Assembly: GCA_963833125.1 (NCBI GenBank)
Contig: CAWHWX010000012.1
Span: 70,403-134,402 of the forward strand
Origin: Candidatus Bathyarchaeota archaeon
GTDB taxonomy: Archaea; Thermoproteota; Bathyarchaeia; 40CM-2-53-6
Reading direction: 5' to 3'
Length of the DNA stretch: 64,000 bases
Shown: positions 1 to 64,000 of the stretch, piece after piece
Layout of the letters: the number at the start of each line of letters is the position of its first letter
How positions within the stretch are numbered: position 1 is the first letter of the stretch
Made by a program: the position numbers and the translations under genes
The notes under the pieces: generated by a model
Databases searched by the model: none
What the model was told of the DNA's origin: nothing
What the model saw: only the letters and a program-made list of their open reading frames with translations

Positions 1-1
1 C

Positions 2-640
2 GACATCATAATCTTCGGGGGAGACGGCGGAACCTTCGACATCGGCTTACAAGCACTTTCAGGCGCATTTGAGAGAAGACATGACTTCGTCTATGTCTGT
101 TACGACAACGAAGCCTACATGAACACCGGAATTCAACGATCGAGCGCAACACCCGAAGGGGCGTGGACGACCACGACGCCGGTTAGTGTTGCGTCACCAG
201 GTAAGATCGGGCCGAAAAAGGATCTAGTCGCCATTGCCCTAGCTCATCACGTCGATTACGTAGCCACTGCCTGCACATCTTACTGGAGTGATTTCATCAC
301 CAAGGTTCGTAAAGCTGCTGAGGTTGAAGGTCCAGCTCTGATTCACGCGATCGCCCCGTGTCCGCTGGGATGGCGTTTTCCGACGGATCAGACAATTCAG
401 ATGGGACGACTTGCGGTGCAGAGCCGATACTTCCCGCTCTACGAAGTTGAGAAAGGAAAGTACAAGATGAGCATCAGCCCACACCAAGTACCGCTTGAAG
501 ACTTCCTACGTCAGCAAGGTCGTTTCAGCCACCTGTTCCAACCTCCGGGCGCTCAGGAGCTTATGGTCTTGAAAACACAGGTTGAACAGCGCTGGGCTGC
601 ATTACAAGAACTCTGCCAAGGAAGACATCCAACGTGGTAA
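2..640 (+). CDS. 2-oxoacid (pyruvate-type):ferredoxin oxidoreductase beta (TPP-binding) subunit; 5' end lies outside the window
   Basis: Frame open from window edge. DIIIFGGDGGTFDIGLQALSGAFERRHDFVYVCYDNEAYMNTGIQRS carries the GDG..DIG...NE.Y.NTG thiamine-diphosphate motif of POR/VOR/KOR beta subunits. TAA at 638-640. Confidence 0.85.
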   Translation, partial: DIIIFGGDGGTFDIGLQALSGAFERRHDFVYVCYDNEAYMNTGIQRSSATPEGAWTTTTPVSVASPGKIGPKKDLVAIALAHHVDYVATACTSYWSDFITKVRKAAEVEGPALIHAIAPCPLGWRFPTDQTIQMGRLAVQSRYFPLYEVEKGKYKMSISPHQVPLEDFLRQQGRFSHLFQPPGAQELMVLKTQVEQRWAALQELCQGRHPTW

Positions 641-686
641 CCTCACACGAATGACCTACTGAGATGGAGGTGAGAGATTCTTGGGT

Positions 687-812
687 ATGATCGGAAGATG
701 CGCCGAATGCCGCGATGCCTACGGAAACGACTGCGGAGTATGCACAGTATGCGGAGCCGCTCCTCACGAAGTATGTCTCCACTGCCCACCTAGTCTGACA
801 CTCAGTGGCTAA
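687..812 (+). CDS. small Cys-rich (putative metal-binding) protein, 41 aa, not in the ORF track
   Basis: ATG 687 lies 13 nt after GGAGGTGA (666-673). Translation is MIGRCAECRDAYGNDCGVCTVCGAAPHEVCLHCPPSLTLSG, with seven Cys and two His arranged as CxxC pairs. TAA at 810-812. Confidence 0.4.
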   Translation: MIGRCAECRDAYGNDCGVCTVCGAAPHEVCLHCPPSLTLSG

Positions 813-867
813 ATCAGTCTCCGGATGAGCCACTATCTTCAACGAGATTAGGGGATTAGATAAACGG

Positions 868-875
868 TTTAAGTT
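868..875 (+). promoter_or_regulatory. TATA-box-like element upstream of tRNA-Ala
   Basis: TTTAAGTT is centred about 28 nt upstream of the tRNA 5' end (899), which is typical archaeal TATA spacing. Confidence 0.35.
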
Positions 876-898
876 AGTGTGGGTTTTGTGGCATTCCA

Positions 899-1015
899 GG
901 GCCGGTAGTTCAGCCTGGTATGCCCGAATTTGCTTAGGGGCCAAAGAACGTCCGGTTCGCATCCACGCGAAGGAAAACCGGAAGGCCGCGGGTTCAAATC
1001 CCGCCCGGTCCACCA
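899..1015 (+). tRNA. tRNA-Ala(CGC) with two introns and encoded CCA
   Basis: Acceptor GGGCCGG/CCGGTCC includes G3:U70 (Ala identity). T arm is GCGGG-TTCAAAT-CCCGC. Anticodon arm is TCCGG-TTCGCA[..]A-CCGGA. D stem GTTC...GAAC is split by a ~25 nt insert, and a ~15 nt insert follows position 37. Confidence 0.85.
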
Positions 1016-1311
1016 ACAATCATTATCATTCATTCCACTCATTCTTCTTCCGACAAAGACTCATTTCAGATTATCAATGATAGGCGAATTCGAAATTCAT
1101 GAATCCGTCCCTCCTAGAGTTCTAGCTGAACCATCATAGAGACGAGCGGAATTGGGGAGTGAACGGCGACGGCGTTGACTACGATATATGCATCTAAAAC
1201 CGGTATACACAAAAGTCTCAATGGGCCGACGCAATTTTGGCTTGACTCTATGTTTTAGCTTCCGCAGTACTTTTCACAATCTACTTTCGGTGATTTTCAC
1301 GCACCTTTGTC

Positions 1312-2085
1312 ATGAATGATTTTCCTCTCCGGTGCGTCGTTTCAATCGAAAGGTGTGGGCGCTTGCAAAGGATGTTCCTCTTAGTACTTGTAGCGTTGAC
1401 TATTTTCGTCCCAGCCCCTAGCAGTATGGCGATCGCCCCTAAGGCACCATCTAGAGTTCTGATTCTCTCGTCCGTTGAGAGCCAATATCCGATGCAATAT
1501 ATACTCGACGTGAGGGCGGAGTTGAAACAGGCAGGCTATAACGTTACTTTCGTGAAGGGTGCGGCGATAACAATCAGTCTTCTCACGACTCAACTCGATA
1601 AGTACGACATCGTAATTTGGCGAACCGACATGTACGTGCACGGCAACACAACTTACTGGTACCTCGGCGAGCCTGCTAACCAAACAACTCAGGAAGCATA
1701 TGCGGGAGCAATATCGCTCAGGACAATCGATGTTTCAAACGGAATGCTTGCCGTCAGTGCTGACTTCTTGAGCAGCAACTTCAGCCCAAACTCGCTCGCG
1801 AACGTCAAACTTGCAATTCTCATCTCTAGCATGTCAATAACAATCGCTCAGATATTCATCACGGCAGGAGTTAAGACAACCATTGACTTCTACCAACCCC
1901 TCAACACGCCCCTCAGCCTATTCGACTGGGTCACGAAATCACTCGTTGACTACATGACGACGGGAAGTAGCGTGAAGGATGCCATAGCAAAGACCATCTA
2001 CAACTACGAATATGTGAGCTCACTCAGTGACACTTATTTGCCGCCAATTTCTTTCCTCGGCGATGGGAACCTACAAATCATCTGA
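1312..2085 (+). CDS. hypothetical secreted/membrane-anchored protein
   Basis: N-terminal hydrophobic segment MFLLVLVALTIFVPAPSSMA and several N-x-S/T sequons. No recognisable catalytic motif. Confidence 0.55.
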   Translation: MNDFPLRCVVSIERCGRLQRMFLLVLVALTIFVPAPSSMAIAPKAPSRVLILSSVESQYPMQYILDVRAELKQAGYNVTFVKGAAITISLLTTQLDKYDIVIWRTDMYVHGNTTYWYLGEPANQTTQEAYAGAISLRTIDVSNGMLAVSADFLSSNFSPNSLANVKLAILISSMSITIAQIFITAGVKTTIDFYQPLNTPLSLFDWVTKSLVDYMTTGSSVKDAIAKTIYNYEYVSSLSDTYLPPISFLGDGNLQII

Positions 2086-2214
2086 CCCAACACCCACTCG
2101 TCTGCAAGGTAAGTAAATACTCTCGAAGACCCACCGTTTCTTCGTCAGTAAGTCTTTTTAGCTATCGAACGAGCATCGCTGAACAAATCCGAAACACGCG
2201 GGTGCACACAAATT

Positions 2215-3246
2215 ATGGGCAATAGCCGTAGAGACCTGACTCCGAACCAAACAGCCAGGCCAGCCGTCGCGCTCGCGTTCGTGATCGTGGGGTCCATCCT
2301 GGCATGGGTCCTGAGGTCCCCCGATCTTTCAACTCTCCTTATCGCCGTGATTGGAAGATTCCCACAGTTGCTTGACCCAAGTCTTCACTTGGACGGTGTG
2401 GTTTTTCTACGAAGTCAAATCGAACTGCTGCAGAACTTCTCGACCCAGATTGTTGCGAAAAGTGATTGGGTTACAGGCGAGATGAGGCCGCGCCCGGTCG
2501 CGGTCGGAATCAAACTCAAGTTCTTCTTAGCGGTGGCGACGACCGACGTTTCAATAGTAATTCCGACATGGAATGAAGAAAAATACCTAACCAAATGTCT
2601 CGACTCATTAATCAATCAGTCTTGGCACGGCTCGTTCGAAATTATCGTAGTCGATGGAGGCAGCAACGATCAGACCGTGCAAATCGCTGAGAAATATGCT
2701 GACAAAGTGCTTATCGAACCAAAGCTCCGGGTGGGGGCAGCAAGGAACGCAGGCGCTAGAAATGCGGAGGGCGATATTCTCGCATTTATCGATGGTGACA
2801 CGATTGCTAACTCGCATTGGCTAGAAGCAATCACACGTGGGTTTCATGAGGAATCTATGGCAGTCGGACTTACAGGGCCTACTCTGCCATATGATGGTCA
2901 GCTTTATGATGTTATAACCTATCGATTGTGGACAATTTATCTTCAAAGAATTCTGCTCCACTTTGAGATGCCCCACGTGATTGGTTTCAATTGCGCCTAC
3001 AGGCGTGCGCCGTTCCTGCATGTCGGAGGCTTCGATGAGGAGAATGTAATGTCAGAGGACATTAAACTCGCTCATAAGATACGCCGGTACGGTAAGATCA
3101 AGTTCGATCGGCACATGTCAGCCCTGACGTCTGCGAGAAGGTTCAGAAAATATGGCCGAACCTACATTGCTGGTCTATACATCATGAACGGTTTCTCAAC
3201 ACTCCTGCTCAACAGGAGCCATTCCGATTATCCTCCCGTCCGCTGA
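2215..3246 (+). CDS. family 2 glycosyltransferase with N-terminal membrane segment
   Basis: VSIVIPTWNEEKYL...IIVVDGGSNDQT...FIDGDT (DxD) is typical of the GT2 fold. Confidence 0.8.
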   Translation: MGNSRRDLTPNQTARPAVALAFVIVGSILAWVLRSPDLSTLLIAVIGRFPQLLDPSLHLDGVVFLRSQIELLQNFSTQIVAKSDWVTGEMRPRPVAVGIKLKFFLAVATTDVSIVIPTWNEEKYLTKCLDSLINQSWHGSFEIIVVDGGSNDQTVQIAEKYADKVLIEPKLRVGAARNAGARNAEGDILAFIDGDTIANSHWLEAITRGFHEESMAVGLTGPTLPYDGQLYDVITYRLWTIYLQRILLHFEMPHVIGFNCAYRRAPFLHVGGFDEENVMSEDIKLAHKIRRYGKIKFDRHMSALTSARRFRKYGRTYIAGLYIMNGFSTLLLNRSHSDYPPVR

Positions 3247-3475
3247 ATGTCAGTTAATCCTTAAGCCGCTCGAACTTACACGTTTACCGTCGCAGAATCC
3301 CACCGGGAATGCTTAAAGCTCAATTTCAATCGCATTCAAATGGATTGTAATGCAATTTCATTTAGGCCACTATTTGTCGGTGCGCTCGTCCTCATTTGGG
3401 GGATCGTCACGATAGTGGGCCAGATAATCATTAGCCTGTGGATTCTTTCGCACGCAATCAGGAGAACGTAGGGGA

Positions 3476-4789
3476 TTGGGTTTGAAGGAATCGCAAATTT
3501 CGCTCCCCGTCAACGAACTCCCCACTAAATGGTATAACATTGTGCCTGACCTCCCCGTGAAACTTCCGCCCCCCAAAGAACCTGGAGATGGTGAATCACG
3601 CTTTGAAGCCTTGGGGCGGAGGCTGGTTGGAGAATGCTTGCGACAGGAATCCTCTGATTCACGTTGGATCGACATACCTGACGGTGTCCGAGAACTCTAC
3701 ATTCAGGCTGGCAGGCCACGTCCACTCTACAGAGCCTATAGACTCGAAAAGAAACTAGGCCTCAGCAAGGTTCGGATTTACTACAAAAGAGAGGATCTGA
3801 GCCCGACTGGTTCACATAAAGTAAACACAGCGTTGCCTCAAGCATACTACGCTGCGAAAGAAGGTAAGAAGGTTCTCGTGACGGAGACAGGGGCCGGACA
3901 GTGGGGAACCGCCCTAGCTTACGCAGCATGTCTAATGGGACTCTCGACGGTCGTCTTCTGGGTTCGAGCAGTACACGAGTGGAAAAGCGCGCGTCGAGCG
4001 CTGATGCAAATGTACGGCGCAAAAGTGTTCGCCTCACCAAGCGCCGAAACAACGTTTGGCAAGCGCCTGTTGAGAGAGAATCCCAAACATCCTGGATCAC
4101 TAGGTATCGCGGTATCAGAGGGGCTTGAGTACACGGACGGGTCACCCGAGAGAGTTTACTGCCTCGGCTCCGTCCTAAACCACGTCCTCATCCATCAATC
4201 GATCATAGGACTTGAGGCGATCAAACAGTTCGACTATGTAGATGACTCACCAGATCTAATCGTCGGTTGCTTGGGAGGAGGATCAAACTTCGGCGGCATT
4301 GCACTCCCATTCATGGGCGAAGTACTCGCTGGCAAGAGAACATGTGAATTCCTCGCGGCCCAATCCGAAGCCGCGCCCAACCTAATCCAAGGGAAATACC
4401 AGTACGATTACGGCGACTCGGCAGGGCATACGCCCCTACTGATGATGTACACACTTGGTCATGAGGCGGAGATGAAGCCCATACGATCCGACGGCCTCCG
4501 GTATCACGCTGCCGCCCCCATCATAAGTGCGCTGAGGCACAGTGGACACATCAGGGCGGTAGCTTACCCCGCAGATGAGGTGGCTGTATTCGCTGCTGCT
4601 AAAATCTTCCTCGAGTCCGAAGGATGGCTAATCGCAGGGGAATCCGCCCACGGAGTTCGCGCCGCGATTGATGAAGCGAAAGCAGCCGAATCTAAGGGCG
4701 AAAAGAAATGCATACTCGTTAACATCAGCGGACATGGGTTCCTAGATATGGACGCATATCGCTCAGTCCTTAAACTGGATAGCCAATAG
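3476..4789 (+). CDS. trpB: TrpB2-type tryptophan synthase beta-like PLP enzyme
   Basis: LPTKWYNIVPDLP...KREDLSPTGSHKVNTALPQAYYA...GCLGGGSNFGG is the TrpB2 signature with the PLP lysine. Start is TTG, so the start is uncertain. Confidence 0.85.
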   Translation: MGLKESQISLPVNELPTKWYNIVPDLPVKLPPPKEPGDGESRFEALGRRLVGECLRQESSDSRWIDIPDGVRELYIQAGRPRPLYRAYRLEKKLGLSKVRIYYKREDLSPTGSHKVNTALPQAYYAAKEGKKVLVTETGAGQWGTALAYAACLMGLSTVVFWVRAVHEWKSARRALMQMYGAKVFASPSAETTFGKRLLRENPKHPGSLGIAVSEGLEYTDGSPERVYCLGSVLNHVLIHQSIIGLEAIKQFDYVDDSPDLIVGCLGGGSNFGGIALPFMGEVLAGKRTCEFLAAQSEAAPNLIQGKYQYDYGDSAGHTPLLMMYTLGHEAEMKPIRSDGLRYHAAAPIISALRHSGHIRAVAYPADEVAVFAAAKIFLESEGWLIAGESAHGVRAAIDEAKAAESKGEKKCILVNISGHGFLDMDAYRSVLKLDSQ

Positions 4790-4811
4790 CAGAGCATCTA
4801 ATCGTTGACGA

Positions 4812-5708
4812 TCAGAGACCGAGCAATTTCCTAGCATTTCCCGAAAGGATCATCGTTCTCACTTCAGGCTTGAGCGGCAGTGCCTCGAAGTCCTGAAGCC
4901 ATCTGCTCGGGCTTAACATCGGGTAGTCTGTCCCAAACAGAAACTTGTGAGGAATCAATTTCGACATGTAAGTTACCAAGAGTGGCTGGAAGTATTTCGG
5001 AGACCAGCCTGAGAGATCGATGTACGTATTCTCTTTGTGCATTGCGATCGCGAGTTGCTCATCCTGCCATGGCCATCCAGGATGTGCCATTATGAGCTTC
5101 AATTCAGGGAAGTCTGCCGCCACATCATCCAAGAGCATAGGATCCGAAAAACGCAGCTTCAAACCTCCACCTCCGTCCAGCCCTGCACCCCAATAGGTCG
5201 AGCCTGTGTGGAACGTAATTGGTATCTTCAGTTCGACACATTTTGAGTATATCGGGTAATATTTGCGATCGTTCGGCTCAAATGCTTGGGCTTGAGGATG
5301 CAGCTTCAACCCTCGGAGTTTCAGTTCCGTAACGGCGTGCTCAAGATCTTTTACGGCAGACTTCTTGTGCGGGTCCACCGAAGCGAACCCTATAATCTGA
5401 TCCGGGTACTGTTCAGCGATCTTTGCCACGAATTCATTCGTGACTGGTGGTCTGTGGCTTGCTGTTTCGGCGTCCCATGCGAAGAGCACAAGCTTCTCAA
5501 CTCCGCAATTTGAGTACTCTTCGAGCATCCCCTCAATCGTCTTTAGTTCTATATCGTGCCCAAATTTCTTTGCCGCGGCGGCGACTTGTGCGCCGCCCGA
5601 TTCTATGAGAAATTCCTTAGTTGGAGGGTGCACGTGCATGTCGATGAATCCACCCCTATTGTGCTGCAGCGCGTACACCTTTGATTGAGTCTTGAATCGA
5701 CTAAGCAA
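4812..5708 (-). CDS. amidohydrolase-2 family metal-dependent hydrolase/decarboxylase
   Basis: IDMHVHPP (HxH), later HTGS, AHPGWPW and FGTDYP are TIM-barrel amidohydrolase motifs. TTG start is uncertain. Confidence 0.7.
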   Translation of the reverse strand: MLSRFKTQSKVYALQHNRGGFIDMHVHPPTKEFLIESGGAQVAAAAKKFGHDIELKTIEGMLEEYSNCGVEKLVLFAWDAETASHRPPVTNEFVAKIAEQYPDQIIGFASVDPHKKSAVKDLEHAVTELKLRGLKLHPQAQAFEPNDRKYYPIYSKCVELKIPITFHTGSTYWGAGLDGGGGLKLRFSDPMLLDDVAADFPELKLIMAHPGWPWQDEQLAIAMHKENTYIDLSGWSPKYFQPLLVTYMSKLIPHKFLFGTDYPMLSPSRWLQDFEALPLKPEVRTMILSGNARKLLGL

Positions 5709-5734
5709 TCATAAAAACACACAATGTGAATCTG

Positions 5735-6166
5735 TTAGGACGTTTCGATCGCTACGGGTTTGTCAGTTACCTCGCTGATCTGGTCTTCAATAGATGTCTT
5801 GTGCTTGAGGACATTCTTTGTCAGCTGGTCCATTCGTCGACGCAATTCTGAGTTATGAGCGGTGAGGGTCTCTTTCTCGCGGTGAATACTCGCTAAGGAT
5901 TGGTCCAATTGCTCCATTCTATCAAAAAGTCCAGAAGCCTTCAGCTGGCGAAGTGTTTCCTGGATATTCGCTTGAATCGCCAAATATTCTTCACGCATTT
6001 TGTCGACGACGCCAGCCTTGAATTGTTGTATCACCTCTTCTGCTCTATGGAGCCTTCGTTCCTCGATATCTAGATCTCCGCGCGCCAGTTCATCGCTTAG
6101 TTGGTCGAGCAGTCGAGTCAAGGCAAATGTTTGTCCGCCTGCGACCGTATCTATCGTGATTATCAA
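5735..6166 (-). CDS. coiled-coil protein (possibly the C-terminal part of the upstream ORF)
   Basis: Heptad-rich, charged sequence. TTG start. Overlaps the upstream ORF by 77 nt in another frame. Confidence 0.5.
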   Translation of the reverse strand: MIITIDTVAGGQTFALTRLLDQLSDELARGDLDIEERRLHRAEEVIQQFKAGVVDKMREEYLAIQANIQETLRQLKASGLFDRMEQLDQSLASIHREKETLTAHNSELRRRMDQLTKNVLKHKTSIEDQISEVTDKPVAIETS

Positions 6167-6950
6167 TCAGGCTGCGCAGCGTCCCAATATCCACGGTTTT
6201 GTTCCGGTTTGATGCGGCCTCTCGTTCGAGTTTTGTGAGGGGCTTGATTACCGGCTGGAAGAACTGCTTTATCTCGTCTCCTTTAGCTTGTAGCGAGTTC
6301 TCATAGCCTTTCAATTCAAGATATGCTTCCTCAGAAGCAACGTTCTCCTTAGCTGCCTGTATTTCCTTCTCTTTGCCTTTCAATTCTTCAAGAGAGTTAG
6401 TCTGTTCGTTCTCCTCGGCTCTGAGTTTCCGGAGTTCACTGTGCATCTGTGGTAGGAGTTGCGCATCTTTTTGCAGCAGCTCGAATTTATTTCCTGGGGA
6501 TTCATCAAGCGCTTTACCCAATGAGCGAACGGCTGATTCCATCCTCCCTAGGGCAACATTAAGTGCCGCCATTTCAACTCGTAGTCCACGGCGGAGTTTG
6601 GGAAGGTACTTGCGAACGGTCTTTATGATTTTATTAAGCGCCTCAACAGAGTCATCGTGAAACTTCTCTAAGTCTTGGTAGCTTGTCGAGGTTTGTTGTC
6701 GAGAAAGATTCTTGGATGTTTCCTGGATCGTTTGTGCCATACGGGTTCCGTAATCTGAGGCGGACTTATCCATCGTTCCCCATGCGTTCCGAACAGCCGC
6801 CTCTAACCTAGACGCTGCGCTTTCAAGGCTATTGCACGCCTCCTTCACAGCCCTGGTTCTTTCGGCAAACCGTTTCTCATGTTCATTCATTACTTTGCGT
6901 TCTAACGATTGACAGAAATTAGGCAGGTCATCGACGCCAATATCCGTCAA
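6090..6950 (-). CDS. long coiled-coil protein
   Basis: About 280 aa of E/K/L/Q-rich heptad sequence. The likelier start is the internal ATG (MNEHEKRF). Confidence 0.55.
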   Translation of the reverse strand: MTDIGVDDLPNFCQSLERKVMNEHEKRFAERTRAVKEACNSLESAASRLEAAVRNAWGTMDKSASDYGTRMAQTIQETSKNLSRQQTSTSYQDLEKFHDDSVEALNKIIKTVRKYLPKLRRGLRVEMAALNVALGRMESAVRSLGKALDESPGNKFELLQKDAQLLPQMHSELRKLRAEENEQTNSLEELKGKEKEIQAAKENVASEEAYLELKGYENSLQAKGDEIKQFFQPVIKPLTKLEREAASNRNKTVDIGTLRSLIDNHDRYGRRRTNICLDSTARPTKR

Positions 6951-6952
6951 TC

Positions 6953-7870
6953 CTATCCCGCCACTCGATTGTCCGTGTTTCCCGAAGTCGACGAATCCTC
7001 TTTCTGAGCGTCCTGACTTTGGATCCTAAGTCGGTCTAGAGAGGCCTCTACTGCTTGGCGAATTTGTTCGCAGACGCTTCTTCTAATCTCCAATCCATCG
7101 TCTACCGTACTTTCTTTCAATTTCGCCAACTGCTGCCTTAACTCCGCTTCTTGCACGCTGACCTGTTTTCGTTTTTCCTGATAGTTAGATCTCAAGCCGT
7201 CCAGTTGTAGTTTGAGTTTCTCTTCCTTACCATGTAGGGCGCTTTTTTTCGATTGAAGCGAATGCGAGCTACCTTCAATTTTGACTTTCGACCTGCCGAG
7301 GATCCTGTCGAGCACGGTAGGCTTCTTGCGGAGCAGCTTCAGCCTTTCTGCATCGAGGGCATCAATCTCGCCGCGAATCTTATCTATGGATCTCTCATAC
7401 CCTCTTCTCGCTTCATGTGTCCGGTTCCTTTGCTCTCTTTCCAGATCAGAAATTTCAACATCATATATCGACAACTGCTTTTGTAAATCCGTGACTTGAG
7501 TAGAGAGGGCCATCTCTCCCTCGATTCTCTTTGTGAGTTCGTTTCGTATATTCGTCATCAGCGTTGTTATCGTGGCCTCGTATTGCTTGTCCGCTGCATC
7601 AGGTATGGAATCCTTGAAGTCGGCCAAGACACTCTCTATATCCTTCAACCAACGCTGGAAATGCTCGTAGAACGGAGGTAGGGCGAAGCGTTGGTTTCCT
7701 AAATGATCGAGCGCGTTCGTTATTCTTGATGAGACATCATGAGGGTTTACCGGGATTACTTCTTGATAGGGGAATGCGTTTTCTGGTCTAGTTCTTTCTT
7801 CTTTGAGGGCGGGTTTCTTCGTCGATGCTCTACGAGAGCGCATGCCGCGAGTACGTGGTTCGTAGCTCAT
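6953..7870 (-). CDS. long coiled-coil protein with basic N-terminus
   Basis: ATG start. Basic tail MSYEPRTRGMRSRRASTKK followed by about 200 aa of coiled coil. Its stop abuts the next ORF. Confidence 0.6.
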   Translation of the reverse strand: MSYEPRTRGMRSRRASTKKPALKEERTRPENAFPYQEVIPVNPHDVSSRITNALDHLGNQRFALPPFYEHFQRWLKDIESVLADFKDSIPDAADKQYEATITTLMTNIRNELTKRIEGEMALSTQVTDLQKQLSIYDVEISDLEREQRNRTHEARRGYERSIDKIRGEIDALDAERLKLLRKKPTVLDRILGRSKVKIEGSSHSLQSKKSALHGKEEKLKLQLDGLRSNYQEKRKQVSVQEAELRQQLAKLKESTVDDGLEIRRSVCEQIRQAVEASLDRLRIQSQDAQKEDSSTSGNTDNRVAG

Positions 7871-7921
7871 GGTTGGTCCGTTCGATTTTCTCTGTATATA
7901 TGTAAAGCGTGAGTCGGCGTT

Positions 7922-8395
7922 CTAGTGGCTCTCAGGGCTCCTTAGCCAATAGTGGCGTATCGTTAAACCTGCGACTATTCCGCCTGCGTGGGCCAGAAAA
8001 CCGCCACCCGCGAAGACATTCAATCCGATGAATAAGATCATACCGACGAGTCCCTTCCAGCCTCCCGCTGCCGCAAGCAGTCCAAATATTGCCCCGGAGG
8101 CACCCACGCCTATCGCGTTGCCTCCAAGAAAGAGGAACGCAATATTCCCAGCCAGTCCACTTGCGAAATATGTAACTAACCATTTCTTTCTTGAGACTTG
8201 CTCCTCGAGAGAGGTTCCGAAGATTAGGAGAAACAGTACGTTTCCACCGAGGTGTGAAGGGTTCGCGTGAAGGAATAACGATGTGAACAGCATCCACACT
8301 GCGCCTTGCCAAACAGCTGAATTTACTTGAGCAAGCGGGTAGAACACATCGTAATTAAGGGAAAGCAAGTTGCCGCCAACAATCCCCGTAATCAA
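7922..8395 (-). CDS. rhomboid-family intramembrane serine protease
   Basis: Contains LHANPSHLGGNVLFL (H..N), GASGAIFGL (GxSG) and AHAGG (catalytic His). The N-terminus probably continues upstream in another frame (MAEQRNSRIRDSPSVL...). Confidence 0.8.
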   Translation of the reverse strand: MITGIVGGNLLSLNYDVFYPLAQVNSAVWQGAVWMLFTSLFLHANPSHLGGNVLFLLIFGTSLEEQVSRKKWLVTYFASGLAGNIAFLFLGGNAIGVGASGAIFGLLAAAGGWKGLVGMILFIGLNVFAGGGFLAHAGGIVAGLTIRHYWLRSPESH

Positions 8396-8522
8396 ATAAA
8401 CAACAATCAGCGACGCCTGACATTAGCACTGACGGAGAATCTCTGATTCTAGAATTTCGCTGCTCCGCCATACTCAAGCGTCCTCTTGGGTGAATTCGTT
8501 GCTTTTCAGCCCGATTTAATAA

Positions 8523-9423
8523 GTGACTCTCCCTCACCAGCAGCTTGTGACAGTCTCATCGACGCGAGCGTTTCAAATTGGCGAAAGAATTGCGAGACTC
8601 TCAGTCCTAACCCTCCTGGCGATAGGCGTTGTAGAATTAATTGTTGGGTTTTGGACTCGCAGTCTGGGGTTGAAAGCTGATGGCGTCGATTCACTTTCTG
8701 ATTCCGTTGTATCCCTAATTGTATGGGTTGGTTTGCACTATTCTAGGCGTAGGCCTGACGCACGTTTTCATTTCGGATACCATAAGGTGGAGAGCCTATC
8801 CCGCGCTCGTCGTGTCGTTCGCAACGGTTGGGGTAGCGATGTATATTATGTATAATGCCTACCGTACCTTCCTGAACCCGAACACGATCGCATATCCAAC
8901 TCTGGCCCTCGCGACGTTGGCCGTGTGCGGTTCCATCTCTGCATACCGAGCTTTTCAAATGAGAGCCATAGCGAAAAAGTATGGGCTGCTCTCTCTCAGG
9001 ACGGACGCAAACAATTCGATCAAGGATGCTACCGGAACCCTGGTGGTCTTCGTGAGCATAATCGGAGCTTCACTGGGGATTCATGTCCTCGACGCCGTCG
9101 GTGGTATGATCATCGCAATTTACATTCTCGGCGTCGCCTACGTCGCAATTCGAGAATCATCACTGATTTTGCTGGACGCCTGTGAAAGCCCGGAGCTCAG
9201 TGCGGTGTTGGCTGGGGCATTGAAAACCGTTGAAGGTATAGAGGAGGTTGGGAATATCAGGATGCGGCCGTCTGGCCCCTACATTACGGGGATCATATCC
9301 GTCCTTGTTGACGGGCGAAGAACAATCGATGAGACAGAGCAACTACGTCGCAAGGTTTTGGAAGTAGTGTCAGCAATAGTTGATCCAGTGGGAGAAATAT
9401 CGATCGTGTTCAGGCCAAAGTGA
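8523..9423 (+). CDS. cation diffusion facilitator (CDF) metal efflux transporter, interrupted by one frameshift
   Basis: Fragment 8523-8855 (ADGVDSLSDSVVS...FHFGYHKVESL) continues in fragment 8719-9423 (ALVVSFATVG...). The junction is at the CCC run 8800-8802. Confidence 0.8.
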
Positions 9424-9448
9424 GTAGAATAGGAGGTTTACTACGTGC

Positions 9449-10102
9449 TCATAGTCGGTCCACGTTGTCATACCAAGCAGTCAGTTTCTCGAACTTGTCA
9501 GGAAACTGGTTGCCTGAGTATGGAAGTGGTGTGACCGCTCCAAAAGCTGCGAAGTCTGCAAGGCTAGGTTTCTCGTCAATCAAGAATCTATGGTCCGTCA
9601 GCATTTCCTCAAGAATTTGAAAGTGGTTTTCCATCTGGATCTTCAGCTCGGGTCTCCTAGCTTGGAGCAGTTCTAACGAGCCACGTTTTGTTTCTTGGAG
9701 CTCGACGAAGACCCATCTTTCAACGTCATCTTTGAAGGTTTTCGGAAAATCAGGGACGGCGTACTGCCAAACAACATCCTCGAGGCGGTAGTGAGCCCAA
9801 TTCTCGATCGCTTTCGCCTCGCCCCTTGTATGGTTCGGGTAAATGCTTGGCTCTGGAACCATTACCTCTAAGAAATCAGGAATTTCAGCGTAAGTTATGA
9901 TCTGATTACCGTCAACAAGGGCGGGGACATAATCTTGTCCGGTAGCTTTGAGTAATTCTCTTTTGTCGTGGGCTCCTACCGAGTTGATTTTGTACTTGAT
10001 CTTTTTGTAATCCATTATTTTTCGAGCTTTGACACACCAGTGACTCCAGGGTTCTTGGAATAGTGTGAGCATAAGACGGCTATCCTTCGATCTTCTCGAC
10101 AA
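9449..10102 (-). CDS. glutaredoxin-2/GST-like thioredoxin-fold protein
   Basis: The N-terminus (LTLFQEPWSHWCVKARKIMDYKKIKY...VPALVDGNQII) is a GST-N/Grx fold, followed by a helical GST-C-like half. The probable start is the ATG at 10072. Confidence 0.6.
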   Translation of the reverse strand: MSRRSKDSRLMLTLFQEPWSHWCVKARKIMDYKKIKYKINSVGAHDKRELLKATGQDYVPALVDGNQIITYAEIPDFLEVMVPEPSIYPNHTRGEAKAIENWAHYRLEDVVWQYAVPDFPKTFKDDVERWVFVELQETKRGSLELLQARRPELKIQMENHFQILEEMLTDHRFLIDEKPSLADFAAFGAVTPLPYSGNQFPDKFEKLTAWYDNVDRL

Positions 10103-10797
10103 GCAAGCATCTTGCCGAGAGTGGTTAAGATGACTTTGGTCTTTCCTCTGGAATGTCTCGTGGCTCTCGCGAGGCCTAGGTCAATTAAGCCACGGGCGTC
10201 TTCCGATCCGTGGATGTGGTAGCTCAAAAGCGGTTTCCCGTAATTGGTCAGCTTGCTAAGTTCGTCTAGGCTGTCAACCTCTCCACCTGCCTTATCCAAC
10301 GCTCGGAGTATGCTCATCTTCACCTCCGATACCATTTCTGTATAGCTTAGCTTCATTGGTGGAAGCATCACGCATTCATCTCCTTTGCAGAAGAATGCCT
10401 TGAAGCCTAGGATGAATGAGGTGACGGCTGCCGCGATGCAAATCATCTTGTCTCCTCCGCTGACGTTCAGCAGAAAGTCTTCGTAATTGTCGCGGTTTTT
10501 CTCGACGATCTCTGAAAATACTTGCATGATATCCTTGTATGAGTGTTCGGGTCTAATCTTATCGTGTACCTCCACTTCTGTCTTGAGCGTTTCACTGATA
10601 GTCGTAGCGAGGCGTTTAGCAACCTCTTTGTCACGCTCATAACACAAGAGAACTAGTTTGTTCGCAGGCGCGTTTCTCACTCCTGAAAGGACTCCATCAG
10701 AATCGTCACCTACAGTTGCAATCTGCAATGTCTTCCGGAACGTCTCCTCTCCGTCATCCTCGGATTTCTTGGTTTGTCGAGTAGTAGCAGTCGGCAT
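10015..10797 (-). CDS. Csa3/CARF-like Rossmann domain + winged-HTH regulator
   Basis: The Rossmann-like N-domain ends in LLNVSGGDKMICIAAAV (CARF-type GG-x-K loop). The C-terminal wHTH is ILRALDKAGGEVDSLDELSKLT... Confidence 0.45.
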   Translation of the reverse strand: MPTATTRQTKKSEDDGEETFRKTLQIATVGDDSDGVLSGVRNAPANKLVLLCYERDKEVAKRLATTISETLKTEVEVHDKIRPEHSYKDIMQVFSEIVEKNRDNYEDFLLNVSGGDKMICIAAAVTSFILGFKAFFCKGDECVMLPPMKLSYTEMVSEVKMSILRALDKAGGEVDSLDELSKLTNYGKPLLSYHIHGSEDARGLIDLGLARATRHSRGKTKVILTTLGKMLACREDRRIAVLCSHYSKNPGVTGVSKLEK

Positions 10798-10969
10798 AAT
10801 GGACTCCCTAACCCTTCATTTACGAACCAGAATATGGCGACAAGTAAAGTCTGCCGGTCGAGAGAGTCACGGGTCAATCTGTCTCTCAGCTATCCGAAGA
10901 CCGCGACGTACCGTGCCGCGTGAAAATGCTTCTTAACTGAGCCCGCCAGTATTCCACACAGGACGAACG

Positions 10970-11785
10970 TTGTCGCTTAGGATAGGCTGCAGTGGTTGGT
11001 CGTACGCGGATTGGGTGGGGCCGTTTTACCCCAAAGAGACTGAGGCGAATCAATACCTAAGTCTCTATTCAAGAGTATTCGACTGCGTGGAGATAGATTC
11101 CACATTCTACCGCGCCCCGACACCCAGCATGGTCCAGCAATGGTACACCAACACTCCGAACGGATTCATATTCGCACCCAAACTCCCAAAACGAATAACG
11201 CATGACCAGCATTTGGAGGACGTTTCATCCTACCTATCACATTTCACAAGAACACTGGAACAGCTTCAAGAAAAACTAGGGCCATTTATCATACAACTTC
11301 CACCTTCATTCAAACTTTCCAAACATGAAAAGGCCCTAACGAACTTCATAGCAGAACTCAATCCGAAATCGAGGTATGCGATAGAGTTTCGACACAAGTC
11401 GTGGTTTAACCCGGACACGCAGAAGCTACTTGAGAATAACAATATCTGCCAAGTCTGGTCCGTTAACCAATACCTCACAACTCCTCCAACCGTCACCTCT
11501 GACATAGTTTACCTTCGTCTCGTTGGAGACCGGGCTTTGACAGAGTTCAAAGAGAAGCAAAGGGATCAGACCGAAATAATGCAAACGTGGAAGAAAGCCC
11601 TAGATGAGGTAGGCGACTCGGTGAAGGATCGCTTCATTTTCTTCAACAACCACTTCGCCGGTTTCGGTCCAGCCTCCGTTAACGAATTCAGGCGCTTGAT
11701 GGGATTGGTGGAGTTGGACTGGTCGAGCCTGACGGGCGGCTCTAAGACGCAGAGGACACTCTTCGACTTCGCAAACGGAGGCTAA
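10970..11785 (+). CDS. DUF72 (UPF0759) family protein
   Basis: RIGCSGWSYADWVGPFYP...EIDSTFY is the diagnostic DUF72 N-terminus. Confidence 0.8.
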   Translation: MSLRIGCSGWSYADWVGPFYPKETEANQYLSLYSRVFDCVEIDSTFYRAPTPSMVQQWYTNTPNGFIFAPKLPKRITHDQHLEDVSSYLSHFTRTLEQLQEKLGPFIIQLPPSFKLSKHEKALTNFIAELNPKSRYAIEFRHKSWFNPDTQKLLENNNICQVWSVNQYLTTPPTVTSDIVYLRLVGDRALTEFKEKQRDQTEIMQTWKKALDEVGDSVKDRFIFFNNHFAGFGPASVNEFRRLMGLVELDWSSLTGGSKTQRTLFDFANGG

Positions 11786-11796
11786 CAGCGCTGGCG

Positions 11797-12903
11797 TTGA
11801 CACGTGTCATTTTCCACGTTGACCTAGACGCATTCTACGCCTCTGTCGAACAGAGAGAGAATCCCGCGCTACGCGACGTTCCTCTTATCATTGGTGCAGA
11901 TCCGAAGAAGGGAAAGGGGAGAGGTGTGGTTGTTGCGTGCTCTTATGAGGCGAGAAAACGAGGGCTCCACTCTGGGCAGCCAATCTCGAGCGCATATCGG
12001 CTCTGTCCCGAGGGCGTGTATGTTCGACCAAATCTCGCGTTATACGGTCAAGTCTCTGCTGATGTCATGGATCGAATCAGGAAATATGCTGACAGGTTTG
12101 AGCAAGTAAGTATAGACGAGGCGTTCCTAGATGTTTCCAAGCGATCCCAAACCTCCGGCGGACCAATTGCTCTGGCGAAACAAATCAAGACTGAACTCAG
12201 CGAAAAAGAACGACTAACCTGTTCTATCGGAATAGCTCCAAACAAGTCCGCCGCCAAAATCGCCTCAGATTACCAGAAACCAGACGGACTTACGAACATT
12301 GAGCCCGAACGAGTAAAGGAATTCCTCGCACCGCTTGCGGTCTCAAAGATTTCAGGAATAGGAAAGAAGACCGAGGCACGACTCAACGAGCTTGGAATCA
12401 AAACAATCGGTGACCTAGCCAAATATTCGCCGCGGTCCCTCTACAAGCAGTTCGGGAAGTCAGCAGTCTGGCTCTGGGCGATAGCGAACGCCGAAGAGCG
12501 TGTCGAAGTCCAAGAGAATTACGAGATGAAGTCGATTGGTGGAGAACATACCTTCGAGGTCGATACGAACGATTGGTTGACCGTGAATGAGCAATTGGTT
12601 AACCTGGTCGATTATGTTCACAAGCGTTTGATCGAAGCGAACATGACTTTTCGCACGGTGGGATTGAAGATACGTTTCACGGGGTTTGAAACATATACAC
12701 GAGAGAAGACTTTGCGATTCTCAACCGCCGACAAACAGTCAATCCTAAGCACAATTCAAGAACTTCTTGAAGAATTCAGAGGCCGCCCCAAGAAGGTACG
12801 ACTGGTTGGAGTAAGACTAACTGGTCTCACCGAAACGCCAGCGAAATCTACAACGAAAGCAACGTTAGATACATTCGTGTCCCCAGGCGCTAGGAAGCTG
12901 TGA
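11797..12903 (+). CDS. dinB: Y-family DNA polymerase IV (Dpo4/Dbh type)
   Basis: IFHVDLDAFYASVEQRENP...VSIDEAFLDV...SIGIAPNK are conserved Y-family motifs. Confidence 0.9.
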   Translation: MTRVIFHVDLDAFYASVEQRENPALRDVPLIIGADPKKGKGRGVVVACSYEARKRGLHSGQPISSAYRLCPEGVYVRPNLALYGQVSADVMDRIRKYADRFEQVSIDEAFLDVSKRSQTSGGPIALAKQIKTELSEKERLTCSIGIAPNKSAAKIASDYQKPDGLTNIEPERVKEFLAPLAVSKISGIGKKTEARLNELGIKTIGDLAKYSPRSLYKQFGKSAVWLWAIANAEERVEVQENYEMKSIGGEHTFEVDTNDWLTVNEQLVNLVDYVHKRLIEANMTFRTVGLKIRFTGFETYTREKTLRFSTADKQSILSTIQELLEEFRGRPKKVRLVGVRLTGLTETPAKSTTKATLDTFVSPGARKL

Positions 12904-13795
12904 CGAGTTCCGGCACCAATCCAATCATGATTGACCTTAGAGCTGCAATTTCTTCGGTGTTCATTTGGCGTAATGGCGGCCTAACATTCCCTGATTTCAG
13001 CCCTCGCATCTTCAAGACCTCTAGGAGAGGGGTAAGAGGAGGACTGCTCATGGCGGCGCGCAGGGAGTGAATCTTCTTTTGCAGTCTTCCTCCCTTCGTA
13101 AGGTCGCTCGCCTTGTAGGCCTCATACATCTCCACAAAGAGTTCCGGAAATGGATTGGCGGTTGCCGAGACGCCAGCGTTCACCCCCGCACATAGTGCTG
13201 AGAATAGGTAAGAGTCGGTTCCATTTATCACAGAGAACCCTTGCGGCGCGGCTCCCAAATAGTCCAGCAACTGTACGAAGTCACGGCTACTGTCCTTGAT
13301 TCCCACGATATTTGGAATACGACTAAGTTGAACAAGCAGCTTAGCGTCGACATTATTTCCAGTGTTGCTAGGAATATTATACACTAAGACTGGCAGCTTC
13401 GTTGACGCAGCCAGACGCTTGTAATGTTCTATGGTTGCATCATTTCCAGGATGATAATAGAATGGCGTCAAGGAGGCTATGGCGTCGGCCCCACAGTTCT
13501 CTGCATGTCTCGCCAAATCAATGCTCACGGTAGGATCGGCTGCGCCTACCTGAACAATAACGGGGACTCTGCGCTGCGCCTCCTTCACCACAATCTCCGC
13601 AACCCGCTTCCTTTCCTCCGTTTCCATCGCCGGTCCCATACCGGTCGTACCGAGCGGGAACAAGCCGTTAACGCCACTCTTGATTTGGAATTGGACGAGC
13701 TGGCGAATAGCCTCCTCATCGACTTGACCATTATTCGAAAAAGGCGTAACTAAGGCGGTAATGATTCCGTGTAATCGCAAATCTCTCTGCATCAT
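12890..13795 (-). CDS. DapA/DHDPS-family class I aldolase
   Basis: GIITALVTPF...GTTG...YNIP...GIKDSS (Schiff-base Lys). Substrate cannot be assigned from sequence alone. Confidence 0.8.
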   Translation of the reverse strand: MMQRDLRLHGIITALVTPFSNNGQVDEEAIRQLVQFQIKSGVNGLFPLGTTGMGPAMETEERKRVAEIVVKEAQRRVPVIVQVGAADPTVSIDLARHAENCGADAIASLTPFYYHPGNDATIEHYKRLAASTKLPVLVYNIPSNTGNNVDAKLLVQLSRIPNIVGIKDSSRDFVQLLDYLGAAPQGFSVINGTDSYLFSALCAGVNAGVSATANPFPELFVEMYEAYKASDLTKGGRLQKKIHSLRAAMSSPPLTPLLEVLKMRGLKSGNVRPPLRQMNTEEIAALRSIMIGLVPELVTAS

Positions 13796-13931
13796 GAGTC
13801 TCTTGCACCGAGGATGGGAAGTTCAGGCCTAGCTCATGAGTACAGTCATATAATCCCATACGCAGCCTAGTCGGTTTTCCCAAATCGACGAGTATCCGCG
13901 TGTGCGGAATCGTCGACTTTTTTTGGTGAGA

Positions 13932-14519
13932 CTAGGACTTTCGCCGTTCTAAGAAACGGGTGAGGCGAGTGGCCATTTTTAGGGCGATTCTCCCTGGAAG
14001 AGTCACCAGGTAACGCCCACGGTCTCCCTCCTGAATTACAAGCCCAGCCTCTTGAAGTATTTTCAAGTGGTTCGAGATCGTGCTTGGAGAAATGTCCTTG
14101 AGAACAGATTCGATCTCGCTTGCGTATCTCCCACCGTAAAGTAGTTCGTTTAGAATCCGCAGTCGATGTTCGCTAGCCATCGCACTCATCAATGTTGCAG
14201 CGCGGTCGGCTTCTGCTGGGGTGATCGCTCTTGCCTGTACTCTCGCTATGTGACGGTCGAACCAAGCCCCGGTTGGATCGACGAAGACTGATTTTTCAAT
14301 CTCAGAGGAAATGCCAGACGTAACGCTCTCGACAACGTCGTTCACATATTCTGATAATGATTGAGCAAAGTTTCGTTTGGGCGATTCATTGCCTCGCATG
14401 TTCTGCGGCGGTATGGCATTTGAGATTCGTTGAACTTCTTCACGGAGTTTGGCAACTTCTTCCTCTAGTTGGTCGATGTTTGATGAAGGGTTCGATTTAT
14501 CCACCATGTTAATCATCAT
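13932..14519 (-). CDS. ArsR-family wHTH regulator with N-terminal coiled-coil extension
   Basis: HRLRILNELLYGGRYASEIESVLKDISPSTISNHLKILQEAGLV. Confidence 0.75.
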   Translation of the reverse strand: MMINMVDKSNPSSNIDQLEEEVAKLREEVQRISNAIPPQNMRGNESPKRNFAQSLSEYVNDVVESVTSGISSEIEKSVFVDPTGAWFDRHIARVQARAITPAEADRAATLMSAMASEHRLRILNELLYGGRYASEIESVLKDISPSTISNHLKILQEAGLVIQEGDRGRYLVTLPGRIALKMATRLTRFLERRKS

Positions 14520-14676
14520 CGAATTGAATTAGTGTAACATCGAATTAGATTCGAGAATAATAAAGCTTTCGTGGAATAATCCGCCAAGTCGTTCTTTTAG
14601 TTTAGAGATTGGAAAAACGGGGGGACTCCAGTCCTAATCCGCTTATATCGGGTGCTCTCGCGATGGGGACTAACCC

Positions 14677-15519
14677 ATGCAGGAGATCGCTACGGGCGCA
14701 ATTTCTTCTCTCCACGCCAGCGGCGAGCATGTTCCTAAGGATGTCCTCGCGTTAGAATACAACCCGGAGAAGAAGCTCGCACACTTTGTGGTCACACTGA
14801 GGAATGTGCCGGGAGCGCTTGAGTTCTCGGCCGCGATTGCCACGAAGCATAAAGTAAACATCCTGTCGGGGTTCCATCACGCTCCATCTGCTTCCAGCCA
14901 GGCATTCTGGAGCTTCTTCGCGGACTTTACCGACGCGGGAATCGGCCCAAACGAACTCGCAAAGGAGCTCGAGTTTCTTCCATCGACTGTGGAAGTTCGC
15001 TTCAAAGTTCCACGAAAAGGTCTGTTGATCGATTCGTTCCATTTTCCACTTCGGTGGGGTGGACAGCGTGCAATCATATTGCGGACGGAATCCATCGCAT
15101 CAATCTTCTCTCGAATCATGGGCGTATTTGGTGACGGAGCAGCGGCGAGGGTCGTGATGTATGAAATGGGGGAGGCAGCGGGCAGGGCGATTATGAAAGA
15201 TCTTCTCGCTCAACTTGGAGGAGATATCGTAAGGGATGAACTTCGTTCAATAGTTGGGTTATACTCATCGAACGGATGGGGCATATTCGACCTGGTTTCA
15301 ATGGACCTGGATCAAAAGAAGGCTGAATTTCGGGTTCGCGACAACTTTGAGTGTGTACATTACAAGGAATCCGTTCTCCCGAGAAGTAATTTCCTTCGAG
15401 GTCACATTGCTGGTTGGTTCTCGGAACTAGTCGGCAGCCGCGTAGAAGTGGTAGAGCAGTACTGTGAGGCGAAATCGGATCCATTCTGCTATTTTGTGGT
15501 TCGGCCCACAACCCTGTGA
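14677..15519 (+). CDS. ACT-like + V4R (4-vinyl reductase) small-molecule-binding domain protein
   Basis: N-terminal HFVVTLRNVPGALEFSAAIA is ACT-like. The C-terminal part (GWGIFDL...FRVRDNFEC...GHIAGWFSEL...CEAKSDPFCYF) is V4R-like. Confidence 0.6.
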   Translation: MQEIATGAISSLHASGEHVPKDVLALEYNPEKKLAHFVVTLRNVPGALEFSAAIATKHKVNILSGFHHAPSASSQAFWSFFADFTDAGIGPNELAKELEFLPSTVEVRFKVPRKGLLIDSFHFPLRWGGQRAIILRTESIASIFSRIMGVFGDGAAARVVMYEMGEAAGRAIMKDLLAQLGGDIVRDELRSIVGLYSSNGWGIFDLVSMDLDQKKAEFRVRDNFECVHYKESVLPRSNFLRGHIAGWFSELVGSRVEVVEQYCEAKSDPFCYFVVRPTTL

Positions 15520-15648
15520 TCAATGTTTGCTTACTCTACGATAGATTGAAAGTGGGGAAAGACAGCTACAACGCCTTGGTAATGGAAAACGGAACTAAAA
15601 TCTGCTGATTTCAATGGCGAATTTCTGAGGAATAAAGATACACTTGCG

Positions 15649-15927
15649 GTGCTTTTCCTCGCGTCGTGGTGTCCGTTCTGCACTCGATTCTACCCGTTAT
15701 TTCAAACCACCGCGGAGAAGAATAGCATTGCTTGGGCCACTGTGGATATTAGCGAGGACGAGAATCCACTTTGGGAGATATTCAGCATCGGGGTCGTCCC
15801 AACCATTATCATCTTCAAAGAGGGTAAGGCAGTGTTTAGAAGGGACGGGAGTCTCGGGCGAGGCCTTTCTCAGAAGGCGATTGACGAGAGTATAACTCAG
15901 ATGAAGTTACTATCGACGACAAGCTAA
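15649..15927 (+). CDS. thioredoxin-like protein (WCPFC); N-terminus probably lost to a frameshift
   Basis: LFLASWCPFC...VPTIIIF. ATG 15582 (MENGTK) joins this frame if one A of the AAAA run at 15597-15600 is removed. Confidence 0.7.
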   Translation: MLFLASWCPFCTRFYPLFQTTAEKNSIAWATVDISEDENPLWEIFSIGVVPTIIIFKEGKAVFRRDGSLGRGLSQKAIDESITQMKLLSTTS

Positions 15928-15944
15928 GCCGCCTGCGTGGATCA

Positions 15945-16244
15945 TTATTCGTAGACGAGTTCTCGTTCCAGAGGCCTACCTTTCCGATACTTCCATATCT
16001 CTACCCTTCCGCGATAGGCCTTGCCCCAAAGCTTCAAGGTTCTTCGTTCTGCTTCCGTTGCCCTTCCTTTCCCGCTCTTCACCTGAACCATAAGAATTCT
16101 TCCCGCCCGACCTGCGAAGATATCTACGGGACCATGTGAGGCTGCGCTACGACTGCAAAACCATCCTTCCTCCCGTAGTTTCCTTAAAACTTGGTATTCG
16201 CGGCTACGACCTCGTGTGTACGGCGTCGAGACCATTCTTTCCAC
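15945..16244 (-). CDS. small PD-(D/E)xK nuclease, Hjc/YraN-like
   Basis: RGRSREYQVLRKLREEGW...PVDIFA...LMVQVKSGK matches the E...D...(E/Q)xK layout of archaeal Holliday-junction resolvase-like nucleases. Confidence 0.5.
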   Translation of the reverse strand: MERMVSTPYTRGRSREYQVLRKLREEGWFCSRSAASHGPVDIFAGRAGRILMVQVKSGKGRATEAERRTLKLWGKAYRGRVEIWKYRKGRPLERELVYE

Positions 16245-16500
16245 TCCATCCTCCTAACCCCAAATTAGTTCCCCTTTCTCTCTTAATCACGTCGAGTGCC
16301 TCTTGATCGTTAACTTAGACTCGTGCCCAGCTAGCTTAGGGTGGCGGGACATGACTTGATTCATAATAGACGTACGGGTTGATCCAATTTTCATTGAACC
16401 AGTCTAAAACGAATCCTCTTTCAGCAATTAACCAACACCATAGAGTGTTGTAAAATACTTAAGCTTCGAAATCCGACACGTCGAATCGAGACGGCTGACT

Positions 16501-18156
16501 TTGGGGTCTTCAGGGCGATTGCTAGCGATTATTGCCTTATCCATCATGTTCGCCGCTCTCCATGTATCCTACGCATTTGCTGACAACAGCTACACAGTTA
16601 CTATCACAGTTCAGGGTTTACCGTCTTCCCTTTCAACGAAAGTCTACGTTGATGGGAGTTATAATGGAACACTGAGCGGTGGGAGCTCAGACACGTTAAC
16701 GCTTTCAATAAATGACAACCCGCATGCCATCTTGGTTGATTCTTATGTGCAAGGGACCGGAAATGGGACACGATATTACGAGAATGATACAGTGTGGGGT
16801 ATCAGCTCACCAGGCAGCCATATGTTCACTTACGTCGCTCAATATTTTCTGTCCGTGGAAACCGCCTTTAGCTCAGCTACAGGCCAATCGTGGTACAACG
16901 CAGGTTCGACTGCTCAGGCCGTGCTTAACGATCAACAAATTGTCGAGGGGCAAGGAACGCGAAACATATTCACAGGTTGGTCTGGCGACGCGACAGGGAC
17001 GCAATTGACTTCGAATGCAATAATTATGGACGGACCAAAGGTCGCAACCGCGAATTGGAAAACCCAGTTTTACTTAACCATTGAATCTAACCCAGCGAAC
17101 GTCACTAGCTTGACAGGTTCTGGGTGGTATGATTCGGGCGTAGACGCTAACTTTTCTGCTGTTATGGTAGCGTCTGGGACATCGAATACGCGCTTGGAGT
17201 TCGATCATTGGAGCGGTGAATACACAGGGCAGCAACCTTCGGGGATGGTGTTGATGGATCGTCCAAAAATTGTCAGTGCCAATTATCTTGTTCAATACCT
17301 TCTGACCGTTATGTACTCCTCACCGAGCGTTTCATCCTCATACAACGAGACTCACGCAGGTTGGTACGCTGCGAATTCTAGCGTGCAACTCGGGCCCGCA
17401 CCATCAATTATCAATTTGAGTACCGTGGAGCGGTTGCGATTTATCGGTTGGTCTGACAACGGTTCTGTATCGAAGAATCTATCGTACTCTGTTTTGGTAG
17501 TTGGGCCACTAAACGTAACTCTCTCCTACACGACGCAATACTATGTTGACGTACGCTCTACATACGGAACGGCTTCCGGTTCGGGTTGGTACGATCGAGG
17601 GACAACCGCAACGATTACCTCCCCAACTACTTCAGGCACCTGGCCCGTTTCGTATGCGCTGACCGGGTGGAGCGTTGACCCGCCCACCGGAACTCTGAAC
17701 AGTACAGAGAATTCGTGGATGTTAACCGTCAATGGGCCATACGTAGTACAGGCAGAATGGGGAGTAGATTACGTCCCACTGATCCTGCTCTTTGGCGGGA
17801 GCGCCGTCGCGTTTGCTGCTGTGGGAGTTACTGCGGTGGTAGTTCACAGGAGGAGTAAAGTTACCGGCAGATCTACTGCTCCTCGCCCGCAAAAAACCGG
17901 CCAGGCTATGTTAGGGTCGCTGGTAGTTTGCAACAGTTGCGGTAACAATGTGCCGAAGGGCGCGGAGTTCTGCGAGAAATGCGGAGCCCCGATCGCGCCA
18001 CTCATCGAACCTTCAACGGAGAATAAGGTATACGACTACATCGTAAAACACGAGGGTATAATTTCCTTGAGCGAAGCATCAGCAGATCTTGCGATACCTG
18101 TTGAGCAGCTAAAGGAAATAACTGAGCGTTTGAAGAGAGAGGGCCGTTTAAGTTAG
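16501..18156 (+). CDS. membrane protein: extracellular InlB-B-repeat-like domains, one TM, then cytoplasmic zinc ribbon + wHTH
   Basis: Signal anchor, then four or more repeats ending F/L-x-GWSGD/HWSGE/GWSDN/GWSVD. TM is LILLFGGSAVAFAAVGVTAVVV, followed by CNSCGNNVPKGAEFCEKCG and YDYIVKHEGIISLSEASADL. Confidence 0.65.
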   Translation: MGSSGRLLAIIALSIMFAALHVSYAFADNSYTVTITVQGLPSSLSTKVYVDGSYNGTLSGGSSDTLTLSINDNPHAILVDSYVQGTGNGTRYYENDTVWGISSPGSHMFTYVAQYFLSVETAFSSATGQSWYNAGSTAQAVLNDQQIVEGQGTRNIFTGWSGDATGTQLTSNAIIMDGPKVATANWKTQFYLTIESNPANVTSLTGSGWYDSGVDANFSAVMVASGTSNTRLEFDHWSGEYTGQQPSGMVLMDRPKIVSANYLVQYLLTVMYSSPSVSSSYNETHAGWYAANSSVQLGPAPSIINLSTVERLRFIGWSDNGSVSKNLSYSVLVVGPLNVTLSYTTQYYVDVRSTYGTASGSGWYDRGTTATITSPTTSGTWPVSYALTGWSVDPPTGTLNSTENSWMLTVNGPYVVQAEWGVDYVPLILLFGGSAVAFAAVGVTAVVVHRRSKVTGRSTAPRPQKTGQAMLGSLVVCNSCGNNVPKGAEFCEKCGAPIAPLIEPSTENKVYDYIVKHEGIISLSEASADLAIPVEQLKEITERLKREGRLS

Positions 18157-18593
18157 AAGAACGGATTCATGCCGTGTTCTGGTTGCTGGTACGTCGCCGG
18201 GTACTGTTGGTATTGGTACGGTTGGTACTGCTGTTGGTACTGCTGGGACTGCGCACTGAACTTCGGAGCTAGGCTCCAATAGCATTCCATGCAGAAGCTT
18301 AGAACTCCGTATTGCTTGTTGCAACCTGCACAAATCGACCTGCCGCACCGCGAACAAACAAATGCAGATGGTAGGTCATGGTGGTAGTAGCAGCTGCCCG
18401 GAGTTTGGATCTGTCTGGGAGTGTACATTGGAGGGGCTCGTGGGGTTGGAACGGTCTGGCCAGTTAATGGGGATTTCACTTCAACTTTGACTGGGGGAAA
18501 TCTTGAAAGTGCAGTGCCGCAACTGAAACAGAATCGTGCGTCCTCGGCGTTTGGTCTGCCGCATGATTGACAGGGAATCATATTCCGAACCAC
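18153..18593 (-). CDS. zinc-ribbon + B-box-like zinc-finger protein with Q/Y/P-rich tail
   Basis: CQSCGRPNAEDARFCFSCG, then C-x2-H-x8-C-x2-C-x4-C-x2-C-x9-C-x2-C (CYYHHDLPSAFVCSRCGRSICAGCNKQYGVLSFCMECY). Paralog of 22824-23666. The ATG alternative start is at 18581. Confidence 0.65.
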   Translation of the reverse strand: MVRNMIPCQSCGRPNAEDARFCFSCGTALSRFPPVKVEVKSPLTGQTVPTPRAPPMYTPRQIQTPGSCYYHHDLPSAFVCSRCGRSICAGCNKQYGVLSFCMECYWSLAPKFSAQSQQYQQQYQPYQYQQYPATYQQPEHGMNPFF

Positions 18594-18740
18594 TAAGCAA
18601 GTGTTTGTAGGCCGTTCTTAACGATTGCCCATTGAGAGAAGGCACGTGGATGGTTCGATTTCCCCATAGAAGCATGGAGTTAGGAAGGTTAGGTGGGAGG
18701 GAGTGTGTGAGAAACTGACATGAATATTTCAAAATCGATG

Positions 18741-19991
18741 TTAAGTCAATCGAAGTATTGATTCATGGAGTTCTTGGTTCTTGCCCTCAGCCAAGACTCT
18801 CAGGTAATCCCCCCGCTTGCCAGCCCTACGAAGTGGTGATTTACCCTCTATTTTCCGTGTCCCCTCCGAGTTTTCGGCGAAAATCGTGAGCTCTCCATCC
18901 CCAAGGTTAGACGCTTTACGAATTGATTCTTCTACCGTGGCCTTAGCAGCACGTGGGCTATCTAGCGGTAGGTCGTTTCGCGGGACGACGATCCTTCCCG
19001 TTCCGTCCTTCCCGCAAACAATGCATCGCACGCTTCGTTTGAGATCCATGGTGCTGTAGCGGTTGTTCTTGAGATCGACGAACAGGATTGATCTGAGCGG
19101 TTGACCAGTTGTTTCAGGCCACTTCGTGGTTGTCTTGTATGCCTCTAAACCGAGGATTACTTTGACCGCTTCTTGTGCGAGGATAGACGAGACTAGGGAA
19201 ATTGATGTCGCAAAGGAAGGAACGGTTTCTTGTTCCAGGGGTCCCTCGCATGGGTTGCGGAGGCCGGCGATGCTCGAATACTGGTTCGCGGGAAACATGC
19301 AAACTGGGCAAGCGTCATCGGGTGGTAGGTAGGAGTGAACCCTTCCGTTCAATCCAATAATTCCCGCGTCGATCAGAGGAATTGAGTATTTTCGGCAGGT
19401 TTGAGTAAGGAAGATTCGTGAGACGACATTGTCTAAACCGCAAACGATCACTTGGGAGTCCAGGTAAAGTTTCAATGGCATACGTTCGAGATCGCCGCGG
19501 TAAGCGGTCGTTGTTACGAATGGATACTTCAGATGAAGGTTCTTAGCCAAAAATTCGGCCTTGTTCCTGCCTAAGTCTTTAGGTTGGAAGAAGATCATTC
19601 GGCTTACGTTTGAGAGTTCGATACGGTCGCGGTCAACAATTACGATTCTCCCGACTCCCAGCATGGCGAGGTTTTTAGCAGCCTCGTTACCTATAGCCCC
19701 CGCGCCCGCCAAAAGCACCGTTGCGCTTCGAATCTTCTTCTGTCCTTCGGCGCCCCAGACAAGTAGTTGCCGAGCCCAGAGATAGTCTAGGATGATTGGG
19801 TCCTTTTCGGTTTTGAGTTTGGCAACGGTTGATGTTTCTGCCAGTCGCTTACCGTGGAACAGGCATTTTGTAAGGTCAGATTCTATGCCTAGTTTTCTAC
19901 AGGCTAATTGTTTGAATTCCCTGATCGTTCTTGTAGGGGGTAGATCAATCTCAATTTCCTTATACCGCGGGATAGACGCACGAAGTTTCAT
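18741..19991 (-). CDS. E1-like ubiquitin-activating enzyme (ThiF/MoeB fold) with fused N-terminal Ubl domain
   Basis: LLAGAGAIGNEAAKNLAMLGVGRIVIVDRDRIELSNVSR (nucleotide loop), plus CPVC and CIVCG zinc pairs. The first ~70 aa follow a ubiquitin-like pattern (CLFHGKRLAETSTVAKL...PIILDYL). Confidence 0.85.
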   Translation of the reverse strand: MKLRASIPRYKEIEIDLPPTRTIREFKQLACRKLGIESDLTKCLFHGKRLAETSTVAKLKTEKDPIILDYLWARQLLVWGAEGQKKIRSATVLLAGAGAIGNEAAKNLAMLGVGRIVIVDRDRIELSNVSRMIFFQPKDLGRNKAEFLAKNLHLKYPFVTTTAYRGDLERMPLKLYLDSQVIVCGLDNVVSRIFLTQTCRKYSIPLIDAGIIGLNGRVHSYLPPDDACPVCMFPANQYSSIAGLRNPCEGPLEQETVPSFATSISLVSSILAQEAVKVILGLEAYKTTTKWPETTGQPLRSILFVDLKNNRYSTMDLKRSVRCIVCGKDGTGRIVVPRNDLPLDSPRAAKATVEESIRKASNLGDGELTIFAENSEGTRKIEGKSPLRRAGKRGDYLRVLAEGKNQELHESILRLT

Positions 19992-20584
19992 TATCGCGGC
20001 GTCCGATTGCCCTTACCGGGGATGGTGAACGTCACTAAATCACCAGGTTGAGAGAGTACCGTTGGGGCTCTCGGGATAGGGACTATGTTGAAGTGAACGG
20101 TATCGTCCGATTCCTCTTTCGCTTTGTGCCTAGTCATTCTCGGAAACCCATGTGATCGGCAAACGTCGGCAGCTTTCAAGGCGCGGGGGTTATCGAAAAC
20201 ACTTTGTGGGTTCGGGTCCGTTAGGAGGTAGTGTAGTGAATTGACGACCGAAATTAGTTTGAGCCGTGGGTCCCATTTTTCTCCGAGGACAGATACGCAA
20301 ACTGCGTTTGGTATGTTCGGGACAATATTCGGGTGAGAGATATCGGTGAGCCAAGTCGCCACGGGAGGCTTCAATGGATATTCGGGTGGCAGGTCGAGTT
20401 TGAATCGATTCCAGTTCACGTACTCGGTGAAGGGCCAGACTCCTTTCTCGGCAAGTCGTCTCACCTCTCCTTTCTCGCACCGGATTAGGCCCTCGAATTG
20501 GGTAGGGGGGTCATTTAGCGCTGTGATTGTCGGGAATTGGTGGTTGAGGAGGCTCTTCTCCTTGTAAAGCAGGGTAGCGTCCAA
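19991..20584 (-). CDS. E2-like ubiquitin-conjugating enzyme (UBC fold, HPN type)
   Basis: PPEYPLKPPVATWLTDISHPNIVPN...AVCVSVLGEKWDP has the YPxxPP, HPN and catalytic Cys motifs and the W.P motif. The stop shares a base with the E1 ATG (TAATG). Confidence 0.85.
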   Translation of the reverse strand: MDATLLYKEKSLLNHQFPTITALNDPPTQFEGLIRCEKGEVRRLAEKGVWPFTEYVNWNRFKLDLPPEYPLKPPVATWLTDISHPNIVPNIPNAVCVSVLGEKWDPRLKLISVVNSLHYLLTDPNPQSVFDNPRALKAADVCRSHGFPRMTRHKAKEESDDTVHFNIVPIPRAPTVLSQPGDLVTFTIPGKGNRTPR

Positions 20585-20596
20585 GCGGTTTCAGCC

Positions 20597-20839
20597 CTAC
20601 CCGCCAATTATGTTGTATGGCATGAGGGCGAGTTGCGCATTTTCTGGAATGCCGGATCTCGCTACGGTAGTGCCTTCGTCTAATATTGCGCCTCCGTACA
20701 TGAGAGCGACCGTTGTTGGGTCAACCCCAAATGACGTACACACCTGCTGCTTAATCTCTGCAACCGTGTGGTCAGGGATTACGTCGATCTCTGCCAGACC
20801 TGTCTGAGGGCCTATGGGGGCTTGAATGAATAATTTCAT
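20597..20839 (-). CDS. ubiquitin-like modifier ending in Gly-Gly
   Basis: 80 aa: MKLFIQAP...DHTVAEIKQQVCTSFGVDPTTVALMYGGAILDEGTTVARSGIPENAQLALMPYNIIGG, then stop. GGAGGTGA lies 10 nt upstream (20850-20857). Confidence 0.8.
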   Translation of the reverse strand: MKLFIQAPIGPQTGLAEIDVIPDHTVAEIKQQVCTSFGVDPTTVALMYGGAILDEGTTVARSGIPENAQLALMPYNIIGG

Positions 20840-20894
20840 CTTCTATCGTTCACCTCCACTCATGCTGCCTTGTCTCTCCATATAGGAGCCTAAA

Positions 20895-22433
20895 CTACCT
20901 TACTGTAAGCTCGACAGTTAGGGCGTGTACGAGCCCGCCTCCAACTGCCTCTATCGTGATAGGGTAGGTCCCTCCCTTTGTAAAGGCTGGTATTGTTATT
21001 TGGATTGTTATTGTAGTCGTTCCGGGGCCTCCAGGTAGAACAGTCGGGTTGCTTGTCAAGGTATACTTTGCTCCTTGAGGGAGGTTCAGCAAGGTTATGT
21101 TCACAGGGTCTACGAACCCTTTTTGGAGAGTTAACCTAAGATTAAGTGTCGCCTTTGAACCGGTCTGTACTGTGACACTGGTTGGCGAGATTTGCAGTGA
21201 GAAATCGGCTACCGTTATGTTAAGTACTGTTTGTCTGGTTACATACGGTGATTGAGAGGGTAGGTAGTCGGCAATCAGAGCTATTGGATAGGTGCCGTTA
21301 GGGGTAGTCGAGTCTGCGGTCACATTCAAGCTCACGGTTGTTCCTGTAGGAGCAGGGTTTGTCGAGAATGTGATCGTTAAGCCGCTGGGGTTTCCGTTGG
21401 CCGAGAGCTGGACTTGTTGTGCGAACTCATTGATTGACACTATCTGGATCTTTGTGACTGCATACCTCGTTCTGTACACTGTGAGCGAGCTGGTTTGTGG
21501 TAGGATGTTGAAATCCGCAATGACGATGTGGTATGTGTTCGTGTTGACTTGCTTGCCTGTAGAATCTGATGCTCTGATGTAGTAGGTGATGTTTCCGGTC
21601 ACCTGATTACTTGGGATGACGTAGCTGAATTCTCCGGTCCCAATCGAATTCATGGGGACTTGTGTGGTTGGGCCCTCGGTTGCTGGGCCATAAACCAAGG
21701 TTACGTTATGCGCAGGACCAGTTGTGTTGGCAGTAATCGTAATTGGTGTTCCAATGGTCCCTACCGAGACGGGGTTATGAATGATGGCTACCGACGATTG
21801 CGGGGATGTCTTGTAACTATAGATTAGGCCTCCAAATACTGCCAGCAACACAACCAGAACAACCAAGACCATGGCCAGCGCTGCACGCTTTGTCAGGACT
21901 TGTCGTGCAGGTGGTCGTCGTCTGACTTCTACAGTCGGCGTGGGCGCTACAACCGTAGCTGTCGTTTGACGCGGTGGGGTGGCGTCCTTTGGATCAGAGT
22001 AAACTATTATGTTCGCTTCGGGGATCCGAATGGCTTTGTCAGTTCCTGGGATCACCCTGAAGTATCCGACTTCTCCGTTTCTTGAATCAACCACCAAGCC
22101 TGTAATCAATGCTGAGAATTGCTGTAACTTTTTTTGAGTTGAAATGTCCGTCTCGGAAAAGAATAATCCATCCCTAGTGTGTGAGTGGTACCATCCTACG
22201 ATGTTGCCTTTGAGGCGTCCAGAAACGAGTTGATCGGCTATGATTGCTATGGAGCCGGGCGGTAGTGTGGCGCGATGAGGTTCGGATGAGAATTCATGAG
22301 TGGTTGAGTCTTCGATGATTATTGTGTCGTCTTGGAGTTTGCCGAGTAGTAGCCCAATAATCTCGGTTTCGGTGTCCCGTGCAGCTTGGACAATCCTGTC
22401 CTTGACAGGTTTCGAGATGCTGACGTAGGACAT
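20895..22433 (-). CDS. JAMM/MPN+ (Rpn11-like) metalloprotease fused to a TM helix and extracytoplasmic Ig-like repeats
   Basis: EIIGLLLGK...GWYHSHTRDGLFFSETD (E, HxH-x7-S-x2-D). TM is AALAMVLVVLVVLLAVFGGLIY, followed by ~300 aa of beta-rich T/V/N repeats. Confidence 0.85.
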   Translation of the reverse strand: MSYVSISKPVKDRIVQAARDTETEIIGLLLGKLQDDTIIIEDSTTHEFSSEPHRATLPPGSIAIIADQLVSGRLKGNIVGWYHSHTRDGLFFSETDISTQKKLQQFSALITGLVVDSRNGEVGYFRVIPGTDKAIRIPEANIIVYSDPKDATPPRQTTATVVAPTPTVEVRRRPPARQVLTKRAALAMVLVVLVVLLAVFGGLIYSYKTSPQSSVAIIHNPVSVGTIGTPITITANTTGPAHNVTLVYGPATEGPTTQVPMNSIGTGEFSYVIPSNQVTGNITYYIRASDSTGKQVNTNTYHIVIADFNILPQTSSLTVYRTRYAVTKIQIVSINEFAQQVQLSANGNPSGLTITFSTNPAPTGTTVSLNVTADSTTPNGTYPIALIADYLPSQSPYVTRQTVLNITVADFSLQISPTSVTVQTGSKATLNLRLTLQKGFVDPVNITLLNLPQGAKYTLTSNPTVLPGGPGTTTITIQITIPAFTKGGTYPITIEAVGGGLVHALTVELTVR

Positions 22434-22823
22434 GAGTTTGTTTCCCTTTACTTTCTTATCTTATAGCTTGATTGGATGGCCTAATCTTTCGACATAGGAT
22501 GATATGGATTACGCGGTTTCCTGGCGTCCATCTGGGCATTGTATAGAGTGAAGCACAAGATGGGGAGCTGCAGTCTAGCGTTGTGAAGCATGGTTCAAAG
22601 CGAACAGATGTTATTGGGCCCGGGTTAATGGAACAACAGAATCATGGATTAGGGACAGCTTGTGGATGTTTGAAACTATCCAGCAGTTCTAACAATCTTT
22701 TCGGACTGAAGCTCACTAGTCAGCTTTAGGGCTCGCTGGTCCCCACTGGAGACTGAGCGTCCCGGAAGTTTACAGGGAAGAAGTGAAAGATAAGAAAAAA
22801 AAATTTGGGGGTGCCCTACGCTT

Positions 22824-23666
22824 CTATCGTCCAAGCATGCCGAGTATTCCGCCCAGCACACCTAAGACGAAGCCGGCCACAAAGCCTCCACCGATTATGA
22901 GGCTTAGCACTGCCATCGGGAAGACGACGATGCTTCCGATTGTTCCGTAGCCAAGCAGCATCAGTATTGACCCGATTACCAGTATTAGCCCTATGATTAC
23001 GCCGATTGCGAATGATAGGCTAGCAGGGCCGAGTGCTGGCAACCAGAAGAATACTCCGACCCACATCGCGTAGAACCCAGGCGCAAGCAAAGCTGCTGCG
23101 TTGAGGATTACAAGTATCCCAGCGATTACTGAGAGAATGAATCCCCATAGTGATCTGGGTGACGAGGGGGCGTACATTGGCGGTGGTGGATACACTGGGT
23201 AGGCAGCTGCTGGTGGAGCCATCGGTGGTGGACCGAATGCTGGTCCAGCCATAGGTGGAGCCATCATAGGTGGCGCTGCCATAGGCGGTTGGCTATAGGA
23301 TTGAGCCATTGGCTGTTGGGGCGGGCTATAGGCGGCTTGTGCTGGTTGTTGTGCTACCATTGGAACGACTCCTGCGTAACATTGCGGGCACAGGACGAGA
23401 TCCATGTATGCTTTTGAGTCATCGCAACAAATCGACCTTCCACAGCGGTTGCAGACGTATACTGCTGGGAGGTTGGGGTGATAATAGCATTGTCCTGGTG
23501 CGGGCACACGAATAGGTCCGCCTTGGCTGACTGGTGTTACTACGCGGACGGATGGGACTGGTTTGAGTGAGGGGACCGCGCTGCCTGCGAGAGATGCTCC
23601 ACAGCTTGAACAGAATGATGCGTCATCACGATTGTTGTAGCCGCATGATGGGCATTTCTTGACCAT
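22824..23666 (-). CDS. zinc-ribbon + B-box-like zinc finger + P/M/A-rich linker + multi-TM domain protein
   Basis: CPSCGYNNRDDASFCSSCG and CYYHPNLPAVYVCNRCGRSICCDDSKAYMDLVLCPQCY, then a low-complexity PPMAAPPMM stretch and about four TM helices. Confidence 0.7.
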   Translation of the reverse strand: MVKKCPSCGYNNRDDASFCSSCGASLAGSAVPSLKPVPSVRVVTPVSQGGPIRVPAPGQCYYHPNLPAVYVCNRCGRSICCDDSKAYMDLVLCPQCYAGVVPMVAQQPAQAAYSPPQQPMAQSYSQPPMAAPPMMAPPMAGPAFGPPPMAPPAAAYPVYPPPPMYAPSSPRSLWGFILSVIAGILVILNAAALLAPGFYAMWVGVFFWLPALGPASLSFAIGVIIGLILVIGSILMLLGYGTIGSIVVFPMAVLSLIIGGGFVAGFVLGVLGGILGMLGR

Positions 23667-24151
23667 TTTTCTAATTTTCCTCCTTTAGTTAATTGACTCT
23701 GACGCACGGAGGGCCTATAAATGCACTTAAGCGTTTGGTCACGTATTGTCACATTGGTGAATGGTGAAAGTCAGATTATACCATTTTTTAACGCAAAAAG
23801 TTAGTGCACGCAACGTGACAGCCCTACCCCAAACCTCCGGCGTTTGCTTGACCTGTCATAATCTCATTTTACCAATTGGCTTGAATCTGCAGTTCCAGCG
23901 CCCTGATTTACGGCTCACGCATTGTCGAATCACCAATCAGGCTCGGTGTGTCGTGTAGGATTGTGCAACCATGCCGTTCAAGATCGCTTGCCCGTATTTG
24001 GAGGTAAGCTAAGGAAATCGGTCGCACGGTTAGCGTTTAGCCCTAGCTCATCTTCAACTTTCTATCTTGAAGTTTTGATTCCTCCAACGCATTGAGCATC
24101 CAGATGCCAAGGTTAATTAGCAAACATTCCAACGCCTCCAGACCGACAAAA

Positions 24152-24260
24152 GCCCCGGTGGCTCAGCCTGGTAGAATCACCTAATGCCACAAGCGCCGCC
24201 TTGGTAACGCACAAGACGATTAGGCGAAGGTCGCGGGTTCAATTCCCGCCCGGGGCTCCA
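24152..24260 (+). tRNA. tRNA-Thr(GGU) with two introns and encoded CCA
   Basis: Acceptor GCCCCGG/CCGGGGC with U73. T arm GCGGG-TTCAATT-CCCGC. Anticodon loop TTGGTAA. Inserts of ~17 nt in the D arm and ~15 nt 3' of the anticodon. Confidence 0.8.
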
Positions 24261-24355
24261 AAACCCATTGACTCGTTAAACTGAATTCGATACTTTTAGA
24301 CTCTGTTCGATTCAACTGAAATTGGGGGAATTTGGGTGAAGTCGTTCTGTGCCGA

Positions 24356-24865
24356 CTAGTGGCATTGAAGAGAATTTCTCATGGAGTCCATGATCCTATC
24401 GTATCTGCCACCGCTTCCGCTTGGCGTCATAGTGTACAGCACGTAATATCTGTTTGATTTGGGGCAGTGAACGTGTAAGGAATATGCTTCCCTCGGAATG
24501 CTCTTGCTTCCAGTTAGGCCAGCTGATCTTTCGTCGAACTTAACCTTGTTCACGGAAACTTTGTGATTGTGTAGGGATAATGTGTCACGGGATACTCGCT
24601 CGAAGTTCTTCACATTCTTGCCCTTCTTCATGGCGTCAAGGCTGAAATCTGCGTGTTCTTCGGTAGTTGGGAATCGTTTAGAGACCTTCTCCAAATCTCC
24701 CCAAGAGAGGTATATTCTAACCCGGTCCACTTTGTCGGGGAGATGGAACACGACGTCGCCTGATTCGCGCCGCCCTTTCGAGTTGAATTCGACCCGGCTC
24801 TCTTCAGGGTAGTCTAACGAGAAGCCGTAGATGCTGAAATTTTCGAAGGAATCTGTCACAGCCAA
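24356..24865 (-). CDS. hypothetical protein
   Basis: Long ORF with a TTG start and no recognisable motif. Confidence 0.4.
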   Translation of the reverse strand: MAVTDSFENFSIYGFSLDYPEESRVEFNSKGRRESGDVVFHLPDKVDRVRIYLSWGDLEKVSKRFPTTEEHADFSLDAMKKGKNVKNFERVSRDTLSLHNHKVSVNKVKFDERSAGLTGSKSIPREAYSLHVHCPKSNRYYVLYTMTPSGSGGRYDRIMDSMRNSLQCH

Positions 24866-24992
24866 TCTCGAAGAGAAACGAATTCGTTAGACTTAACTCT
24901 GTTGCACATTCATTTTCGATTAAAAATATTACAAAAGAATGGATATTATTGGATCCCCACAGCGAACCCAGGGGGCTAGGACGCCTATACCC

Positions 24993-25082
24993 TCAATGCG
25001 CCGTCTTTGCGTGGGTTTCCAGTTCTTCCTTGGTCTTGAAGAATTGCTTGCAGGCTGGACAAACATATGTTCCTTGCGACAT
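24993..25082 (-). CDS. 29-aa C2H2 zinc-finger micro-protein, not in the ORF track
   Basis: MSQGTYVCPACKQFFKTKEELETHAKTAH has C-x2-C-x12-H-x4-H. GGTGA (25088-25092) lies upstream of the ATG (25080-25082). TGA at 24993-24995. Confidence 0.45.
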   Translation of the reverse strand: MSQGTYVCPACKQFFKTKEELETHAKTAH

Positions 25083-25203
25083 CAATCTCACCGAGAAATA
25101 ATGAACGATTCTCCAATATATGACTTAGCTCTTACAGCTCAGTTTATTCATCTCATTAGCCGAAGTAAACGATTCGCATAGACGTAACAAGACGTAAAAG
25201 AAC

Positions 25204-26475
25204 GTGGGCAATCAGCACCACCCAGCCAGGCCGCACGGGGAATTTGGTTTCTTGGAAGGATCATTCGCCGAATCAATTAGGCTCGCTACACGGTTCCGCG
25301 AACTCAATGACGAGCAGCTGAGTATCCTAGAACGTGTTGATGAAGCATGTCAGGAACTTTACTTACCAGAATTCGAGCATTACATCGCACACAAGTATAA
25401 TGCCGAACTCCCCAAGATTCTGAAGAAATACAACCTAATGGGTTTGACCGTATCGCCCGATTGGGGCGGCGCAGGCGCAGACCCGCTTACTTGGGCCTTG
25501 GCTCTAGAACGTTATGGACAGTTGGGACTCGGCGTAGTCACGTTCGTCGACGTCCACTCCCTACTTGCCTCACTTGCAATCCAACAGTGGGGAAGCGATC
25601 AACTCAAGAGACATTATCTCATTCCCGCAGCGAAAGGAGATATTATTCTCGCGTATGGCCTAACAGAGCCTGAAGCCGGAAGTGAGCCTACCTCACTCAA
25701 GACCAGTTATGAAGAGCGGGATGGCGGGTACGTGTTGAATGGGACCAAGTATCTGATATCGAATGGATCTATCGCCGATTCCCTAATCATATTCGCATAT
25801 CCGAAAGGAAAGAGGGAAGGAATGTCCGCATTCATAGTGGACTCGAAGACAGACGGTTTCTCAGTCGCCATGCATCTCGAAGAGAAGATCGGGCTCTTCA
25901 CCTCCGATACGGCCATGCTTGAAATGACCAATTGCAAGGTACCCAAGGAGAACCTTGTAGGCCAATTGGGCAAGGGGCTCCACGTTGCCTACTCCGCCCT
26001 CCTGAACGGAAGGATCGGAATAGGATCAGGGTGCGTTGGCATCATTGGGGATTGTCTAAATTCAGTAACGGAACGTGCGAAATCAAGAGTTCAGCATGGT
26101 AAGCCGATTGGAAAACACCAATTGATTCAGCGTCATGTTGCAAACATGGCTATGAACCTGGAAATGGCCAGATGGCCAACTTACTTCGCCGCAGCTGAGA
26201 AAGCGAGGCTAGATGCAAATCCCACCGACCTCGAACTTCGCAACAAGGTAGACCTACAATCAGCAATCGCCAAACGTGTCGCGTCGCGGTTAGCGTATGA
26301 GAGCGCTGATTTGGCAGTTCAGGTGTTCGGAGGTTTCGGTTACTCTTTGCTTTCCCCAGTGGCAAGGCATCTTTGCGACTCTAGGGTTGCACGAATTTAC
26401 GAGGGGACAGATGAGATTATGGAGCTGAAGATTGCGTCGCTGGTGCTCGGAAAAGGATTCGAAGCTTACAGTTAG
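25204..26475 (+). CDS. acyl-CoA dehydrogenase
   Basis: LTEPEAGSEPTSL...GGFGY...RIYEGTDEIMELKIA are ACAD family motifs. Confidence 0.9.
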   Translation: MGNQHHPARPHGEFGFLEGSFAESIRLATRFRELNDEQLSILERVDEACQELYLPEFEHYIAHKYNAELPKILKKYNLMGLTVSPDWGGAGADPLTWALALERYGQLGLGVVTFVDVHSLLASLAIQQWGSDQLKRHYLIPAAKGDIILAYGLTEPEAGSEPTSLKTSYEERDGGYVLNGTKYLISNGSIADSLIIFAYPKGKREGMSAFIVDSKTDGFSVAMHLEEKIGLFTSDTAMLEMTNCKVPKENLVGQLGKGLHVAYSALLNGRIGIGSGCVGIIGDCLNSVTERAKSRVQHGKPIGKHQLIQRHVANMAMNLEMARWPTYFAAAEKARLDANPTDLELRNKVDLQSAIAKRVASRLAYESADLAVQVFGGFGYSLLSPVARHLCDSRVARIYEGTDEIMELKIASLVLGKGFEAYS

Positions 26476-26930
26476 GTATGCGCTTTCGAATTCAGTTTGT
26501 TCTTGAAGTTTTCTACAACCTGCTCAATCATTTTGGTCGATGTGGAATCCAGCATCCTTGAGCCCAACCCAGCGATTATCCCACCCATCGTCACATCAGC
26601 AATCCAACCAACCTTACATCCTGATCTCAGTTCTTCCAGTGTGAACCCAGTTTGAATCTCAACTGAACTTCCGACTCCACGCCCTGTCCCAACGAGCTTA
26701 GCGGACATGGGGGGAACCTTGTCCACGACTCGAAATTCGAAATCCATATTCCCCCTGACTAAGCCAACCCCTACCTTTACTTTGGCACGGAAGCTATCCG
26801 GACTGAGAACCTCAACTGATTGCAAGTCGGGGAGGCAAGGGGCGATATCGTTAGGGTTGAGTAAGAAATCATAAGCAATCTTACGAGATGCAGGCGTCTC
26901 GAATGAACCTTCCAAATGCATAACCCTCAC
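26472..26930 (-). CDS. SRPBCC / CoxG-like protein
   Basis: MHLEGSFE...PCLPDLQSVEV...GGIIAGLGSRMLDS resembles CoxG. Paralog of 60262-60723. Confidence 0.7.
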   Translation of the reverse strand: MRVMHLEGSFETPASRKIAYDFLLNPNDIAPCLPDLQSVEVLSPDSFRAKVKVGVGLVRGNMDFEFRVVDKVPPMSAKLVGTGRGVGSSVEIQTGFTLEELRSGCKVGWIADVTMGGIIAGLGSRMLDSTSTKMIEQVVENFKNKLNSKAHT

Positions 26931-27119
26931 TCCTATGGTAACTAACGCATTTTGATGCGTCGGATGGTAAAAGATTTGACTTTTGTACCCAGCAAAAGCG
27001 GGACTATGGCCATTGTTTGAAAGGGCCAGCCGGTGCTGTCTAGAATGGAGTCTGAGTAGGCCGCGAAGGTATTATTACACCCAGTCCCAGATAAAACACG
27101 AGTAATTCAGGGGCAGGCT

Positions 27120-27758
27120 TTGGTAAACCTCGTGACACACATCGCCTTTTGGAAGAAGAAAGAGACACAAACAGCCCCTCAAGCAAAGCGAATTATCCCG
27201 CTTCCAAATCTGCCCGGTTCAACATTGGACACTCAGCAGCCGACCTCGATTGAGGCGGTAAATAGAGCTAGAGAGTCATTGAAGGTGCTGAAACTTGAAA
27301 GACAGATCCTCGGTTCCGCTGTAACTACAATCTACGAATCCCACACCAAGGGCGTAATTAGTGAGGTCGAGAGGGATCGGATGCTCGAGAAGTACAAGGT
27401 TGACCTCAAGAGGTTAGAGAAGGCTATACAAGAAAATCAGCAGATCGTCGATCTTCACGATCTAGAGATTGAGAGGGACGAGGTTGTTAAAGGCTTCAAA
27501 GCCAAACTTGCAGAGATCGACGCGAAACTCAAGGATCTCAAAGCAGGAACTTCTGCCGTGCCTGGGAAACCTGAACGGTCGGAAGGCAGTGGCGGCACGG
27601 TAAGCAATGGTGGAAGTCAACAGTCAAGTCACGACGAACAGTCGAAAAATAAGGAGGATGATCAGGGGATTACTGATTCGGAAAAGCGGATTGTACAGAT
27701 TCGCGAGGAAATCCTCAAGGCTATGGATCGCCTTGAACAGATCGAAGCGGAAGGGTGA
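27120..27758 (+). CDS. coiled-coil protein, hypothetical
   Basis: Charged heptad-rich sequence. The stop overlaps the rpiA start. Confidence 0.5.
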   Translation: MVNLVTHIAFWKKKETQTAPQAKRIIPLPNLPGSTLDTQQPTSIEAVNRARESLKVLKLERQILGSAVTTIYESHTKGVISEVERDRMLEKYKVDLKRLEKAIQENQQIVDLHDLEIERDEVVKGFKAKLAEIDAKLKDLKAGTSAVPGKPERSEGSGGTVSNGGSQQSSHDEQSKNKEDDQGITDSEKRIVQIREEILKAMDRLEQIEAEG

Positions 27759-28453
27759 ACTTGACTTCAATTGAGGAGGCTAAGCGGCGTGCCGTCCTCA
27801 AGGCGCTCCAACCCATAAAGAGTGGATGGATCATCGGGCTTGGGAGCGGAAGTACCACCGCTTACGCGCTTGCGGAAATCGCAAGGTTATCGAGAGCAAG
27901 GCATTTCGAATTATCCGTTGTGCCGACATCGCATCAAATTGAGAATCTGGCAATCTCACATGGGCTGCGAATCAAGACTATGAATGAGGCTCATACGGTC
28001 GATTACGCGATAGACGGTGCGGATCAGGTCGAGGTTCCGTCGCTTAACGTCATCAAGGGTGGGGGCGCCGCTTTGTTGAGAGAAAAGGTGGTCGACTCGG
28101 CGGCGCATAAGCTAGCGATCGTTGTGGATGAAACTAAGATTGCCAAGCATCTGGGCGACAAGCAACCTATTCCACTAGAAGTCTTCCCTTTTGCTTACAA
28201 GTCGGTTCAAGTAAAGCTCACAAACATGGGTGCACGCGCCCGCCTCCGTGAAAGCAGCGGAAAGGTCGGCCCAGTTATCACCGATAACGGGAACTTCATC
28301 CTGGACGCTGATTTCGGCAGAATAGAAAATGCGCTCCGGTTGGAACGACAGTTGAAGATGCTGCCTGGCTTGGTAGAAACAGGTCTCTTCTTGAAGATGG
28401 CTGACCGTGTGTACGTTGGCCGAGACGACGGAAGAGTGGACGTTCTCGAATGA
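27755..28453 (+). CDS. rpiA: ribose-5-phosphate isomerase A
   Basis: GLGSGSTTAYAL...DGADQV...KGGGAALLREK. Confidence 0.9.
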   Translation: MNLTSIEEAKRRAVLKALQPIKSGWIIGLGSGSTTAYALAEIARLSRARHFELSVVPTSHQIENLAISHGLRIKTMNEAHTVDYAIDGADQVEVPSLNVIKGGGAALLREKVVDSAAHKLAIVVDETKIAKHLGDKQPIPLEVFPFAYKSVQVKLTNMGARARLRESSGKVGPVITDNGNFILDADFGRIENALRLERQLKMLPGLVETGLFLKMADRVYVGRDDGRVDVLE

Positions 28454-28531
28454 GCCTCATCCTCAACCGCTAAAGTAGTTTACTATTCCCTAATCTCACA
28501 GCTCACGCAAATCGTAGAAATCGCAGTTGTA

Positions 28532-29761
28532 TTGCATCAGGAGCGGCGTCCGATTCTTCTAATTGCCGAGCTTTCTCATGCCAAGCATTTTAGGGGATCC
28601 GTGCTGGATATTAATTCGGCGTTAACGAGTTTGAGAGCACGCTCATTATTGCTGGCGTTAACTCTCTCCTTGGGTGTTCTTTTCCTCCTGGTTCCTGTGC
28701 ACGCTCAAACGATCAGTGTATCGAACTTGCAGTACTCTCCTACTTCGGTCCTCGGGAGACAAATGACGGTTACATTCACGGTTAGCTATGATGGTGCAAG
28801 CGTCGGCAACTATCTTGTCGCCGGAATTTGGGATGTTCAAGCAAACAGTTTTGCTTTCGGTTCCACAATTAGCTCCAACCCTTATTCTTGCCCGCAGACG
28901 ACCGGAAGTTACAGTTGGGCCGCTGCTTGTGTTTATGCAATATCAGATCTGCAAGGGTCAGAAACGGTAAGTTTCTCTTTAGTGATCTTATCCCCAGGCA
29001 ATTACCGGTTTCTTGCACTCGCAGGTTTGGAGGATAAGAACTCCAAAGTAATAGTTCGCACACCTAATGAGCAAACTACTGGTAACCCGAACGTATTTTC
29101 TGTGTCAGTGATAGACAAGTTCACGTTGGCTGTTAGTCTTCCTGACCAAGTTTCAGTAACCCTCGATGGCGTTCGAGAGGGTCCTGGGTCTATTGGCTTG
29201 CAGATGTTTACGGGTACGCATTACATCTCGGTTCCTGACATAGTTCAACTCAACCCGACTTCAAGGTTGAAGTTCAAAGGTTGGTCGGACGGCTCAAATC
29301 AGGCAACGAGGACATTTGACCTAGAAAGTGATTCAGAAATAGCGGCAACATACGTCACACAATATTTAGTGACTGCGACAACGGATTCGACGCTGCAATC
29401 AGGCTGGTACAATCAAGGTACAGTTCTACAGTTTACGGTTAACAACACTCAATTGGTTAACAATTATCGGCTGCTTCTGGGCGGATTTGACGGATGGTAT
29501 AACAACGGTGAGTTGATAGCGATCTCGCCGAGCGCTTCGCTCACGATTGAGGGCCCTCTTACGGTAAGCGGTAGATGGAATTATCTGCCGTACATTCCTC
29601 TCTTGCTAATTGGGGTAATTGTAGCCATAATTCTGTTCTTTGCAAGGCGGAGGACTGTTCCTGCCCGACGATCGCCTTTGCTCAAAACCTCAAGTCGTAG
29701 GCGGTCCAGTGAACGAACTAGAAAAACGAGGTCGAGGAGACGGCCGAAATCAAGGAAGTAA
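28532..29761 (+). CDS. secreted protein with InlB-B-repeat-like module, C-terminal TM and Arg/Ser-rich tail
   Basis: Signal anchor, KFKGWSDGSNQATRTF...ATYVTQYLVT repeat, TM LLLIGVIVAIILFF and a basic tail. Confidence 0.6.
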   Translation: MHQERRPILLIAELSHAKHFRGSVLDINSALTSLRARSLLLALTLSLGVLFLLVPVHAQTISVSNLQYSPTSVLGRQMTVTFTVSYDGASVGNYLVAGIWDVQANSFAFGSTISSNPYSCPQTTGSYSWAAACVYAISDLQGSETVSFSLVILSPGNYRFLALAGLEDKNSKVIVRTPNEQTTGNPNVFSVSVIDKFTLAVSLPDQVSVTLDGVREGPGSIGLQMFTGTHYISVPDIVQLNPTSRLKFKGWSDGSNQATRTFDLESDSEIAATYVTQYLVTATTDSTLQSGWYNQGTVLQFTVNNTQLVNNYRLLLGGFDGWYNNGELIAISPSASLTIEGPLTVSGRWNYLPYIPLLLIGVIVAIILFFARRRTVPARRSPLLKTSSRRRSSERTRKTRSRRRPKSRK

Positions 29762-29950
29762 AACCATCTAAGCCGATCAAAGGCCACATGTATTGTATTC
29801 GTTAGGTTCGGTTGTGGTGCCGGGGGCGTGGTATCTGCAAGTATTGTTTTTCCGTAGGCTTGTCTCCACGGTTGGTGGATGATGGAACGAACTGACAGTC
29901 CCTCAATCCGAGGGAGAGTCTGGTCTCAATTCCCTCATATCGTCAGTGAC

Positions 29951-30562
29951 CTACGTCGATCTCGGCGAAAAACGATTTTTTGAGTTCGGCAACTGAAGCC
30001 ACATTCCGCATGATTTTGCGTTTTCTTTCATAAGCCACTTTATACCGGGAAAACAACATAATCGTCGCTTTCCAGAATCAAGCATATCGCAAGCTTTCTC
30101 GATCCGGCGCCTGCGCGTTTCCGGTTGCTTGGCTGAGCTTATCGAGAAAATCCAGTCCCGGCGCGCCATTGGTGTGATATCCGCCCACGATGCCTGCGCC
30201 AGCGGGACAGCCGCAAGGGCTTTGCGTAGATCCATTGGCACTCTGGTCTCCGGTTCTTCTCCGGCCCGCGTAATCTCCACTGTTACGGTGTCTCCAGCGT
30301 CTGCGCCTATAGCATCGTGCATGGCTTTGTTAACCCTGAGCCGGTGACTTCCTTTTCCGTTTGGTTCGAGAGCGGCTCGAAAAGGGACGCTATTGATAGT
30401 TCCCTCAACCATCGTCATACCTCGTGATGGAAGCTTCGCACTCGCGTTCTTGGGCAGAGTTAGAAGGGTCCACGATCCGCTCTTTTTGGTTGCCTTAGGT
30501 CGAGACAACTTGCCACTGAAGCGAATCGTTGATTGAGATGCTTGCCGCTTAGCCAGTTTCAT
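29951..30562 (-). CDS. DUF1905 + YdeI/OmpD-associated domain protein
   Basis: GKGSHRLRVNKAMHDAIGADAGDTVTVEI is DUF1905-like. WADITPMARRDWIFSISSAKQPETRRRRIEKACDML is YdeI-like. Confidence 0.7.
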   Translation of the reverse strand: MKLAKRQASQSTIRFSGKLSRPKATKKSGSWTLLTLPKNASAKLPSRGMTMVEGTINSVPFRAALEPNGKGSHRLRVNKAMHDAIGADAGDTVTVEITRAGEEPETRVPMDLRKALAAVPLAQASWADITPMARRDWIFSISSAKQPETRRRRIEKACDMLDSGKRRLCCFPGIKWLMKENAKSCGMWLQLPNSKNRFSPRST

Positions 30563-30786
30563 ATCGATTATCTGATCGCTTTTTCTATTTTATTTTTCCC
30601 CCGGTCTCCCGGTTGAAGCTCCCTACACCCTCCCCACGTTCTTGGCGCAGTAAAAGGTTCGAATTGAATGATCTGCTCACGACGTCATGAGTTCACATTT
30701 AGTCACCCGCGCCTACCCGCCCCGTGACACATAGGCCGAAAGCGTAATTAATTCAACCTAGCGACAACTCCGTTTGATGATGGAGC

Positions 30787-31197
30787 ATGGTCCATTTAGT
30801 TGATGAGGGCAGCGTGTTTGATGCCTCGATCGATAAGATTTGGAGATATCTATCGTCCGAAGACCACCGCCACCCTAGCTTCCAAAACGTAACGCGGGAA
30901 GTAACCGGAAACGTAGTCGTCATCACTTCCGAGCGGAAAATCATGGGTAACCTAGTGAAAGTGAAGATCAAGAACACTATCTATCCACCAATCGGGTACG
31001 TATCGGAACATCTCGAAGGTCCCACCGCAGGATCTCGATCCTTCCTCTACTATACCCCGATGGACGATAAGACGAAGGTGACAGTCGTCGGAGATTTCAA
31101 AATTGGTGGCCTCGACGAAAAGGCAACAAAGGATGCCGTCTTGGCGATGATGCAGGTCACCTTTGACGAGGATAACGATAACCTCAAACGAATGTAG
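30787..31197 (+). CDS. hypothetical protein, possibly SRPBCC fold
   Basis: 136-aa ORF. N-terminal IDKIWRYL pattern is weakly START/Bet v1-like. Confidence 0.4.
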   Translation: MVHLVDEGSVFDASIDKIWRYLSSEDHRHPSFQNVTREVTGNVVVITSERKIMGNLVKVKIKNTIYPPIGYVSEHLEGPTAGSRSFLYYTPMDDKTKVTVVGDFKIGGLDEKATKDAVLAMMQVTFDEDNDNLKRM

Positions 31198-31338
31198 TTA
31201 ACTCCACGGTCGATGCTCTTCCGCCCCGAACTAAGCCGTTCCCGGACGGAGACCATTAAGCAGATCTTGCGTACCCGACCTAGACGAGCAAGCAAGCCGA
31301 CGCCGGATAACCAACACCCCGGTAACAACAAGTATCGG

Positions 31339-31450
31339 TGGTGCCGGGGGCGGGGTTCGAACCCGCGGCTTCTGGGCCCACTGCTTTCCAGATTATGAGT
31401 TTCGTCCCACTAAGCCTGACTGGCGCTCTACCAGGCTGAGCCACCCCGGC
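31339..31450 (-). tRNA. tRNA(CAU), elongator Met or Ile2, with two non-canonical introns and encoded CCA
   Basis: The reverse complement reads GCCGGGG TG GCTC AGCCTGGTA GAGC G CCAG[19 nt]A CTCATAA TCTGG [21 nt in the variable region where ~5 is expected, i.e. a ~16-nt insert] GCGGG TTCGAAC CCCGC CCCCGGC A CCA. Confidence 0.8.
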
Positions 31451-31528
31451 ACGCGCCAGATGACCGGAAATTAGGGTAAAAACGTTCCCAATCCGAAGTC
31501 GATAAGGCTGGAAAGGCATTAAGTAAAC

Positions 31529-32791
31529 ATGCCCGTATCATTGAAATCGTCGGTTGGCGTCGAATGGATGGAGTTCCAATATCTAACTCTCGACGACTTC
31601 AACCTGCGAGACAAGGCTGTACTGTTAAGGTTAGACATCAACGCGCCACTTGACCCCAGCACTAATCAAATTCTGGATGACGGAAGAATCGTTGCCGCCA
31701 AACCAACTTTGGACGCCTTGTCCGAAGCTAAGGTCGCCGTTCTTTCTCATCAGAGTCGGCCGGGGAGGGGAGATTTTACTTCTCTTGAGCTTCACGCCGG
31801 AATCCTACAGAAAATTTGCTCTCAGCGAGTTTCTTTCATAGACGATGTAATGGGGCCCGCCGCCCGGCAGGCGGTGAGGGATATGAGGAAAGGTGAGGTC
31901 GTGGTCTTGGATAACGTTCGGTTTTGTTCCGAGGAGATTCTGGAAGATAAGGCTGAGAAGCTCGCCAACACGAACCTCGTAAAACGGTTGGCGCCGTTGT
32001 TTGATCTTTACGTGAATGATGCGTTCGCGACGGCTCATCGATCGCAGGCTTCACTTGTCGGTTTCCCATACCTTCTCCCATCTGCGGCTGGGAAATTAAT
32101 GGAGGGGGAGCTCTCCGCGATCGAGAAGCTTATGAGTAATCCAGCTCGGCCAATCACATACGTGCTCGGTGGTGCGAAGGTTGAGGATAAAGTTCCCGTG
32201 GTCGAAAACATACTATCGACAGGGAAAGCCGACCGCGTCCTAGTCGGAGGTAACGTAGCAAAAGTGTTTCTGAAAGCAACGGGTACGAAACTCGGTCAGG
32301 CGGATGAGGAAGAATTAGGAGCGGTAACTGACGAGGTGCTCAAAGCTAATCGCATCCTATCCAAGTACAGTAAACGGATCGTGTTGCCAACTGACTTCGG
32401 AACCTCAAGGGGCGGTAAGCGTGTGGACGAACCTGTTCGAAGATTGACGAAAGCTGATAGGGCCCTCGACATCGGTTCTGAAACAGCTGAGAGATTCTCA
32501 GAGATTATTGCGGATTCAAAGACAATCGTGGCTTCGGGACCAATGGGCGTCTTCGAAGAAGACGGTTTCGAGAGTGGGACCAGAACTGTTCTACAGGCGA
32601 TAGCAAACACCAACGCTTTCACGGTGATCGGCGGAGGCCACTTGGCAGGTTACGCGGGAATCCTCGGCATCGCAGAGAGGCTGTCCCATGTGAGCACCGC
32701 TGGGGGCGCGATGCTTTCCCTCTTGGCCGGAGAAGAACTCCCCGCAATAACCGCTCTTGTTGCAGCCGCAAAACGTGAACGGCGGAAATAG
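31529..32791 (+). CDS. pgk: phosphoglycerate kinase
   Basis: LRLDINAPLD...VLSHQSRPG...NDAFATAHR...GGGH. The probable true start is the ATG at 31568 (MEFQYLTLDDF). Confidence 0.9.
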   Translation: MPVSLKSSVGVEWMEFQYLTLDDFNLRDKAVLLRLDINAPLDPSTNQILDDGRIVAAKPTLDALSEAKVAVLSHQSRPGRGDFTSLELHAGILQKICSQRVSFIDDVMGPAARQAVRDMRKGEVVVLDNVRFCSEEILEDKAEKLANTNLVKRLAPLFDLYVNDAFATAHRSQASLVGFPYLLPSAAGKLMEGELSAIEKLMSNPARPITYVLGGAKVEDKVPVVENILSTGKADRVLVGGNVAKVFLKATGTKLGQADEEELGAVTDEVLKANRILSKYSKRIVLPTDFGTSRGGKRVDEPVRRLTKADRALDIGSETAERFSEIIADSKTIVASGPMGVFEEDGFESGTRTVLQAIANTNAFTVIGGGHLAGYAGILGIAERLSHVSTAGGAMLSLLAGEELPAITALVAAAKRERRK

Positions 32792-32808
32792 TCTGGCCGG
32801 TCGTGAGA

Positions 32809-32816
32809 ATTTTAAG
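32809..32816 (+). promoter_or_regulatory. TATA-box-like element upstream of tRNA-Thr(UGU)
   Basis: ATTTTAAG lies about 28 nt upstream of the tRNA 5' end. Confidence 0.35.
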
Positions 32817-32840
32817 CACGAATGTTCATACTCGCGTTGC

Positions 32841-32948
32841 GCCTCGGTGGCTCAGCCTGGCAGATCAAAAATGACCAGAGAGCGGCCGCCTTGTAACAAA
32901 AGCCAAGAGAGCGGCAGGTCGCGGGATCGAATCCCGCCCGAGGCTCCA
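32841..32948 (+). tRNA. tRNA-Thr(UGU) with two introns and encoded CCA
   Basis: GCCTCGG TG GCTC AGCCTGGCA GA[17 nt]GC G GCCGC CTTGTAA[14 nt]GCGGC AGGTC GCGGG ATCGAAT CCCGC CCGAGGC T CCA. The intron positions match those of the GGU isoacceptor. Confidence 0.85.
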
Positions 32949-33158
32949 GAACACGAACCCGAGGCTCGGTGGCGATGTTCCTACTGGCCTAACGGCCAGT
33001 CGTTGGGCCGATTCACCTGGTTTAACACTTGGAGGCCCATTCATACCACTTAGTAGAAATGGAGTAATATTACCCTTTTCGACTGTATCTACAAGCCACC
33101 TTAAATACATAGTCGGTATATATGCATCTTCTAGATGAGTTCTGGAGGTGTTTGAGAG

Positions 33159-33239
33159 ATGGCGAAGAAACGTAAGGTTAAGATGAAGTTAGGTACTGAG
33201 CACGACAAGAACGTTAGACAAGAGGAAATGGTAGCATAA
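33159..33239 (+). CDS. 26-aa basic micro-protein, not in the ORF track
   Basis: GGAGGTG (33144-33150) lies 8 nt before the ATG. Translation MAKKRKVKMKLGTEHDKNVRQEEMVA. Followed by a hairpin and a T-rich tract. Confidence 0.4.
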   Translation: MAKKRKVKMKLGTEHDKNVRQEEMVA

Positions 33240-33251
33240 GGCTACTAACCG

Positions 33252-33286
33252 AGGGCGACTTGATCGCCCTAATTTCTTTCTTTATT
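33252..33286 (+). terminator. hairpin plus T-rich tract
   Basis: AGGGCGA-cttga-TCGCCCT (33252-33270) followed by AATTTCTTTCTTTATT. Confidence 0.4.
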
Positions 33287-33370
33287 GTATCAAGTTGTTA
33301 ACTCAACATACCTGCTCCGAGTCGTAATCTGATGTCGAGAGTCGAATAAGGTCTTATTACCTTCCAAAAC

Positions 33371-33817
33371 GTGACCTACACTAGGGTTCTTTTCATGAGA
33401 TTTGGAAAGGCTTGGGTAAAGTACGCCTTGCTTGTGGTGGCCGTTTTGGCCTTGACAACTACTATCATTCCTAGTGGTAGTTCACTGGCTCCGATGTTCG
33501 GGGGATGTGTAAGCCCCACCATTACGGAGTCTATAGCAACGACCGTGACAACATCAACTTCGCCGACGCCAGTTGCTGGGTTAACTGCCGTCTCTACTCT
33601 CTCATCCTTTCAAGTAACGAGCAGCTCTAGTAGCCCATCCTGTGATTTAGGTACTGGTGAAAACTTTCTGTTCATCCTTACCCTCGTTACCGTAGCGATT
33701 ATTCTTGGAGTGCCCGTGGTCATTCCCGAATTTCCCTTCGGCCTATTCATACTTGCAATCCTCACGGTACTTGCATACAGCATTATCCGACGTCGAACTC
33801 GAAACCTTAAAACCTAA
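33371..33817 (+). CDS. secreted protein with PEF-CTERM-like archaeosortase sorting signal
   Basis: Signal anchor, Thr/Ser-rich region, and C-terminus IPEFPFGLFILAILTVLAYSIIRRRTRNLKT. Confidence 0.7.
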   Translation: MTYTRVLFMRFGKAWVKYALLVVAVLALTTTIIPSGSSLAPMFGGCVSPTITESIATTVTTSTSPTPVAGLTAVSTLSSFQVTSSSSSPSCDLGTGENFLFILTLVTVAIILGVPVVIPEFPFGLFILAILTVLAYSIIRRRTRNLKT

Positions 33818-33853
33818 ACTGAGTTAAGTTCGTTTGGCCGAAGCGTGAGCGCA

Positions 33854-33887
33854 GGCCCAATCGTTCCAGTACATTCACGATAATGCT
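33854..33887 (+). repeat. 34-nt conserved 3'-flank element, copy 1
   Basis: GGCCCAATCGTTCCAGTACATTCACGATAATGCT matches 35089-35122 at 32 of 34 positions. Confidence 0.7.
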
Positions 33888-33946
33888 TCTCGACACGTTA
33901 CGTTATATAGATATGGCTTCCTCACATTGAGTGGCTTGGGGAGCTT

Positions 33947-34435
33947 ATGGTTCAAAGATTCAGGTTGATTGCCGTTGCGATACTGGCAATCGTTGCGTTT
34001 ACGGTCATGTTGAATGTGGGCAATGTTTACGCCCAGACGGTTGTCCTAACCCCGAACCCTGTCACCGCAGGTACATCTGTTATGGCAACTGGAAGCGCGT
34101 TTCCTTCAGGCGATACAGGAGCACTTACGTTGTATCAAGTCAACACGGGTGCTTGCTCGGGTTTGGTGTTCGGCCCCGTGTTGCCGTTTACTGTCAGTGG
34201 CGGTGGAGGTTTCGTGATTAGTGGTATATCCACGACGGGTCTGTCTGTTGGGTCACACTGTGTTGCTGTAGGCTACACTAATGGCGAGGTCAACTCTGCT
34301 CTCTTCCTTGTCTTGACCGTTAACGCACCCGCGCCACCAATCCCTGAGTATCCTTTCGGACTACCTTTACTCGCAATATTTACGATAATTGGGTACGGCC
34401 TAGTCAGACGAAAGACTCGAAACGATAAAGCCTAA
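33947..34435 (+). CDS. secreted protein with PEF-CTERM-like sorting signal
   Basis: Signal peptide ...NVGNVYAQ. C-terminus IPEYPFGLPLLAIFTIIGYGLVRRKTRNDKA. GGGGAG lies upstream of the ATG. Confidence 0.75.
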   Translation: MVQRFRLIAVAILAIVAFTVMLNVGNVYAQTVVLTPNPVTAGTSVMATGSAFPSGDTGALTLYQVNTGACSGLVFGPVLPFTVSGGGGFVISGISTTGLSVGSHCVAVGYTNGEVNSALFLVLTVNAPAPPIPEYPFGLPLLAIFTIIGYGLVRRKTRNDKA

Positions 34436-34448
34436 GTTGCGTAAACGG

Positions 34449-34467
34449 TTGGGCCGTCGAGGCCCAA
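34449..34467 (+). other. perfect 7-bp hairpin in the 3' flank
   Basis: TTGGGCC-gtcga-GGCCCAA. Degenerate versions occur at the same place after the two paralogs. Confidence 0.5.
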
Positions 34468-34593
34468 TCATTCCAATGGAAAATCCAATTCATCTTAGTG
34501 AAGCGAAACATTGCTGTTCCAACTCGAAGCTAGTGATGATTAGAAATAAGTCATAATAGGTTCAGGAATCAAGCTCTGCTGGGGTCCTCGTTC

Positions 34594-35067
34594 TTGAGAT
34601 ATGGAACGGTCGGGTTTGGTTTACTACTTGTCATTCTGCTCGTTTTGGTCGCAGGCTACTCGACGCAGATATTGGAAGTCGCTGCAGATGGAGCGTGTGC
34701 TAATGTTCTTTTTTCCTCTTCAGAACAGAACGGAGTTACCAGCAATCTTGGAACAATAACTGCATTCGGCGACGAAATGGTGCTTCCAAGAACTCGTGGA
34801 CCTTGTCCTGGAAGTTACCCGATAGTATACACGCCTGCCGGAGGCTACATTTTTGTAAGCTGGCAGACAACTGGCGGCTGCAGTGTAGCAGATGTTAACG
34901 CCGCATCTACGACATTGATTGTTGTCTCGGATTGCTCAGTGACTGCGATTTACAGTGTGGCACCACCACCGATACCTGAATACCCAATCGGCCTACCAAT
35001 CATAGCAATCCTCGCGATAATCGGTTACAGTTTAGTTAAACGTCGAACAAGAAACTATAGCACCTAG
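34594..35067 (+). CDS. secreted protein with PEF-CTERM-like sorting signal
   Basis: TTG start, signal anchor, and C-terminus IPEYPIGLPIIAILAIIGYSLVKRRTRNYST. Confidence 0.7.
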   Translation: MRYGTVGFGLLLVILLVLVAGYSTQILEVAADGACANVLFSSSEQNGVTSNLGTITAFGDEMVLPRTRGPCPGSYPIVYTPAGGYIFVSWQTTGGCSVADVNAASTTLIVVSDCSVTAIYSVAPPPIPEYPIGLPIIAILAIIGYSLVKRRTRNYST

Positions 35068-35088
35068 ATTTCAAGCGACTGGGCCACA

Positions 35089-35122
35089 GGCCAAATCGTT
35101 CAAGTACATTCACGATAATGCT
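35089..35122 (+). repeat. 34-nt conserved 3'-flank element, copy 2
   Basis: GGCCAAATCGTTCAAGTACATTCACGATAATGCT. Its last two bases (35121-35122) overlap the stop codon of the convergent ORF 35121-35345. Confidence 0.7.
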
Positions 35123-35345
35123 AGGTCTCTTCGACCTGTCCTTTGGAATACATCGCGCGACCTACAGGTACTGAAGCAGTGGCTCCGCATGAGCACTCGT
35201 AGTTTTCATAAAGAATTCTCAACAGTGAAGAAGGAAATCTGCCCTCAATGGGGCCATCCATAGTTTGCTGGGTGGTTGATTCCTCGTGCAGATTAAGAGA
35301 CATCGGGTTTCCGCATGCTGGACAGTTTGGGATTTTCTTAGGCAT
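35121..35345 (-). CDS. small zinc-ribbon protein
   Basis: CPACGNPM ... CSCGATA form two Cys pairs in 74 aa. Confidence 0.5.
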   Translation of the reverse strand: MPKKIPNCPACGNPMSLNLHEESTTQQTMDGPIEGRFPSSLLRILYENYECSCGATASVPVGRAMYSKGQVEET

Positions 35346-35470
35346 GAAGTAAAATTGCTCCGGTCGCTATAAAACAGTTAGCGTGAGACTTTCGGGTCAT
35401 CTCTGTTCTGGAAAATCGTTTCGGTTGGGAAAGGCATTTAAGCCCATGTAGCTGCGTGTAACTGATTTCA

Positions 35471-35653
35471 ATGGATTCGAAATCGAAATCCTACCTTGCG
35501 ATTGCAATGGGGATAGTCATAATCCTAGCCGACATATACTGGTTAGTTGTGGGGGCTTCTTACACTTACCCACCTTGGCTTGCTGCGGGGATAATAATCT
35601 TCGTTGCGAGTGTGGTCTGGATCTGGGTCGATTACGACCTCATGAAAAAATAG
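35471..35653 (+). CDS. small two-TM membrane protein
   Basis: 60 aa with two hydrophobic helices. Confidence 0.45.
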   Translation: MDSKSKSYLAIAMGIVIILADIYWLVVGASYTYPPWLAAGIIIFVASVVWIWVDYDLMKK

Positions 35654-35667
35654 GCAAGGACACCTAT

Positions 35668-36174
35668 CTAGGTCCGTACCGTGAGGTCTTCCTTCACGGT
35701 TCGAAGAACGATGATGCTCTCGGTTCCTGCGATTCCATCAATAGTTCCCACCGCATCCATTATCTTACCTAAGGCGTCTGTTCCGCTGGTTCGAATTTTC
35801 AGGATCGAATAGTACTCCCCCGTTACATCGTATATTTCGTAAATGTCATCGAATTTCTTTAACGCGTCAAGTGTTCCCGGAAACGCTTTGGGATTCGCCC
35901 GGACAAGTACAATTGCTGTAAGGTCTTTCCCTACCGCTTTAGGATCGACGATCGCGCTAAAACCCTTAATCACGCCGCCCTCCTGCATCTTCCTCACTCG
36001 TACGAAGACGGTTCCTTCACTCACGCCGACTTTCTGAGCAATTGTTTTGAATGAGATTCGGGCGTCGCGTTGGAGTTTGCGCAGAATCTTATGATCAGCG
36101 TCATCGAGTTCCATCCGCTCGCTCTCCCTAGTTTGTCTCTTTTCCATCGCTGAGATCGTCATAACTGAATCCAC
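35668..36174 (-). CDS. Lrp/AsnC-family transcriptional regulator (LysM-like position)
   Basis: ILRKLQRDARISFKTIAQKVGVSEGTVFVRVRKMQEGGVIKGF followed by a RAM domain. Divergent from argG. Confidence 0.9.
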   Translation of the reverse strand: MDSVMTISAMEKRQTRESERMELDDADHKILRKLQRDARISFKTIAQKVGVSEGTVFVRVRKMQEGGVIKGFSAIVDPKAVGKDLTAIVLVRANPKAFPGTLDALKKFDDIYEIYDVTGEYYSILKIRTSGTDALGKIMDAVGTIDGIAGTESIIVLRTVKEDLTVRT

Positions 36175-36253
36175 AACTCCAAGGAATATTTATTAGTGAT
36201 AACATAATGTATAGGCCAAATTCATAAGGTTTCCTTAACAAGTGAGCTGAGTT
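36175..36253. promoter_or_regulatory. AT-rich divergent promoter region between the Lrp gene and argG
   Basis: Contains AATATTTATTAGTGATAACATAATGTATAGG. TATA-like boxes could serve both directions. Confidence 0.3.
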
Positions 36254-37513
36254 ATGCCTGAAAAAGTCGTTCTAGCCTATTCCGGCGGTCTCGATACCTC
36301 CGTTATGATCCGCTGGATCAAAGAAAAATATGGATACGATGTCGTAACCGTAACCGCAGACGTCGGGCAAGCGGATGATCTCGCAGAGGTTGGGAAGAAA
36401 GCTAGACTGGTCGGAGCGATTAAGCACTATACCCTGGATTTGAAGCAGGAATTCCTGCAAGACTATGTATTCCCGGCAATCAAGGCTAACGCTCTCTACG
36501 AATCCAAATACCCCGTCAGCACAGCCCTCGCGAGACCGCTGATCGCCAAGAAACTCGTTGAGATTGCCCACAAGGAACACGCGCAAGCGGTTGCGCATGG
36601 ATGTACGGGAAAGGGCAACGACCAGGTTCGGTTCGAAGTTACCATCAAAGCCCTCGACCCGAAGCTGAAGATCATAGCTCCTGTACGAGAATGGAAACTT
36701 CCGAGGGAGCAGGAAATCCGTTACGCTGAAGAGCACGGCATCCCCGTCCCAGTCGACCTCGAAAACCCCTACAGTGTAGACCAGAACATCTGGGGGCGCT
36801 CGGTCGAGTGCGGAATACTTGAGAACCCAGCCATCGAACCACCCCAAGAAGCATACGAATGGACCAATTCACCCGAAAACGCTCCCGCAACCCCTGAATA
36901 CTTCACCATCGAGTTCGAGAAGGGCGTTCCGATAGCCGTTAACCTAAGGCATCTCAACCCCGTCGACCTAATCAAGAAACTCAACTATATCGGCGGAAAG
37001 CACAGCATTGGCCGAATCGACCACATTGAAGACCGTCTCGTCGGAATTAAATCCAGAGAAGTCTACGAATGTCCTGCAGCGACCATACTGATCGAAGCCC
37101 ATAGGGAACTGGAGAAACTCGTGCTGACGAGGCATGAGGTATGGTTCAAACAGAAAATTGACACGGAGTGGACGAACCTCGTATACACTGGACTTTGGAA
37201 CGACCCACTCAAAGAAGATCTTGACGCCTTCGTCGAGCAAACTCAAGAACACGTTTCGGGGGAAGTCAAGTTGAAGGCTTACAAAGGCGCTGTCACTGTG
37301 GTCGGGAGAACTTCGCCTATGTCACTATACGATACGGCGCTCGCAACCTACGGTGCATCTACTACATTTGACCAAACATGGTCCAATGGATTCATTGAGA
37401 TCTGGGCAATGCCAACGGTCGTAGCGAACGCTCGAAAACGGGAACATTCCAACAAGCCAATGCAGTACAAAGTCGCTGCGAAGGCGACCACGCAAGCGCG
37501 TAAGGCAAAGTAG
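36254..37513 (+). CDS. argG: argininosuccinate synthase
   Basis: VVLAYSGGLDTSV...GCTGKGNDQVRFE. Confidence 0.95.
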   Translation: MPEKVVLAYSGGLDTSVMIRWIKEKYGYDVVTVTADVGQADDLAEVGKKARLVGAIKHYTLDLKQEFLQDYVFPAIKANALYESKYPVSTALARPLIAKKLVEIAHKEHAQAVAHGCTGKGNDQVRFEVTIKALDPKLKIIAPVREWKLPREQEIRYAEEHGIPVPVDLENPYSVDQNIWGRSVECGILENPAIEPPQEAYEWTNSPENAPATPEYFTIEFEKGVPIAVNLRHLNPVDLIKKLNYIGGKHSIGRIDHIEDRLVGIKSREVYECPAATILIEAHRELEKLVLTRHEVWFKQKIDTEWTNLVYTGLWNDPLKEDLDAFVEQTQEHVSGEVKLKAYKGAVTVVGRTSPMSLYDTALATYGASTTFDQTWSNGFIEIWAMPTVVANARKREHSNKPMQYKVAAKATTQARKAK

Positions 37514-37583
37514 AACGCCTCCACGCTGGCACCCAAGGGTCGTGTTCGCTAGACTAGTCGTTAATTTTGATGGAGGTGAGCGG

Positions 37584-37757
37584 ATGTCTATTGAAAAATG
37601 TGTTGATTGCGAAGCTCAAATTACTGTCCCAGATGACGCGGTGAATGGGGAGGTTGTCACCTGCCAAGACTGCGGGCTAGACTTCGAGGTCGTAGTCACT
37701 CCACAAGGCCGCTCGATCAAACCAGTCGTGATTGAGAAAGAGGACTGGGGTGAGTAA
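37584..37757 (+). CDS. lysW: LysW amino-group carrier protein
   Basis: GGAGGTGA (37572-37579), then ATG. MSIEKCVDCEAQITVPDD...VTCQDCGLDFEV is a zinc ribbon, and the C-terminus is EKEDWGE. Confidence 0.9.
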   Translation: MSIEKCVDCEAQITVPDDAVNGEVVTCQDCGLDFEVVVTPQGRSIKPVVIEKEDWGE

Positions 37758-37778
37758 GTAACGGTCAAGGTTGGTCTG

Positions 37779-38615
37779 GTGTACGATCAGTTAAGGCCTG
37801 ACGAGCGGCTCATCATAGATGCAGCAAAACGCGATGGCATAGATCTTGTGCTCTATGACACGAATCAACTCGCATGGGACGTCACAACTGAGAACGACGG
37901 AATCGTACTAGCGGACGCTTTCCTTCAACGTTGCATGTCATTCTTCAGGAGTATACATGTGACCGCCACGTTGGAAGCGAGAGGCAGACCCGTCGTCAAC
38001 TCCTACAAGGCAGCCTCAACCTGCGGAAACAAACTTATCGCATCGATATGCCTCAGTCGCACGAAGATTCCAACCCCACGAACATTCCTCACCTTCACCC
38101 AAGAAGCGTCACTCAAGGCATTGGAGCAACTAGGTTATCCGGCAGTGGTAAAGCCGATTGTGGGAAGTTGGGGAAGGCTCGTTGCACAAATCAAGGACCC
38201 TGAATCGGCAGTTGCAATCCTTGAACCAAGAGAGTACATGCACCCCGTCCAACAAGTCTACTATCTGCAGGAGAAAATTAAGCGCCCCGAACGCGACATC
38301 CGGTGTTACGTGATCGGCGATGAAGCCGTCGCCGCCATTTACAGAAACGCCCCGCCAGACGATTGGCGAACTAACACGGCGCGGGGAGGCGTTGCTGAGA
38401 ATCTGGCAGTAACTCCTGAACTGGCAGAACTTAGCATAAGGGCCGCTCAAGCTGTCGGGGGTGGTGCTTTCGGCGTAGACTTGATGGAAACTGAGTCCGG
38501 CTTCGTTGTTCACGAAGTAAACCACACTACCGAATTCAAGAACACTGTTCGGGTGACGGGGATCGACATTCCGAAGCTGTTACTCGAGTATACGATTCGG
38601 CAGGCCAAGAAATGA
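37779..38615 (+). CDS. lysX: LysX/ArgX ATP-grasp ligase (RimK family)
   Basis: ATP-grasp motifs are present. The first canonical start is GTG 37779, but the conserved-looking N-terminal strand VTVKVGLVYD extends upstream to the lysW stop, so the start is uncertain. Confidence 0.85.
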   Translation: MYDQLRPDERLIIDAAKRDGIDLVLYDTNQLAWDVTTENDGIVLADAFLQRCMSFFRSIHVTATLEARGRPVVNSYKAASTCGNKLIASICLSRTKIPTPRTFLTFTQEASLKALEQLGYPAVVKPIVGSWGRLVAQIKDPESAVAILEPREYMHPVQQVYYLQEKIKRPERDIRCYVIGDEAVAAIYRNAPPDDWRTNTARGGVAENLAVTPELAELSIRAAQAVGGGAFGVDLMETESGFVVHEVNHTTEFKNTVRVTGIDIPKLLLEYTIRQAKK

Positions 38616-39664
38616 TAAGCGTCTCCGTGATGGGCGGGTCAGGGTATGTAGGGGGCGAGCTGCTACGTTTACTCCTTACCCATCCAAACTGCGAAGTCCA
38701 GGCAGTCACCTCGCGGCGGTACGCCGGAGAACCACTCTTTCGAGTTCACCCTAACCTCAGAAACGTAACCGCGCTCAGATTCCAGAAAGAGGGGTTGGAG
38801 ACTGCTATTGCTGGAAGCGACGTTGTCTTTACCGCGCTGCCACATGGAAAATCCATTGAAGTCGTTCCACAACTGCTCGAGCGAGGGGTGAAAGTGATAG
38901 ATCTCACAGCAGATTTCCGACTGAAGGATGCCAAAGCATACGAGGAATACTACGGATTTAATCACCCTCGTCCGGACCTCTTGGAGAAGTCGGTCTACGG
39001 GCTACCCGAACTTCACCGAGATAGAATAAAGTCAGCGCAACTCGTTTCGGTACCGGGTTGCATGGCTACCGCGGCAATCCTGAGCCTCGCTCCAATTGTG
39101 GGAAGAGGATGGATTGATCTGAACAGAATCGTCATTGATGCGAAAATCGGCTCCTCAGGTGCCGGAGCTACTCCGACAATTGCAAGTCACCACTCCGAAC
39201 GCGCAGGGGGTGTCCGTCCGTACAAGGTTACAGGACACCGGCACATCGCAGAGATTGAGCAGGAGCTTGACAAGGTCGCGGATAAGATACTTCATGTTTC
39301 ATTCACTCCTCACGCGGTGAACATGATCCGCGGCATCCTCTCCACCTCACACACCTTCATGACCAGTAGCTTGGAACCTCGAGATGTCTTCAAGGCATAT
39401 CGAACAAAATGCGAATCAGAACCCTTCATCAGGATCGTCTCAGACAAGAAAGGCCTTCACGGGTTACCCAATCCAAAAGTTACGGTCGGTACAAACTATT
39501 GTGATGTAGGATTCGAGATCGATGCGCATTCACAGAGACTGATTCTCTTCTCTGCCCTAGATAATCTGACGAAGGGGGCTGCCGGGGCGGCGGTTCAGTG
39601 CTTCAACCTAATGTCAGGCCTCGATGAGAAAACCGGCTTGAATCTCGTGGGCTTACACCCTTAG
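38612..39664 (+). CDS. lysY: LysY/ArgC [LysW]-aminoadipyl/glutamyl-phosphate reductase
   Basis: VSVMGGSGYVGGELLRLL...VSVPGCMATAA (catalytic Cys). ATGA overlap with lysX. Confidence 0.9.
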   Translation: MISVSVMGGSGYVGGELLRLLLTHPNCEVQAVTSRRYAGEPLFRVHPNLRNVTALRFQKEGLETAIAGSDVVFTALPHGKSIEVVPQLLERGVKVIDLTADFRLKDAKAYEEYYGFNHPRPDLLEKSVYGLPELHRDRIKSAQLVSVPGCMATAAILSLAPIVGRGWIDLNRIVIDAKIGSSGAGATPTIASHHSERAGGVRPYKVTGHRHIAEIEQELDKVADKILHVSFTPHAVNMIRGILSTSHTFMTSSLEPRDVFKAYRTKCESEPFIRIVSDKKGLHGLPNPKVTVGTNYCDVGFEIDAHSQRLILFSALDNLTKGAAGAAVQCFNLMSGLDEKTGLNLVGLHP

Positions 39665-40480
39665 TGATTTCCATGGTTATCGTTGTAAAAGTCGGAGACA
39701 AAGTAATGGGCGACGCCTTCTCAGAAACTGCACTAACTGATTTCGAGGCTCTGACGCACCAGACGGCGACTGTTTTAGTCCACGGAGGGGGCAATACGGT
39801 TACAAGTGTCGCGGAGAAACTCGGAGTACATCAGCAATTCGTAACTTCCCCTGAAGGTTTCAGGAGCAGATACACGGACGCTGAGTCCATGCAGGTCTAT
39901 ACTATGGTTATGGCAGGGAGAGTCAACAAACAAATCGTCATGCAACTCCTCAGCAGAAAGATTCCAGCGGTCGGCCTTTCGGGGTTAGATGGCAGCATAA
40001 TACGGGCGGAAAGAAAGAGAAAGCTGATCATTAAGGATGAGCGAGGCCGGAGGAGAGCGATAGATGGAGGATACACCGGTATGATTACGCATACTGACGG
40101 AACTCTTTTGAGAACTTTGATCAGCAGTGGCTACGTTCCAGTTATAGCACCAATAGCACTCGGCTCCGATAATGAACCTCTGAACATCGACGGTGACAGA
40201 ACAGCAGCACATATCGCTGCAGCTCTGCAGGCTGAAATTTTACTTCTCATAACAGATGTGGAGAGGCGTCTCTCTGGAGTCAGGTGTCGTGCGTCACCTG
40301 AATGCTGAGGAAGCGAAGAAGGACCTGCCAAAGCTCGGACCGGGAATGATTACCAAGGTTTACGCTGCGCTCGAAGCACTTTCGAAAGGAGTCGGCAAGG
40401 TTGTGGTGGCTCCAGGCACGGGCACAGCTCCATACACAGCCGCAATCAATGGGGAATCCGGGACTTTGATCACGGCATGA
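39664..40480 (+). CDS. lysZ: LysZ/ArgB [LysW]-aminoadipate/glutamate kinase, interrupted by one frameshift
   Basis: Fragment 39664-40308 (VVKVGDKV...VLVHGGG...) continues in fragment 40256-40480 (GVSLESGVVRHL...). The junction is near 40264. Confidence 0.85.
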
Positions 40481-41676
40481 CTGAGCCGGATGCACGTACA
40501 ATTGAAGACGCGCACTATGCAAAGTACTATGCACGCAAGCCAGTTACGATAGTTCGCGGAAAGGGAGTGCTGCTATACGACGATGTTGGTAGAGAATACG
40601 TTGACCTGACTGGAGCCTACGGCGCTTGCATCGTGGGCCACGCACATCCACGCGTCGTAAAGGCGATAGCCGATCAAGCCCAGAAGCTTATCGCATGCCA
40701 CGGCTCAGTGTACAATGACGCTCGAGCAGAATTCACCTCAAGACTAACCAATATTCTACCCTCGGGCCTCGAGAGAATATTCGTAAGCAACAGCGGCACC
40801 GAGGCTGTCGAATGCGCAATCAAAGTCGCGCGGAAATCCACCGGAAAAAGAAAGATCGTAGCCGTCAAGGGTGGGTTTCACGGTAAGACTCACGGAGCAT
40901 TGTCGGCCACTTGGGACGCTAAATACAGGAAAAGTTTCGAACCTCTCGTCCCAGGCTTCGTTCACATCCCCTTCGACAACGTCGAAGCCGCCAAAGAAAC
41001 TATCACTAACGACACTGCTGCAGTTCTGGTTGAGCCCGTCCAGGGGGAAGGTGGAATCCGGGTCCCTTCGAAGAGCTGGATGAGTCTCTTGCAAGATTTG
41101 GTTCATGATGCGGGTGGGTTGCTCGTGGCAGACGAGATTCAGACTGGATTCGGCCGAACTGGAAAATTGTTCGCTTCCGAACATTTAGGAATGCAGCCAG
41201 ACATCCTTTGCCTAGGAAAAGGCGTCGCAAGCGGATTACCGATTGGGATAACCGCAGCTAACTCAGAGACAATGGGCTCACTCTCCGTCGGAGAACATAC
41301 GAGCACGTTCGGAGGAAACCCTGTCGTATGCGCCGCCGGATCCGCCACCATCGACGTTCTGTCTGATGAACGATTGGTGGATAACGCGGCGAAAGTTGGG
41401 GAATATTTCAAGAATGGTCTTCTGCAGTTGATGAATGCTCATCGGATAATCAGAGAAGTTCGGGGCCTCGGCCTTATGCTGGCCATTGAGACACGTTTTG
41501 ACGTCCACCAAATTATCCTAGACGCCTTACAGCAAGGAGTTTTGATGCTCGATGCTGGACGAAACATTCTCAGATTTCTACCACCACTCTGCATCCAACC
41601 AGAGCACGTAGATCGAGTTCTTGGCGTTCTTCCGAAGGTCTTGGAGAAAGAGGAGCTTGCAAAGTTATCCGGTTAA
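40477..41676 (+). CDS. lysJ: LysJ/ArgD class-III aminotransferase
   Basis: SNSGTEAVE...DEIQTGFGRTGK...STFGGNP. ATGA overlap with lysZ. Confidence 0.9.
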   Translation: MTEPDARTIEDAHYAKYYARKPVTIVRGKGVLLYDDVGREYVDLTGAYGACIVGHAHPRVVKAIADQAQKLIACHGSVYNDARAEFTSRLTNILPSGLERIFVSNSGTEAVECAIKVARKSTGKRKIVAVKGGFHGKTHGALSATWDAKYRKSFEPLVPGFVHIPFDNVEAAKETITNDTAAVLVEPVQGEGGIRVPSKSWMSLLQDLVHDAGGLLVADEIQTGFGRTGKLFASEHLGMQPDILCLGKGVASGLPIGITAANSETMGSLSVGEHTSTFGGNPVVCAAGSATIDVLSDERLVDNAAKVGEYFKNGLLQLMNAHRIIREVRGLGLMLAIETRFDVHQIILDALQQGVLMLDAGRNILRFLPPLCIQPEHVDRVLGVLPKVLEKEELAKLSG

Positions 41677-41690
41677 ATTACTTGGAGAAA

Positions 41691-42787
41691 ATGCTGGAAC
41701 TCTACAGCCCGAGCGGATCTGAAGCCGAGCTAGCTGAATTCCTTCGCAGGGAAATGCAATCAAAGGGCTTCGCGGCGCGAAGATTGACGAAGCTGGGAAC
41801 GTAGTTGGCGTTCTTGGCAACGAAGGTCCGCGGATTCTACTGTGCGGACATATGGACACGGTTCCTGGCCGGATACCGATTCGACAGGACGCTGATCTGC
41901 TCTACGGCCGGGGCGCCGTAGACGCCAAATCGTCCTTGGCAGCGATGATCGTTGGCGCTGCTCTCGCTAAGGAAAGAAGTTCATACCCTTTCCAAGTTAC
42001 CGTAGCGGCCGTCGTGGAGGAGGAGACGAGCAGCAAGGGCATTCGTGCGATAATTGATGATCAAACTCAGTACGCGATGGCGGTATTCGGAGAACCGAGC
42101 GGCGTTTCAAACATGATCATCGGATACAAGGGAAGCCTCAAACTGCACGTGACCTTCACTACTAGCGGAGGCCATTCGGCTTCACCTTGGCTCTCGGCCA
42201 GCAGCTACGAGGAATCAAGCTTGTTCTGGAGAGCGTTTGAAAAAAGAATTCTGAAGACCAAGTCTCAATCCAAGTTTGATACTGTAACCGGTTGCGTCAC
42301 CCGCACGGAAGCAGGTGAGTTAGGAAACAGCGTGCCGACACACGCGACCTTAGATGTTGATCTCAGAATCCCGCCTGCGCTGTCGCTGAACGATCTGGTT
42401 GCCAAAATTAATGAATTTACAAACCGGTACAATTCAACTCGAAAAGATGTGAAGATCCAGGTAGGTTTCGAGGACCCAACCGAAGCTTTCCTCGGTTCTC
42501 CCAATTCCACCGCGGTCTCAGCTTTCCGGTGGGCCATTAGGAAGATGAAAGGCGGCCAGGTTGCCATGGTGAAGAAGACTGGCACAAGCGACATGAACCT
42601 CTTTGTCCAACGCCAGAATATCCCCATGTTTGCCTATGGTCCAGGGGATTCGAGGTTTGATCACACTGAGATTGAACATGTGAGAATCTCGGAGTACTTA
42701 GGATGTATCGAAGTCTACGCCCGCGCTCTCCCAAGGTTCGTTGAAAAAGCCAGCAGCTCACCACTCCTACCAGCTCCCACACAGTGA
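41691..42787 (+). CDS. lysK: LysK/ArgE M20 deacylase, interrupted by one frameshift
   Basis: The N-terminal 37 codons (MLELYSPSGSEAELAEFLRREMQSKGF, 41691-41804) continue in another frame as AKIDEAGNVVGVLGNEGPRILLCGHMDTVPG...GRGAVDAKSS (to 42787). Confidence 0.8.
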
Positions 42788-42793
42788 CCTCAG

Positions 42794-44248
42794 ATGTCGT
42801 CTGTTCTGAAGGGTGGCCGGTTAAGACGAACACGAAAAGATGTAGTGCATTTTATTTCATCACTTGAATCCGACAAGCGAATAGCATTATCAACAGTCCT
42901 GGTCAACGAGGCGCACGTGATTGCGCTCGCCAAATCTGGCACTATTGAGAAGCCTAAGGCTCGCAGAATTTTGAGGGCACTGAGAAGCCTTGAAGGTTAC
43001 AATTTTCCTGAGCGAAACGCGGAAGATGTTCATGTGGTGATTGAGGATTCTGTCACGAAACGTACGGGTAGAGAGGTGGGAGGTCTTCTTCATCTCGGCA
43101 AGAGTCGGAACGACCAAGTCGTTACGGCCATAAGAATGACTCTCCGTAACGAGATAATCGAACTCTCGGACCAAATACTTGCTCTCGAATTCTCAATCCT
43201 GAACTCGGCGAAGAAACATGTCGCTACTGTATTCCCAGGCTATACCCATCTTCAGCCGGCGCAGCCAATCAGTTTCGCTCATTATCTGCTTGCAAACTGC
43301 GCTTCTTTGTCGAGGGACGTGGATCGGCTAACCGAGGCTTACTTTAGAGTTAATCGTTCTCCGATGGGTGCCGCGGCGTTGGCTGGAACAAGTTTTCCGC
43401 TGAATCGGCGGTTGATCGCGCGTCTGCTTGGTTTTGATGGGCTTGTGGAGATTTCTTTGGACGCGGTTGGCGGTCGAGACTTTGCCTTAGAGGTTCTGGG
43501 AGGCTGTGCCCTTTTGGCTTCAGATCTCTCCCGTATCGCAACAGATCTAATCTTCTACAGCTCAGCGGAAGTCGCGCTCGTATCGATTCCAGACGAGTTT
43601 GCCTCGACGAGTAGTATCATGCCTCAAAAGAAGAACGCTGACCCACTAGAGCTAACCCGTGCAAAGTGCGCGAAAATCGCAGCTAATTTCAATTCAGGTC
43701 TCTCAATAATGCATGGCCTGCCCTCAGGATACAATCTCGACTACCAGGAGCTAACGCCTCTTCTCTGGGAATCGATTGATGAACTCAAAGCCTGCCTGCG
43801 AATTCTCACAGAAATCATATCTAGGATAACCGTCGACCGTAAGTTGTCGAGCAGGCGATACCTAGAATTCACAGCGGCAACCGAAATTGCCAACCTCCTA
43901 GTAAGAAAGGAACATTTACCCTTCAGAACCGCCCACCATCTCGTTGGTTCAGTTGCACGATCAGCCCTTAGTCAAGGCATGACATTCAAAGACATGAAGC
44001 GATCAGATTGGGAACGAGCCCTAGGAAGGTCAATCAGCTCTCGCACGATGAGTTCAATCGGTGAGGCTTTGAATCTGGACCGGCACCTTCGCATGTATCG
44101 AACTAGCGGCAGCCCTAACCCACAAGAAACAAGGAGGCTTATCGCACAAGAGCTTCATTTGTGCGAGAAATCGCGCACACGTAACGCGCGATTACAGGCA
44201 AAGCTTCGAAAGGGCATGCAAGAGCTTCGGGCCGCCTCGAAGATATAA
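42794..44248 (+). CDS. argH: argininosuccinate lyase
   Basis: GYTHLQPAQP...TSSIMPQKKNADPLE is the fumarate-lyase signature. Confidence 0.95.
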   Translation: MSSVLKGGRLRRTRKDVVHFISSLESDKRIALSTVLVNEAHVIALAKSGTIEKPKARRILRALRSLEGYNFPERNAEDVHVVIEDSVTKRTGREVGGLLHLGKSRNDQVVTAIRMTLRNEIIELSDQILALEFSILNSAKKHVATVFPGYTHLQPAQPISFAHYLLANCASLSRDVDRLTEAYFRVNRSPMGAAALAGTSFPLNRRLIARLLGFDGLVEISLDAVGGRDFALEVLGGCALLASDLSRIATDLIFYSSAEVALVSIPDEFASTSSIMPQKKNADPLELTRAKCAKIAANFNSGLSIMHGLPSGYNLDYQELTPLLWESIDELKACLRILTEIISRITVDRKLSSRRYLEFTAATEIANLLVRKEHLPFRTAHHLVGSVARSALSQGMTFKDMKRSDWERALGRSISSRTMSSIGEALNLDRHLRMYRTSGSPNPQETRRLIAQELHLCEKSRTRNARLQAKLRKGMQELRAASKI

Positions 44249-44250
44249 CC

Positions 44251-45902
44251 TCAAAGATACTTCTTTTTCGTCATAACTACTACCACCGCCGCAACGATTA
44301 CGAACCCGGCTAAGATCTGCAACGCCTCCTGTTCACTTAAGAGCGGGGGCTGGTCGTTGGTGATTGGTAATCCGCTAATCGGGCTGAGCATTGTATCTAC
44401 TGGTGCATAATTGTCCGTGAGTGCCGGTGGGTTGTTCCCGGTAGGAGTGAAGTAGTTGGTTAGGTAGTCCTCCATACCCGGAACCTTCACTATCGTGCTC
44501 GTTGAGGCGAGTTCCTCAAAATCTGAGGCAGCTAAGTGATGAGTTGAGAGCGTGGCGACGATTATCACGTTTTGTGCGCTCGTGTCCGACGATCCTTCTA
44601 CTGCGAACGTGTAGACGTTTGGAAATACTTGGCCAATCGTTGTGGTTTCGGCGGTGAGTAACTGATCGTTACTAGAGGTTGTTCCCGAGATTAGGTTTGA
44701 GATCACGATACCGTTAGAGGTTAGGTGGGAGTCGATGAGTTGGAAGAATTCTAGGGTCATTAATTGGAATGGGACGTAGGTCCTGGAATAAGCGTCGAGC
44801 ACGATGAGATCGTATCTTTGCTGAGTGCTTTGAAGGAATACTCGACCGTCGTTGATGTAGATGTGAAGCCTTGGGTTGCTGGCGTTCACCGCGAAATATT
44901 GTTCTGCGACCTGCACAACCTCAGGGTCGATCTCAGCGACATCAACGGTCACGTTTGGATAATCTCTCAGGAATGCTTTCGGGCCCGTAAAACCGCCTCC
45001 ACCAATGAATAGGACGTGAGTTATGTTCGGGTTAAGCAGTAGTCCGACGTGGAAGTAGTCAGTGTAGGGAAAGACGGTTCGGTTAGGATTTTGTAAGTCC
45101 ATCGCACTGTGCAGGTTATCATCCATTATCAGATAGCGCGTCGTGGAGTGGGTTGACGGGTCATATGCGTCTGCGACAATGAGATGATGGTAAGGAGTGT
45201 CGGTTTCGTAGATTGTGTCACCCAAAGCCAACGTGTAGGTGGCAACTGTCAGTTGGCGGTTAACCATGTAGGGCGCAGCGAACGGGAGGATGATTAGGAT
45301 GAGGAGGACGAGGAACTTGAAGCGATAACTCAAACCAAGAAACGCAACGACCAGTAACACAATTCCCAACACAAAGATGATCTTGTTAACTCCAAAAAGT
45401 GGAATGAGGAGGAAAACGGTCAGAAACACGCCTATGATGCTCCCTACGGTCGAGAGAGCGTAAAGATTCCCAGAGGCTCTGCCTAATGTTTCAAAGCTCT
45501 CAGCTACCAACCGAATAGCATACGGCGAAACCATGCCCAGAAGGACGCTCGGCGGGCCTAGCAATAGGGTCGTGGCGAGTAGAGGAGCATAACGCTCGCC
45601 GAGATTCAACCTTATCGCAAGGTCGAAGAGGGGAGGGGCGATCGCAGGAAGCGCCAGAACCATTAAACCTGCAATGAAGATTACGATTGATAGTACGTTG
45701 AAGTTGGGCTTGATGTCGGCCAGTTTCCCGCCCAAATAGTAACCCGCGCTAAGCGCTGACAACACCACACCAATCAAACTGCCCCAAACGAAAATCGAAC
45801 TTCCGAACACTGGCGCCAGCAGCCTACTCCCAAGAGTTCAAGCGCCATCACCACAGCGCCCGAAACGAAGACCGAAATAAGCAAGCGAAGTTGGCGTGGC
45901 AT
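44251..45902 (-). CDS. spermidine-synthase-like aminopropyltransferase fused to an N-terminal multi-TM domain; one frameshift near the 5' end
   Basis: VLFIGGGGFTGP...DLIVLDAYS. The first ~31 codons (ATG 45902, MPRQLRLLISVFVSGAVVMALELLG) are in another frame. Restoring one G in a GGG run gives LELLGSRLLAPVFGSS. Confidence 0.75.
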
Positions 45903-45948
45903 TCAGATTCCAGTCAAGAAATTGGATTGGAGCGAATCTTATCTACGG

Positions 45949-48900
45949 TCACCCGAGGGTTTTTGGAGTTTGTCGTAAGTGCGCTTTGACACTCAAAGCA
46001 CTATTCGTAGAGTTTGAGGTAACGGGCGAGATAAGCTGACTTGAGGGTTGGTAGTTGTCCATCCAGATTTCCATGTACATGTCCGAGCCCGGCGGGACGG
46101 CAATCATAGTTGAATACGTCTGCGTATCCCTCCAAAGCCACTCCCATCCCATACGTTCCCTCTGGAACCCATACTTGGAAGGAGCCGTCGAGGCTGGATG
46201 TTGTGTAGTTTCCAGGCCTAACATCAATTATGTCTGTGAGCGTGCTGTTGTTTGGCTGAAGCGTGATTGTTGCCCAAGATAAGTAACGGGCAGCGCCGAA
46301 GTAGTCTGGCCCCATCACTGTCCCGTAAATTCGGGATGCACGATCCATGAAAGTGACTACGGAAACATTCTGTGGTGCGGTAACAATTACTCGTAAGGGT
46401 TGTAGCTGGTAGTATCCATCGACCCATATTCTAATTGTGTACGTGTGAGGCGACAGGTTCCATGGGTATAAAATCAACCCACCAGGAGTTTGGCTCGCTC
46501 CATCCGTCGTATCATAGAACCCTGACCAGATCAGCCGCGGGTCTCCGTAGTAAAGGTCGAACCCAGATAAAATAAAGTGGGCAGTGTTGGTCGGTTGACC
46601 GTTCGTTAGTTCGGTATATACGTTGCATTTGCCGCAACAAAGCGTCCTTGATCATCGAAAACCTCAATGCGCGTCGGCGTGGCGGTCAAATTGTTAATCG
46701 GTTGGGCGAAAGGTAAAGTGGAGTCGATCGAGCTGAGAAGGGCCTCATGCGTGAAAAATATAGTCAGATCGATTACTGGGTTCGCGAATCATGTAGATAG
46801 CCACGTCAGCAATAGACCCAAGCCTGACGTACACGTGGATTATCTGCTGCTGAGTATAGCCGTGGGTTTGGATTATCACCGTATAGGTGTTAGTTAGAAG
46901 CCCATCGTAAGCGAATGTTACACTTGTTGAGTTTACTGGTTGTGTCGAATTTGTCTGGTAGACGTTTCCGTATGAGTCTATGATCAACAGCTTAATTGTC
47001 GATCCAGGGTACCCCCAATTCCCACGAACGGAATTTGATACTTGAGGAATTTGATAGTTGATCGAGCGGAGAGTCAGTAGAAGGCCTCCAGCGCGGTACA
47101 ATGAGAAGCTGATTAGAGTTTCTTCTTCGCTGAGTCCGATAGTAGCTTTGACGATGTCTGTTTGGTAGTATAGATCACGGATTCCAATGTTCGCAAATCC
47201 TGCGAAAACCGGAGAGGACGTAACACGAGCCACGATGTAATATGTCCCTGGCCGGAGGCCATAATTCTGTGAGAATAGCGAGAAAGTACCGAAACCCCTA
47301 GTGTTGCTGAAACCTTGCAAGTCAACAGTTGCATTCGTACTGCCTGACGGTACGAACGTCACATTTTGTGCTCTGAGTATGCCCTCCTGATCGTATGCTG
47401 AAACAGTCAGAGTACCCCCAACAGTGACATGTCCCCCGCTATTGTTGAAGGTCGTTAGCGGTTCTGCTTCCAGTATGTTGCTTGAGTACCTGAAGTGGAC
47501 AGTTACTCGAATGCTTCCCGATCGGATGAGAGGCTAACACCGTTTCCGTGTCCGCAGTCGAATTAGCCACGTGTACCCGAACTTCGTCGACTTGGATGTA
47601 GGATGTTACGTAGGCTTGGAGCAGGTAGTCGCCCCATGTTAGGCCTGAAGTGTAATTAGCGTAGTCTTGTGGGATGCGTCCGTCGAAACCAACTTGGTCT
47701 TGAATGATAAAGTCAAATGACGTTGCGGTGGGGTCCGTAAAACTCGTTGTGCGGTAAGGGGCTGATGTGGATGCTACCAGATTGCCTGCTAGATCTAGAA
47801 GGTCGATCGTGATGGCTCTCGGTACTGTTGAAGTGCCGTTTATCCCAGCAAGTGCCCCCCAGGGGATCAAGTTTCCTTCCGGGTTCTTGGACAAAACCGT
47901 CCCACTAACAATTACGCTCTCATAGAGATACACATCCACTCCTTCCAAAGATTGAGCGGCAGCGACGCTCACAGTCCACGGTCTAACTGTTGGAAGATAC
48001 CCTGCAGCGTAAGCGGTTATGTTGTAAGTGCCCGGCGCCACTCCGAATAATGTATAATTCCCACCAGCGGTCGAATTGAGAAACGCTTGAGCTGAAACTG
48101 CTCGGCCGAGGTAATCGTAAGCCCGTCGCTAGGACGCGAGCTCCAGTCCCGTTCGGGAGGAGTTATTGGTTGTCCCGCTCTCGAAGCGTTCCGGTCGCCC
48201 GAGTCTCGCAGGACGCCGGAAATGTATGCAGGGTCCCGGCTGGCTTTGACTACGAGAGTTGGGAAATTTCCCGCTCCGATTGAGATACCGTTTATGAATG
48301 CTTTGAAGAAATACCGTCCCGCCGTCGTTGGGGACGTTACTTGAAAGAGTCTGATGTATTGCGTTCGATCGATTGGGAAAGTCTGATTTCAGGATTCACG
48401 TCGCTTGGATTATTGGTGACGGAAAGCGAAAATGCAACTTTCCACCAACTGGGTCCAATCTGATCAGAGGCTGATTGTCTTGACAATCGGATGATGTGTG
48501 GGTCGTAGTTGTTTGTGAAGCTGGTCCAGGTTTGGCTTATTGTCAACCCGGAGAAGTCAGGCGGGATGTATATGTCGAGCGTAACCGGTACCGAGATTGG
48601 TGGTGAAGGATCGGGGGCAACACTCTGGAAGTTAACGTTGCGTCAGTGGGAGCAAGCCAGCCGATAACCTGAAAGCGCTACGTTGCCATGTCGCCAGTGC
48701 AGCCTGTTGCAGTAACGCTGTATGTGCCTGGCCGAACTTTGGCGACAACGAAGGAACCGGATGTGATACGTGCCACCTACAATCGTGCAGCTGGTAGGAG
48801 GGCCACTGGAATGCCTGAAAATGAGCAGACTCGTGTCACTCAAGGAAAATCCTGAGCCCGTCACTGAAATGGTCATCCCTGGTGGTGTCCAAGGACGGAC

Positions 48901-49746
48901 TGAGCGTGATTTGTGGAGTGAGGCGGAGTGTGGAGGAGTATCTGTGATGGTGAAGAAAGCGTTAGCTTCTCCCGTATCGCCCCCGTTGGTTGTAACAGTA
49001 ATAGTAATAGGTGCCAGGGAGTGGCAGGTGGACCTGCAACAGTAAATGTGCCTGTTAGGACACCACCCGCAATTTGCAGCTAGAGGCGGATACGGGGCTA
49101 CCATTCAAGGTGCAAGAAGTATCGGGGAGTCGAATAAAATCCAACCCCAGAAACCTTACAGTCACCCCGGCCTGGCCGGAAGATGGATTCAGAATAAGTG
49201 ACGGGGGAAGGACGGTGAATGAGGCTGAAGAGTAATCGCCTCCCGCGCATGACAGCCCGTTGCAGTAACAATGTAAGAGCCAGCGGGCACATTGCCGACA
49301 TTAACGAGGCGGTCAGAATGCCGCTGTGAGATTGGAGAAAACGCACAGGTCGAGGGGCGACTGGTATGCCTGACAGCGTACAACTCGTATCCTCGGAAGA
49401 AAATCCCGATGCATCACCAGAACTCGGACTCGGAAGAGCAGGAGACCCATACTTGGGCGGAGGTGGGGTTGAGCATGAGTGGGTTTAGGGTGACGTTGAA
49501 GAGAAGGTCTCCTGTGCTATTTGTTAAGATGGCGCTGTCCGGGTAACTCAGTTTTACCGAGCCGAACGTTGGGAAGTCGTTGCCAAGTGGCAGGTCGTAC
49601 TTGCCGGGTGATACGCCGACTGTTGAGGTGTTGGTGCCGCTTGAATATGCTGGGTTGGCGGCGACCTCTACCAGAATCAGGGTCAGTAGGAGGGTTGCTG
49701 CGACGATTTGTTTGATGCTTGGTCGCCCAGCAGTGTAGCCGGACAT
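45949..49746 (-). pseudogene. very large secreted surface protein (carboxypeptidase-regulatory/Ig-like beta-sandwich repeats) broken into at least 8 frame fragments
   Basis: Signal anchor at 49746 (IVAATLLLTLILVEVAA). Fragments are 49414-49746, 49098-49383, 48643-49104, 48337-48546, 47439-48041, 46745-47362 and 45949-46477. All have the same beta-rich composition, e.g. APGTYNITAYAAGYLP...VDVYLYESVIVSGTVL. Confidence 0.6.
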
Positions 49747-49906
49747 TAGAACAGCCAGGGTGTAGCTTAGGTTTCTTCTAACTTCTTCTCTTCAGCTTGA
49801 TCCGTTTGATCTGCTTCAAGCGCTTCCTCTTCCTCAGCCTTGGGGCCTCTGAATCGAACATAGGCCAGGGCAAATAGTACGATTGCGAGAACGATGAGAA
49901 AGCCGG

Positions 49907-50206
49907 TTATGAACGATGAGAGTAGGAAGGAGTTCTCTGAGCTCGCTCCCCTGCGGCGGCTCTGAAGGATCCGCCACCCGTGAATGTTCCTCCGCCAGTA
50001 AATGTTCCACCAGTGAAGGTACGAGTGAAGGTTGGTGGAGGGGCTAGTGTATAGATTAGAAAGGCGTATGCAGTGTTGAGCAAGCCGGAGACGAGAGAAG
50101 CGATTAGCAGTCTCTTCTTTGTAATTTTTCTAGTTTGAGAGACGAGTATAGAGCCTAACGTGATTCCGGCGATTATCATTGGGATTATGATTGGGGTTGT
50201 GGGCAT
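49907..50206 (-). CDS. small membrane protein with GGTFTGGGTFTGGGSF repeat
   Basis: Two N-terminal TM helices followed by a Gly/Thr repeat. Another TM helix plus an acidic tail is readable just downstream (49760-49920) in a different frame. Confidence 0.45.
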   Translation of the reverse strand: MPTTPIIIPMIIAGITLGSILVSQTRKITKKRLLIASLVSGLLNTAYAFLIYTLAPPPTFTRTFTGGTFTGGGTFTGGGSFRAAAGERAQRTPSYSHRS

Positions 50207-50287
50207 CGCAATCTGACCATGCTACGCGGAGATTCAAACGAATTTATATAAGGCTAACTACAGGCGGTAGTCGGGAACTGGTCACCG

Positions 50288-50716
50288 TTGAAATTACAGG
50301 TTCTTCACCCAAATAACAAGGACATTCGCTTTGCCTTGGGTGATCTGGAGGCGGCGATGCTCCAAGAGCTATGGAAGTCGCCAACGGCTCTCTCTGTTAG
50401 AGAGTTTCATGAGAAGATCTCACGTAGCAGACCGCTCGCAGTCACCACCGTTGCTACGATCTTGGACCGATTGTACCGGAAAGGTGTTCTTTCACGAAAA
50501 CTTGTGAAGGAGGGTGGCCCGCATTACCTGTACTCCTCACGCCTCACAAAGGACGTGTTCAAACATGTTGTCGTGAACAACGTGATGGGAGCCCTGCTTC
50601 GCGGCTTCAACGACGTAACGGTCGCATACCTGGCTGAGAAGATGGCGGACAAACCAGAGGATCGCAGAATTATATCCAAGTACCTGAACAGGTTGAAGAG
50701 TGACGGCGGCAAATGA
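50288..50716 (+). CDS. BlaI/MecI/CopY-family wHTH repressor
   Basis: AMLQELWKSPTALSVREFHEKISRSRPLAVTTVATILDRLYRKGVLSR. Confidence 0.8.
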   Translation: MKLQVLHPNNKDIRFALGDLEAAMLQELWKSPTALSVREFHEKISRSRPLAVTTVATILDRLYRKGVLSRKLVKEGGPHYLYSSRLTKDVFKHVVVNNVMGALLRGFNDVTVAYLAEKMADKPEDRRIISKYLNRLKSDGGK

Positions 50717-51663
50717 TACCAGCTCCTGGGCTGCTGATGTTTGTCGCGTGGGTTCTGGTAGGACCACTCAGCCTCCACCATGAGTTATGGCTGCCAACGT
50801 TAGTTCTCTCGACTCTTTCATTCGCCGCTTTGGGCTTAACCATCATCGTGAGACGATCGTATAGATTTCAGTCCACAGCCCTTCTAGCAGCACTGGGGAT
50901 AATGTTCTTTGAGAGCTTGCAGACAGTTGCAAGTTGGTTGCACATCGAGCTGTTTGATCCCTCCTTCGTAAGAGGAGATGAGGTTCGACACTTTCTATCA
51001 TTCTTCTTTACGCTAAATGCTGGCTTGGCTGCAGTAGGAACGGCCGCCGCCGTGGGCGTTGCTCTATCCTTAGAACTAAGGAAGTCCCATCTTCCGCTGG
51101 CAAAGCTATTTCCGGAAATGCAATTTGAAACCGCACCACCCGAAGTTACGAAATCTGTCGAAAGGCTTTCCGAAACTATGGGCGTCGCTCCACCGAAAGT
51201 AACCCTAATCGATTCGGGAAACCCAGCCGCGTTCATCACACGTTCGAAACGGGAATACGTGTTGGCAGTTTCAGTAGGACTTCTAGAATCGTTGAGTGCC
51301 AATGAGCTGGATGCTTGTCTTGCACACGAATTGTCGCATGTTAAGAATAATGATTTTTCGGTGAGGACATTTGCGACTGCGGCGAGAGTTGCGTTATTTG
51401 CACATCCGTTAGGCCATTTGATTGAACCAGCCGTTTACAGGGCTCGAGAATTCCTCGCGGACAAGACGGCTGCAGATCTTGCTGAGCGCGGCGCACTGAT
51501 ATCTGCTCTTTCAAAGCTTAGGGAATCCCAGAATTATGTCGCGGTGCACAGGTCAATCGGAACTGCTTGCTTGTTCAATTCCGTTGGCACAAATCCCTTG
51601 TTCAGGTTATTCGATAAGCATCCAACACTCGAGAAAAGAATAAGTGCTCTTCAGGAGCAGTAG
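50713..51663 (+). CDS. BlaR1/HtpX-like M48/M56 membrane zinc metalloprotease
   Basis: N-terminal TM helices, HELSHVKNND (HExxH), and start/stop overlap with the repressor gene. Confidence 0.75.
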   Translation: MIPAPGLLMFVAWVLVGPLSLHHELWLPTLVLSTLSFAALGLTIIVRRSYRFQSTALLAALGIMFFESLQTVASWLHIELFDPSFVRGDEVRHFLSFFFTLNAGLAAVGTAAAVGVALSLELRKSHLPLAKLFPEMQFETAPPEVTKSVERLSETMGVAPPKVTLIDSGNPAAFITRSKREYVLAVSVGLLESLSANELDACLAHELSHVKNNDFSVRTFATAARVALFAHPLGHLIEPAVYRAREFLADKTAADLAERGALISALSKLRESQNYVAVHRSIGTACLFNSVGTNPLFRLFDKHPTLEKRISALQEQ

Positions 51664-51666
51664 GCC

Positions 51667-52545
51667 TTGACCTGGTCTACAGGGCGTCGAATCCTGATCA
51701 TCATGGTATTGTTGCTGCCCTTGTTTACGCAGCTGCCTGACTCCAACGCCCAGAGCGCTGCGCATCTATCGGTTTCCGTGACGGGACAAACATTGGTTGC
51801 GGGTTTGAACAATACAATGACCGTCACCGTATCTAACAACTATAGTGGATACATAGCAATCTACGACGTCGACATTTCAGTCTCTTTACCAGCACCCCTG
51901 GTCATACAAGGCGACAATCACTGGCATTATGACTCAATCCAATACGGACAGAGCGTAACAGTCACCTTCCCCATCTACGCTCCATCGTCCGCGGCTGGCA
52001 GCTCGTATCAAGGCACCGTTACGGGAACGTACAAGCAGTTAGGCGATGTTTCCTACACTCAGGAAAGCCATGTGTTGGGCGTATCGGTTACTGGATACAT
52101 CAGTTTGGTAGTTTATGGAATTCAATTTACTCCCTCTACAATTTCGTCAGGTGGCAATACGACGATCTCGGGGAATGTGCTGAATAACGGAAACCTCGCA
52201 TCCTACAACGCCAACGTCACCGTTGAATCTGACTCAATCATACCAGGCCCGCAGAACAGCGTCTTCCTAGGAGAGATTGATCCAAACATTCCAAGGCCCT
52301 TCAGCGTTCTAATTGTCTTCCAGCCGAATCTCGCGCCGGGAAACTACACGGTCACCGTCAGGGTAGCCGTCACCGACAATAACCGCCCTGGAATTCCAAT
52401 AGTGAGCGGAGCCTCTGGACAGGTTCAAGTGATAAAGCCGTCCCAAACCGGAGGGGGCCGAGGTCAGGGCCTCAGCGTAATCGGCCTAATTCTGACCTTT
52501 CTCCGCAACCTATTCAACACCTTCTTCGGCTCAAGCTTCCCGTAA
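51667..52545 (+). CDS. secreted COG1361/CARDB-like S-layer-domain protein
   Basis: Signal peptide ...DSNAQS, two beta-sandwich repeats (NNTMTVTVSNN.., GNTTISGNVLNNGN..) and a C-terminal hydrophobic segment. Confidence 0.6.
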   Translation: MTWSTGRRILIIMVLLLPLFTQLPDSNAQSAAHLSVSVTGQTLVAGLNNTMTVTVSNNYSGYIAIYDVDISVSLPAPLVIQGDNHWHYDSIQYGQSVTVTFPIYAPSSAAGSSYQGTVTGTYKQLGDVSYTQESHVLGVSVTGYISLVVYGIQFTPSTISSGGNTTISGNVLNNGNLASYNANVTVESDSIIPGPQNSVFLGEIDPNIPRPFSVLIVFQPNLAPGNYTVTVRVAVTDNNRPGIPIVSGASGQVQVIKPSQTGGGRGQGLSVIGLILTFLRNLFNTFFGSSFP

Positions 52546-52726
52546 CCATGAGATGAGCCTGGCCTCCGGCCAGTGCTTCAAGTCGAAGGTGCGTTTGAAC
52601 CGAATGTCTCGGTAAACGATGGTTATTCGTACTTCAGCGCAACAACCGGGTTCATTCTCGAAGCTCTCCATGCAGGATACAACCCTGCAACAGTCGCTAG
52701 GAGGACTGGGAATGTGAGTGCGAAGA

Positions 52727-53894
52727 TTATGAGCCCTGTTGAGAAGACGGGTTGAATACTCGGTGCTGCTGCTCCGCCTCCACCCCCCCTCCCCCAAATC
52801 TTACTCCGCCGCCTCCTAATCCTCCTAGAAACCCGCCCATTAGGAACGAAAGTGCGTAACCAAGCATTAGGCCACAGACCCCTCCTACTACTCCAGTTAG
52901 CGCGGCTTCGGACAAGAACATGCCCATGATTTGCTTCGGTCGATACCCTATAGCTTTCAGGATACCGATTTCTCTCGTGCGTTCCATAACCGAGACATAC
53001 ATTGTGTTGACTATCCCAACCGTTGCGACGAACAACGACACTGCTCCAATGCTGCCTAGAAATACCGTGAGTTGCCCTGTGATTCCTTGGATGCTGGATA
53101 GAATCTGTCCGGGGCTAATTACGCGAACATTGCTGCCGTAATATGTTGTTATTGTATTCTGAACGTTCGCGACGTCACCAGTGTTGTCAACGACAATGTA
53201 GATTCCGTTGAAGTATGGCGTCTTTGAGAGAATCGTAGCCGCTTGAAGTGAAATGTAAACCGTATCATCGATGTTCGAGAAAAGTGCTGTCCCGTATTGG
53301 GTGAGGATTGCGCTTGCAAGCACCGAGTATGCAATGGCTGATTTGGCTCCTTTAATTCCCGTAAGAGACATTGAAACCAACTGATGGAGGCCGATCGGCG
53401 TTCCTGAAGTAGGGTTCGCAATGGACCATCCGATTGCGGCGGAAGTGGTATCCCCTGAAAGAGGAATGCTGCCCTCAGCAACCGTTAGCCCGTTATACAA
53501 AACTGGCAGGGCTGAAAGATCGATTCCGACTACAGAGGCTTGAAGCGTTGCACCCCCATTCATGATGGAGGCTCCGAAGGAATAGTAAGGATAGGCCTCC
53601 GCCACACCGGGAACGCTCTTCAAGTAGGTGATGTCAGATTGGCTTAGTTGATATGTATTAGATGAGCCAGCCTCAAAGAAACCGCCCGCATTACGAATTG
53701 TGAGGATGTTCGCCCCTGTCTTCTGCGATGTTGGCAGTAATTCCCGCGCTAAGCCCACTTGAACTCGCAATCAAGGCTAAGATTATGGCGGAGCCTACCG
53801 TTATCCCGAGAATGGTTAGGACGCTGCGTATCTTTCGGTCGAGCAGCGCTTTGGCCGCCAACTTGAACATATCAGTGACTAACATTTTTCTCAA
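52727..53894 (-). CDS. MacB/FtsX-type ABC permease, interrupted by one frameshift
   Basis: The N-terminal fragment 53691-53894 (FKLAAKALLDRKIRSVLTILGITVGSA) continues in 52727-53770, which carries the C-terminal FtsX motif region. Confidence 0.8.
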
Positions 53895-54646
53895 CCCAAC
53901 GAGTAGGAATCCAGTCTTTGAAGGTATTGCTCTTTTTCGACTAGTCCGTCTCGAATAGAGATCACGTGTTGAGTTCTCTCCGCGATATCTGGATTATGGG
54001 TGACAACAAGTATGGTGGTGCCGAATTGCTTGTTTACACTGACAAACTGATCAACCACCTCACTAGTGGTCTTTGAATCCAGGTTTCCAGTCGGCTCGTC
54101 GGCTATGACGAGGGCCGGTAATGTGACTAAGGCCCTGGCTATTGCGACGCGTTGCTGTTCTCCACCGCTAAGCTCAGCGGGTCGCTTGCTCGCCTTTGAT
54201 CCAAGGCCCACTGCACTGAGCATCTTCAAAGATTTGCTCCTTCGAATCTTCTCAGGCATACCGCGAGAGATGAGAGGCATCTCGACATTCTCTACTGACG
54301 TGAGGCGTTGAATCAGGTTGAATGATTGGTATACGAATCCAAGCTTGCGGTTTCTGAGTATGGCTAGCTTATCTTCGCTTAGCTTTCGAATGTCGATTCC
54401 GTCAATGATTATCCGACCAGCCGTTGGCCGGTCGAGTGCCCCAATCAGGTTGAGAAGTGTCGATTTACCGCTGCCTGAAGGCCCCATTATGGCAACGAAC
54501 TCGCCTTTGTCAATCTTCAAGTTGATTCCTTTCAGGGCTGGGTAGTCTGTATGGCCTACTCGGTAGACTTTCGTAACGTCAATTGTTTGAACTGCTAGGT
54601 TGGTCTTTGGGCTGGTCGGCGCTGTGGGGGGAGGCATCTTATTCAT
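53891..54646 (-). CDS. ABC transporter ATP-binding protein (MacB/LolD type)
   Basis: GPSGSGKST, LSGGEQQRVAIARAL, ADEPTGNLD. Confidence 0.9.
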   Translation of the reverse strand: MNKMPPPTAPTSPKTNLAVQTIDVTKVYRVGHTDYPALKGINLKIDKGEFVAIMGPSGSGKSTLLNLIGALDRPTAGRIIIDGIDIRKLSEDKLAILRNRKLGFVYQSFNLIQRLTSVENVEMPLISRGMPEKIRRSKSLKMLSAVGLGSKASKRPAELSGGEQQRVAIARALVTLPALVIADEPTGNLDSKTTSEVVDQFVSVNKQFGTTILVVTHNPDIAERTQHVISIRDGLVEKEQYLQRLDSYSLG

Positions 54647-54715
54647 AACTACACGCCATAGTTGGTAAATTTACGTGTTATGCTCTCACACGTTGTCTTC
54701 AGAGAGTTGATGGCT

Positions 54716-54816
54716 TGGTGGGGCCGGCCGGATTTGAACCGGCGGCTTCGCGGTTGCCTCGGAGCAACTCACGCGGGCCCAAGCCGCGTATCATAACCAT
54801 GCTAGACTACGGCCCC
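54716..54816 (-). tRNA. tRNA-Pro(UGG) with canonical-position intron and encoded CCA
   Basis: The reverse complement reads GGGGCCG TA GTCT..TGAT A CGCGG CTTGGG[~23 nt]A CCGCG AAGCC GCCGG TTCAAAT CCGGC CGGCCCC A CCA. Confidence 0.85.
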
Positions 54817-54894
54817 TAACCTGCTGATAGGCCTGGGGGTTTATGTGCTTGTTGAAGCGATGCTATCAGCGAAATTGAGCAAGTCGCGTGGGCT

Positions 54895-55143
54895 ATGCCA
54901 TGGACTTCCCTTGACCTGAAACTCAATCCATGTTTCCACAAAGCTTTTTCAGTATCTTGGCAGAAACAGTTGCTCGTGTTTCGGTTGTCGGAAGATCAAG
55001 TTGAGGAAGTCGAATTGGTCATGGTTGGCCCGCCGCTTGAAGTCCTGGGGGATCTCTATGTCTGCGCTAGTTGCGGAGCCCCGCTCACCGAGATTCCGGC
55101 ATATAATCGGTTCTATTGTGAGAACTGCGGCTTACACTACTAG
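54895..55143 (+). CDS. small zinc-ribbon protein
   Basis: C-terminal CASCGAPL...YCENCG. The real start may be the internal ATG (MVGPPLEV). Confidence 0.4.
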   Translation: MPWTSLDLKLNPCFHKAFSVSWQKQLLVFRLSEDQVEEVELVMVGPPLEVLGDLYVCASCGAPLTEIPAYNRFYCENCGLHY

Positions 55144-55206
55144 GGTCTAGCCGCTCAGAAAGGTTTGTTTAACCATCGGAGATTCCAACCCTGGCGCAGC
55201 TAACAG

Positions 55207-56778
55207 TTGCGAGATAACAGAGAGCGGCAACCACGCAGCCATTGCCATATGGCGACCGCTTGCATTCTCGTTATTGCGATCACTATAGTGTGCACCGCCG
55301 TGGCTCAACACTCAGTCGCAGCAGTTGCTACCTCACCACGGTACATCGACGAGTATGACGTGCCGACTCCAAATTCTGCTCCGCTCGCTTTGACTGTGGA
55401 TCGGAATGGAATTGTTTGGTTTACTGAGTCGAATGCAACTAAACTCGGTCGGTTCGATCCGAGGACAAACTCCTTCACGGAGTATGCGGTTCCTGGGGTG
55501 GGAGATATGTGGGGAATAACTGTTGATCAGAGCGGAGCCATTTGGTTAACCCAATACTCCCTCAAAGGTTCAGTAAACCCAGGAGGAGCAATCGAACCTG
55601 GAGGAAACGGAAGACTGGTTCGGTTCAACCCGAGTGATGGAAACTTCACGGTCATCACAATTCCGACTCCCGGATCTTTCCCGTTCAGAATAATCTCAGA
55701 TGCACAAGGCCAACTGTGGTTTACGGAACTGTTAGGAAATAAGATAGGTTCGTACGATCCATTCTCTGGCAAACTTGAGGAGTATCTTGTTCCAACTCAG
55801 TTTGCCGGCCCGGCGGATCTAACATTCGACAGTCACGGTACATTATGGTTCACCGAAGCCTACAACGAATCAGTTGCAAGGTTCGACCTGCAAACGAAAA
55901 CGTTCATCGAGTACCATTTTTCCTCAATAGACCCCACACAGTACGTTGGCTCCCCGGTCGGGATCGCCGTCACACCAGGACGGAGTCGTGTGGATAGCTG
56001 ATCACGGCGGAAACTGGATTGTAGAATTCAACTCCACGTCCCAGCAAATAATCCGCTATCCAACCCACGAACCCCCACCACAAGTCTATCCAATTTCGAT
56101 ACCAAACGATTTGCTGCTAGACGGAGAGGGAAGAGTATGGTTCTGCGGAGCATGGCGGCAACAGCATAGGCTTTCTAGAACCCAGCACGCAGAAGATGGT
56201 TGAGTTCGCCATTCCAACTGGACCGATCAGCACCGCTCTATGGATCGCCTTGGCCCCCGATGGGAACGTATGGTTTACTGAATGGAGTGGAAACAAGATT
56301 GGAGTCGTCCAAGCGAACCAAACAGTTCCCTTCGCTGTAAGCGCCTCTGAAAGTCAGTTAGATCTGCAGCCCGGCGGGCAAACCAGTTTAATGTTGTCAG
56401 CGAGCGGTGTGCAGAGCTCCAGGAAACGGGACTTATGTTTACTCCTGGCCGTCATACACTCCTCAAGACGTTAACGTAACCTACTCTCCGCAAAGTGCAT
56501 CACTCATGAACCTCGCCAACAACCCAAGTCAGGCTACTATCACGGTCTCCCCACGCACGACACCTGGACAGTACGTTCTCGGGTTGGGACTCGACGCCGG
56601 TACTGTGAGAGTTTGGGCTATGGTCAAGACTGAAGTGAGCGGTAAGGCAGCAGTGACGTTCCTGCTGCCTAATACAGACTGGTTCATTATTGGCGCGGCG
56701 GTCGTAGTTGTGGTTCTGATTCTTGTAAGGCAAAAGCGACTTCAAAAATCGAGTCCGAAGACGGCTGTTCGGCCCTGA
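55207..56778 (+). pseudogene. secreted beta-propeller (Vgb/SMP-30-like WFTE repeats) with C-terminal TM anchor, split over four frames
   Basis: Repeats are GIVWFTESNATKLGRFDP, AIWLTQ, QLWFTELLGNKIGSYDP, TLWFTEAYNESVARFD, VVWIADHGGNWIVEF and NVWFTEWSGNKIGVV. Fragments are 55207-56001, 55946-56203, 56196-56474 and 56407-56778. Confidence 0.65.
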
Positions 56779-56817
56779 CGATGTTAATTTAAACCTAGAC
56801 CACAGTCCTTAGCCTGG

Positions 56818-58032
56818 ATGATTTCCTTGGCGGCGTCCCAAAAACTCTCTCAATTCACTGAATCGGTCATTCGTGAGATGACGCGGCTTAGCGAACAGTA
56901 CGGTGCGATCAACCTCTCGCAGGGAATGCCCGACTTTATTCCATCCCCGAAACTGGTTGAAGCCGCTGTAGAAGCGATTAGGCGTGGTTCAAACCAATAT
57001 TCGATCACTTGGGGTCACAAAGGGCTAAGGGAGGCGATCTCTGCGAAAGCGAAGGAGTATAATGGGATTGATTCAGACCCGGAGAAGAATGTAACCGTAA
57101 CGTGTGGTTCGACTGAAGCTGTCGCTTCAGCTATTTTTGCGTTAACAAATCCTGGTGATCGCATCGTTGTAACCGATCCATTCTACGAGAACTACGTCCC
57201 AGACGCAATACTCGCGGACTGTGAACTGCTATACGTGCCTTTCAAGGGTAGAGCTCTAGAACTCGATGAAGAGAGCCTCAAGAATGTTATGACGAAACAT
57301 CCGAAACTCTTCATCCTGAACACACCCAATAATCCAACCGGCCGCGTCCTAGAGCCAGAGCAACTAAAGTTAATCGCCGATCTCTGTGAAGATGAAGAAA
57401 CCATCGCGGTCACCGACGAGATATACGAACACATACTCTACGACGGCAAACAACACCTAAGCCTTGCTTCACTGGGAAATATGCACGACAAGACCGTGAC
57501 AGTGAACGGCGCCTCGAAGACTTACAGCGTCACCGGATGGCGAGTGGGTTGGGCAATAGCCGAAACAAACCTCACGAACGCCATACGAAAAGTGCACGAC
57601 TACTTCACCATTTGCGCTCCCAATCCTCTGCAGGAAGCCCTTGTCACAGCCATGAACTTCCCTTCAGATTACTACGAGAGACTAGCAGCAGCCTACGACC
57701 GCAAGCGAAGGACCATCATGGAAATCCTTGAAGAAGCAAAGCTTGCATATCATCGACCAGAAGGCGCCTATTACATCCTGGTAGATGCCCCTGAGAGGTT
57801 CAAAGACGGAATGCAATTTGCCGACTTTCTCCTGAAGAAAGTTGGAATAGGTGTCTTGCCTGCTCAAGCCCTCTACCACGACAAAACGTTGGGAGAGAGA
57901 AAAATTCGCATTGCCTTTTGCAAGAAGGACACCACACTCCAAGACGTTAGACGACGATTCAGAAAGATGAGCGAGACCTGCGAAAGAAACCGTGCACGCG
58001 AAGAAAAGATGATTCCTTCCGACGGCGATTAA
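56818..58032 (+). CDS. class I/II (aspartate/kynurenine-type) PLP aminotransferase
   Basis: NTPNNPTGRV...GASKTYSVTGWRVGW (PLP Lys). Confidence 0.85.
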   Translation: MISLAASQKLSQFTESVIREMTRLSEQYGAINLSQGMPDFIPSPKLVEAAVEAIRRGSNQYSITWGHKGLREAISAKAKEYNGIDSDPEKNVTVTCGSTEAVASAIFALTNPGDRIVVTDPFYENYVPDAILADCELLYVPFKGRALELDEESLKNVMTKHPKLFILNTPNNPTGRVLEPEQLKLIADLCEDEETIAVTDEIYEHILYDGKQHLSLASLGNMHDKTVTVNGASKTYSVTGWRVGWAIAETNLTNAIRKVHDYFTICAPNPLQEALVTAMNFPSDYYERLAAAYDRKRRTIMEILEEAKLAYHRPEGAYYILVDAPERFKDGMQFADFLLKKVGIGVLPAQALYHDKTLGERKIRIAFCKKDTTLQDVRRRFRKMSETCERNRAREEKMIPSDGD

Positions 58033-58036
58033 CCAG

Positions 58037-58672
58037 TTGTCATCCCGGAGCGTACTCAATACCATCCTTTCGGTATCGAAGACGCCAAGCGCTGGTCCAG
58101 CTCCTGCTTTCACTGCCGTTCATGTTTCTCGTGCAATTCTCTGTATCGGTGACCTAGGGCCCATCGGAAGAATCGATCTATCAAGAAAACTTGGGTTAGG
58201 CGAAGGTGCGGTTCGAACCATCATCAGGCATTTGACAAAGGCGAAACTGGTTGAAATTGCAAAGGCGGGTTGCGTGCTCACACACCGCGGCAGTGTGCTC
58301 TACAAGTCGTTGAGATCTCAATTGTCTGAGGTTCGTTCGGTAAATGCGAGGCAGTTGGCCTTGGATAAGGCAAGTGCTGCAGTTCTGATCAGAGGGTCCG
58401 GTAGACTGGTCAAGAAGGGCATCGAGCAGAGGGATGCGGCTATTCGGGTTGGTGCAACGGGTGCCTGTACTCTCATTTACAAGAACGGGGAGCTAGTGAT
58501 GCCAATGAGTGAAGGGGAAAGTTGGATTCTCCAACCCCCTGATTTGCTCTTCGAGGAACTTCGAAAGGCGTTTTCCCCGAATAACGGCGACGTAATCACA
58601 ATTGTCAGCGCGCACAATCAAGAACTAGCGGAACATTCTGCGATGGCGGCCGCATTAACTCTCCTAGGCTAG
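58037..58672 (+). CDS. wHTH-containing protein (DUF4443-like), putative regulator
   Basis: LGPIGRIDLSRKLGLGEGAVRTIIRHLTKAKLVEI followed by an alpha/beta domain. TTG start. Confidence 0.45.
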   Translation: MSSRSVLNTILSVSKTPSAGPAPAFTAVHVSRAILCIGDLGPIGRIDLSRKLGLGEGAVRTIIRHLTKAKLVEIAKAGCVLTHRGSVLYKSLRSQLSEVRSVNARQLALDKASAAVLIRGSGRLVKKGIEQRDAAIRVGATGACTLIYKNGELVMPMSEGESWILQPPDLLFEELRKAFSPNNGDVITIVSAHNQELAEHSAMAAALTLLG

Positions 58673-58895
58673 AATCGTAAAGTTGCCGACACCCACGATC
58701 GCCACCAGAATCCTACCCGTTTTGCGAACCTCCGACCCAGAATGATGAGTCGTGAAATGTACCGGTCATGTGTAAAATCTCCTTAGCGACGCCTTGCCTT
58801 TAGGTGGTTGCTAATCGAGAACTGTTTGAGAAACGGTAACGTCGAGTTATCGGTTGTTAAGAGATTCTTCTTGTTTTCCGTTCGGAATTAAATAG

Positions 58896-58920
58896 GGTGG
58901 ATCCACCCCTCGAGGGGTGG
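58896..58920. promoter_or_regulatory. overlapping perfect palindromes just downstream of a TTAAATA box
   Basis: GGTGGATCCACC (58896-58907) overlaps CCACCCCTCGAGGGGTGG (58903-58920). TTAAATA lies at 58886-58892. Confidence 0.4.
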
Positions 58921-59092
58921 AGCCAAACGGTGCCAAACGAAGATAACCCTCGCCCCATTTTACGCCTCAATCCCCCCATACGAAGCGGTTTGCAGCAGCA
59001 ACCGACAAGTTGACGTTACCTGAGAAACGGTCGATAAAGAAACTATATTCACATGCGTGTGCTTAGACCGTCGGTAAAGCGGAGGAGCAGGC

Positions 59093-60261
59093 TTGGATAA
59101 GGCGGATCGAGACTCGTTCTTTCACGACGTAAATGAATTCTGTAAAGAACTTCGTCCAATCGAGGAGGTCTGCTATATTGAGCACAAGTTCAACGATCAG
59201 CTGATCCCACTCAGCAGAAAGTACAACCTCCTCGGAATGCCGATCCGGAAACAGTACGGAGGGCGAGAGGCTGACGCCTTGTCATACACTAGGGCGTTGG
59301 ACCGAATTGGAATGGAGGGAACCGGGATTCGTACGTTCTTTTCCGGCCACACTTCGATTGGTCAAGTTCCTATCCAGATGTGGGGAAACGAGGAGCAAAG
59401 GCAAAGATACCTTCCTGCCTCGACGAGGGGCGAGAAGATTCTTGCTTTCGGGCTAACAGAGCCTGAAGCTGGTAGTAATCCACTTGAAATGAAGATGACG
59501 TATGAGGATAAGGGAAGTCACTACGTTCTGAACGGAGTGAAATATCTCATCTCGAATGCAGGCATTGCCCATGCAATCGTGACTTTTGCTTATCCTAAAG
59601 GTGGAAACAGAATCAGCGCATTCATCATTGACACTGACAAAGAAGGAATCCTAAAACAAGATTTGACGACAAAACTTGGCATGCCGACCACCAATACCGG
59701 CCTGTTCGAATTGAACGATTACCCAGTCCCAAAGGAGAACTTGCTCGGGAAGGAGGGTGATGGGTTCAAGATTGCAATGTCAACCCTCATGAGCGGCAGG
59801 CTGAGCGTTGCCGCAGGTTGCTTGGGTGTAATCGCCGACTGCCTAGCCGAAGTCGTCCGTTACTCCAAAGAGAGGGAACAGCATGGCAAACCAATCGCCA
59901 AACATCAACTTGTGCAAGAACACATCGCAATGATCCGAACCGAGCTGGACGCCGCTCGAAGCTTAGTCTACAGGTCCGCGAGAGCGAAGGGTGTTTACGA
60001 TACCGATCCTTCGAACGTCTCCGCCAGAGCCTATGCGGATCGGATGATTGCCGAAGGAAAGTTGTACGCGTCCAACGCGGCATGGACACGGCCGATCGAG
60101 CGGTTCAAGTGTTCGGGGGACGAGGATACTCCTACATGTTCAGGCCGGGCAGGCACCTTCAGGATGTCAGAGTTTGCAGACTCTATGAAGGTACGGACGA
60201 GATAATGAAACTCAAAATCGCCTCAGCCGTGCTCGGAAAAGAGTACGAAGCGTACCAGTAA
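59093..60261 (+). CDS. acyl-CoA dehydrogenase, interrupted by one frameshift
   Basis: GGAGGAG lies upstream of the TTG start. LTEPEAGSNP. The C-terminus continues in the frame of 59818-60261 (MDTADRAVQVFGGRGY...RLYEGTDEIMKLKIA). The junction is near 60079-60084. Confidence 0.85.
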
Positions 60262-60723
60262 TCACTTTGAGGGGTGAGGCTCGAGTTGAGCCTTGATGCA
60301 CTCAAAGAATTGGTGGGTCATCTTGTCTGTACTGTTCTGAATTAGGCTTGGAGAAATCTCACCAAGCAACCCGCCTAACTGTACCTCAGTCTTCCAGACG
60401 AGCTCTGTAGTGTCCGTGCCGATCTCATTCAGGTCTATCGTTGCGTTAAGTCGCAGAGATACTCCAGCCCCTTTACCAACTGCTTCAAACATTGAATGGG
60501 AAGGTGGTGTTTGGTCGATTAGGGTGAAGTCAAATTTGAGTGTGCCGCGGACGAAGGCGATTCCCGCTTTGACGGTCGCCACGAAATGGTTACCATCTTT
60601 CACCTCAAGGCTCTGTAGGTCAGGGAGGCAGTGGGCTATTTGTTGGGGATCCGAGATGAACTTCCAAACGTCGTTTCGGGGGCAGTTTAGAACGTAAGTT
60701 CCTTCTAAGTGCAAATATTGCAA
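60262..60723 (-). CDS. SRPBCC / CoxG-like protein
   Basis: LHLEGTY...HCLPDLQSLEV...GGLLGEISPSLIQ. Paralog of 26472-26930. Confidence 0.7.
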   Translation of the reverse strand: MQYLHLEGTYVLNCPRNDVWKFISDPQQIAHCLPDLQSLEVKDGNHFVATVKAGIAFVRGTLKFDFTLIDQTPPSHSMFEAVGKGAGVSLRLNATIDLNEIGTDTTELVWKTEVQLGGLLGEISPSLIQNSTDKMTHQFFECIKAQLEPHPSK

Positions 60724-60727
60724 CGCC

Positions 60728-61921
60728 TCACACTATTCGTTTTTCATGTAATTCTTCTACCCGGTGTGAATCATAGCCGAGTAGTGTTCGTAGGATTTCA
60801 TCTGTGTGTTGTCCGAGAAGCGGGGGTGGGTCTCGAATCTCAGGCGTTGTATCAGAGAATTTCATCGGGATTCCAATCTGGTCTATTTCCCCCGCTTTGG
60901 GATGATTAATCTTGACCCGCATTTCTCTCCTCTGGACTTGTGGATCCGCAAAAATCTCCGCGATTGAGTAGACTGGACCAGCGGGTAGTTTTGCTTGGGT
61001 TAGAATGTTCAACCATTCTTCCTTAGTCTTCTGTTGGAATATTCGCTCCAGTAACGGGATTAGTTCATGTCGGTTGGATATTCTTTGGGCGTTGGAGGAG
61101 AACTTGGGATCATCAGCTAGGTTCTGGGAGCCGATGGTTTCGGAGAAAATGCGGAATAGCTTATCGTTTCCAATCGCAACCGTAATGAACTCTCCATCCT
61201 TGGTTTTGAAGCATTGGTATGGAACAATGGTCGGGTGTGCCGATCCCATTCTCGTTGGGCTTCGACCCGTCGCGAAAAAATAAGCCGCCATGTAAGTCAT
61301 CAAGGAAACCGTACTGTCCAACAGAGAGACATCAACTAATTGCCCTCTTCCGGTGCGTTGCCTACCTGCCATCGCAGCGAGTATAGCTATAGCGGCATAC
61401 ATGCCCGCTGCAAGGTCGGAAATGGCGACGCCGATTCTCACCGGAGGCCGATCAGGTTCTCCGGTTATCCCCATTAGCCCACCCATACCTTGAATTACGA
61501 TATCATACGCCGCCCAATCTTTGTACGGACCGCTTGGGCCGAAGCTGGTTATAGAGCAGTAGATGAGCTTCGGGTTCTTCTTTGAAATAGTGGGATAATC
61601 AATCTGAAGGGTTTCGGTTACGCCCGGCCGAAAGTTTTCAATTATTACGTCACACTTTGTCGCGAGATCGTAGAAAACCCTTCTGCCTTCTTCGTTGTTG
61701 AGGTCGAGTGTTAGGCTCTTCTTATTGCGGTTGATTGAAAGAAAATACGAGCTCTCTCCGGCGATAAACGGAGGACCCCACTGCCTTGTGTCATCACCGG
61801 TGCCTGGAGTTTCTATCTTGATTATTTCAGCTCCGAGATCTCCGAGGATCATGCTACAGAAGGGTCCGGTCAAAACGCGGGATACATCAAGTATTCGTGT
61901 CCCATCTAACGGTCCTGGCAT
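60728..61921 (-). CDS. family III CoA-transferase (CaiB/BaiF/racemase type)
   Basis: LDGTRILDVSRVLTGPFCSMILGDLGAEIIKIE...GVAISDL. Confidence 0.9.
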   Translation of the reverse strand: MPGPLDGTRILDVSRVLTGPFCSMILGDLGAEIIKIETPGTGDDTRQWGPPFIAGESSYFLSINRNKKSLTLDLNNEEGRRVFYDLATKCDVIIENFRPGVTETLQIDYPTISKKNPKLIYCSITSFGPSGPYKDWAAYDIVIQGMGGLMGITGEPDRPPVRIGVAISDLAAGMYAAIAILAAMAGRQRTGRGQLVDVSLLDSTVSLMTYMAAYFFATGRSPTRMGSAHPTIVPYQCFKTKDGEFITVAIGNDKLFRIFSETIGSQNLADDPKFSSNAQRISNRHELIPLLERIFQQKTKEEWLNILTQAKLPAGPVYSIAEIFADPQVQRREMRVKINHPKAGEIDQIGIPMKFSDTTPEIRDPPPLLGQHTDEILRTLLGYDSHRVEELHEKRIV

Positions 61922-61978
61922 TGGTCTGGCTCCGTGGGAAACAATTACAATGCGTTGATGGGTAAGAAATCGTTAGTG

Positions 61979-62464
61979 CTAAGCGCCTTGCTCGGTTTGC
62001 GGTGTTGCCAGAGAAGTTCTCATTCTGTTCGCTACAAGGTATGCGCCGTAACCGATCATTACAGCAATCGTTTGGCCGAGGAATGCGGAGAATGCAGCTT
62101 CGGTCGTAGATACGCCAGAGGTTATTGGCAGTAGATACGTTAACCACGCTGATGTTAGGATGATGTAGGCGATGCAACCCGCGAGCGTACTCACCTTGCG
62201 CAAACGGTAAACCGCCAACAATCCGACGAAGGAAACTACAGGTGATAACATTGCAATCGGTGACGCTTCAACCCCCAGATTTGCAATGAATTGTCCAAGG
62301 GTTAGGCCTAGGACTGCTGGGTACCCGAATATGGCTACGAATGCGGTCGGGATTTCGCCTACCTTCACTTGGTAAGCTAGTAGCGAGAATTTTGGTAGGC
62401 CGAGAGTTCCCGCCGCGTAGAGTGCGGTGAAGATGACGAAAGGGCCGAAATCCTCTAGCTTCAT
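61979..62464 (-). CDS. QueT-like multi-TM membrane protein
   Basis: FTALYAAGTLGLP...GLTLGQFIANLG resembles QueT / ECF S-components. The ATG overlaps the upstream stop (ATGA at 62461-62464). Confidence 0.45.
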   Translation of the reverse strand: MKLEDFGPFVIFTALYAAGTLGLPKFSLLAYQVKVGEIPTAFVAIFGYPAVLGLTLGQFIANLGVEASPIAMLSPVVSFVGLLAVYRLRKVSTLAGCIAYIILTSAWLTYLLPITSGVSTTEAAFSAFLGQTIAVMIGYGAYLVANRMRTSLATPQTEQGA

Positions 62465-63012
62465 CCTATGAGTCGACTCCCCTGCCAAAGCAATGCGAAG
62501 AGTAGAAGCCAAATTATGTGTACGAAGTGCCAATAGGTGGAAGTGGCTTCTGCGAAGCCGTAGTTCTTAGGTGAATATTGACCCATAAACGCACGAATGT
62601 CCGTGTAGCTGTACACGATAACCCCCGCCACCACGTGCGCCCCATGAATACCTGTAAGTAAGAAGAAGGTCGCTCCGAAAAACCCGCTTGTAGGTGTGAG
62701 AATCTTATTAAAGAGTAGATGTGGCCACTCGAAACCAAATTGAAGAATCGGAAACAGGCTTGCGAGAATTGTCGTCCCGATCAACCCAAACCTGAATGCT
62801 CTTTGATTTCCACGCTTGAGTTGCCAAATAGCCCATTCAACAAGCAAGCTACTCGAAATGAGGATCAGAGTTTGTATGCGGGCAATCGAATCATCTAGAA
62901 TGGGGGCGCCAGCTGGGGGCCACAAGGGAAATTGTACTCTGATGGCGAAATACATGGCAAAGGCGCCACCGAAGAGAAGTATTTCGGTTAGGATGATCAG
63001 TTGAACTGTCAA
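62461..63012 (-). CDS. heme-copper oxidase subunit III
   Basis: FFLLTGIHGAHVVAGVIVY...YWHFVHIIWLLLF. Confidence 0.8.
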   Translation of the reverse strand: MTVQLIILTEILLFGGAFAMYFAIRVQFPLWPPAGAPILDDSIARIQTLILISSSLLVEWAIWQLKRGNQRAFRFGLIGTTILASLFPILQFGFEWPHLLFNKILTPTSGFFGATFFLLTGIHGAHVVAGVIVYSYTDIRAFMGQYSPKNYGFAEATSTYWHFVHIIWLLLFALLWQGSRLIG

Positions 63013-63412
63013 GATTTATGTCGACTGGAAACGGTCCCAGATTCGTTCCGGCTGGGATTCGACCGAGTGATTTCGATGCTGAAGACCGCCAGTTCCGGGT
63101 TTCGCTGTAAAGAAATGCTCCCAATACGGCTACGAATGAGACCATCATCAAAATAGCGGCTGGTAGGACAAGGCCTTTCACCAGAAAGAAGAAGCCTACC
63201 ATGGCAACTCCTATTGCCATAGCGATGATTATTGGCCAAGCGCTGTGTTCTAAGTATTCAGGTGCATTATCCTCGGGATGGGTTGGTGAATTGTCGGTGG
63301 CAGTTCCCATTTCGCGGAGCCTTTCGCCCTGCGAAGCCGCAGCAAATATAAGGTTTCGGGGAAGCCAATCGGTGAAAGAGTTATCATATGAAATCGCATT
63401 TTTATTAGCCAC
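62891..63412 (-). CDS. two-TM membrane protein upstream of oxidase subunit III (possible small oxidase subunit); 3' end uncertain
   Basis: HSAWPIIIAMAIGVAMVGFFF and LPAAILMMVSFVAVLGAFLY. The last ~120 nt overlap subunit III in another frame. Confidence 0.4.
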   Translation of the reverse strand: MANKNAISYDNSFTDWLPRNLIFAAASQGERLREMGTATDNSPTHPEDNAPEYLEHSAWPIIIAMAIGVAMVGFFFLVKGLVLPAAILMMVSFVAVLGAFLYSETRNWRSSASKSLGRIPAGTNLGPFPVDINLDSSTDHPNRNTSLRWRLCHVFRHQSTISLVAPSWRPHSR

Positions 63413-63441
63413 TACTTAATTGTCGCAAGGTTCGATTATCA

Positions 63442-63966
63442 ATGGTGACTCGGCGTCTCTTCCAAGCTTTGGGATTGGCGGCAGGTTTCGTTTTAGTTGA
63501 CTACGCGTTTAATCTAATTGCATCAGGGCTTCCCGGTGCTCGAGCCCTCACTTCAGAGTTCTTAGCTGCGAATCTACTTGTGGGCGGGTCCGCATTGGTT
63601 TTCGTCTCACTCTACTACCTCCTAAAACCAATAACCCCTACCTCGCCTACTGTCCCACAGCCAGTATCAGCGAGGCCTGACGTAGGGGTCGAATTGATTG
63701 AGGAAGAAGCGACGCCACCGAAACCAGGCTTCTACAAGACCATCGAATACATCGGATACTTCTTCGCCTTCCTTGGTTTGATCTCTGCCGCAGACTTGGT
63801 GATGCAGGTCTTCCTACGTTCAACTTACAATGAGGGGCGTTGGTGGGTTGAGGTATTGCTGGTAACATTTGGAGTTCTATCGTACACAATCTTCGGTTCA
63901 ATTGGAAGATTGGGTGCACAAGAGGAAGCCAGCCTGAAGAAAATGCCTGCAACGCCGAAAATGTAG
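63442..63966 (+). CDS. hypothetical multi-TM membrane protein
   Basis: Four hydrophobic helices and no recognisable motif. Confidence 0.5.
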   Translation: MVTRRLFQALGLAAGFVLVDYAFNLIASGLPGARALTSEFLAANLLVGGSALVFVSLYYLLKPITPTSPTVPQPVSARPDVGVELIEEEATPPKPGFYKTIEYIGYFFAFLGLISAADLVMQVFLRSTYNEGRWWVEVLLVTFGVLSYTIFGSIGRLGAQEEASLKKMPATPKM

Positions 63967-64000
63967 CCTCGAAGATCATCGTTTCAACAACGGAAGAAAC

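Follow-up and report, generated by a model that had tools for sequence, protein, structure and literature searches.

The 64-kb stretch of DNA analyzed here (the window), from a soil/sediment archaeon of the Bathyarchaeia, encodes a ubiquitin-type cascade at positions 18153-23666 of the minus strand. This observation of a preliminary description is confirmed, and our comparisons support the cascade as a genuine one of eukaryotic type, the agreement of the cluster genes with the known sequence motifs being far greater than expected by chance. Judged from sequences and structure models, we consider it rather probable that this chromosomal system would attach and remove a eukaryote-type ubiquitin-like modifier (Ubl) on the cytoplasmic side of the membrane, with B-box proteins as the likeliest E3-like adaptors.

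Layout and conservation of the gene block

We found all six previously listed minus-strand open reading frames (ORFs) in place. A seventh, convergent gene lies beyond the region described before, and we take the block to comprise seven genes in truth. The features are as follows.

22824-23666, minus strand: zinc-finger protein, 280 aa
22792..22803, minus strand: oligo-T tract (nine T, then CTT), ~20 nt past the stop of the 280-aa gene
22455..22466, minus strand: TATA-like box CTATAAGATAAG, ~30 nt 5' of the JAMM ATG, read by eye
20895-22433, minus strand: JAMM protein, 512 aa, with a cytoplasmic JAMM/MPN+ domain (residues 1-140)
20597-20839, minus strand: Ubl, 80 aa
19991-20584, minus strand: E2, 197 aa, TTG start
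18741-19991, minus strand: E1, 416 aa, with a Ubl domain (residues 1-70) and zinc CxxC pairs (residues 228/231 and 323/326)
18153-18593, minus strand: soluble zinc-finger protein, 146 aa as called
16501-18156, plus strand: convergent surface protein, 551 aa

The six genes had been characterized as tightly packed, which is true of JAMM-Ubl-E2-E1 and not of the two flanking zinc-finger genes, as 390 nt separate the 280-aa gene from the JAMM gene and ~150-160 nt separate the E1 gene from the 146-aa gene. Only JAMM-Ubl-E2-E1 looks like a single operon, and each of the two flanking genes is apparently transcribed on its own. The oligo-T tract resembles an archaeal-type terminator, and the putative TATA-like box would provide the JAMM-Ubl-E2-E1 unit with its own promoter. 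Within this unit, the 12-nt gap between Ubl and E2 was verified in the sequence, as was the overlap of the E2 stop with the E1 start (TAATG at 19993-19989, base 19991 common to both). The packing is repeated in 30 related loci, with a Ubl-E2 gap of -10 to 17 nt and an E2-E1 junction of mostly -4 or -1 nt.

A gene-neighborhood survey, as the preliminary description had proposed, showed that the block is conserved in 30 species-level Bathyarchaeia genomes (Ubl in 30/30, E1 in 27/28 and the JAMM domain in 24/28). The housekeeping neighbors PGK, RpiA, acyl-CoA dehydrogenase and DHDPS are syntenic across species, and no mobile or defence genes were found near the locus in these shared surroundings. 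From this context, we read the system as chromosomal and vertically inherited. Public MAGs already auto-annotate genes as E2 and ThiF, so that parts of it are visible in databases.

Conjugation and deconjugation enzymes

In the Pfam profile search, Ubl, E2, E1 and JAMM all scored above the gathering thresholds. The Ubl (Pfam ubiquitin, 37.4 bits, 2.2e-9) matches ubiquitin and CsUb among PDB structures. As noted before, it ends in ...NIIGG immediately 5' of the stop codon, i.e. it is encoded in mature form, and a ribosome-binding site GGAGGTGA is located at 20850-20857 on the minus strand, 10 nt before its ATG. No other protein of the block is conserved as strongly (79-99% identity across 30 species); in this comparison the GG is invariant and K30 is the sole invariant lysine. 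Eight of the 30 species carry 1-5 extra residues past the GG, and a protease is therefore required there for Ubl maturation.

The E2 (Pfam UQ_con, 59.8 bits, 3e-16) contains all the hallmarks EYPLKPP, SHPNI, AVCVSVL and KWDP, and its closest solved structures are UBC4/5 and UbcH5 (~1e-12, PDB). The HPN is present and the predicted catalytic Cys95 lies within AVCVSVL; catalytic and ligand residues are invariant among 28-31 orthologues of the core proteins. Family-specific features are an insert of 17 residues including WPFTEY and a C-terminal tail of ~50 aa, and relatives start with TTG, GTG or ATG at the homologous position. In the alignment, loop 7 reads W-D-P-R compared to W-S-P-A in UbcH5. 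This change presumably alters the RING-binding surface, which makes an E2 working without an E3 possible.

For the E1 (Pfam ThiF, 169.4 bits, 9.4e-50), the AGAGAIG nucleotide loop and the cysteine pairs CPVC and CIVC were verified. The proposal that it carries a Ubl domain of its own is borne out by an N-terminal beta-grasp domain, which exceeds the Pfam ubiquitin gathering score (28.8 bits, 1.1e-6), is modeled by AF2 with a pLDDT of ~90 and aligns to the operon Ubl in hhalign (96.4%, E 1.3e-9). A candidate catalytic Cys248 is part of an invariant RNPCEG in a crossover loop that is short and flexible; a beta-rich C-terminal domain (338-415) is placed where a UFD would be. With the AF2 model of the E1 (pLDDT 83.6, pTM 0.85), the best Foldseek match was UBA3 (1e-20 over 428 columns), and the TM score to ThiF/MoeB was 0.84. 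The closest relative is UBA3 by fold and the active adenylation domain of UBA1 by sequence.

The JAMM protein has an intact E23...H82-S-H84-x7-S92-x2-D95 motif (Pfam JAB, 43.3 bits, 3.6e-11; Prok-JAB, 1.1e-9) and finds CsRpn11 of Caldiarchaeum as best PDB match (6fjv, 1.6e-12), followed by CSN5 and Rpn11. Hydropathy assigns a single TM helix at 177-210, flanked on its N-terminal side by RRR...KR and followed by an Ig-like extracellular part of ~300 aa. The JAMM is membrane-anchored in 24/28 loci by one of two anchor types, an Ig-like ectodomain or DUF998, and its domain is absent in 4/28.

Zinc-finger and surface proteins

In line with the reported lack of a RING gene, the canonical RING pattern was found in no ORF of the whole 64-kb window. 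Instead of a RING-H2 protein as in Caldiarchaeum, the block encodes two ribbon plus B-box-like proteins. The 280-aa protein begins with a zinc ribbon (C-x2-C-x10-C-x2-C), which a linker containing an invariant lysine joins to a B-box-like finger (C-x2-H-x8-C-x2-C-x4-C-x2-[C/D]-x9-C-x2-C); next come a spacer rich in Pro, Ala and Met and ~4 TM helices, which hydropathy locates in 169-280. At full length it matches Pfam Zn_Ribbon_1 with 2.2e-8 and zf-B_box with merely 0.082. At least 22/26 related loci have such a ribbon, B-box and TM protein, with a match to its N-terminus 5' of the JAMM gene. The soluble protein, whose real start is probably the ATG at 18581 (142 aa), combines a ribbon, a linker with an invariant PPVKV, a B-box-like finger and a Q/Y/P-rich tail (Pfam DZR 7.3e-7, zf-B_box 0.012), and it is paralogous to the 280-aa protein in the latter's N-terminal half. 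Such a soluble gene follows the E1 on its 3' side in 21/25 loci and is absent in 4/25.

The B-box-like finger has eight invariant ligands in the family alignments, and when the isolated domain is scanned, 22/22 members match zf-B_box above any other Pfam family (best 1.1e-6). The two proteins of the window score 13.5-19.7 bits for zf-B_box, below the gathering score of 24.1. AF2 models the ribbon of the soluble protein with a pLDDT of ~88 and the B-box-like part with a moderate 65-72; a Foldseek search with the B-box-like domain model gave no significant match (best E 0.8). The window has three CxxCG-x9-CxxCG ribbons and two B-box-like motifs, and every one of them falls inside the block. By inspection, the zinc ribbons of the block do not contain the dipeptide T-F with which NZF fingers bind ubiquitin. 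B-boxes count among the binuclear treble clefs of RING-like type, and in eukaryotes they are mostly assembly modules rather than catalytic E3s.

The convergent 551-aa protein (Pfam Flg_new_2 8.7e-10, Zn_Ribbon_1 3.2e-6) comprises a signal/anchor, an InlB-B-repeat-like ectodomain, a TM helix (421-449, by hydropathy) and a cytoplasmic tail, in which a zinc ribbon (475-498) precedes a winged-helix-like domain of ~50 aa (503-551). The tail is the only part kept in all relatives, and a winged-helix-tail protein is present in 23/23 loci, counting those that extend far enough. Its domain matches wHTH families (HTH_24 in 13/19, best 8.6e-5) and, among PDB structures, shows a weak profile match to the winged helix of CdvB (ESCRT-III; 2xvc, E 0.037).

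The earlier assignment of the deubiquitinase and one flanking zinc-finger protein to the membrane agrees with hydropathy (1 and ~4 TM helices), and hydropathy with positive-inside flanks backs the membrane topology of the module. Membrane association is kept across the 30 species of Bathyarchaeia and is seen again in archaeal relatives further away, and we take it to be no accident of one genome. One such relative (L035) has an E2 with a C-terminal ribbon, a JAMM carrying two ribbons and a ribbon-bearing 2-TM protein; another (L039) has an E2 with a ribbon, a ribbon plus B-box protein and a B-box plus 4TM protein; a third (L038) has a zinc finger plus TM protein and a ribbon plus 3TM protein. 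The flanking genes of the ribbon-fused relatives otherwise differ.

Proposed function and relation to known systems

In the reading we prefer, the ThiF/UBA3-like E1 is predicted to adenylate the Ubl at its free GG and to form a thioester on Cys248, from where the Ubl would pass via the E2 to target lysines. The Rpn11-like JAMM, with its metal site intact, would strip the Ubl from targets and, in species with residues past the GG, also process the precursor. Conserved linkage and domain fusions suggest that four accessories organize this cascade at the membrane: the polytopic ribbon plus B-box protein, its soluble paralogue, the anchored JAMM and the single-pass surface protein with ribbon and winged-helix tail. 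The B-box-like fingers are the likeliest candidates for E3-like adaptors, a role held by the RING protein in Caldiarchaeum, and the zinc ribbons probably dock the Ubl or the enzymes, because ribbons are fused to E2 and JAMM in the distant relatives. Membrane or surface proteins, the linked winged-helix-tail protein among them, are the likeliest targets; their cytoplasmic tails would be tagged to govern turnover or signaling.

A soluble, E3-independent system, in which E1, E2 and JAMM tag cytosolic proteins and the zinc-finger and surface genes are just neighbors or substrates, appears rather unlikely. It would account for the separate spacing, probable promoter and terminator of the flanking genes, the absence of the soluble B-box gene from some loci and the sub-threshold B-box assignment; moreover, bacterial Bil is described as functioning without an E3 (PMC10557695; 10.1101/2023.09.04.556158), and prokaryotic JAMM operons are described with just Ub, E1 and E2 (Fuchs 2018, PMC6043591). 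However, it does not fit a JAMM that itself sits in the membrane by two types of anchor, the constant winged-helix-tail protein, the ribbon fusions amid different flanks or the confinement of all ribbon and B-box motifs of the window to the block.

Distinctly less probable is a transmembrane switch resembling yeast Spt23/Mga2, in which the surface protein would be a tethered winged-helix transcription factor, released or destroyed upon a Ubl tag that E2/B-box writes and a receptor-like JAMM erases. Its tail matches DNA-binding wHTH families (HTH_24, TrmB, MarR), its gene is the most constantly linked accessory, and the variable ectodomains of surface protein and JAMM suit sensing; but the wHTH matches are weak, and the domain is small and best matched by the protein-binding winged helix of CdvB.

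Antiviral defence of the Bil/Bub or CBASS-Cap2/Cap3 kind, with the Ubl placed on viral structural proteins during infection, is very improbable. The four-part set of Ubl, E1, E2 and JAB is identical, the E1 matches the PADLOC E1-E2 (3e-19) and BilD (2.4e-8) models, and surface proteins could serve as virus receptors. In contrast, PADLOC has no match for E2 or Ubl and marginal ones for JAB, the surroundings are the same housekeeping genes in all 30 species, and the strong Ubl conservation runs counter to the fast divergence that defence genes usually show. Furthermore, the E2 core is of the eukaryotic HPN type and does not have the CEHH motif of Bil (PMC11354881). Hardly credible is, finally, that a pathway of the ThiS/MoaD-ThiF/MoeB or SAMP/UbaA type, serving sulfur transfer or cofactor synthesis, was misread as ubiquitylation, as the matches of the E1 to ThiF/MoeB/UbaA NCBIfam models (1e-34 to 1e-25) and its public annotation as "molybdopterin/thiamine biosynthesis adenylyltransferase" stand against scores well under the curated cut-offs (e.g. 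117 vs 275, 88 vs 450), a UBC E2 and Rpn11-like JAMM translationally coupled to the E1, a Ubl that groups with ubiquitin and not ThiS/MoaD in Pfam, and the absence of a rhodanese domain and of thiamine/Moco genes nearby.

The nearest comparison for the membrane-linked cascade is the ubiquitin operon of Candidatus Caldiarchaeum subterraneum, reportedly described by Nunoura in 2011. That operon comprises Ub, E1, E2 and a small RING-finger protein, with Rpn11 adjacent (PMC5654768; PMC6043591). Both are gene clusters of TACK archaea with a eukaryote-type Ubl, an HPN-type UBC E2 (31% identity), a ThiF-derived E1 with zinc CxxC pairs and an Rpn11-like JAMM expected to both mature and remove the Ubl. 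Unlike in Caldiarchaeum, membrane anchors are found on the JAMM, one B-box protein and the winged-helix-tail protein, the E1 carries a Ubl domain at its N-terminus but no ~60-aa Cys-domain insert, the Ubl is encoded with a terminal GG, the order is JAMM-Ubl-E2-E1 with a co-directional JAMM, and the alignment reveals the WPFTEY insert of the E2. Asgard Clusters I and II likewise contain eukaryotic-type Ub/E1/E2 operons, linked to ESCRT genes (Hennell James 2017, PMC5654768); some of their E1s have a C-terminal ubiquitin-fold domain, and a connection to membrane remodeling was proposed. Whereas the Asgard clusters hold RING and ESCRT/UEV genes, the Bathyarchaeia block has neither, and its membrane link is the direct TM anchoring of deubiquitinase and zinc-finger proteins. 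As to the statement that no described system fits, our literature search found no published description of a RING-less, membrane-anchored variant, but by sequence we assign the system to the Caldiarchaeum/Asgard type, with the RING replaced by B-box-like fingers and the accessories anchored in the membrane.

Prokaryotic "JAMM-3" operons also combine homologues of Ub, E1 and E2 with a JAMM nearer to Rpn11/CSN5 than to desampylases, and no E3 or RING; the passages on them do not mention membrane anchoring, B-box/ribbon partners or a Ubl-E1 fusion (Fuchs 2018, PMC6043591). Bil (BilABCD/Bub) shares the four-gene logic of Ubl, E2, JAB and E1 that can function in the absence of a dedicated E3, but its E2 is of the CEHH type and the Bil systems are located in defence islands, in contrast to an HPN-type E2 in a vertical housekeeping context. 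Membrane ubiquitylation in eukaryotes involves the TM RING ligases MARCH/Doa10/Hrd1, TRIM B-box proteins and endosomal AMSH-type JAMM deubiquitinases. By analogy, the outline would be alike, with a TM-anchored zinc-finger adaptor, a soluble UBC E2 and a membrane-held JAMM facing the cytoplasm; the sequence relation is confined to domain superfamilies, however, the finger is B-box-like and not RING-CH/RING-H2, and the deubiquitinase spans the membrane itself and bears an ectodomain.

In this context, prokaryotic B-boxes have been tied to the folding, stability and proteolysis of membrane proteins, in the survey as summarized elsewhere (Burroughs, Iyer, Aravind 2011, via PMC4506424), and they share with our block a binuclear B-box-type finger on or beside membrane proteins. 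In comparison to that summary, the Bathyarchaeia B-box proteins are genomically bound to a full Ub/E1/E2/JAMM set. For these fingers, such a linkage would bring a "prokaryotic membrane" context together with a "eukaryotic ubiquitin" one, and the system may hint at a possible form of membrane-linked ubiquitylation before eukaryotes.

Gene layout and distribution of the block

The genes considered here lie on the Bathyarchaeia contig CAWHWX010000012.1 (window positions):

18153-23666, minus strand: block of six genes, for a 280-aa zinc-finger protein, JAMM, Ubl, E2, E1 and a 146-aa zinc-finger protein
20597-20839, minus strand: Ubl, the 80-aa ubiquitin-like protein of the block
16501-18156, plus strand: convergent gene for a 551-aa surface protein

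All six minus-strand ORFs named in the preliminary description are present in the sequence, and the raw sequence bears out the details given there for the core: the Ubl ends in NIIGG directly at the stop codon, its ribosome-binding site GGAGGTGA is located 10 nt before the ATG, 12 nt separate the Ubl from the E2, which starts with TTG, and the E2 stop and E1 start overlap within TAATG. The tight packing ascribed to the whole block holds for JAMM-Ubl-E2-E1, but not for the two outer zinc-finger genes: downstream of the 280-aa gene lie a 9-T tract and a 390-nt spacer with a TATA-like box (sequence reading), and a gap of about 150 nt lies between E1 and the 146-aa gene. For the 146-aa ORF, the ATG at 18581 is likely the true start, as it is in the homologues. 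Across all related loci the core genes are translationally coupled.

Scanning one genome per prokaryotic species gave a set of 30 loci, 26 with Bathyarchaeia or Bathyarchaeota in their titles, one titled 'archaeon' and three with bacterial labels. Records of three related loci (L007, L009, L013) and four homologous proteins (P0090, P0129, P0228, P0243) name Nitrospiraceae, Acidiferrales, Acidoferrum, Methylomirabilota or Terriglobales; the bacterial-labelled contigs and proteins are probably mis-binned Bathyarchaeia contigs. Close homologues of the E2 are recorded as 'ubiquitin-conjugating enzyme E2 [Candidatus Bathyarchaeia archaeon]', and Bathyarchaeia as a lineage have many relatives in public metagenomes of soil, peat and sediment. 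The tblastn survey of these loci confirmed that the six members described earlier are conserved, but extended the proposed six-gene architecture by a seventh, convergent member.

Table. Presence of the components, counted only over loci whose contig extends far enough (tblastn)
Ubl: 30/30 loci
E1: 27/28 loci
JAMM domain: 24/28 loci
Upstream protein with ribbon (zinc ribbon), B-box and transmembrane helices (TM): at least 22/26 loci
Downstream soluble ribbon and B-box paralogue: 21/25 loci
Winged-helix-tail protein: 23/23 loci

The flanks consist of housekeeping genes whose order is conserved (acyl-CoA dehydrogenase, COXG-like, ribose-5-phosphate isomerase, PGK, DHDPS). A co-directional 169-aa ORF (24356-24865, minus strand) with no Pfam match lies upstream of the block, at a distance of about 700 nt. 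Since it is conserved just in the closest relatives, L005-L009, it is probably outside the system. Elsewhere in the window, positions 6001-8000 have the strongest AT skew (-0.27) and hold minus-strand ORFs at 6090-6950 and 6953-7870 without Pfam matches, which adjoin a rhomboid protease gene (7922-8395).

The catalytic proteins

As had been read from the sequence, the block encodes a ubiquitin-like protein, an E2, an E1 and a JAMM protease, and all four proteins exceed the curated Pfam thresholds (ubiquitin, UQ_con, ThiF, JAB). The Ubl scores 37.4 bits against ubiquitin PF00240 (gathering cut-off 25.4, E 2.2e-9), and its matches among solved structures are ubiquitin, the Rad23 UBL and the Caldiarchaeum ubiquitin CsUb. 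Its C-terminal GG, as needed for adenylation, is invariant in 31 orthologues. The Ubl tail contains no Arg, so that trypsin would leave a remnant larger than the usual GG on modified lysines. Over the locus set, identity amounts to 79-99% for the Ubl, 41-88% for E1 and 28-85% for the JAMM protein. As K30 is the sole invariant lysine of the Ubl, chains, if any, would be of a single linkage type. The Ubl of eight species carries one to five residues beyond the GG, so that a maturing protease is needed there. GGSC, GGQMV and GGAAPWI are examples of tails in relatives. One of the loci, L032, has no JAMM domain upstream of the Ubl, yet its Ubl has a five-residue tail past the GG; there, the protease must be encoded elsewhere.

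For E1, E2 and JAMM, motif conservation was judged over 28-31 orthologues. The E2 reaches 59.8 bits against UQ_con PF00179 (cut-off 27), with a match spanning profile positions 48-122 only, and its best solved relatives are UBC4/UBC5/UbcH5-type E2s (about 1e-12). The HPN...Cys segment SHPNIVPNIPNAVC is invariant among orthologues and aligns with HPN...C of UbcH5. RING proteins contact UbcH5 at its W-S-P-A loop; in the alignment, the corresponding loop 7 of the E2 reads W-D-P-R. When 1.84 billion representative proteins were searched exhaustively with HMMER, this type of E2 formed a compact subfamily, with 15 clusters (at 50% identity) at E <= 1e-30 and 39 at <= 1e-10, below which a continuum of ordinary UBCs follows; its hallmark is a 17-residue insert containing WPFTEY. 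The JAMM protein scores 43.3 bits against JAB (cut-off 22.5), with the metal motif E-x(n)-H-x-H-x7-S-x2-D present and invariant among orthologues, and its best solved match is the Caldiarchaeum Rpn11-like protease CsRpn11 (6fjv, 1.6e-12), followed by CSN5 and Rpn11.

The E1 has a ThiF domain (169 bits, Pfam) in which GAGAIG, C228/C231 and C323/C326 are invariant among orthologues, and an additional N-terminal ubiquitin-family domain (28.8 bits). The earlier claim that the E1 carries its own Ubl domain could be sharpened, as this domain specifically resembles the Ubl of the operon (hhalign 96.4%, E 1.3e-9). By sequence, UBA1 is the best solved relative, through its active adenylation domain (1e-33). 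The AlphaFold2 (AF2) model (pLDDT 83.6, pTM 0.85) places a confident beta-grasp at residues 1-70 and the ThiF fold after it. In Foldseek, UBA3 ranks first, over about 428 columns to full length, and ThiF and MoeB match the core with a TM score of 0.84. The crossover loop 242-259, disordered in the model, carries Cys248, which is invariant within RNPCEG. The stretch from the CxxC to Cys248 is just 17 residues long, and no separate catalytic-Cys domain follows the loop; in this the E1 resembles ThiF, MoeB and UBA5, in contrast to the Caldiarchaeum and eukaryotic E1s, which have such a domain. Residues 338-415 form a confident, beta-rich C-terminal domain (b-a-b-b-b-b, AF2), which has no Pfam match and no sequence similarity to the Ubl (hhalign 0.1%). 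In view of the fold ranking, the missing Cys domain and the extra N-terminal Ubl domain, the E1 is a hybrid: a UBA3-like outline with a possible ubiquitin-fold domain (UFD), without a Cys domain and with an additional Ubl domain. Possible roles of the latter are that of a pseudo-substrate, E2 recruitment or docking.

Taken from sequences and models, these data support four catalytic parts that are intact, conserved and co-translated. In comparison with described systems, the block has its enzyme types and their working in common with the ubiquitylation operons of Caldiarchaeum and Asgard archaea. Of the five parts of a Caldiarchaeum-type operon (Ub, E1, E2, small RING, adjacent Rpn11), four are found here. 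Because the RING protein is absent, the block is, as far as its gene content tells, not of the Caldiarchaeum operon type, and some of its features have not been reported for that type. It may belong to the 'JAMM-3' class of Ub/E1/E2 operons, to which Fuchs et al. devote one sentence. A sulfur carrier of the SAMP/UbaA or ThiS-ThiF/MoaD-MoeB kind was rejected on the E1 scores (NCBIfam UbaA 87.7 vs 450, ThiF 117 vs 275); the E2 is translationally coupled to E1, unlike in E2-independent sulfur-carrier chemistry. The antiviral Bil/Bub system was discarded, with PADLOC models recognising neither E2 nor Ubl, with housekeeping syntenic flanks and with the conservation of the Ubl.

Zinc-finger proteins and membrane-anchored partners

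The two flanking zinc-finger proteins are paralogues, about 40% identical in their first 100 residues. Each holds a C-x2-C-x10-C-x2-C ribbon (Zn_Ribbon_1/DZR above the Pfam threshold), a linker with an invariant lysine and a second domain of the pattern C-x2-H-x8-C-x2-C-x4-C-x2-[C/D]-x9-C-x2-C, whose eight ligands are invariant. Scanned alone, this second domain has zf-B_box as top family in 22/22 members (best E 1.1e-6), followed by the ANCHR-like B-box and IBR families of Pfam. Against zf-B_box PF00643, the window copies score 16.2 and 13.5 bits, and 19.7 bits for the domain alone (gathering cut-off 24.1). In the AF2 model, the ribbon has a pLDDT of about 88 and the B-box-like part of 65-72. 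Foldseek found no significant PDB match to the model, with only LIM/FYVE-like noise for the second domain, and a profile search of that domain against PDB sequences returned generic C2H2/TraR/LIM matches only. Owing to the sub-threshold window scores, the pLDDT of 65-72 and the lack of a Foldseek match, the cautious 'B-box-like' appears to be the best label for the second domain.

For the ribbon, Foldseek gives a superposition on the RanBP2 fingers of Nup153, with an rmsd of about 1 A for 23 residues, and the ribbon spacing together with the Asn at +4 is that of a RanBP2 finger as well (weak Pfam match, 0.02). A function as NZF-type ubiquitin binder was retained just in the general form of a possible docking module, since the T-F ubiquitin-binding dipeptide is missing or unconserved. 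The linker motifs with the invariant lysine read PPVKVEVKSP in one paralogue and LKPVPSVRVV in the other (18480-18500, 23560-23580). The linker is otherwise disordered; this part of it may be a short motif for docking or the site of a modification.

The absence of a RING gene, stated in the preliminary description, extends to the whole 64 kb: a regular expression for the C3H2C3/C3HC4 pattern, even in loose form, found none in any of the six-frame ORFs. Pfam RING families give marginal matches in a minority of the zinc-finger family members. In a pattern scan of the same 64 kb, all three ribbons of the exact type and both B-box-like motifs fall inside the block. The membrane anchoring proposed for one zinc-finger protein agrees with the predicted topology of the 280-aa product, in which ribbon and B-box are cytoplasmic and about four TM follow. 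According to PMC4506424, which quotes Burroughs et al. (2011), prokaryotic B-boxes are tied to the folding and stability of membrane proteins and to their proteolysis.

For the JAMM protein, hydropathy and charge predict a cytoplasmic JAMM domain, one TM and an Ig-like ectodomain, the anchor found in most species. A DUF998-type polytopic domain replaces TM and Ig-like anchor in one subclade (L001-L004, L014, L017-L020), and in another (L021, L024, L031-L033) the TM-ectodomain protein is kept and the JAMM domain is gone. That the location stays constant while the anchor changes argues that membrane location of the JAMM matters.

The third protein with a predicted membrane anchor is the surface protein of about 550 aa, whose ribbon and winged-helix tail should be cytoplasmic, behind a TM (hydropathy and charge). 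Its gene is the accessory gene most constantly linked to the block (23/23 loci). Solely the tail, that is the ribbon and a winged-helix-like domain of about 50 aa, is universally conserved; the ectodomain undergoes wholesale replacement between clades. The C-terminal winged helix of CdvB is a protein-binding domain. The tail (17995-18153; alignment A4) has a weak, single match (E 0.037) to this winged helix of Sulfolobus CdvB/ESCRT-III (2xvc), and a link to the Cdv/ESCRT machinery is possible, as a lead and not a claim. At 34594-35067 (plus strand), 16 kb away, a small protein has an InlB-B-repeat-like Flg_new_2 domain, as does the 551-aa ectodomain.

Distant relatives, proposed mechanism and significance

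Four distant relatives with 30-50% identity repeat the theme of the block with different parts.

Table. Composition of the distantly related loci
L035/L036, in gene order: Ubl; E2 with C-terminal ribbon; short E1; 2-TM protein with ribbon; JAMM with two ribbons
L037: archaellin-like protein; Ubl; E2; Ubl-E1; 3-TM protein; JAMM; LRR surface protein
L038: zinc-finger and TM protein; Ubl; E2; Ubl-E1; ribbon and 3-TM protein
L039: JAMM; Ubl tailed after GG; E2 with ribbon; Ubl-E1; ribbon and B-box protein; convergent surface protein; B-box and 4-TM protein

Proteins identical to the L035/L036 products are named 'Thermoplasmata archaeon'. The ribbon fusions are located at 8001-10752 in L035/L036 and at 1301-2263 in L039, where a Pro/Tyr-rich disordered spacer of about 130 residues precedes the ribbon of the E2. 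Of all the evidence, the direct fusion of ribbons to E2 and JAMM speaks most strongly for a place of the ribbons in the machinery.

Following established E1/E2/JAMM enzymology, the E1 would adenylate the GG end of the Ubl and then bind it as thioester on Cys248, from where the Ubl would move to Cys95 of the E2 and on to lysines; the JAMM would reverse conjugation and trim Ubl precursors. Linkage, fusion and topology suggest that the reaction may be organised at the inner face of the membrane, with the B-box-like proteins as E3-like adaptors, the ribbons as docking modules and the tails of membrane and surface proteins as likely targets. Caveats to this scheme are the W-D-P-R of E2 loop 7 where UbcH5 has the RING-contacting W-S-P-A, the sub-threshold B-box scores, and the lack of the soluble paralogue in some lineages or of the JAMM domain. 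In its most specific form, the reading is a tentative one: in membrane-protein ubiquitylation the B-box, not a RING, would serve as E3, ribbon-docked E2~Ubl would pass the Ubl to cytoplasmic tails of surface proteins, and the receptor-like, TM-anchored JAMM would erase the mark. Equally speculative is the part in which the two B-box proteins, the polytopic one and the soluble one, recruit E2~Ubl and the linked winged-helix-tail receptor is among the targets.

We found no literature description of a ubiquitin system in Bathyarchaeia/Bathyarchaeota, though a Bathyarchaeota genome may appear among the clusters that Hennell James 2017 shows in a figure, nor of a ubiquitin system whose B-box and ribbon partners are membrane-anchored; the closest mention is that M67 isopeptidases occur in Bathyarchaeota MAGs. 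In public MAGs, however, automatic annotation already labels the genes as E2 and ThiF.

To our knowledge, experiments on archaeal eukaryote-like ubiquitylation are confined to one Caldiarchaeum operon, and discussion centres mainly on Asgard archaea. Bathyarchaeia carry a complete, strongly conserved HPN-type E2/Rpn11-type system whose accessory parts follow a different logic: it lacks a RING and has B-box-like fingers, zinc ribbons and three partners anchored in the membrane. On a conservative reading, archaeal ubiquitin systems are more widely distributed and more varied in architecture than was known. Provided that the proteins act as inferred, small prokaryotic proteins would make it possible to test how B-box-based and membrane-embedded ubiquitin ligases arose, the E1 would be an example of a minimal enzyme that has a Ubl domain built in, and the system would suggest that tagging of membrane proteins is older than the eukaryotic endomembrane system. 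Should the reading of the B-box as E3 be true, it would be a living link from prokaryotic membrane B-boxes to eukaryotic B-box/TRIM, ERAD and endocytic ligases, and the first non-eukaryotic ubiquitin system with the membrane as its primary arena. The accessory roles are predictions, and the system bears on early steps in the evolution of E3s and membrane-linked ubiquitylation.

Follow-up and report, generated by a model that had tools for sequence, protein, structure and literature searches.

The window analysed here, a stretch of 64,000 nucleotides from a Candidatus Bathyarchaeota archaeon, contains on its minus strand an open reading frame (20895..22433) that begins with ATG and encodes a product of 512 amino acids, the stop codon occupying positions 20895-20897. 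The predicted protein, delineated from the ORF, its homologues and an AlphaFold2 (AF2) model, consists of a JAMM domain, a linker, a single transmembrane (TM) helix and three Ig-like domains. The gene lies in a cluster that reads, in order, B-box-like membrane protein, JAMM-TM-Ig protein, ubiquitin (Ub), E2, E1 with a ubiquitin-like (UBL) domain, B-box-like protein and, in the opposite orientation, a receptor-like membrane protein. The JAMM gene is the first of the contiguous JAMM, Ub, E2 and UBL-E1 unit, an operon position that had been overlooked in the sequence-only reading of the window from which this analysis started. That reading had proposed a JAMM domain, a Pro/Thr/Arg linker, one TM helix and an Ig-like region of about 300 amino acids, and this anatomy is borne out by Pfam, hydropathy, AF2 and Foldseek.

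The Rpn11/CSN5-like JAMM (MPN+) metalloprotease domain, predicted to be cytoplasmic, occupies residues 1-150 (21984..22433, minus strand) and was assigned from Pfam, PDB and Foldseek matches together with its invariant residues. Residues 4-106 match Pfam JAB (PF01398) with E=3.6e-11 and 43.3 bits (cutoff 22.5), and Prok-JAB also matches the domain (1.1e-09, 38.6 bits, cutoff 25); the NCBIfam desampylase model gives the protein 23 bits versus a cutoff of 130. In a sequence search of the PDB, the best solved relatives of the domain were Caldiarchaeum Rpn11 (6fjv, E=1.2e-11), CSN5 (3e-10) and Rpn11 (9e-07). The JAMM motif, E24...H83-S-H85-x7-S93-x2-D96, is complete, with the zinc ligands and general base intact, and E24, H83, H85, S93 and D96 are without variation in homologue sets of 25 and of 112 sequences. 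The domain is the best conserved region of the protein, with a mean pairwise identity of 69% over the 112 sequences. Foldseek searches with the N-terminal part of the model returned CSN5, Rpn11 (TM-score 0.79) and Caldiarchaeum subterraneum Rpn11 (CsRpn11; 6fnn, TM-score 0.82, rmsd 2.2 A), and superposition of the AF2 model on these three proteins supports an MPN fold; the structural matches are limited to JAMMs of the eukaryotic or Caldiarchaeum type. From the intact, invariant motif and from these relatives, the domain is predicted to be catalytically competent.

The AF2 model of the 512-residue protein, built on a 112-sequence alignment, has a mean pLDDT of 85.6 and consists of the JAMM fold at residues 1-150, disorder at 156-180 (pLDDT<50), a helix at 182-208 and three beta-sandwiches. 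The disordered residues belong to a Pro/Thr/Arg juxtamembrane linker (residues 151-183; 21885..21983, minus strand) with a mean pairwise identity of 40%, excepting an embedded short linear motif, P164-T-P-T-V-E-V-R-R-R173 (21915..21944, minus strand). The motif was recognized by its conservation: T165, P166, E169 and R171 are each kept in 106-108 of the 112 sequences, and its flanks are variable. The single TM helix, AALAMVLVVLVVLLAVFGGLIY (residues 184-205; 21819..21884, minus strand), is the sole segment above the hydropathy threshold (Kyte-Doolittle 19-mer mean 3.16). The 20 residues that precede it contain six lysines and arginines versus one in the 20 that follow, no signal peptide was found in the protein, and sequons average 5.5 in the ectodomain versus 0.4 in the cytoplasmic part. 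An N-in/C-out topology, as predicted from hydropathy, charge rules, AF2 and sequon distribution, is supported by these data. The sequence-only reading had assigned the isopeptidase to the inner membrane face, a location favoured by the positive-inside rule, the absence of a signal peptide and the confinement of sequons to the C-terminal part.

Structure prediction and a Foldseek search of the C-terminal region, both of which had been proposed as checks, resolve it into three tandem Ig-like domains, all encoded on the minus strand: domain 1 at residues ~213-305 (21519..21797), with sequons N236 and N243, domain 2 at residues ~306-410 (21204..21518), with sequon N379, and domain 3 at residues ~411-512 (20898..21203). 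The three beta-sandwiches are modelled mostly at pLDDT>90, and the structural matches include titin I67-I69 (E=6e-11), DIP Ig1-3, and domains of the hydin and alpha-2-macroglobulin types. A Pfam scan of the ectodomain found no family at threshold and recognized no ligand-binding family; weak matches fall in domain 3 (NPCBM_assoc 0.013, PKD 0.05). The tandem beta-sandwiches and their predicted position outside the membrane agree with archaeal surface domains of the Ig-like / CARDB-NEW3-PKD type, though with no one family in particular. Glycosylation had also been put forward as something to look for, and the ectodomain proves to have three N-glycosylation sequons conserved in 77-90% of homologues (N236 in 101/112, N243 in 96/112 and N379 in 86/112); it is probably N-glycosylated. 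Ectodomain identity among homologues is ~50%. No paralogue of the ectodomain was found elsewhere within the 64-kb window, and the same cassette of three Ig-like domains (77% identity) occurs at a related locus, L029, on a paralogue in which a zinc ribbon replaces the JAMM domain.

The homologue search returned 444 proteins, and the conservation figures given here are based on the 112 full-length sequences among the best 120. These proteins are 498-534 amino acids long and align at 98-100% coverage and 44-83% identity; overall, more than 100 full-length homologues are known at 44-100% identity, mostly from soil and peat Bathyarchaeia. If an assembly indel or faulty annotation had fused two genes, orthologs might always stop after the JAMM domain, as the sequence-only reading had pointed out. 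The orthologs examined keep the fusion, and the colinear full-length proteins come from many independent assemblies (NCBI, ENA, JGI and Logan). The few partial entries (P0014, P0016, P0072, P0075, P0077, P0113, P0114 and P0119) are what an artefact has in its favour, but most of them lie on short contigs and start or stop mid-protein. P0014 comes from locus L002, whose tblastn match is broken close to residue 57, and P0113 is a genuine separate paralogue with a zinc ribbon, a TM helix and the same ectodomain. In addition, 18 genome loci carry either an intact frame or a variant that shares the JAMM domain and linker. An artefactual fusion was rejected as virtually out of the question on the strength of the 112 homologues and 18 loci. 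The gene is a real, conserved archaeal gene, and sequence and model predict that it encodes a membrane-tethered Rpn11-like deubiquitylase with three external Ig-like domains.

The ectodomain is inconstant across the wider family, a feature that had been missed. In sister Bathyarchaeia with an identical operon context, it is a polytopic DUF998 domain (E=4e-24) that is joined to the same JAMM domain and linker, and the linker motif persists in these variants as P-T-[VLP]-E-V. More distant relatives have C-terminal parts that are mutually unrelated, consisting of PKD, Big_7, a coiled coil or a bare TM tail; in P0207, P0213 and P0215, a TM tail alone follows the JAMM domain. Of the nearest cluster representatives, 62 have the JAMM motif, and in 44 of these the JAMM domain is directly followed by a TM helix. 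The earlier statement that known JAMM enzymes are soluble holds for the characterised CsRpn11, but Rpn11-like JAMMs with a membrane anchor are common in the databases, as these 44 representatives show. JAMM-TM proteins at 37-40% JAMM identity adjoin genes for Ub, E2, E1 and zinc-ribbon or B-box-like proteins (L028, L030, L031 and L032). Judged by these sequence comparisons, membrane tethering of the JAMM domain is a conserved trait and the external part is exchangeable.

The JAMM gene is followed, 55 nt downstream, by a gene for a ubiquitin-like modifier of 80 amino acids (20597..20839, minus strand; Pfam ubiquitin 2.2e-09) that ends in ...IIGG-stop. Beyond it lie genes for an E2 ubiquitin-conjugating enzyme of 197 amino acids with an HPN...C motif (19991..20584, minus strand; Pfam UQ_con 3e-16), syntenic in all loci, and for an E1 of 416 amino acids (18741..19991, minus strand), in which a ThiF-type adenylation domain (ThiF 9.4e-50) is combined with an N-terminal ubiquitin-like domain (Pfam ubiquitin 1.1e-06 at residues 10-67; NCBIfam Ube1 5e-24). 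The genes are closely spaced on one strand, with intergenic distances of 55 and 12 nt followed by a 1-nt overlap of the E1 gene with the E2 stop codon. BLASTP gave no alignment between the window Ub and human ubiquitin, so the modifier is divergent, and it is identified as ubiquitin by the Pfam profile and the terminal GG. The modifier is 91-99% identical across 17 Bathyarchaeia loci, while the JAMM protein drifts to 40% identity. The cluster order is kept in every related locus examined, including these 17 and those of relatives at 37-40% JAMM identity. With a GG-ended modifier of predicted ubiquitin fold and adjacent E2 and E1 genes, the JAMM gene is, by sequence, a member of the archaeal eukaryote-like ubiquitylation operons, and its place at the head of the Ub-E2-E1 operon fixes the substrate class as GG-ended ubiquitin.

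The end of the modifier bears on what the enzyme might do with it. One account would make the protein a Ub maturase or recycler that trims Ub precursors or clears adventitious adducts, its anchor being incidental. This would be in keeping with CsRpn11, which processes a 9-residue pro-peptide (PMC5654768), and with two related loci that encode Ub with a 2-residue tail past the GG (GGSC and GGSD), so that processing may matter in some lineages. Since the Ub is translated already ending in GG, however, precursor processing is presumably not the main job: the window and 16 of the 17 loci have GG-stop (GGSC in one), which makes maturation needless. Moreover, anchoring is kept across very different C-terminal modules, arguing that the anchor is not incidental. 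A maturase role is extremely improbable.

The genes that flank the cluster are housekeeping genes (Y-family polymerase, DHDPS, RpiA and acyl-CoA dehydrogenase) and are themselves syntenic, arguing for a vertically inherited core system. The same flanks weigh on the idea of a Bil-like or CBASS-type-II-like anti-viral defence, in which the membrane JAMM would meet viruses and the ectodomain would sense them or serve as a decoy. In bacteria, operons with Ubl, E1, E2 and JAB genes function in defence against phages (PMC10557695), and viruses typically make contact with Ig-like domains at the cell surface. The PADLOC models E1-E2 (E=3e-19) and BilD (2e-08) match the adenylation domain of E1, with the JAB model at 0.004. 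These PADLOC matches reflect generic E1/JAB similarity, however, and the Ub, E2 and zinc proteins match nothing. The cluster sits among housekeeping genes, and the synteny of its flanks across genomes at 40-85% JAMM identity argues for vertical inheritance and against a mobile defence island. The Ub, at 91-99% conservation, is also unlike fast-evolving defence components. A defence function is highly improbable. Membership in Bil or CBASS type II was considered as such and rejected; neither the matches to system-specific Ubl, E2 and JAB models (PADLOC) nor the defence-island context expected of these systems was found.

The two B-box-like proteins of the cluster are paralogous, with eight invariant Cys/His ligands. 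One is a predicted soluble protein of 146 amino acids (18153..18593, minus strand) with a zinc ribbon (Zn_Ribbon_1 3.4e-06) and a B-box-like binuclear zinc finger, in which the invariant ligands are C68-x2-H71-x8-C80-x2-C83-x4-C88-x2-C91-x9-C101-x2-C104; it is a candidate E3 or adaptor. Its match to zf-B_box (E=0.012) is below threshold, and its AF2 model has a pLDDT of 68.6 (~86-91 for residues 71-110). A Foldseek search with this model returned nothing better than E=0.33, and a PDB profile search with the B-box-like zinc protein matched only the N-terminal zinc ribbon (ArnA, DZANK1). The gene for the other protein, of 280 amino acids (22824..23666, minus strand), directly precedes the JAMM gene in 15 loci. 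This protein combines a zinc ribbon, a B-box-like finger, a Pro-rich linker and a multi-span membrane domain, which shows hydropathy peaks between residues 176 and 238 and has most columns invariant in 16 sequences. This candidate membrane E3 also matches zf-B_box below threshold (E=0.024). Weak or faint precomputed B-box matches are present in related loci L028, L030 and L032, and the search for a RING-type E3 (srfp) in the cluster gave no RING match. By these comparisons, the identification of the B-box-like proteins as E3s is weak. Both also contain Pro-flanked V-x-V strands that resemble the linker motif of the JAMM protein (PPVKVEVKSP and PVPSVRVVTPV).

The last gene of the cluster (16501..18156, plus strand) is convergent with the operon, is syntenic in 16 loci and encodes a receptor-like type I membrane protein of 551 amino acids, assigned from Pfam matches (Flg_new_2 8.7e-10, Zn_Ribbon_1 3.2e-06) and hydropathy. 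From the N-terminus, this protein contains a signal peptide, an InlB B-repeat ectodomain, a TM helix (425-443), a cytoplasmic zinc ribbon and a CdvB-like broken winged helix. A profile of 15 tails matches the Sulfolobus ESCRT-III/CdvB winged helix (PDB 2xvc_A) at E=2.6e-05, covering profile positions 4-48 of 48 and chain positions 12-56 of 59; the single tail sequence has the same top match at E=0.23. By whole-domain similarity, the tail resembles a CdvB-type broken winged helix. In CdvB, the broken winged helix binds a short beta-strand peptide, the E3B motif of CdvA, which completes the fold (PMC12909875). The zinc modules of the 280-residue and 551-residue predicted membrane proteins face the cytoplasm.

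We consider it likely that the JAMM-TM-Ig protein is a dedicated deubiquitylase of the downstream ubiquitin system, fixed at the cytoplasmic face of the membrane. The membrane-bound proteins of the cluster suggest membrane-localised ubiquitin signalling in a prokaryote, and the earlier idea of membrane substrates fits a context in which co-conserved membrane proteins carry cytoplasmic zinc modules. According to this model, E1 and E2 would attach the GG-ended Ub to lysines of proteins at the inner membrane face, probably assisted by the B-box-like proteins as E3s or adaptors. Membrane proteins encoded in the cluster, via their cytoplasmic tails, or other membrane proteins would be the candidate targets. 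From its disordered tether of ~30 residues, the JAMM domain would then remove or edit these membrane conjugates and recycle ubiquitin. The PTPTVEVRRR motif beside the membrane could serve to dock another component of the ubiquitin system, and the ectodomain may position or cluster the enzyme in the envelope via homotypic, S-layer or ligand contacts. The level of ectodomain identity argues for purifying selection and thus for some specific ectodomain role, which this tether model leaves vague.

That role could be a receptor's. An external ligand (an envelope component, a neighbouring cell, a virus or a polymer) bound to the Ig ectodomain would switch the cytoplasmic isopeptidase, probably via clustering or dimerisation, and the protein would be a one-component transmembrane signalling enzyme. 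The purifying selection on the ectodomain (~50% identity, with conserved core residues and sequons) is consistent with this proposal, as are a second receptor-like membrane protein co-conserved in the cluster and the presence of the Ig cassette on the zinc-ribbon paralogue in L029, in the manner of receptor families with shared sensing modules. However, DUF998 replaces the whole TM helix and ectodomain in sister lineages with an identical operon context, and the relatives with a TM tail only imply that the system works without the Ig ectodomain. A single TM helix followed inward by a disordered linker is also a poor conduit for a conformational signal, and the Pfam scan recognized no ligand-binding family. 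A receptor-coupled enzyme is therefore rather unlikely. Signal-coupled control had been offered by the sequence-only reading; it gained no direct support, and the swappable ectodomain and the ~30-residue disordered linker argue against allosteric coupling. Control of the enzyme by ectodomain clustering is possible.

A bolder and decidedly unlikely reading would make the cluster a self-contained membrane ubiquitin writer-eraser-receptor machine in a non-Asgard archaeon. Its parts would be a membrane B-box-like ligase, the tethered Rpn11-like eraser and a receptor with an ESCRT-III/CdvB-type winged helix. The V-x-V strands of the three enzymes or candidate enzymes (PTPTVEVRRR, PPVKVEVKSP and PVPSVRVVTPV) would dock into the winged helix of the 551-residue protein and so assemble the enzymes on the receptor tail. 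If true, ubiquitin-dependent sorting or quality control of membrane proteins, with an ERAD-like or endosomal-ESCRT-like logic, would have a prokaryotic antecedent here, one coupled to ectodomain sensing.

Among characterised enzymes, CsRpn11 from Caldiarchaeum subterraneum (6FJV/6FNN) is the closest solved relative by sequence and fold, has the same catalytic motif and is likewise encoded beside Ub, E2 and E1 in a TACK archaeon. On its own, CsRpn11 is an active deubiquitylase (DUB) able to cleave both Ub conjugates and Ub fusions (PMC5654768, PMC6043591), and the window JAMM is likewise expected to need no Rpn8-like partner. CsRpn11 is soluble, has ~200 amino acids, is encoded divergently from its operon and must remove a Ub pro-peptide (PMC5654768, PMC6043591), whereas the window enzyme has 512 amino acids, is predicted to be membrane-anchored with an ectodomain, is encoded by the co-directional first gene and is paired with a Ub that requires no processing. 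As candidate E3s, the window has B-box-like proteins, versus RING-H2 in the Caldiarchaeum system. Likewise, the UBL domain of E1 is N-terminal in the window and C-terminal in the described archaeal clusters I and II, including the C. subterraneum E1.

The eukaryotic MPN+ proteins Rpn11, CSN5, AMSH and BRCC36 have the same fold and active site as the window JAMM. The eukaryotic MPN+ isopeptidases are soluble and are localised by partners or adaptors (proteasome lid, CSN, STAM/ESCRT-III, BRISC), and no ectodomain-bearing integral membrane protein is known to us among them. The nearest functional analogy is AMSH/STAMBP, whose substrates are ubiquitylated membrane cargoes at the endosomal membrane. 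Two DUBs, USP30 in the mitochondrial outer membrane and USP19 with its ER tail anchor, are each held by a single TM helix and act on local conjugates. They are, however, USP cysteine proteases with an unrelated fold and no large lumenal or extracellular domain, and their likeness to the window enzyme is one of analogy only.

Cap3 (CBASS type II), BilC and BubC are JAB peptidases encoded with Ubl, E1 and E2 in one operon, as in the window. These proteins are soluble or E1-fused (PMC11601596), are defence-associated or found in mobile elements, and are far more distant, without a PDB match at E<=1 and with PADLOC JAB at only 0.004. The desampylases HvJAMM1 and PfJAMM1 offer a further likeness, being archaeal JAMM isopeptidases that remove a beta-grasp modifier (SAMP). 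The SAMP system has neither E2 nor E3, and HvJAMM1 and PfJAMM1 are soluble.

Neither a membrane-anchored Rpn11-like JAMM nor a Ub operon from Bathyarchaeia turned up in a search of the open-access literature. To our knowledge, accounts of the archaeal eukaryote-like Ub systems have so far dealt with enzymes that are soluble and substrates that are artificial. The origin of ubiquitin signalling is best modelled by these systems, and the family described here would indicate a site of action, because its eraser, candidate ligase and receptor-like partner are all membrane-built. The membrane arrangement spans the Bathyarchaeia and more distant Thermoproteota-like lineages. It becomes possible to test whether membrane-protein ubiquitylation, with the logic of ERAD, endocytic sorting and ESCRT cargo, is older than eukaryotes. 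The reagents on offer are a stand-alone JAMM domain, a processing-free Ub, E1, E2 and defined cytoplasmic tails as candidate substrates.

Where the databases give the protein a name, it is 'proteasome lid subunit RPN8/RPN11' or 'COP9 signalosome subunit 5'. The membrane architecture is hidden by these labels, and the annotation is corrected by the present analysis.

The JAMM gene (20895-22433, minus strand, ATG start) encodes a protein of 512 aa with a complete JAMM domain at its N-terminus, as the sequence-only reading had it. Residues 4-106 match Pfam JAB (E=3.6e-11; 43.3 bits against a cutoff of 22.5), Prok-JAB is also above its cutoff, and the catalytic motif is whole (E24 ... H83-S-H85-x7-S93-x2-D96). 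When all PDB sequences were searched, eukaryote-type MPN+ enzymes were the sole matches: CsRpn11, the Rpn11 homologue of Caldiarchaeum subterraneum (6fjv, 1.2e-11), CSN5 (3e-10), Rpn11 (9e-07), BRCC36 and AMSH. An AlphaFold2 model built with 112 homologues as input (mean pLDDT 85.6) predicts an MPN fold for residues 1-150 and a helix for 182-208, with disorder between them at 156-180 (pLDDT<50), and then three beta sandwiches (~213-305, 306-410 and 411-512, mostly pLDDT>90). In a Foldseek search of the PDB, the N-terminal part of the model resembles CSN5, Rpn11 and CsRpn11 (6fnn, TM-score 0.82, rmsd 2.2 A). The C-terminal part, proposed earlier to be an Ig-like region of about 300 aa, does indeed resemble tandem Ig-like domains (titin I67-I69 at 6e-11, DIP Ig1-3), and is also matched by hydin-type and alpha-2-macroglobulin-type domains. 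By all sequence and fold criteria the protein is a member of the JAMM/MPN+ family, and such database names as its homologues carry are mostly "proteasome lid subunit RPN8/RPN11".

The fusion of these parts is genuine. A database search found 444 homologues, and 112 of the best 120 are colinear over the full length (498-534 aa, 44-83% identity). Because these 112 stem from several assembly sources (NCBI, ENA, JGI and Logan), an artificial fusion created during assembly is ruled out; most of the partial database entries lie on short contigs and start or stop mid-protein. None of the 112 full-length homologues deviates at any of the five catalytic residues. Mean pairwise identity is 69% in the JAMM domain, about 50% in each Ig-like domain, 40% in the linker and 39% in the TM helix. 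Within the linker, the stretch P164-T-P-T-V-E-V-R-R-R173 stands out, with T165, P166, E169 and R171 each kept in 106-108 of the 112.

Hydropathy analysis gives a single TM segment (residues 184-205, 19-mer mean 3.16), in agreement with the one helix first noticed. Of the 20 residues that precede it six are Lys/Arg, against one of the 20 that follow, there is no signal peptide, and all seven N-x-S/T sequons are C-terminal to the helix. Per homologue, the ectodomain has 5.5 sequons on average against 0.4 for the cytoplasmic part, and individual sites are well retained among the 112 (N236 in 101, N243 in 96, N379 in 86). The sequon distribution, the charge pattern (positive-inside rule) and the missing signal peptide support a predicted N-in/C-out topology with a glycosylated exterior, so that the earlier placement of the isopeptidase at the inner membrane face holds up.

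The ectodomain has turned out to be exchangeable. An exhaustive search of 1.8 billion cluster representatives with residues 1-180 as query gave 315 matches at E<=0.001, 28 of them below 1e-30, and the nearest 66 were analysed. The JAMM motif is present in 62 of these, and in 44 of the 62 a TM helix (position ~170-220) follows directly on the JAMM domain, in most cases with more K/R on its N-side than on its C-side. Thirty-six of the 44 have one helix and at least 100 residues beyond it, and their ectodomains are mutually unrelated (Ig-like, PKD, Big_7 or coiled coil, with up to 24 sequons); a few of the TM-bearing representatives end in a short TM tail only. Five sister loci (L014-L018) have, in the same operon position, a gene (10001 to ~11150-11270, plus strand; proteins P0194 and P0198) that keeps the JAMM domain and the P-T-x-E-V linker, and in which a polytopic membrane domain (Pfam DUF998, E=4e-24) replaces the TM helix and Ig-like domains. 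Judged from these sequences, the conserved trait is membrane tethering of the JAMM domain, not the ectodomain. Conversely, the ectodomain also occurs without JAMM. The partial entry P0113 belongs to a 397-aa paralogue on a 66.8-kb contig of JGI 3300010339 (L029:3701-4894, plus strand), whose true ORF opens with a zinc ribbon and continues through a TM helix and a stalk rich in Thr and Ser into three Ig-like domains that are 77% identical to window residues ~215-512. The three-Ig ectodomain is therefore a cassette common to the JAMM protein and this JAMM-less paralogue. Around the paralogue lie further membrane proteins with zinc ribbons and numerous small ORFs for which no family is recorded.

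The JAMM gene is part of a eukaryote-like archaeal ubiquitin operon, a type first known from Caldiarchaeum; neither this context nor the swappable ectodomain was part of the sequence-only reading. Downstream on the minus strand lie genes for an 80-aa ubiquitin-fold protein ending ...IIGG-stop (20597-20839; Pfam ubiquitin 2.2e-09), an E2 (19991-20584; UQ_con 3e-16), an E1 (18741-19991; ThiF 9.4e-50) whose N-terminus carries a ubiquitin-like domain (residues 10-67; Pfam ubiquitin 1.1e-06) and a 146-aa zinc-ribbon and B-box-like protein (18153-18593). The JAMM and ubiquitin genes are 55 nt apart, ubiquitin and E2 12 nt, E2 and E1 overlap by 1 nt, and 147 nt separate E1 from the 146-aa gene. The ubiquitin has only two lysines, K2 and K30, and human ubiquitin does not align with it by BLASTP, although the Pfam profile does match. 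Upstream is a 280-aa B-box-like membrane protein (22824-23666, minus strand), and convergent with the operon is a 551-aa receptor-like membrane protein (16501-18156, plus strand). A T-run after the stop of the 280-aa gene and a TATA-like box ~30 nt before the JAMM ATG, both read by eye, suggest that the transcript probably begins with the JAMM gene.

Among the GTDB species genomes scanned, a close relative is present at 18 loci. With the window cluster proteins as tblastn queries, the seven cluster genes were found in the same order in 13 of them; in the other five, a contig end interrupts the cluster or one gene is displaced. Across loci, identity is 40-85% for the JAMM protein and 91-99% for ubiquitin, which ends GG-stop in 16 of 17. 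Twelve of the 18 are labelled Bathyarchaeia or Bathyarchaeota, from peat and soil, and one more just "archaeon". Bacterial MAG labels (Nitrospiraceae, Acidiferrales, Methylomirabilota and Terriglobales) attach to the loci L003, L005 and L011 and the protein P0056. The contigs in bacterial bins, of 3.2, 14.7 and 32.5 kb, nonetheless show the same archaeal synteny, and so are probably mis-binned Bathyarchaeia contigs. The cluster's neighbours are housekeeping genes (Y-family polymerase, DHDPS, ribose-5-phosphate isomerase, acyl-CoA dehydrogenase, CoxG).

All four distant members that were checked in their contigs adjoin ubiquitin-system genes. The window gene order is repeated exactly in L032 (38% identity), L028 (40%) reads JAMM-TM, Ub, E2, UBL-E1, B-box-TM, and a Thermoprotei MAG (L030:11874-12740, minus strand) and L031 (3108-3800, plus strand) have beside the JAMM gene a single protein with ubiquitin at the N-terminus of E2 (Pfam ubiquitin and UQ_con). 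The N-terminal UBL of E1 was also recorded in L030 and L032, and the L028 E1 has an N-terminal extension. The UBL of archaeal E1-like enzymes in the literature is most often C-terminal.

Compared with the Caldiarchaeum operon, the JAMM enzyme here is membrane-anchored with an ectodomain, its gene is co-directional and first in the operon, ubiquitin needs no processing after translation, the zinc proteins are of B-box-like and not RING-H2 type, and E1 has its N-terminal UBL. The cluster does not fit a Bil or CBASS defence system. Full-text searches of the open-access literature gave no account of this architecture or of a Bathyarchaeia ubiquitin operon. Among characterized MPN+ enzymes we know of no integral membrane protein; functionally, the closest parallels are AMSH, at endosomes, and two TM-anchored enzymes, USP30 and USP19.

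The best reading of the JAMM protein, inferred wholly from sequence, structure prediction and synteny, is that of a dedicated eraser of the ubiquitin system, because it combines an intact active site, an operon link to a processing-free ubiquitin and obligatory membrane tethering. CsRpn11, the closest characterized enzyme, is a stand-alone DUB that cuts ubiquitin fusions and isopeptide conjugates (PMC5654768, PMC6043591). On a leash of ~30 residues at the inner membrane face, the JAMM domain would strip or edit ubiquitin on membrane-proximal targets, and the ubiquitin would be recycled. Of the earlier interpretation, the topology and the idea of membrane substrates stand. Its signal coupling fares less well: allosteric transmission through the ectodomain is argued against by an ectodomain that is replaceable and a tether that is disordered, while regulation by clustering is possible. 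The ectodomain is under purifying selection and so has a role of its own, for example in envelope positioning, homotypic clustering or ligand binding. An eraser of this kind would place the archaeal ubiquitin system at the membrane, and its components are directly testable.

On the writer side are E1 and E2 and, probably, the pair of B-box-like proteins, the 280-aa one being membrane-integral. The pair share eight invariant Cys/His ligands (C-x2-H-x8-C-x2-C-x4-C-x2-C-x9-C-x2-C) and are candidate E3s; B-box matches are recurrent but weak in the zinc proteins, and a PDB profile search and Foldseek gave nothing significant for the domain. The 280-aa protein has the same zinc-ribbon and B-box-like head as the 146-aa protein, a Pro-rich linker and a hydrophobic multi-span C-terminus with hydropathy peaks between residues 176 and 238. 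Its membrane domain (residues ~170-280), which ends in a Gly-rich GGGFVAGFVLGVLGGILGMLGR segment, is almost invariant in 16 orthologues, a conservation far beyond the need of a simple anchor. In locus L026, the gene fragment that precedes the JAMM gene has this C-terminus too.

The 551-aa protein starts with a signal peptide and InlB-type B-repeats; past its TM segment (425-443) come a zinc ribbon on the cytoplasmic side and, at the C-terminus, a domain of ~48 residues (~18010-18153). The family profile of this tail matches PDB 2xvc_A, the "broken winged helix" of Sulfolobus CdvB (ESCRT-III), at E=2.6e-05; the lone tail sequence has the same top match at E=0.23. The tail also occurs on a 710-aa B-repeat protein (L026) and a 124-aa double-zinc-ribbon protein (L029). 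The Sulfolobus CdvB winged helix binds the CdvA E3B peptide, which completes its fold (PMC12909875). Three cluster proteins carry Pro-flanked V-x-V strands, conserved amid variable linkers: PTPTVEVRRR in the JAMM tether (21915-21944, minus strand), PPVKVEVKSP in the B-box-like linker of the 146-aa protein (residues 33-42) and KPVPSVRVVTPV (quoted also as PVPSVRVVTPV) in that of the 280-aa protein (residues 35-46). The L028 B-box-like counterparts have KVNVIQP and KVRVIAP. The strands look like SIM-type or strand-addition motifs and could serve as docking peptides; they might dock into the winged helix and so assemble the system on the receptor tail.

Elsewhere in the window, two minus-strand tRNA genes of 109 nt (31342-31450) and 98 nt (54719-54816) exceed the 71-position model, consistent with archaeal introns in both. 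A 169-aa ORF with no Pfam match (24356-24865, minus strand) is conserved on the upstream side of the cluster at five related loci (59-84% identity). Finally, a weak tblastn match to the zinc ribbon of the 551-aa tail (~55042-55131, plus strand, E=0.008), just upstream of ORF 55207-56001, may point to one more protein of this zinc-ribbon set.

Follow-up and report, generated by a model that had tools for sequence, protein, structure and literature searches.

An archaeal ubiquitin operon of Bathyarchaeia with B-box proteins in place of the RING protein: candidate E3s or adaptors

The gene cluster described here is real and departs from known archaeal ubiquitin operons in a new way: B-box proteins take the place of the RING protein. 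In a Candidatus Bathyarchaeia genome the gene order, assigned with Pfam, is ZnA–JAB(TM)–Ub–E2–E1–ZnB, where ZnA (280 aa) and ZnB (146 aa) are the two B-box proteins; homologs of ZnA also carry the name Candidatus Bathyarchaeia. Judging from the sequences, we give an about even chance to ZnA and ZnB being dedicated parts of a Bathyarchaeial ubiquitin-type conjugation module that function as E3 or adaptor. Archaeal operons encoding E1, E2 and RING proteins are the best models for the origin of eukaryotic ubiquitylation, and to our knowledge the only E3 tested in them so far is a RING protein. The small RING finger protein srfp is an experimentally validated E3 in the ubiquitin operon of Candidatus Caldiarchaeum subterraneum (PMC3082918, PMC5654768). 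A literature search found no paper on ZnA or ZnB or detailing a Bathyarchaeial ubiquitin operon, and neither Bathyarchaeota nor MCG is named in the supplementary material of PMC5654768.

The cluster lies within a 64 kb stretch of DNA, referred to here as the window (Table 1). Both open reading frames are present on the minus strand, exactly where a preliminary description of this DNA had placed them, and they do bracket a ubiquitin operon as it had proposed, with JAB, Ub, E2 (UQ_con) and E1 (ThiF) genes lying between them. The closest PDB entry to the JAB domain is C. subterraneum Rpn11 (CsRpn11; E=1.2e-11). An alignment of the window E2 with CsE2 and UBE2D2 shows an HPN motif, the catalytic Cys and retention of the two loops that RINGs bind, L4 ('YPLKPP') and L7 ('WDP'). 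The E1 carries an N-terminal ubiquitin-like domain (Pfam ubiquitin, 28.8 bits, residues 10–67). The 551-aa surface protein consists of a signal/TM segment, an InlB-B-repeat ectodomain, a TM segment (425–449), a zinc ribbon in the cytoplasm, of the type found in ZnA and ZnB, and a short helical tail; this protein accompanies the cluster in synteny at nearly every locus. An ORF scan of the 64 kb window found no canonical RING or other RING-like ORF and no Cys-rich ORF in the gap at 22434–22823, in agreement with the preliminary description; neither a hidden small Cys-rich ORF nor a known RNA was found in this 390-nt ZnA–JAB spacer. A search of NCBIfam assigned none of ZnA, ZnB, the E2 and the surface protein to a curated family.

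Table 1. Features of the Bathyarchaeial ubiquitin cluster and the parts of ZnA and ZnB (window coordinates)
Feature	Coordinates	Strand	Basis
Convergent surface protein, 551 aa	16501..18156	+	Pfam Flg_new_2 + Zn_Ribbon_1
ZnB: soluble zinc ribbon + prokaryotic B-box (by sequence) + Q/Y/P tail, immediately 3' of E1	18153..18593	-	
ZnB Q/Y/P-rich tail (residues 109–146)	18156..18269	-	
ZnB B-box-like binuclear domain	18270..18398	-	
ZnB linker motif PPVKVEVKSP (V-[KR]-V-x-V), predicted disordered	18468..18497	-	alignment; low pLDDT
ZnB zinc ribbon	18507..18578	-	
E1, ThiF adenylation domain	18741..19991	-	Pfam ThiF 169 bits
E2, UBC fold	19991..20584	-	Pfam UQ_con 59.8 bits
Ubiquitin-like modifier, 80 aa, GG then stop codon at once	20597..20839	-	Pfam ubiquitin 37.4 bits; PDB ubiquitin matches
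JAB/Rpn11-like deubiquitinase, membrane-anchored	20895..22433	-	Pfam JAB + Prok-JAB
JAB protein layout: JAB domain 1–120, TM ~185–207, Ig-like ectodomain	20895..22433	-	
ZnA: zinc ribbon + prokaryotic B-box (by sequence) + P/A/M linker + ~4 TM, upstream of JAB gene	22824..23666	-	
ZnA hydrophobic C-terminal region, about four TM helices	22827..23162	-	hydropathy
ZnA P/A/M-rich linker	23163..23366	-	composition
ZnA B-box-like domain, ligand 6 = Asp	23367..23495	-	
ZnA zinc ribbon (KKCPSCGYNNRDDASFCSSCGASL)	23589..23660	-	

The paralogy proposed for ZnA and ZnB is borne out by BLASTP (43/103 identities, 42%, E=7e-22), the alignment spanning the zinc ribbon, the linker and the second Cys/His domain. 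The two proteins also share the N-terminal layout that had been read from them, i.e., a zinc ribbon followed by an eight-ligand domain of the form C-x2-H-x8-C-x2-C-x4-C-x2-(C/D)-x9-C-x2-C. The ribbon of ZnB is C8-x2-C11-x10-C22-x2-C25 and its second domain C68-x2-H71-x8-C80-x2-C83-x4-C88-x2-C91-x9-C101-x2-C104; in ZnA the ribbon runs from C5 to C22 and the second domain is C60-x2-H-x8-C-x2-C-x4-C-x2-D-x9-C-x2-C. A regex search of the 64 kb window, covering every ORF of 30 aa or more, found the eight-ligand layout confined to ZnA and ZnB, and conservation in hundreds of homologs puts the pattern far outside what chance would give. Across 86 aligned homologs the zinc ligands are invariant except ligand 6, where the ZnB family has C and the ZnA family D; an extra Cys in the window ZnA ('ICCDD') is not conserved, being R in other homologs. 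The tails are likewise as had been described, by composition and hydropathy. Residues 101–168 of ZnA are rich in P, A and M (24 P, 15 A and 8 M of 70), and the hydrophobic region that follows (residues 169–280) opens with a conserved RSLWGF in the alignment. The Q/Y/P tail of ZnB has a conserved aromatic C-terminus, which is NPFF in the window and RSLF in most homologs. Within the ZnB linker motif V37 is invariant and K36, V39 and P42 are conserved in at least 90%, and V-[KR]-V-x-V is retained in the divergent loci L119 and L121.

In profile searches, which the preliminary description had called for, two zinc-ribbon profiles exceeded their cut-offs for both proteins, whereas the B-box profile stayed under its cut-off for both. 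ZnA reaches 34.1 bits with Zn_Ribbon_1 (PF13240, cut-off 25 bits) and 28.7 bits with DZR (PF12773, cut-off 27.3 bits), and ZnB 27.1 and 29.7 bits, respectively; the nearest solved sequence to the ZnA ribbon is the ArnA N-terminal ribbon (E=0.0058). With zf-B_box (PF00643, gathering cut-off 24.1 bits), ZnB scores 16.2 bits at full length and 18.6 bits as the domain only, and ZnA 13.5 bits. The same profile matches 28/28 orthologous domains at E<=10 (best 6.4e-6), exceeds its cut-off in two of three further orthologs scored individually (26.7 and 24.8 bits), and matches 49 of 66 wider relatives at E<=0.01 (best 1.9e-10). Pfam matches to the domain span only profile positions 3–30 of 42. The claimed B-box likeness is supported by these matches, but the window's own two proteins remain under the cut-off. 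Ligands 1–6 of the family profile have identical spacing to, and are in register with, the solved B-box2 of TRIM28 (2yvr, E=0.0014); the profile also matches MID1 B-box2 (2jun, E=0.0017), and ligands 3–8 align with the RNF4 RING (E about 1e-3). These PDB entries, B-box and RING alike, were reached only by the diversified profile A5 (E about 1e-3), and PDB sequence searches with the narrow profiles A1 and A2 gave no significant match.

These profiles place the second domain of ZnA and ZnB in the B-box family, on its prokaryotic branch. The wider B-box/TM family comprises 542 representatives. No Ub genes lie beside its members in the two contexts examined, one of which adjoins an ECF sigma factor (L123) while the other is a tandem array (L126). 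PMC4506424, citing Burroughs, Iyer & Aravind 2011, describes the prokaryotic B-box radiation as regarded as unrelated to ubiquitin and gives an earlier prediction that its members act in membrane-protein folding or proteolysis. Membership in this radiation had gone unnoticed in the preliminary description.

Linkage to the ubiquitin genes is conserved well outside the window. Small ZnB-type homologs lie directly after E1 in 50 of 51 testable cases, and membrane ZnA-type homologs directly before the JAB gene in 21 of 24; the features of a Caldiarchaeum-type cluster, i.e., Ub (GG), HPN/Cys E2, ThiF E1 and JAB, are present, and more than 40 loci show the synteny. Linkage is missing for a few genes of the ZnA type (L108, L114, L115, L112). 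A check of the co-occurrence of the family with E2 had been proposed, and the arrangement is present in 4/4 loci found starting from E2. The E2 homolog search gave close Bathyarchaeial E2s only and did not extend to Caldiarchaeum; the Caldiarchaeum locus was retrieved with a CsRpn11 fragment taken from a PDB alignment. With linkage to E1 and E2 thus conserved, a lack of linkage, named beforehand as a first ground for rejecting the E3 or adaptor proposal, does not refute it.

ZnB occupies position X of the order Ub–E2–E1–X, and srfp fills the same slot in 11 Caldarchaeales loci (a twelfth, L004, stops within E1 and is outside this count). This coincidence of ZnB with the srfp slot is a point that the preliminary description had missed. 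Caldarchaeales also carry a second, membrane-anchored 4-TM RING protein beside the soluble srfp. ZnA and ZnB were considered as srfp/RING orthologs, and this was rejected: RING HMMs fail on them, and phmmer with srfp finds no protein in the Bathyarchaeial loci. The best RING-family scores on the orthologous domains are E=0.011 (zf_RING-like), 0.012 (Prok-RING_1) and 0.13 (zf-RING_5), and two individual members gave E 0.02 and 0.28; as a control, zf-RING_2 scores 39.6 bits on Caldarchaeal srfp and 42.8 bits on the 4TM-RING protein. An hhalign comparison of the B-box profile with the Caldarchaeal RING profile places ligands 3–8 in register (E=7e-4, probability 26%), with Y95 opposite srfp W58; Y70 corresponds to I30 by its place within the ligand 1–2 pair. 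Y70 and Y95, at the srfp E2-contact positions, are invariant in the operon-linked subfamily (alignment of 86 sequences) and variable in distant B-box/TM proteins. The linchpin Arg/Lys right after the last Cys (srfp R69) is absent, and Tyr/Phe stands there in the ZnA and ZnB families. On balance, we put it at roughly one chance in two that ZnA and ZnB, while not orthologs, are a non-orthologous replacement of the RING E3, with a putative E3 role.

The E3 or adaptor reading is favored because both proteins are fixed parts of the cluster and stand in the slot of a related archaeon's proven ligase. In the scheme we propose, E1 would activate Ub, which already ends in GG, and hand it to the UBC-type E2. 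E2~Ub would then be docked, in the manner of the Caldiarchaeum srfp RING, by the B-box of cytosolic ZnB or of membrane-anchored ZnA. This B-box would be a RING-like binuclear treble-clef domain, one per protein beside the zinc ribbon; the zinc ribbon, the V-K-V-x-V linker and the tails may bind substrates, Ub or the membrane, and the membrane-tethered JAB enzyme would reverse the modification. Under such docking, ZnB would therefore be the soluble E3/adaptor and ZnA the membrane-resident one. Our more specific reading is that the Bathyarchaeial E3 role falls not to RING proteins but to a soluble and a membrane-embedded B-box protein, working with JAB and the surface protein, and we hold it only tentatively; the whole would then be a membrane-coupled ubiquitylation module, possibly relaying signals from outside the cell.

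The predicted fold bears on this scheme in several ways. The full-length AF2 model gives the B-box domain as a single compact unit at a pLDDT of more than 90 (91–93 over ZnB residues 70–110), and a domain-only model is weaker (68.8 vs. 91–93 for the same region). Foldseek with both models found no RING or B-box and nothing below E=0.39, the best matches (all E>=0.39) being FYVE-type, LIM and uS14 fingers, and a predicted helix comes after ligand 8 rather than between ligands 6 and 7, which counts against a RING-like reading. The FYVE domain (PF01363) was rejected, since its Foldseek likeness is weak, the WxxD, RRHHCR and RVC motifs are missing and Pfam support is lacking (3/28 domains matched, E>=0.73). 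The second domain could instead be two consecutive mini zinc ribbons (ligands 1–4 and 5–8), making ZnA and ZnB generic DZR-type multi-ribbon proteins: Pfam DZR spans ZnB residues 8–85, the 8- and 9-residue spacers fit mini-ribbons, and the Foldseek matches include LIM, with its sequential sites, and the uS14 ribbon. However, the single-site C4 motifs of uS14 and TraR align to ligands 3, 4, 7 and 8, which is the cross-brace pairing, and the B-box HMM matches are consistent, with ligands 1–6 in register with a solved B-box2. Together with the compact predicted unit, this makes two mini-ribbons quite unlikely.

The alternatives to an E3 or adaptor role concern how closely the two proteins are tied to the system. 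They might be ordinary prokaryotic B-box/TM proteins of membrane proteostasis or signalling, whose adjacency to Ub is inherited synteny with no functional coupling; this agrees with the non-Ub contexts of distant family members, with the three ZnA-type genes that have no JAB neighbour and with the view of prokaryotic B-boxes in PMC4506424. We consider it very improbable, as the arrangement is retained down to 32–44% identity and across E2s of 63–66% identity, E1 and ZnB overlap or lie <=13 nt apart in some divergent loci, and ZnB has no TM domain. Less easily set aside, albeit rather unlikely, is that ZnA and ZnB are non-catalytic accessories of the same Ub system, i.e., receptors/adaptors, substrates/acceptors or membrane scaffolds for E1/E2/JAB, given that tight synteny proves membership of a system and not a role. 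The B-box would then be an oligomerisation module as in TRIM, and Ub would be bound by the linker, which is conserved, disordered and Lys-containing, or by the ribbon, whose C-x2-C-x10-C-x2-C spacing is that of RanBP/NZF fingers. The ribbon resembles RanBP2/Nup153 fingers (Foldseek probability 0.75–0.8, rmsd about 1 Å over 25 residues; Pfam Zn_ribbon_RanBP, E=0.02), the syntenic surface protein has a cytoplasmic tail with a ribbon of this type, and the missing linchpin residue also points this way. However, the 'TF' dipeptide with which NZF fingers bind Ub is absent from the sequence, the subfamily-specific invariant aromatics sit at RING E2-contact positions, and the operon would be left without any E3 although the Caldarchaeales slot holds one.

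If B-box proteins do fill the E3 role, the link between B-box and ubiquitin seen in TRIM proteins would be older than eukaryotes, and prokaryotic B-boxes would not all be unrelated to ubiquitin. A lineage whose E3 slot is taken by a B-box protein would add to the range of ancestral E3-like modules and give an archaeal precedent for the TRIM B-box/ubiquitin association. The membrane anchoring of the putative ligase, the deubiquitinase and the syntenic surface protein hints at ubiquitylation at the archaeal membrane, and the soluble and membrane-bound pair is small and tractable for biochemistry.

The Caldiarchaeum operon shares the order Ub–E2–E1–X, the adjacent Rpn11/JAB gene and an X that is a small eight-ligand zinc protein. 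The spacing is nearly the same in srfp (C-x2-C-x11-C-x2-C-x4-H-x2-C-x10-C-x2-C) and ZnB, the positions of srfp I30 and W58 are hydrophobic/aromatic in ZnA and ZnB, and the soluble and membrane RING pair of Caldarchaeales parallels the B-box pair. In contrast, srfp is a clear zf-RING_2 protein; the matches of ZnA and ZnB are to zf-B_box instead of RING profiles, and the two proteins add a zinc ribbon at the N-terminus and do not have the linchpin Arg. The TM helices of the membrane paralog are C-terminal in ZnA and N-terminal in the Caldarchaeal RING protein. Furthermore, the Bathyarchaeial JAB protein is membrane-anchored with an ectodomain, Ub has no propeptide, and a Ubl domain stands at the N-terminus of the E1.

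The TRIM B-box2 domains (TRIM28/TIF1-beta, MID1) are alike in ligand 1–6 spacing and in association with the ubiquitin pathway, at E-values that are marginal. They differ in the last ligand pair, an H-x2-4-H following ligand 6 after 3–6 residues, which ZnA and ZnB do not have; a C-x2-C stands there instead, after 9 residues. Moreover, ZnA and ZnB contain neither a RING nor a coiled coil beside the B-box. Eukaryotic B-boxes are mostly assembly modules and not E2 binders. The FYVE-type/Rab-effector fingers (Rim2 2a20, melanophilin 2zet, rabphilin 1zbd), top Foldseek matches that are non-significant, share the core C-x-R-C-G-x3-C-x2-C and a helix beginning at the last C-x2-C, whereas their phosphoinositide motifs are those missing from ZnA and ZnB. 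The prokaryotic B-box radiation shares the core C-x2-H-P-x3-A-x3-C-x2-C-G-x3-C-x2-C-x9-10-C-P-x-C, and its usual multi-TM fusion is exactly the ZnA architecture. Unlike that radiation as portrayed in PMC4506424, the ZnA/ZnB subfamily lies nearly always within an E1/E2/Ub/JAB operon, and it is further distinguished by its own invariants, Y70, L74, Y95, L98 and an aromatic at 105.

ZnA (the membrane paralog) and ZnB (the soluble paralog) are conserved B-box paralogs and fixed parts of a locus that holds a complete E1/E2/Ub/JAB set (see the table). The paralogy put forward in the preliminary description is borne out by 42% identity (E = 7e-22) over the first ~105 residues. The common architecture it described is also found in both proteins: an N-terminal zinc ribbon, C-x2-C-x10-C-x2-C, which exceeds the cut-offs of Pfam Zn_Ribbon_1 and DZR, and, ~40 residues later, a second domain with the eight-ligand layout C-x2-H-x8-C-x2-C-x4-C-x2-(C/D)-x9-C-x2-C. 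Among all window ORFs of 30 aa or longer, a scan found this layout in ZnA and ZnB only. Across 86 homologs the zinc ligands are invariant save ligand 6, where the ZnB family has Cys and the ZnA family Asp, and G66, Y70, L74, R82, G84, R85, Y95 and L98 (ZnB numbering) are invariant as well. The tails are likewise as described: in ZnA the second domain leads into a P/A/M-rich linker and then a hydrophobic stretch comprising about four TM helices, and ZnB has a Q/Y/P-rich C-terminal tail.

Features of the ubiquitin locus in the window and a Caldarchaeales protein compared with it
Feature	Coordinates	Strand	Description
ZnA	23666-22824	minus	280 aa
JAB/Rpn11-like	22433-20895	minus	512 aa
Ubiquitin-like	20839-20597	minus	80 aa; GG directly before stop
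E2	20584-19991	minus	UBC-type, 197 aa
E1	19991-18741	minus	ThiF-type, 416 aa, N-terminal Ubl domain
ZnB	18593-18153	minus	146 aa
Surface protein	16501-18156	plus	551 aa; convergent with ZnB
Second RING-H2 protein, Caldarchaeales	L002 5724-6524	minus	about 230 aa; zf-RING_2 42.8 bits

The linker of both paralogs carries a conserved motif, V-[KR]-V-x-V, predicted to be disordered (PPVKVEVKSP in ZnB, 18468-18497(-); KPVPSVRVVTPV in ZnA, residues ~34-46), which resembles a SUMO-interaction-type beta-strand motif, includes conserved Lys and is kept in the divergent loci L119 and L121. At its C-terminus the ZnB tail (18156-18269(-)) is aromatic and conserved, with RSLF in most homologs and NPFF in the window. 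Because this C-terminus aligns with RSLWGF just before ZnA TM1 (alignment A1 of the homologs), ZnB may have derived from a ZnA-like gene after loss of the TM region.

Scanning metagenomes with the family alignment yielded 79 loci; the NCBI-named homologs are Candidatus Bathyarchaeia archaeon. Where the flank suffices, the order is ZnA - JAB - Ub - E2 - E1 - ZnB with the surface protein convergent, its 3' end sharing 4 nt with that of ZnB in the window. E1 lies directly upstream of 50 of the 51 small ZnB-type genes whose upstream flank spans 400 nt or more, and JAB directly downstream of 21/24 TM-type genes that retain 600 nt or more of downstream sequence, the exceptions being L112, L108, L114 and L115. 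A search from E2s of only 63-66% identity found a zinc ribbon + B-box gene directly after E1 in all four loci, in one of which the gene-calling pipeline had missed it, and in divergent lineages the two genes overlap or lie at most 13 nt apart. Owing to this conserved linkage, a lack of association with E1/E2, which the preliminary description had named as grounds for rejection, does not hold for the operon-linked subfamily, though the superfamily, taken whole, is not specific to ubiquitin. Among distant B-box/TM relatives, one in a bacterial MAG (L123 5046-6612) directly follows an ECF sigma-70 factor and a 121-aa protein, an anti-sigma-like context, and four paralogs form a tandem array in L126 (183-3731).

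Several features of the surrounding genes may be noted. The surface protein, syntenic in nearly all loci, has a signal/TM segment, an InlB-B-repeat ectodomain, a TM helix (425-449) and a cytoplasmic tail with a zinc ribbon of the ZnA/ZnB type and a short helical C-terminus. The JAB protein combines its JAB domain with a TM helix and a large Ig-like ectodomain; the gene in its slot in L119 (5541-6707) encodes a TM helix and ectodomain without a JAB domain. Residues 10-67 of E1 form the ubiquitin-like domain (Pfam ubiquitin, 28.8 bits), and in a close relative (L001 6589-7843, 212 kb contig) E1 is split over two ORFs, which could reflect a frameshift, a pseudogene or an assembly error. The ZnA-JAB spacer (22434-22823) measures 390 nt in the window vs. 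about 40-55 nt in most relatives, and a stretch of nine T comes after the ZnA stop codon; ZnA may thus be transcribed separately. This spacer contains no Cys-rich ORF in the scan of ORFs of at least 30 aa, in agreement with the preliminary description, and gave no ORF and no Rfam match. Cys-rich ORFs of 55-59 aa (example motif CSNCGENEEFDEIYSCEKCGNMICDVCAIQCDKCKENYCDAC) adjoin JAB-family genes in L025 (6242-6421; Promethearchaeota) and L019 (7664-7831; labelled only 'uncultured archaeon'). The two tRNA matches, at 54719-54816(-) and 31342-31450(-), measure 98 and 109 nt; both genes therefore probably carry introns, a common feature in archaea.

The proposed B-box likeness of the second domain stands for the family, whereas the window copies fall short of the formal threshold: zf-B_box is the top Pfam family for 28/28 orthologous domain sequences and orthologs reach 26.7 and 24.8 bits against a cut-off of 24.1, with ZnB at 18.6 and ZnA at 13.5. 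Searched with a profile, 1.84 billion representatives yielded 542 proteins at E ≤1e-3. In most of the 65 sampled, the domain is followed by several TM helices, and zf-B_box matched 49 of 66 sequences (those 65 and ZnB; best E 1.9e-10). The wider-family core reads C-x2-H-P-x3-A-x3-C-x2-C-G-x3-C-x2-C-x9-10-C-P-x-C. The solved B-box2 of TRIM28 (2yvr, E = 0.0014) and MID1 (2jun, E = 0.0017) match a diverse-member profile in register over ligands 1-6, and RING fingers such as RNF4 match it over ligands 3-8 (E about 1e-3); ZnA and ZnB gave no match to RING HMMs (E 0.01 or worse). Based on the zf-B_box matches, the TRIM28/MID1 register and the RING HMM result, sequence comparison therefore assigns the domain to the prokaryotic B-box branch of RING-like binuclear treble clefs. 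This branch has been described, and PMC4506424, which cites Burroughs et al. 2011, interprets its members as working on membrane proteins and not in ubiquitin pathways.

The AlphaFold2 model from the 86-sequence alignment is confident for the ribbon (pLDDT 86-90) and for residues 70-110 of the second domain (pLDDT 91-93), with a hairpin at 93-100 and a helix from C101-x2-C104; the ZnB linker and tail are disordered. Foldseek searches of the PDB with this full-length model and with a domain-only model gave nothing below E = 0.39, the best partial matches being FYVE-type Rab-effector fingers, LIM domains and the uS14 ribbon. The single-site C4 proteins uS14 and TraR align to ligands 3, 4, 7 and 8; together with the B-box homology, this indirectly suggests cross-brace zinc pairing.

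In an alignment with what we take to be the human UBE2D2 sequence, the E2 preserves the HPN motif, its catalytic Cys and both RING-contacting loops, L4 and L7. Y70 and Y95 occupy the positions of E2-contact residues in srfp, the small RING finger E3 of the Candidatus Caldiarchaeum subterraneum operon, and are invariant in the operon-linked subfamily, with Tyr in only 6/28 distant relatives. This pattern and the retained loops are pointers to an E2-facing role. The most likely mechanism, to which we give about an even chance, is that the B-box would dock E2~Ub in the manner of a RING, with ZnB serving the cytosol and ZnA the membrane, the ribbon, V-K-V-x-V linker and tails contacting substrate, Ub or membrane, and the membrane-tethered JAB taking the modifier off. 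The main rival, clearly less probable, is that ZnA and ZnB belong to the same ubiquitin system without being catalytic, as adaptors, receptors or substrates. In its favor are the missing linchpin Arg in both proteins, the fact that eukaryotic B-boxes are mostly structural, and the occurrence of wider-family members outside ubiquitin contexts.

In the PDB, the JAB domain matches C. subterraneum Rpn11 best, and Caldarchaeales loci were fetched with the CsRpn11 fragment aligned in that match. The gene after E1 in L002 is the published srfp (PMC3082918), carrying I30, W58 and R69 as in PMC5654768, where it is required for E1/E2-dependent ubiquitylation. ZnB sits in the srfp slot of the same Ub-E2-E1-X order, and the ligand spacing is nearly alike (srfp x2, x11, x2, x4, x2, x10, x2; ZnA/ZnB x2, x8, x2, x4, x2, x9, x2). 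In hhalign, the B-box and Caldarchaeal RING profiles have ligands 3-8 in register, Y95 opposite W58 and Y105 opposite the srfp linchpin R69, at weak statistics (probability 26%, E = 7e-4). On zf-RING_2, srfp scores a clear 39.6 bits, whereas ZnB has no RING HMM match; ZnB is therefore an analog and not an ortholog of srfp. The archaeal ubiquitin operon is known, and a literature search found no paper on the ZnA - JAB - Ub - E2 - E1 - ZnB arrangement; a B-box protein, in soluble and membrane copies, in place of the RING E3 is new. A second RING-H2 protein, unmentioned in the available text of the Caldiarchaeum papers (PMC3082918, PMC5654768), lies two genes downstream of srfp in 10/11 Caldarchaeales loci with enough flank (L002, with equivalents in L003, L005-L009 and L011-L013) and has four N-terminal TM helices. 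Thus, in Caldarchaeales and Bathyarchaeia alike, the operon is paired with a soluble and a membrane-anchored RING-like protein.
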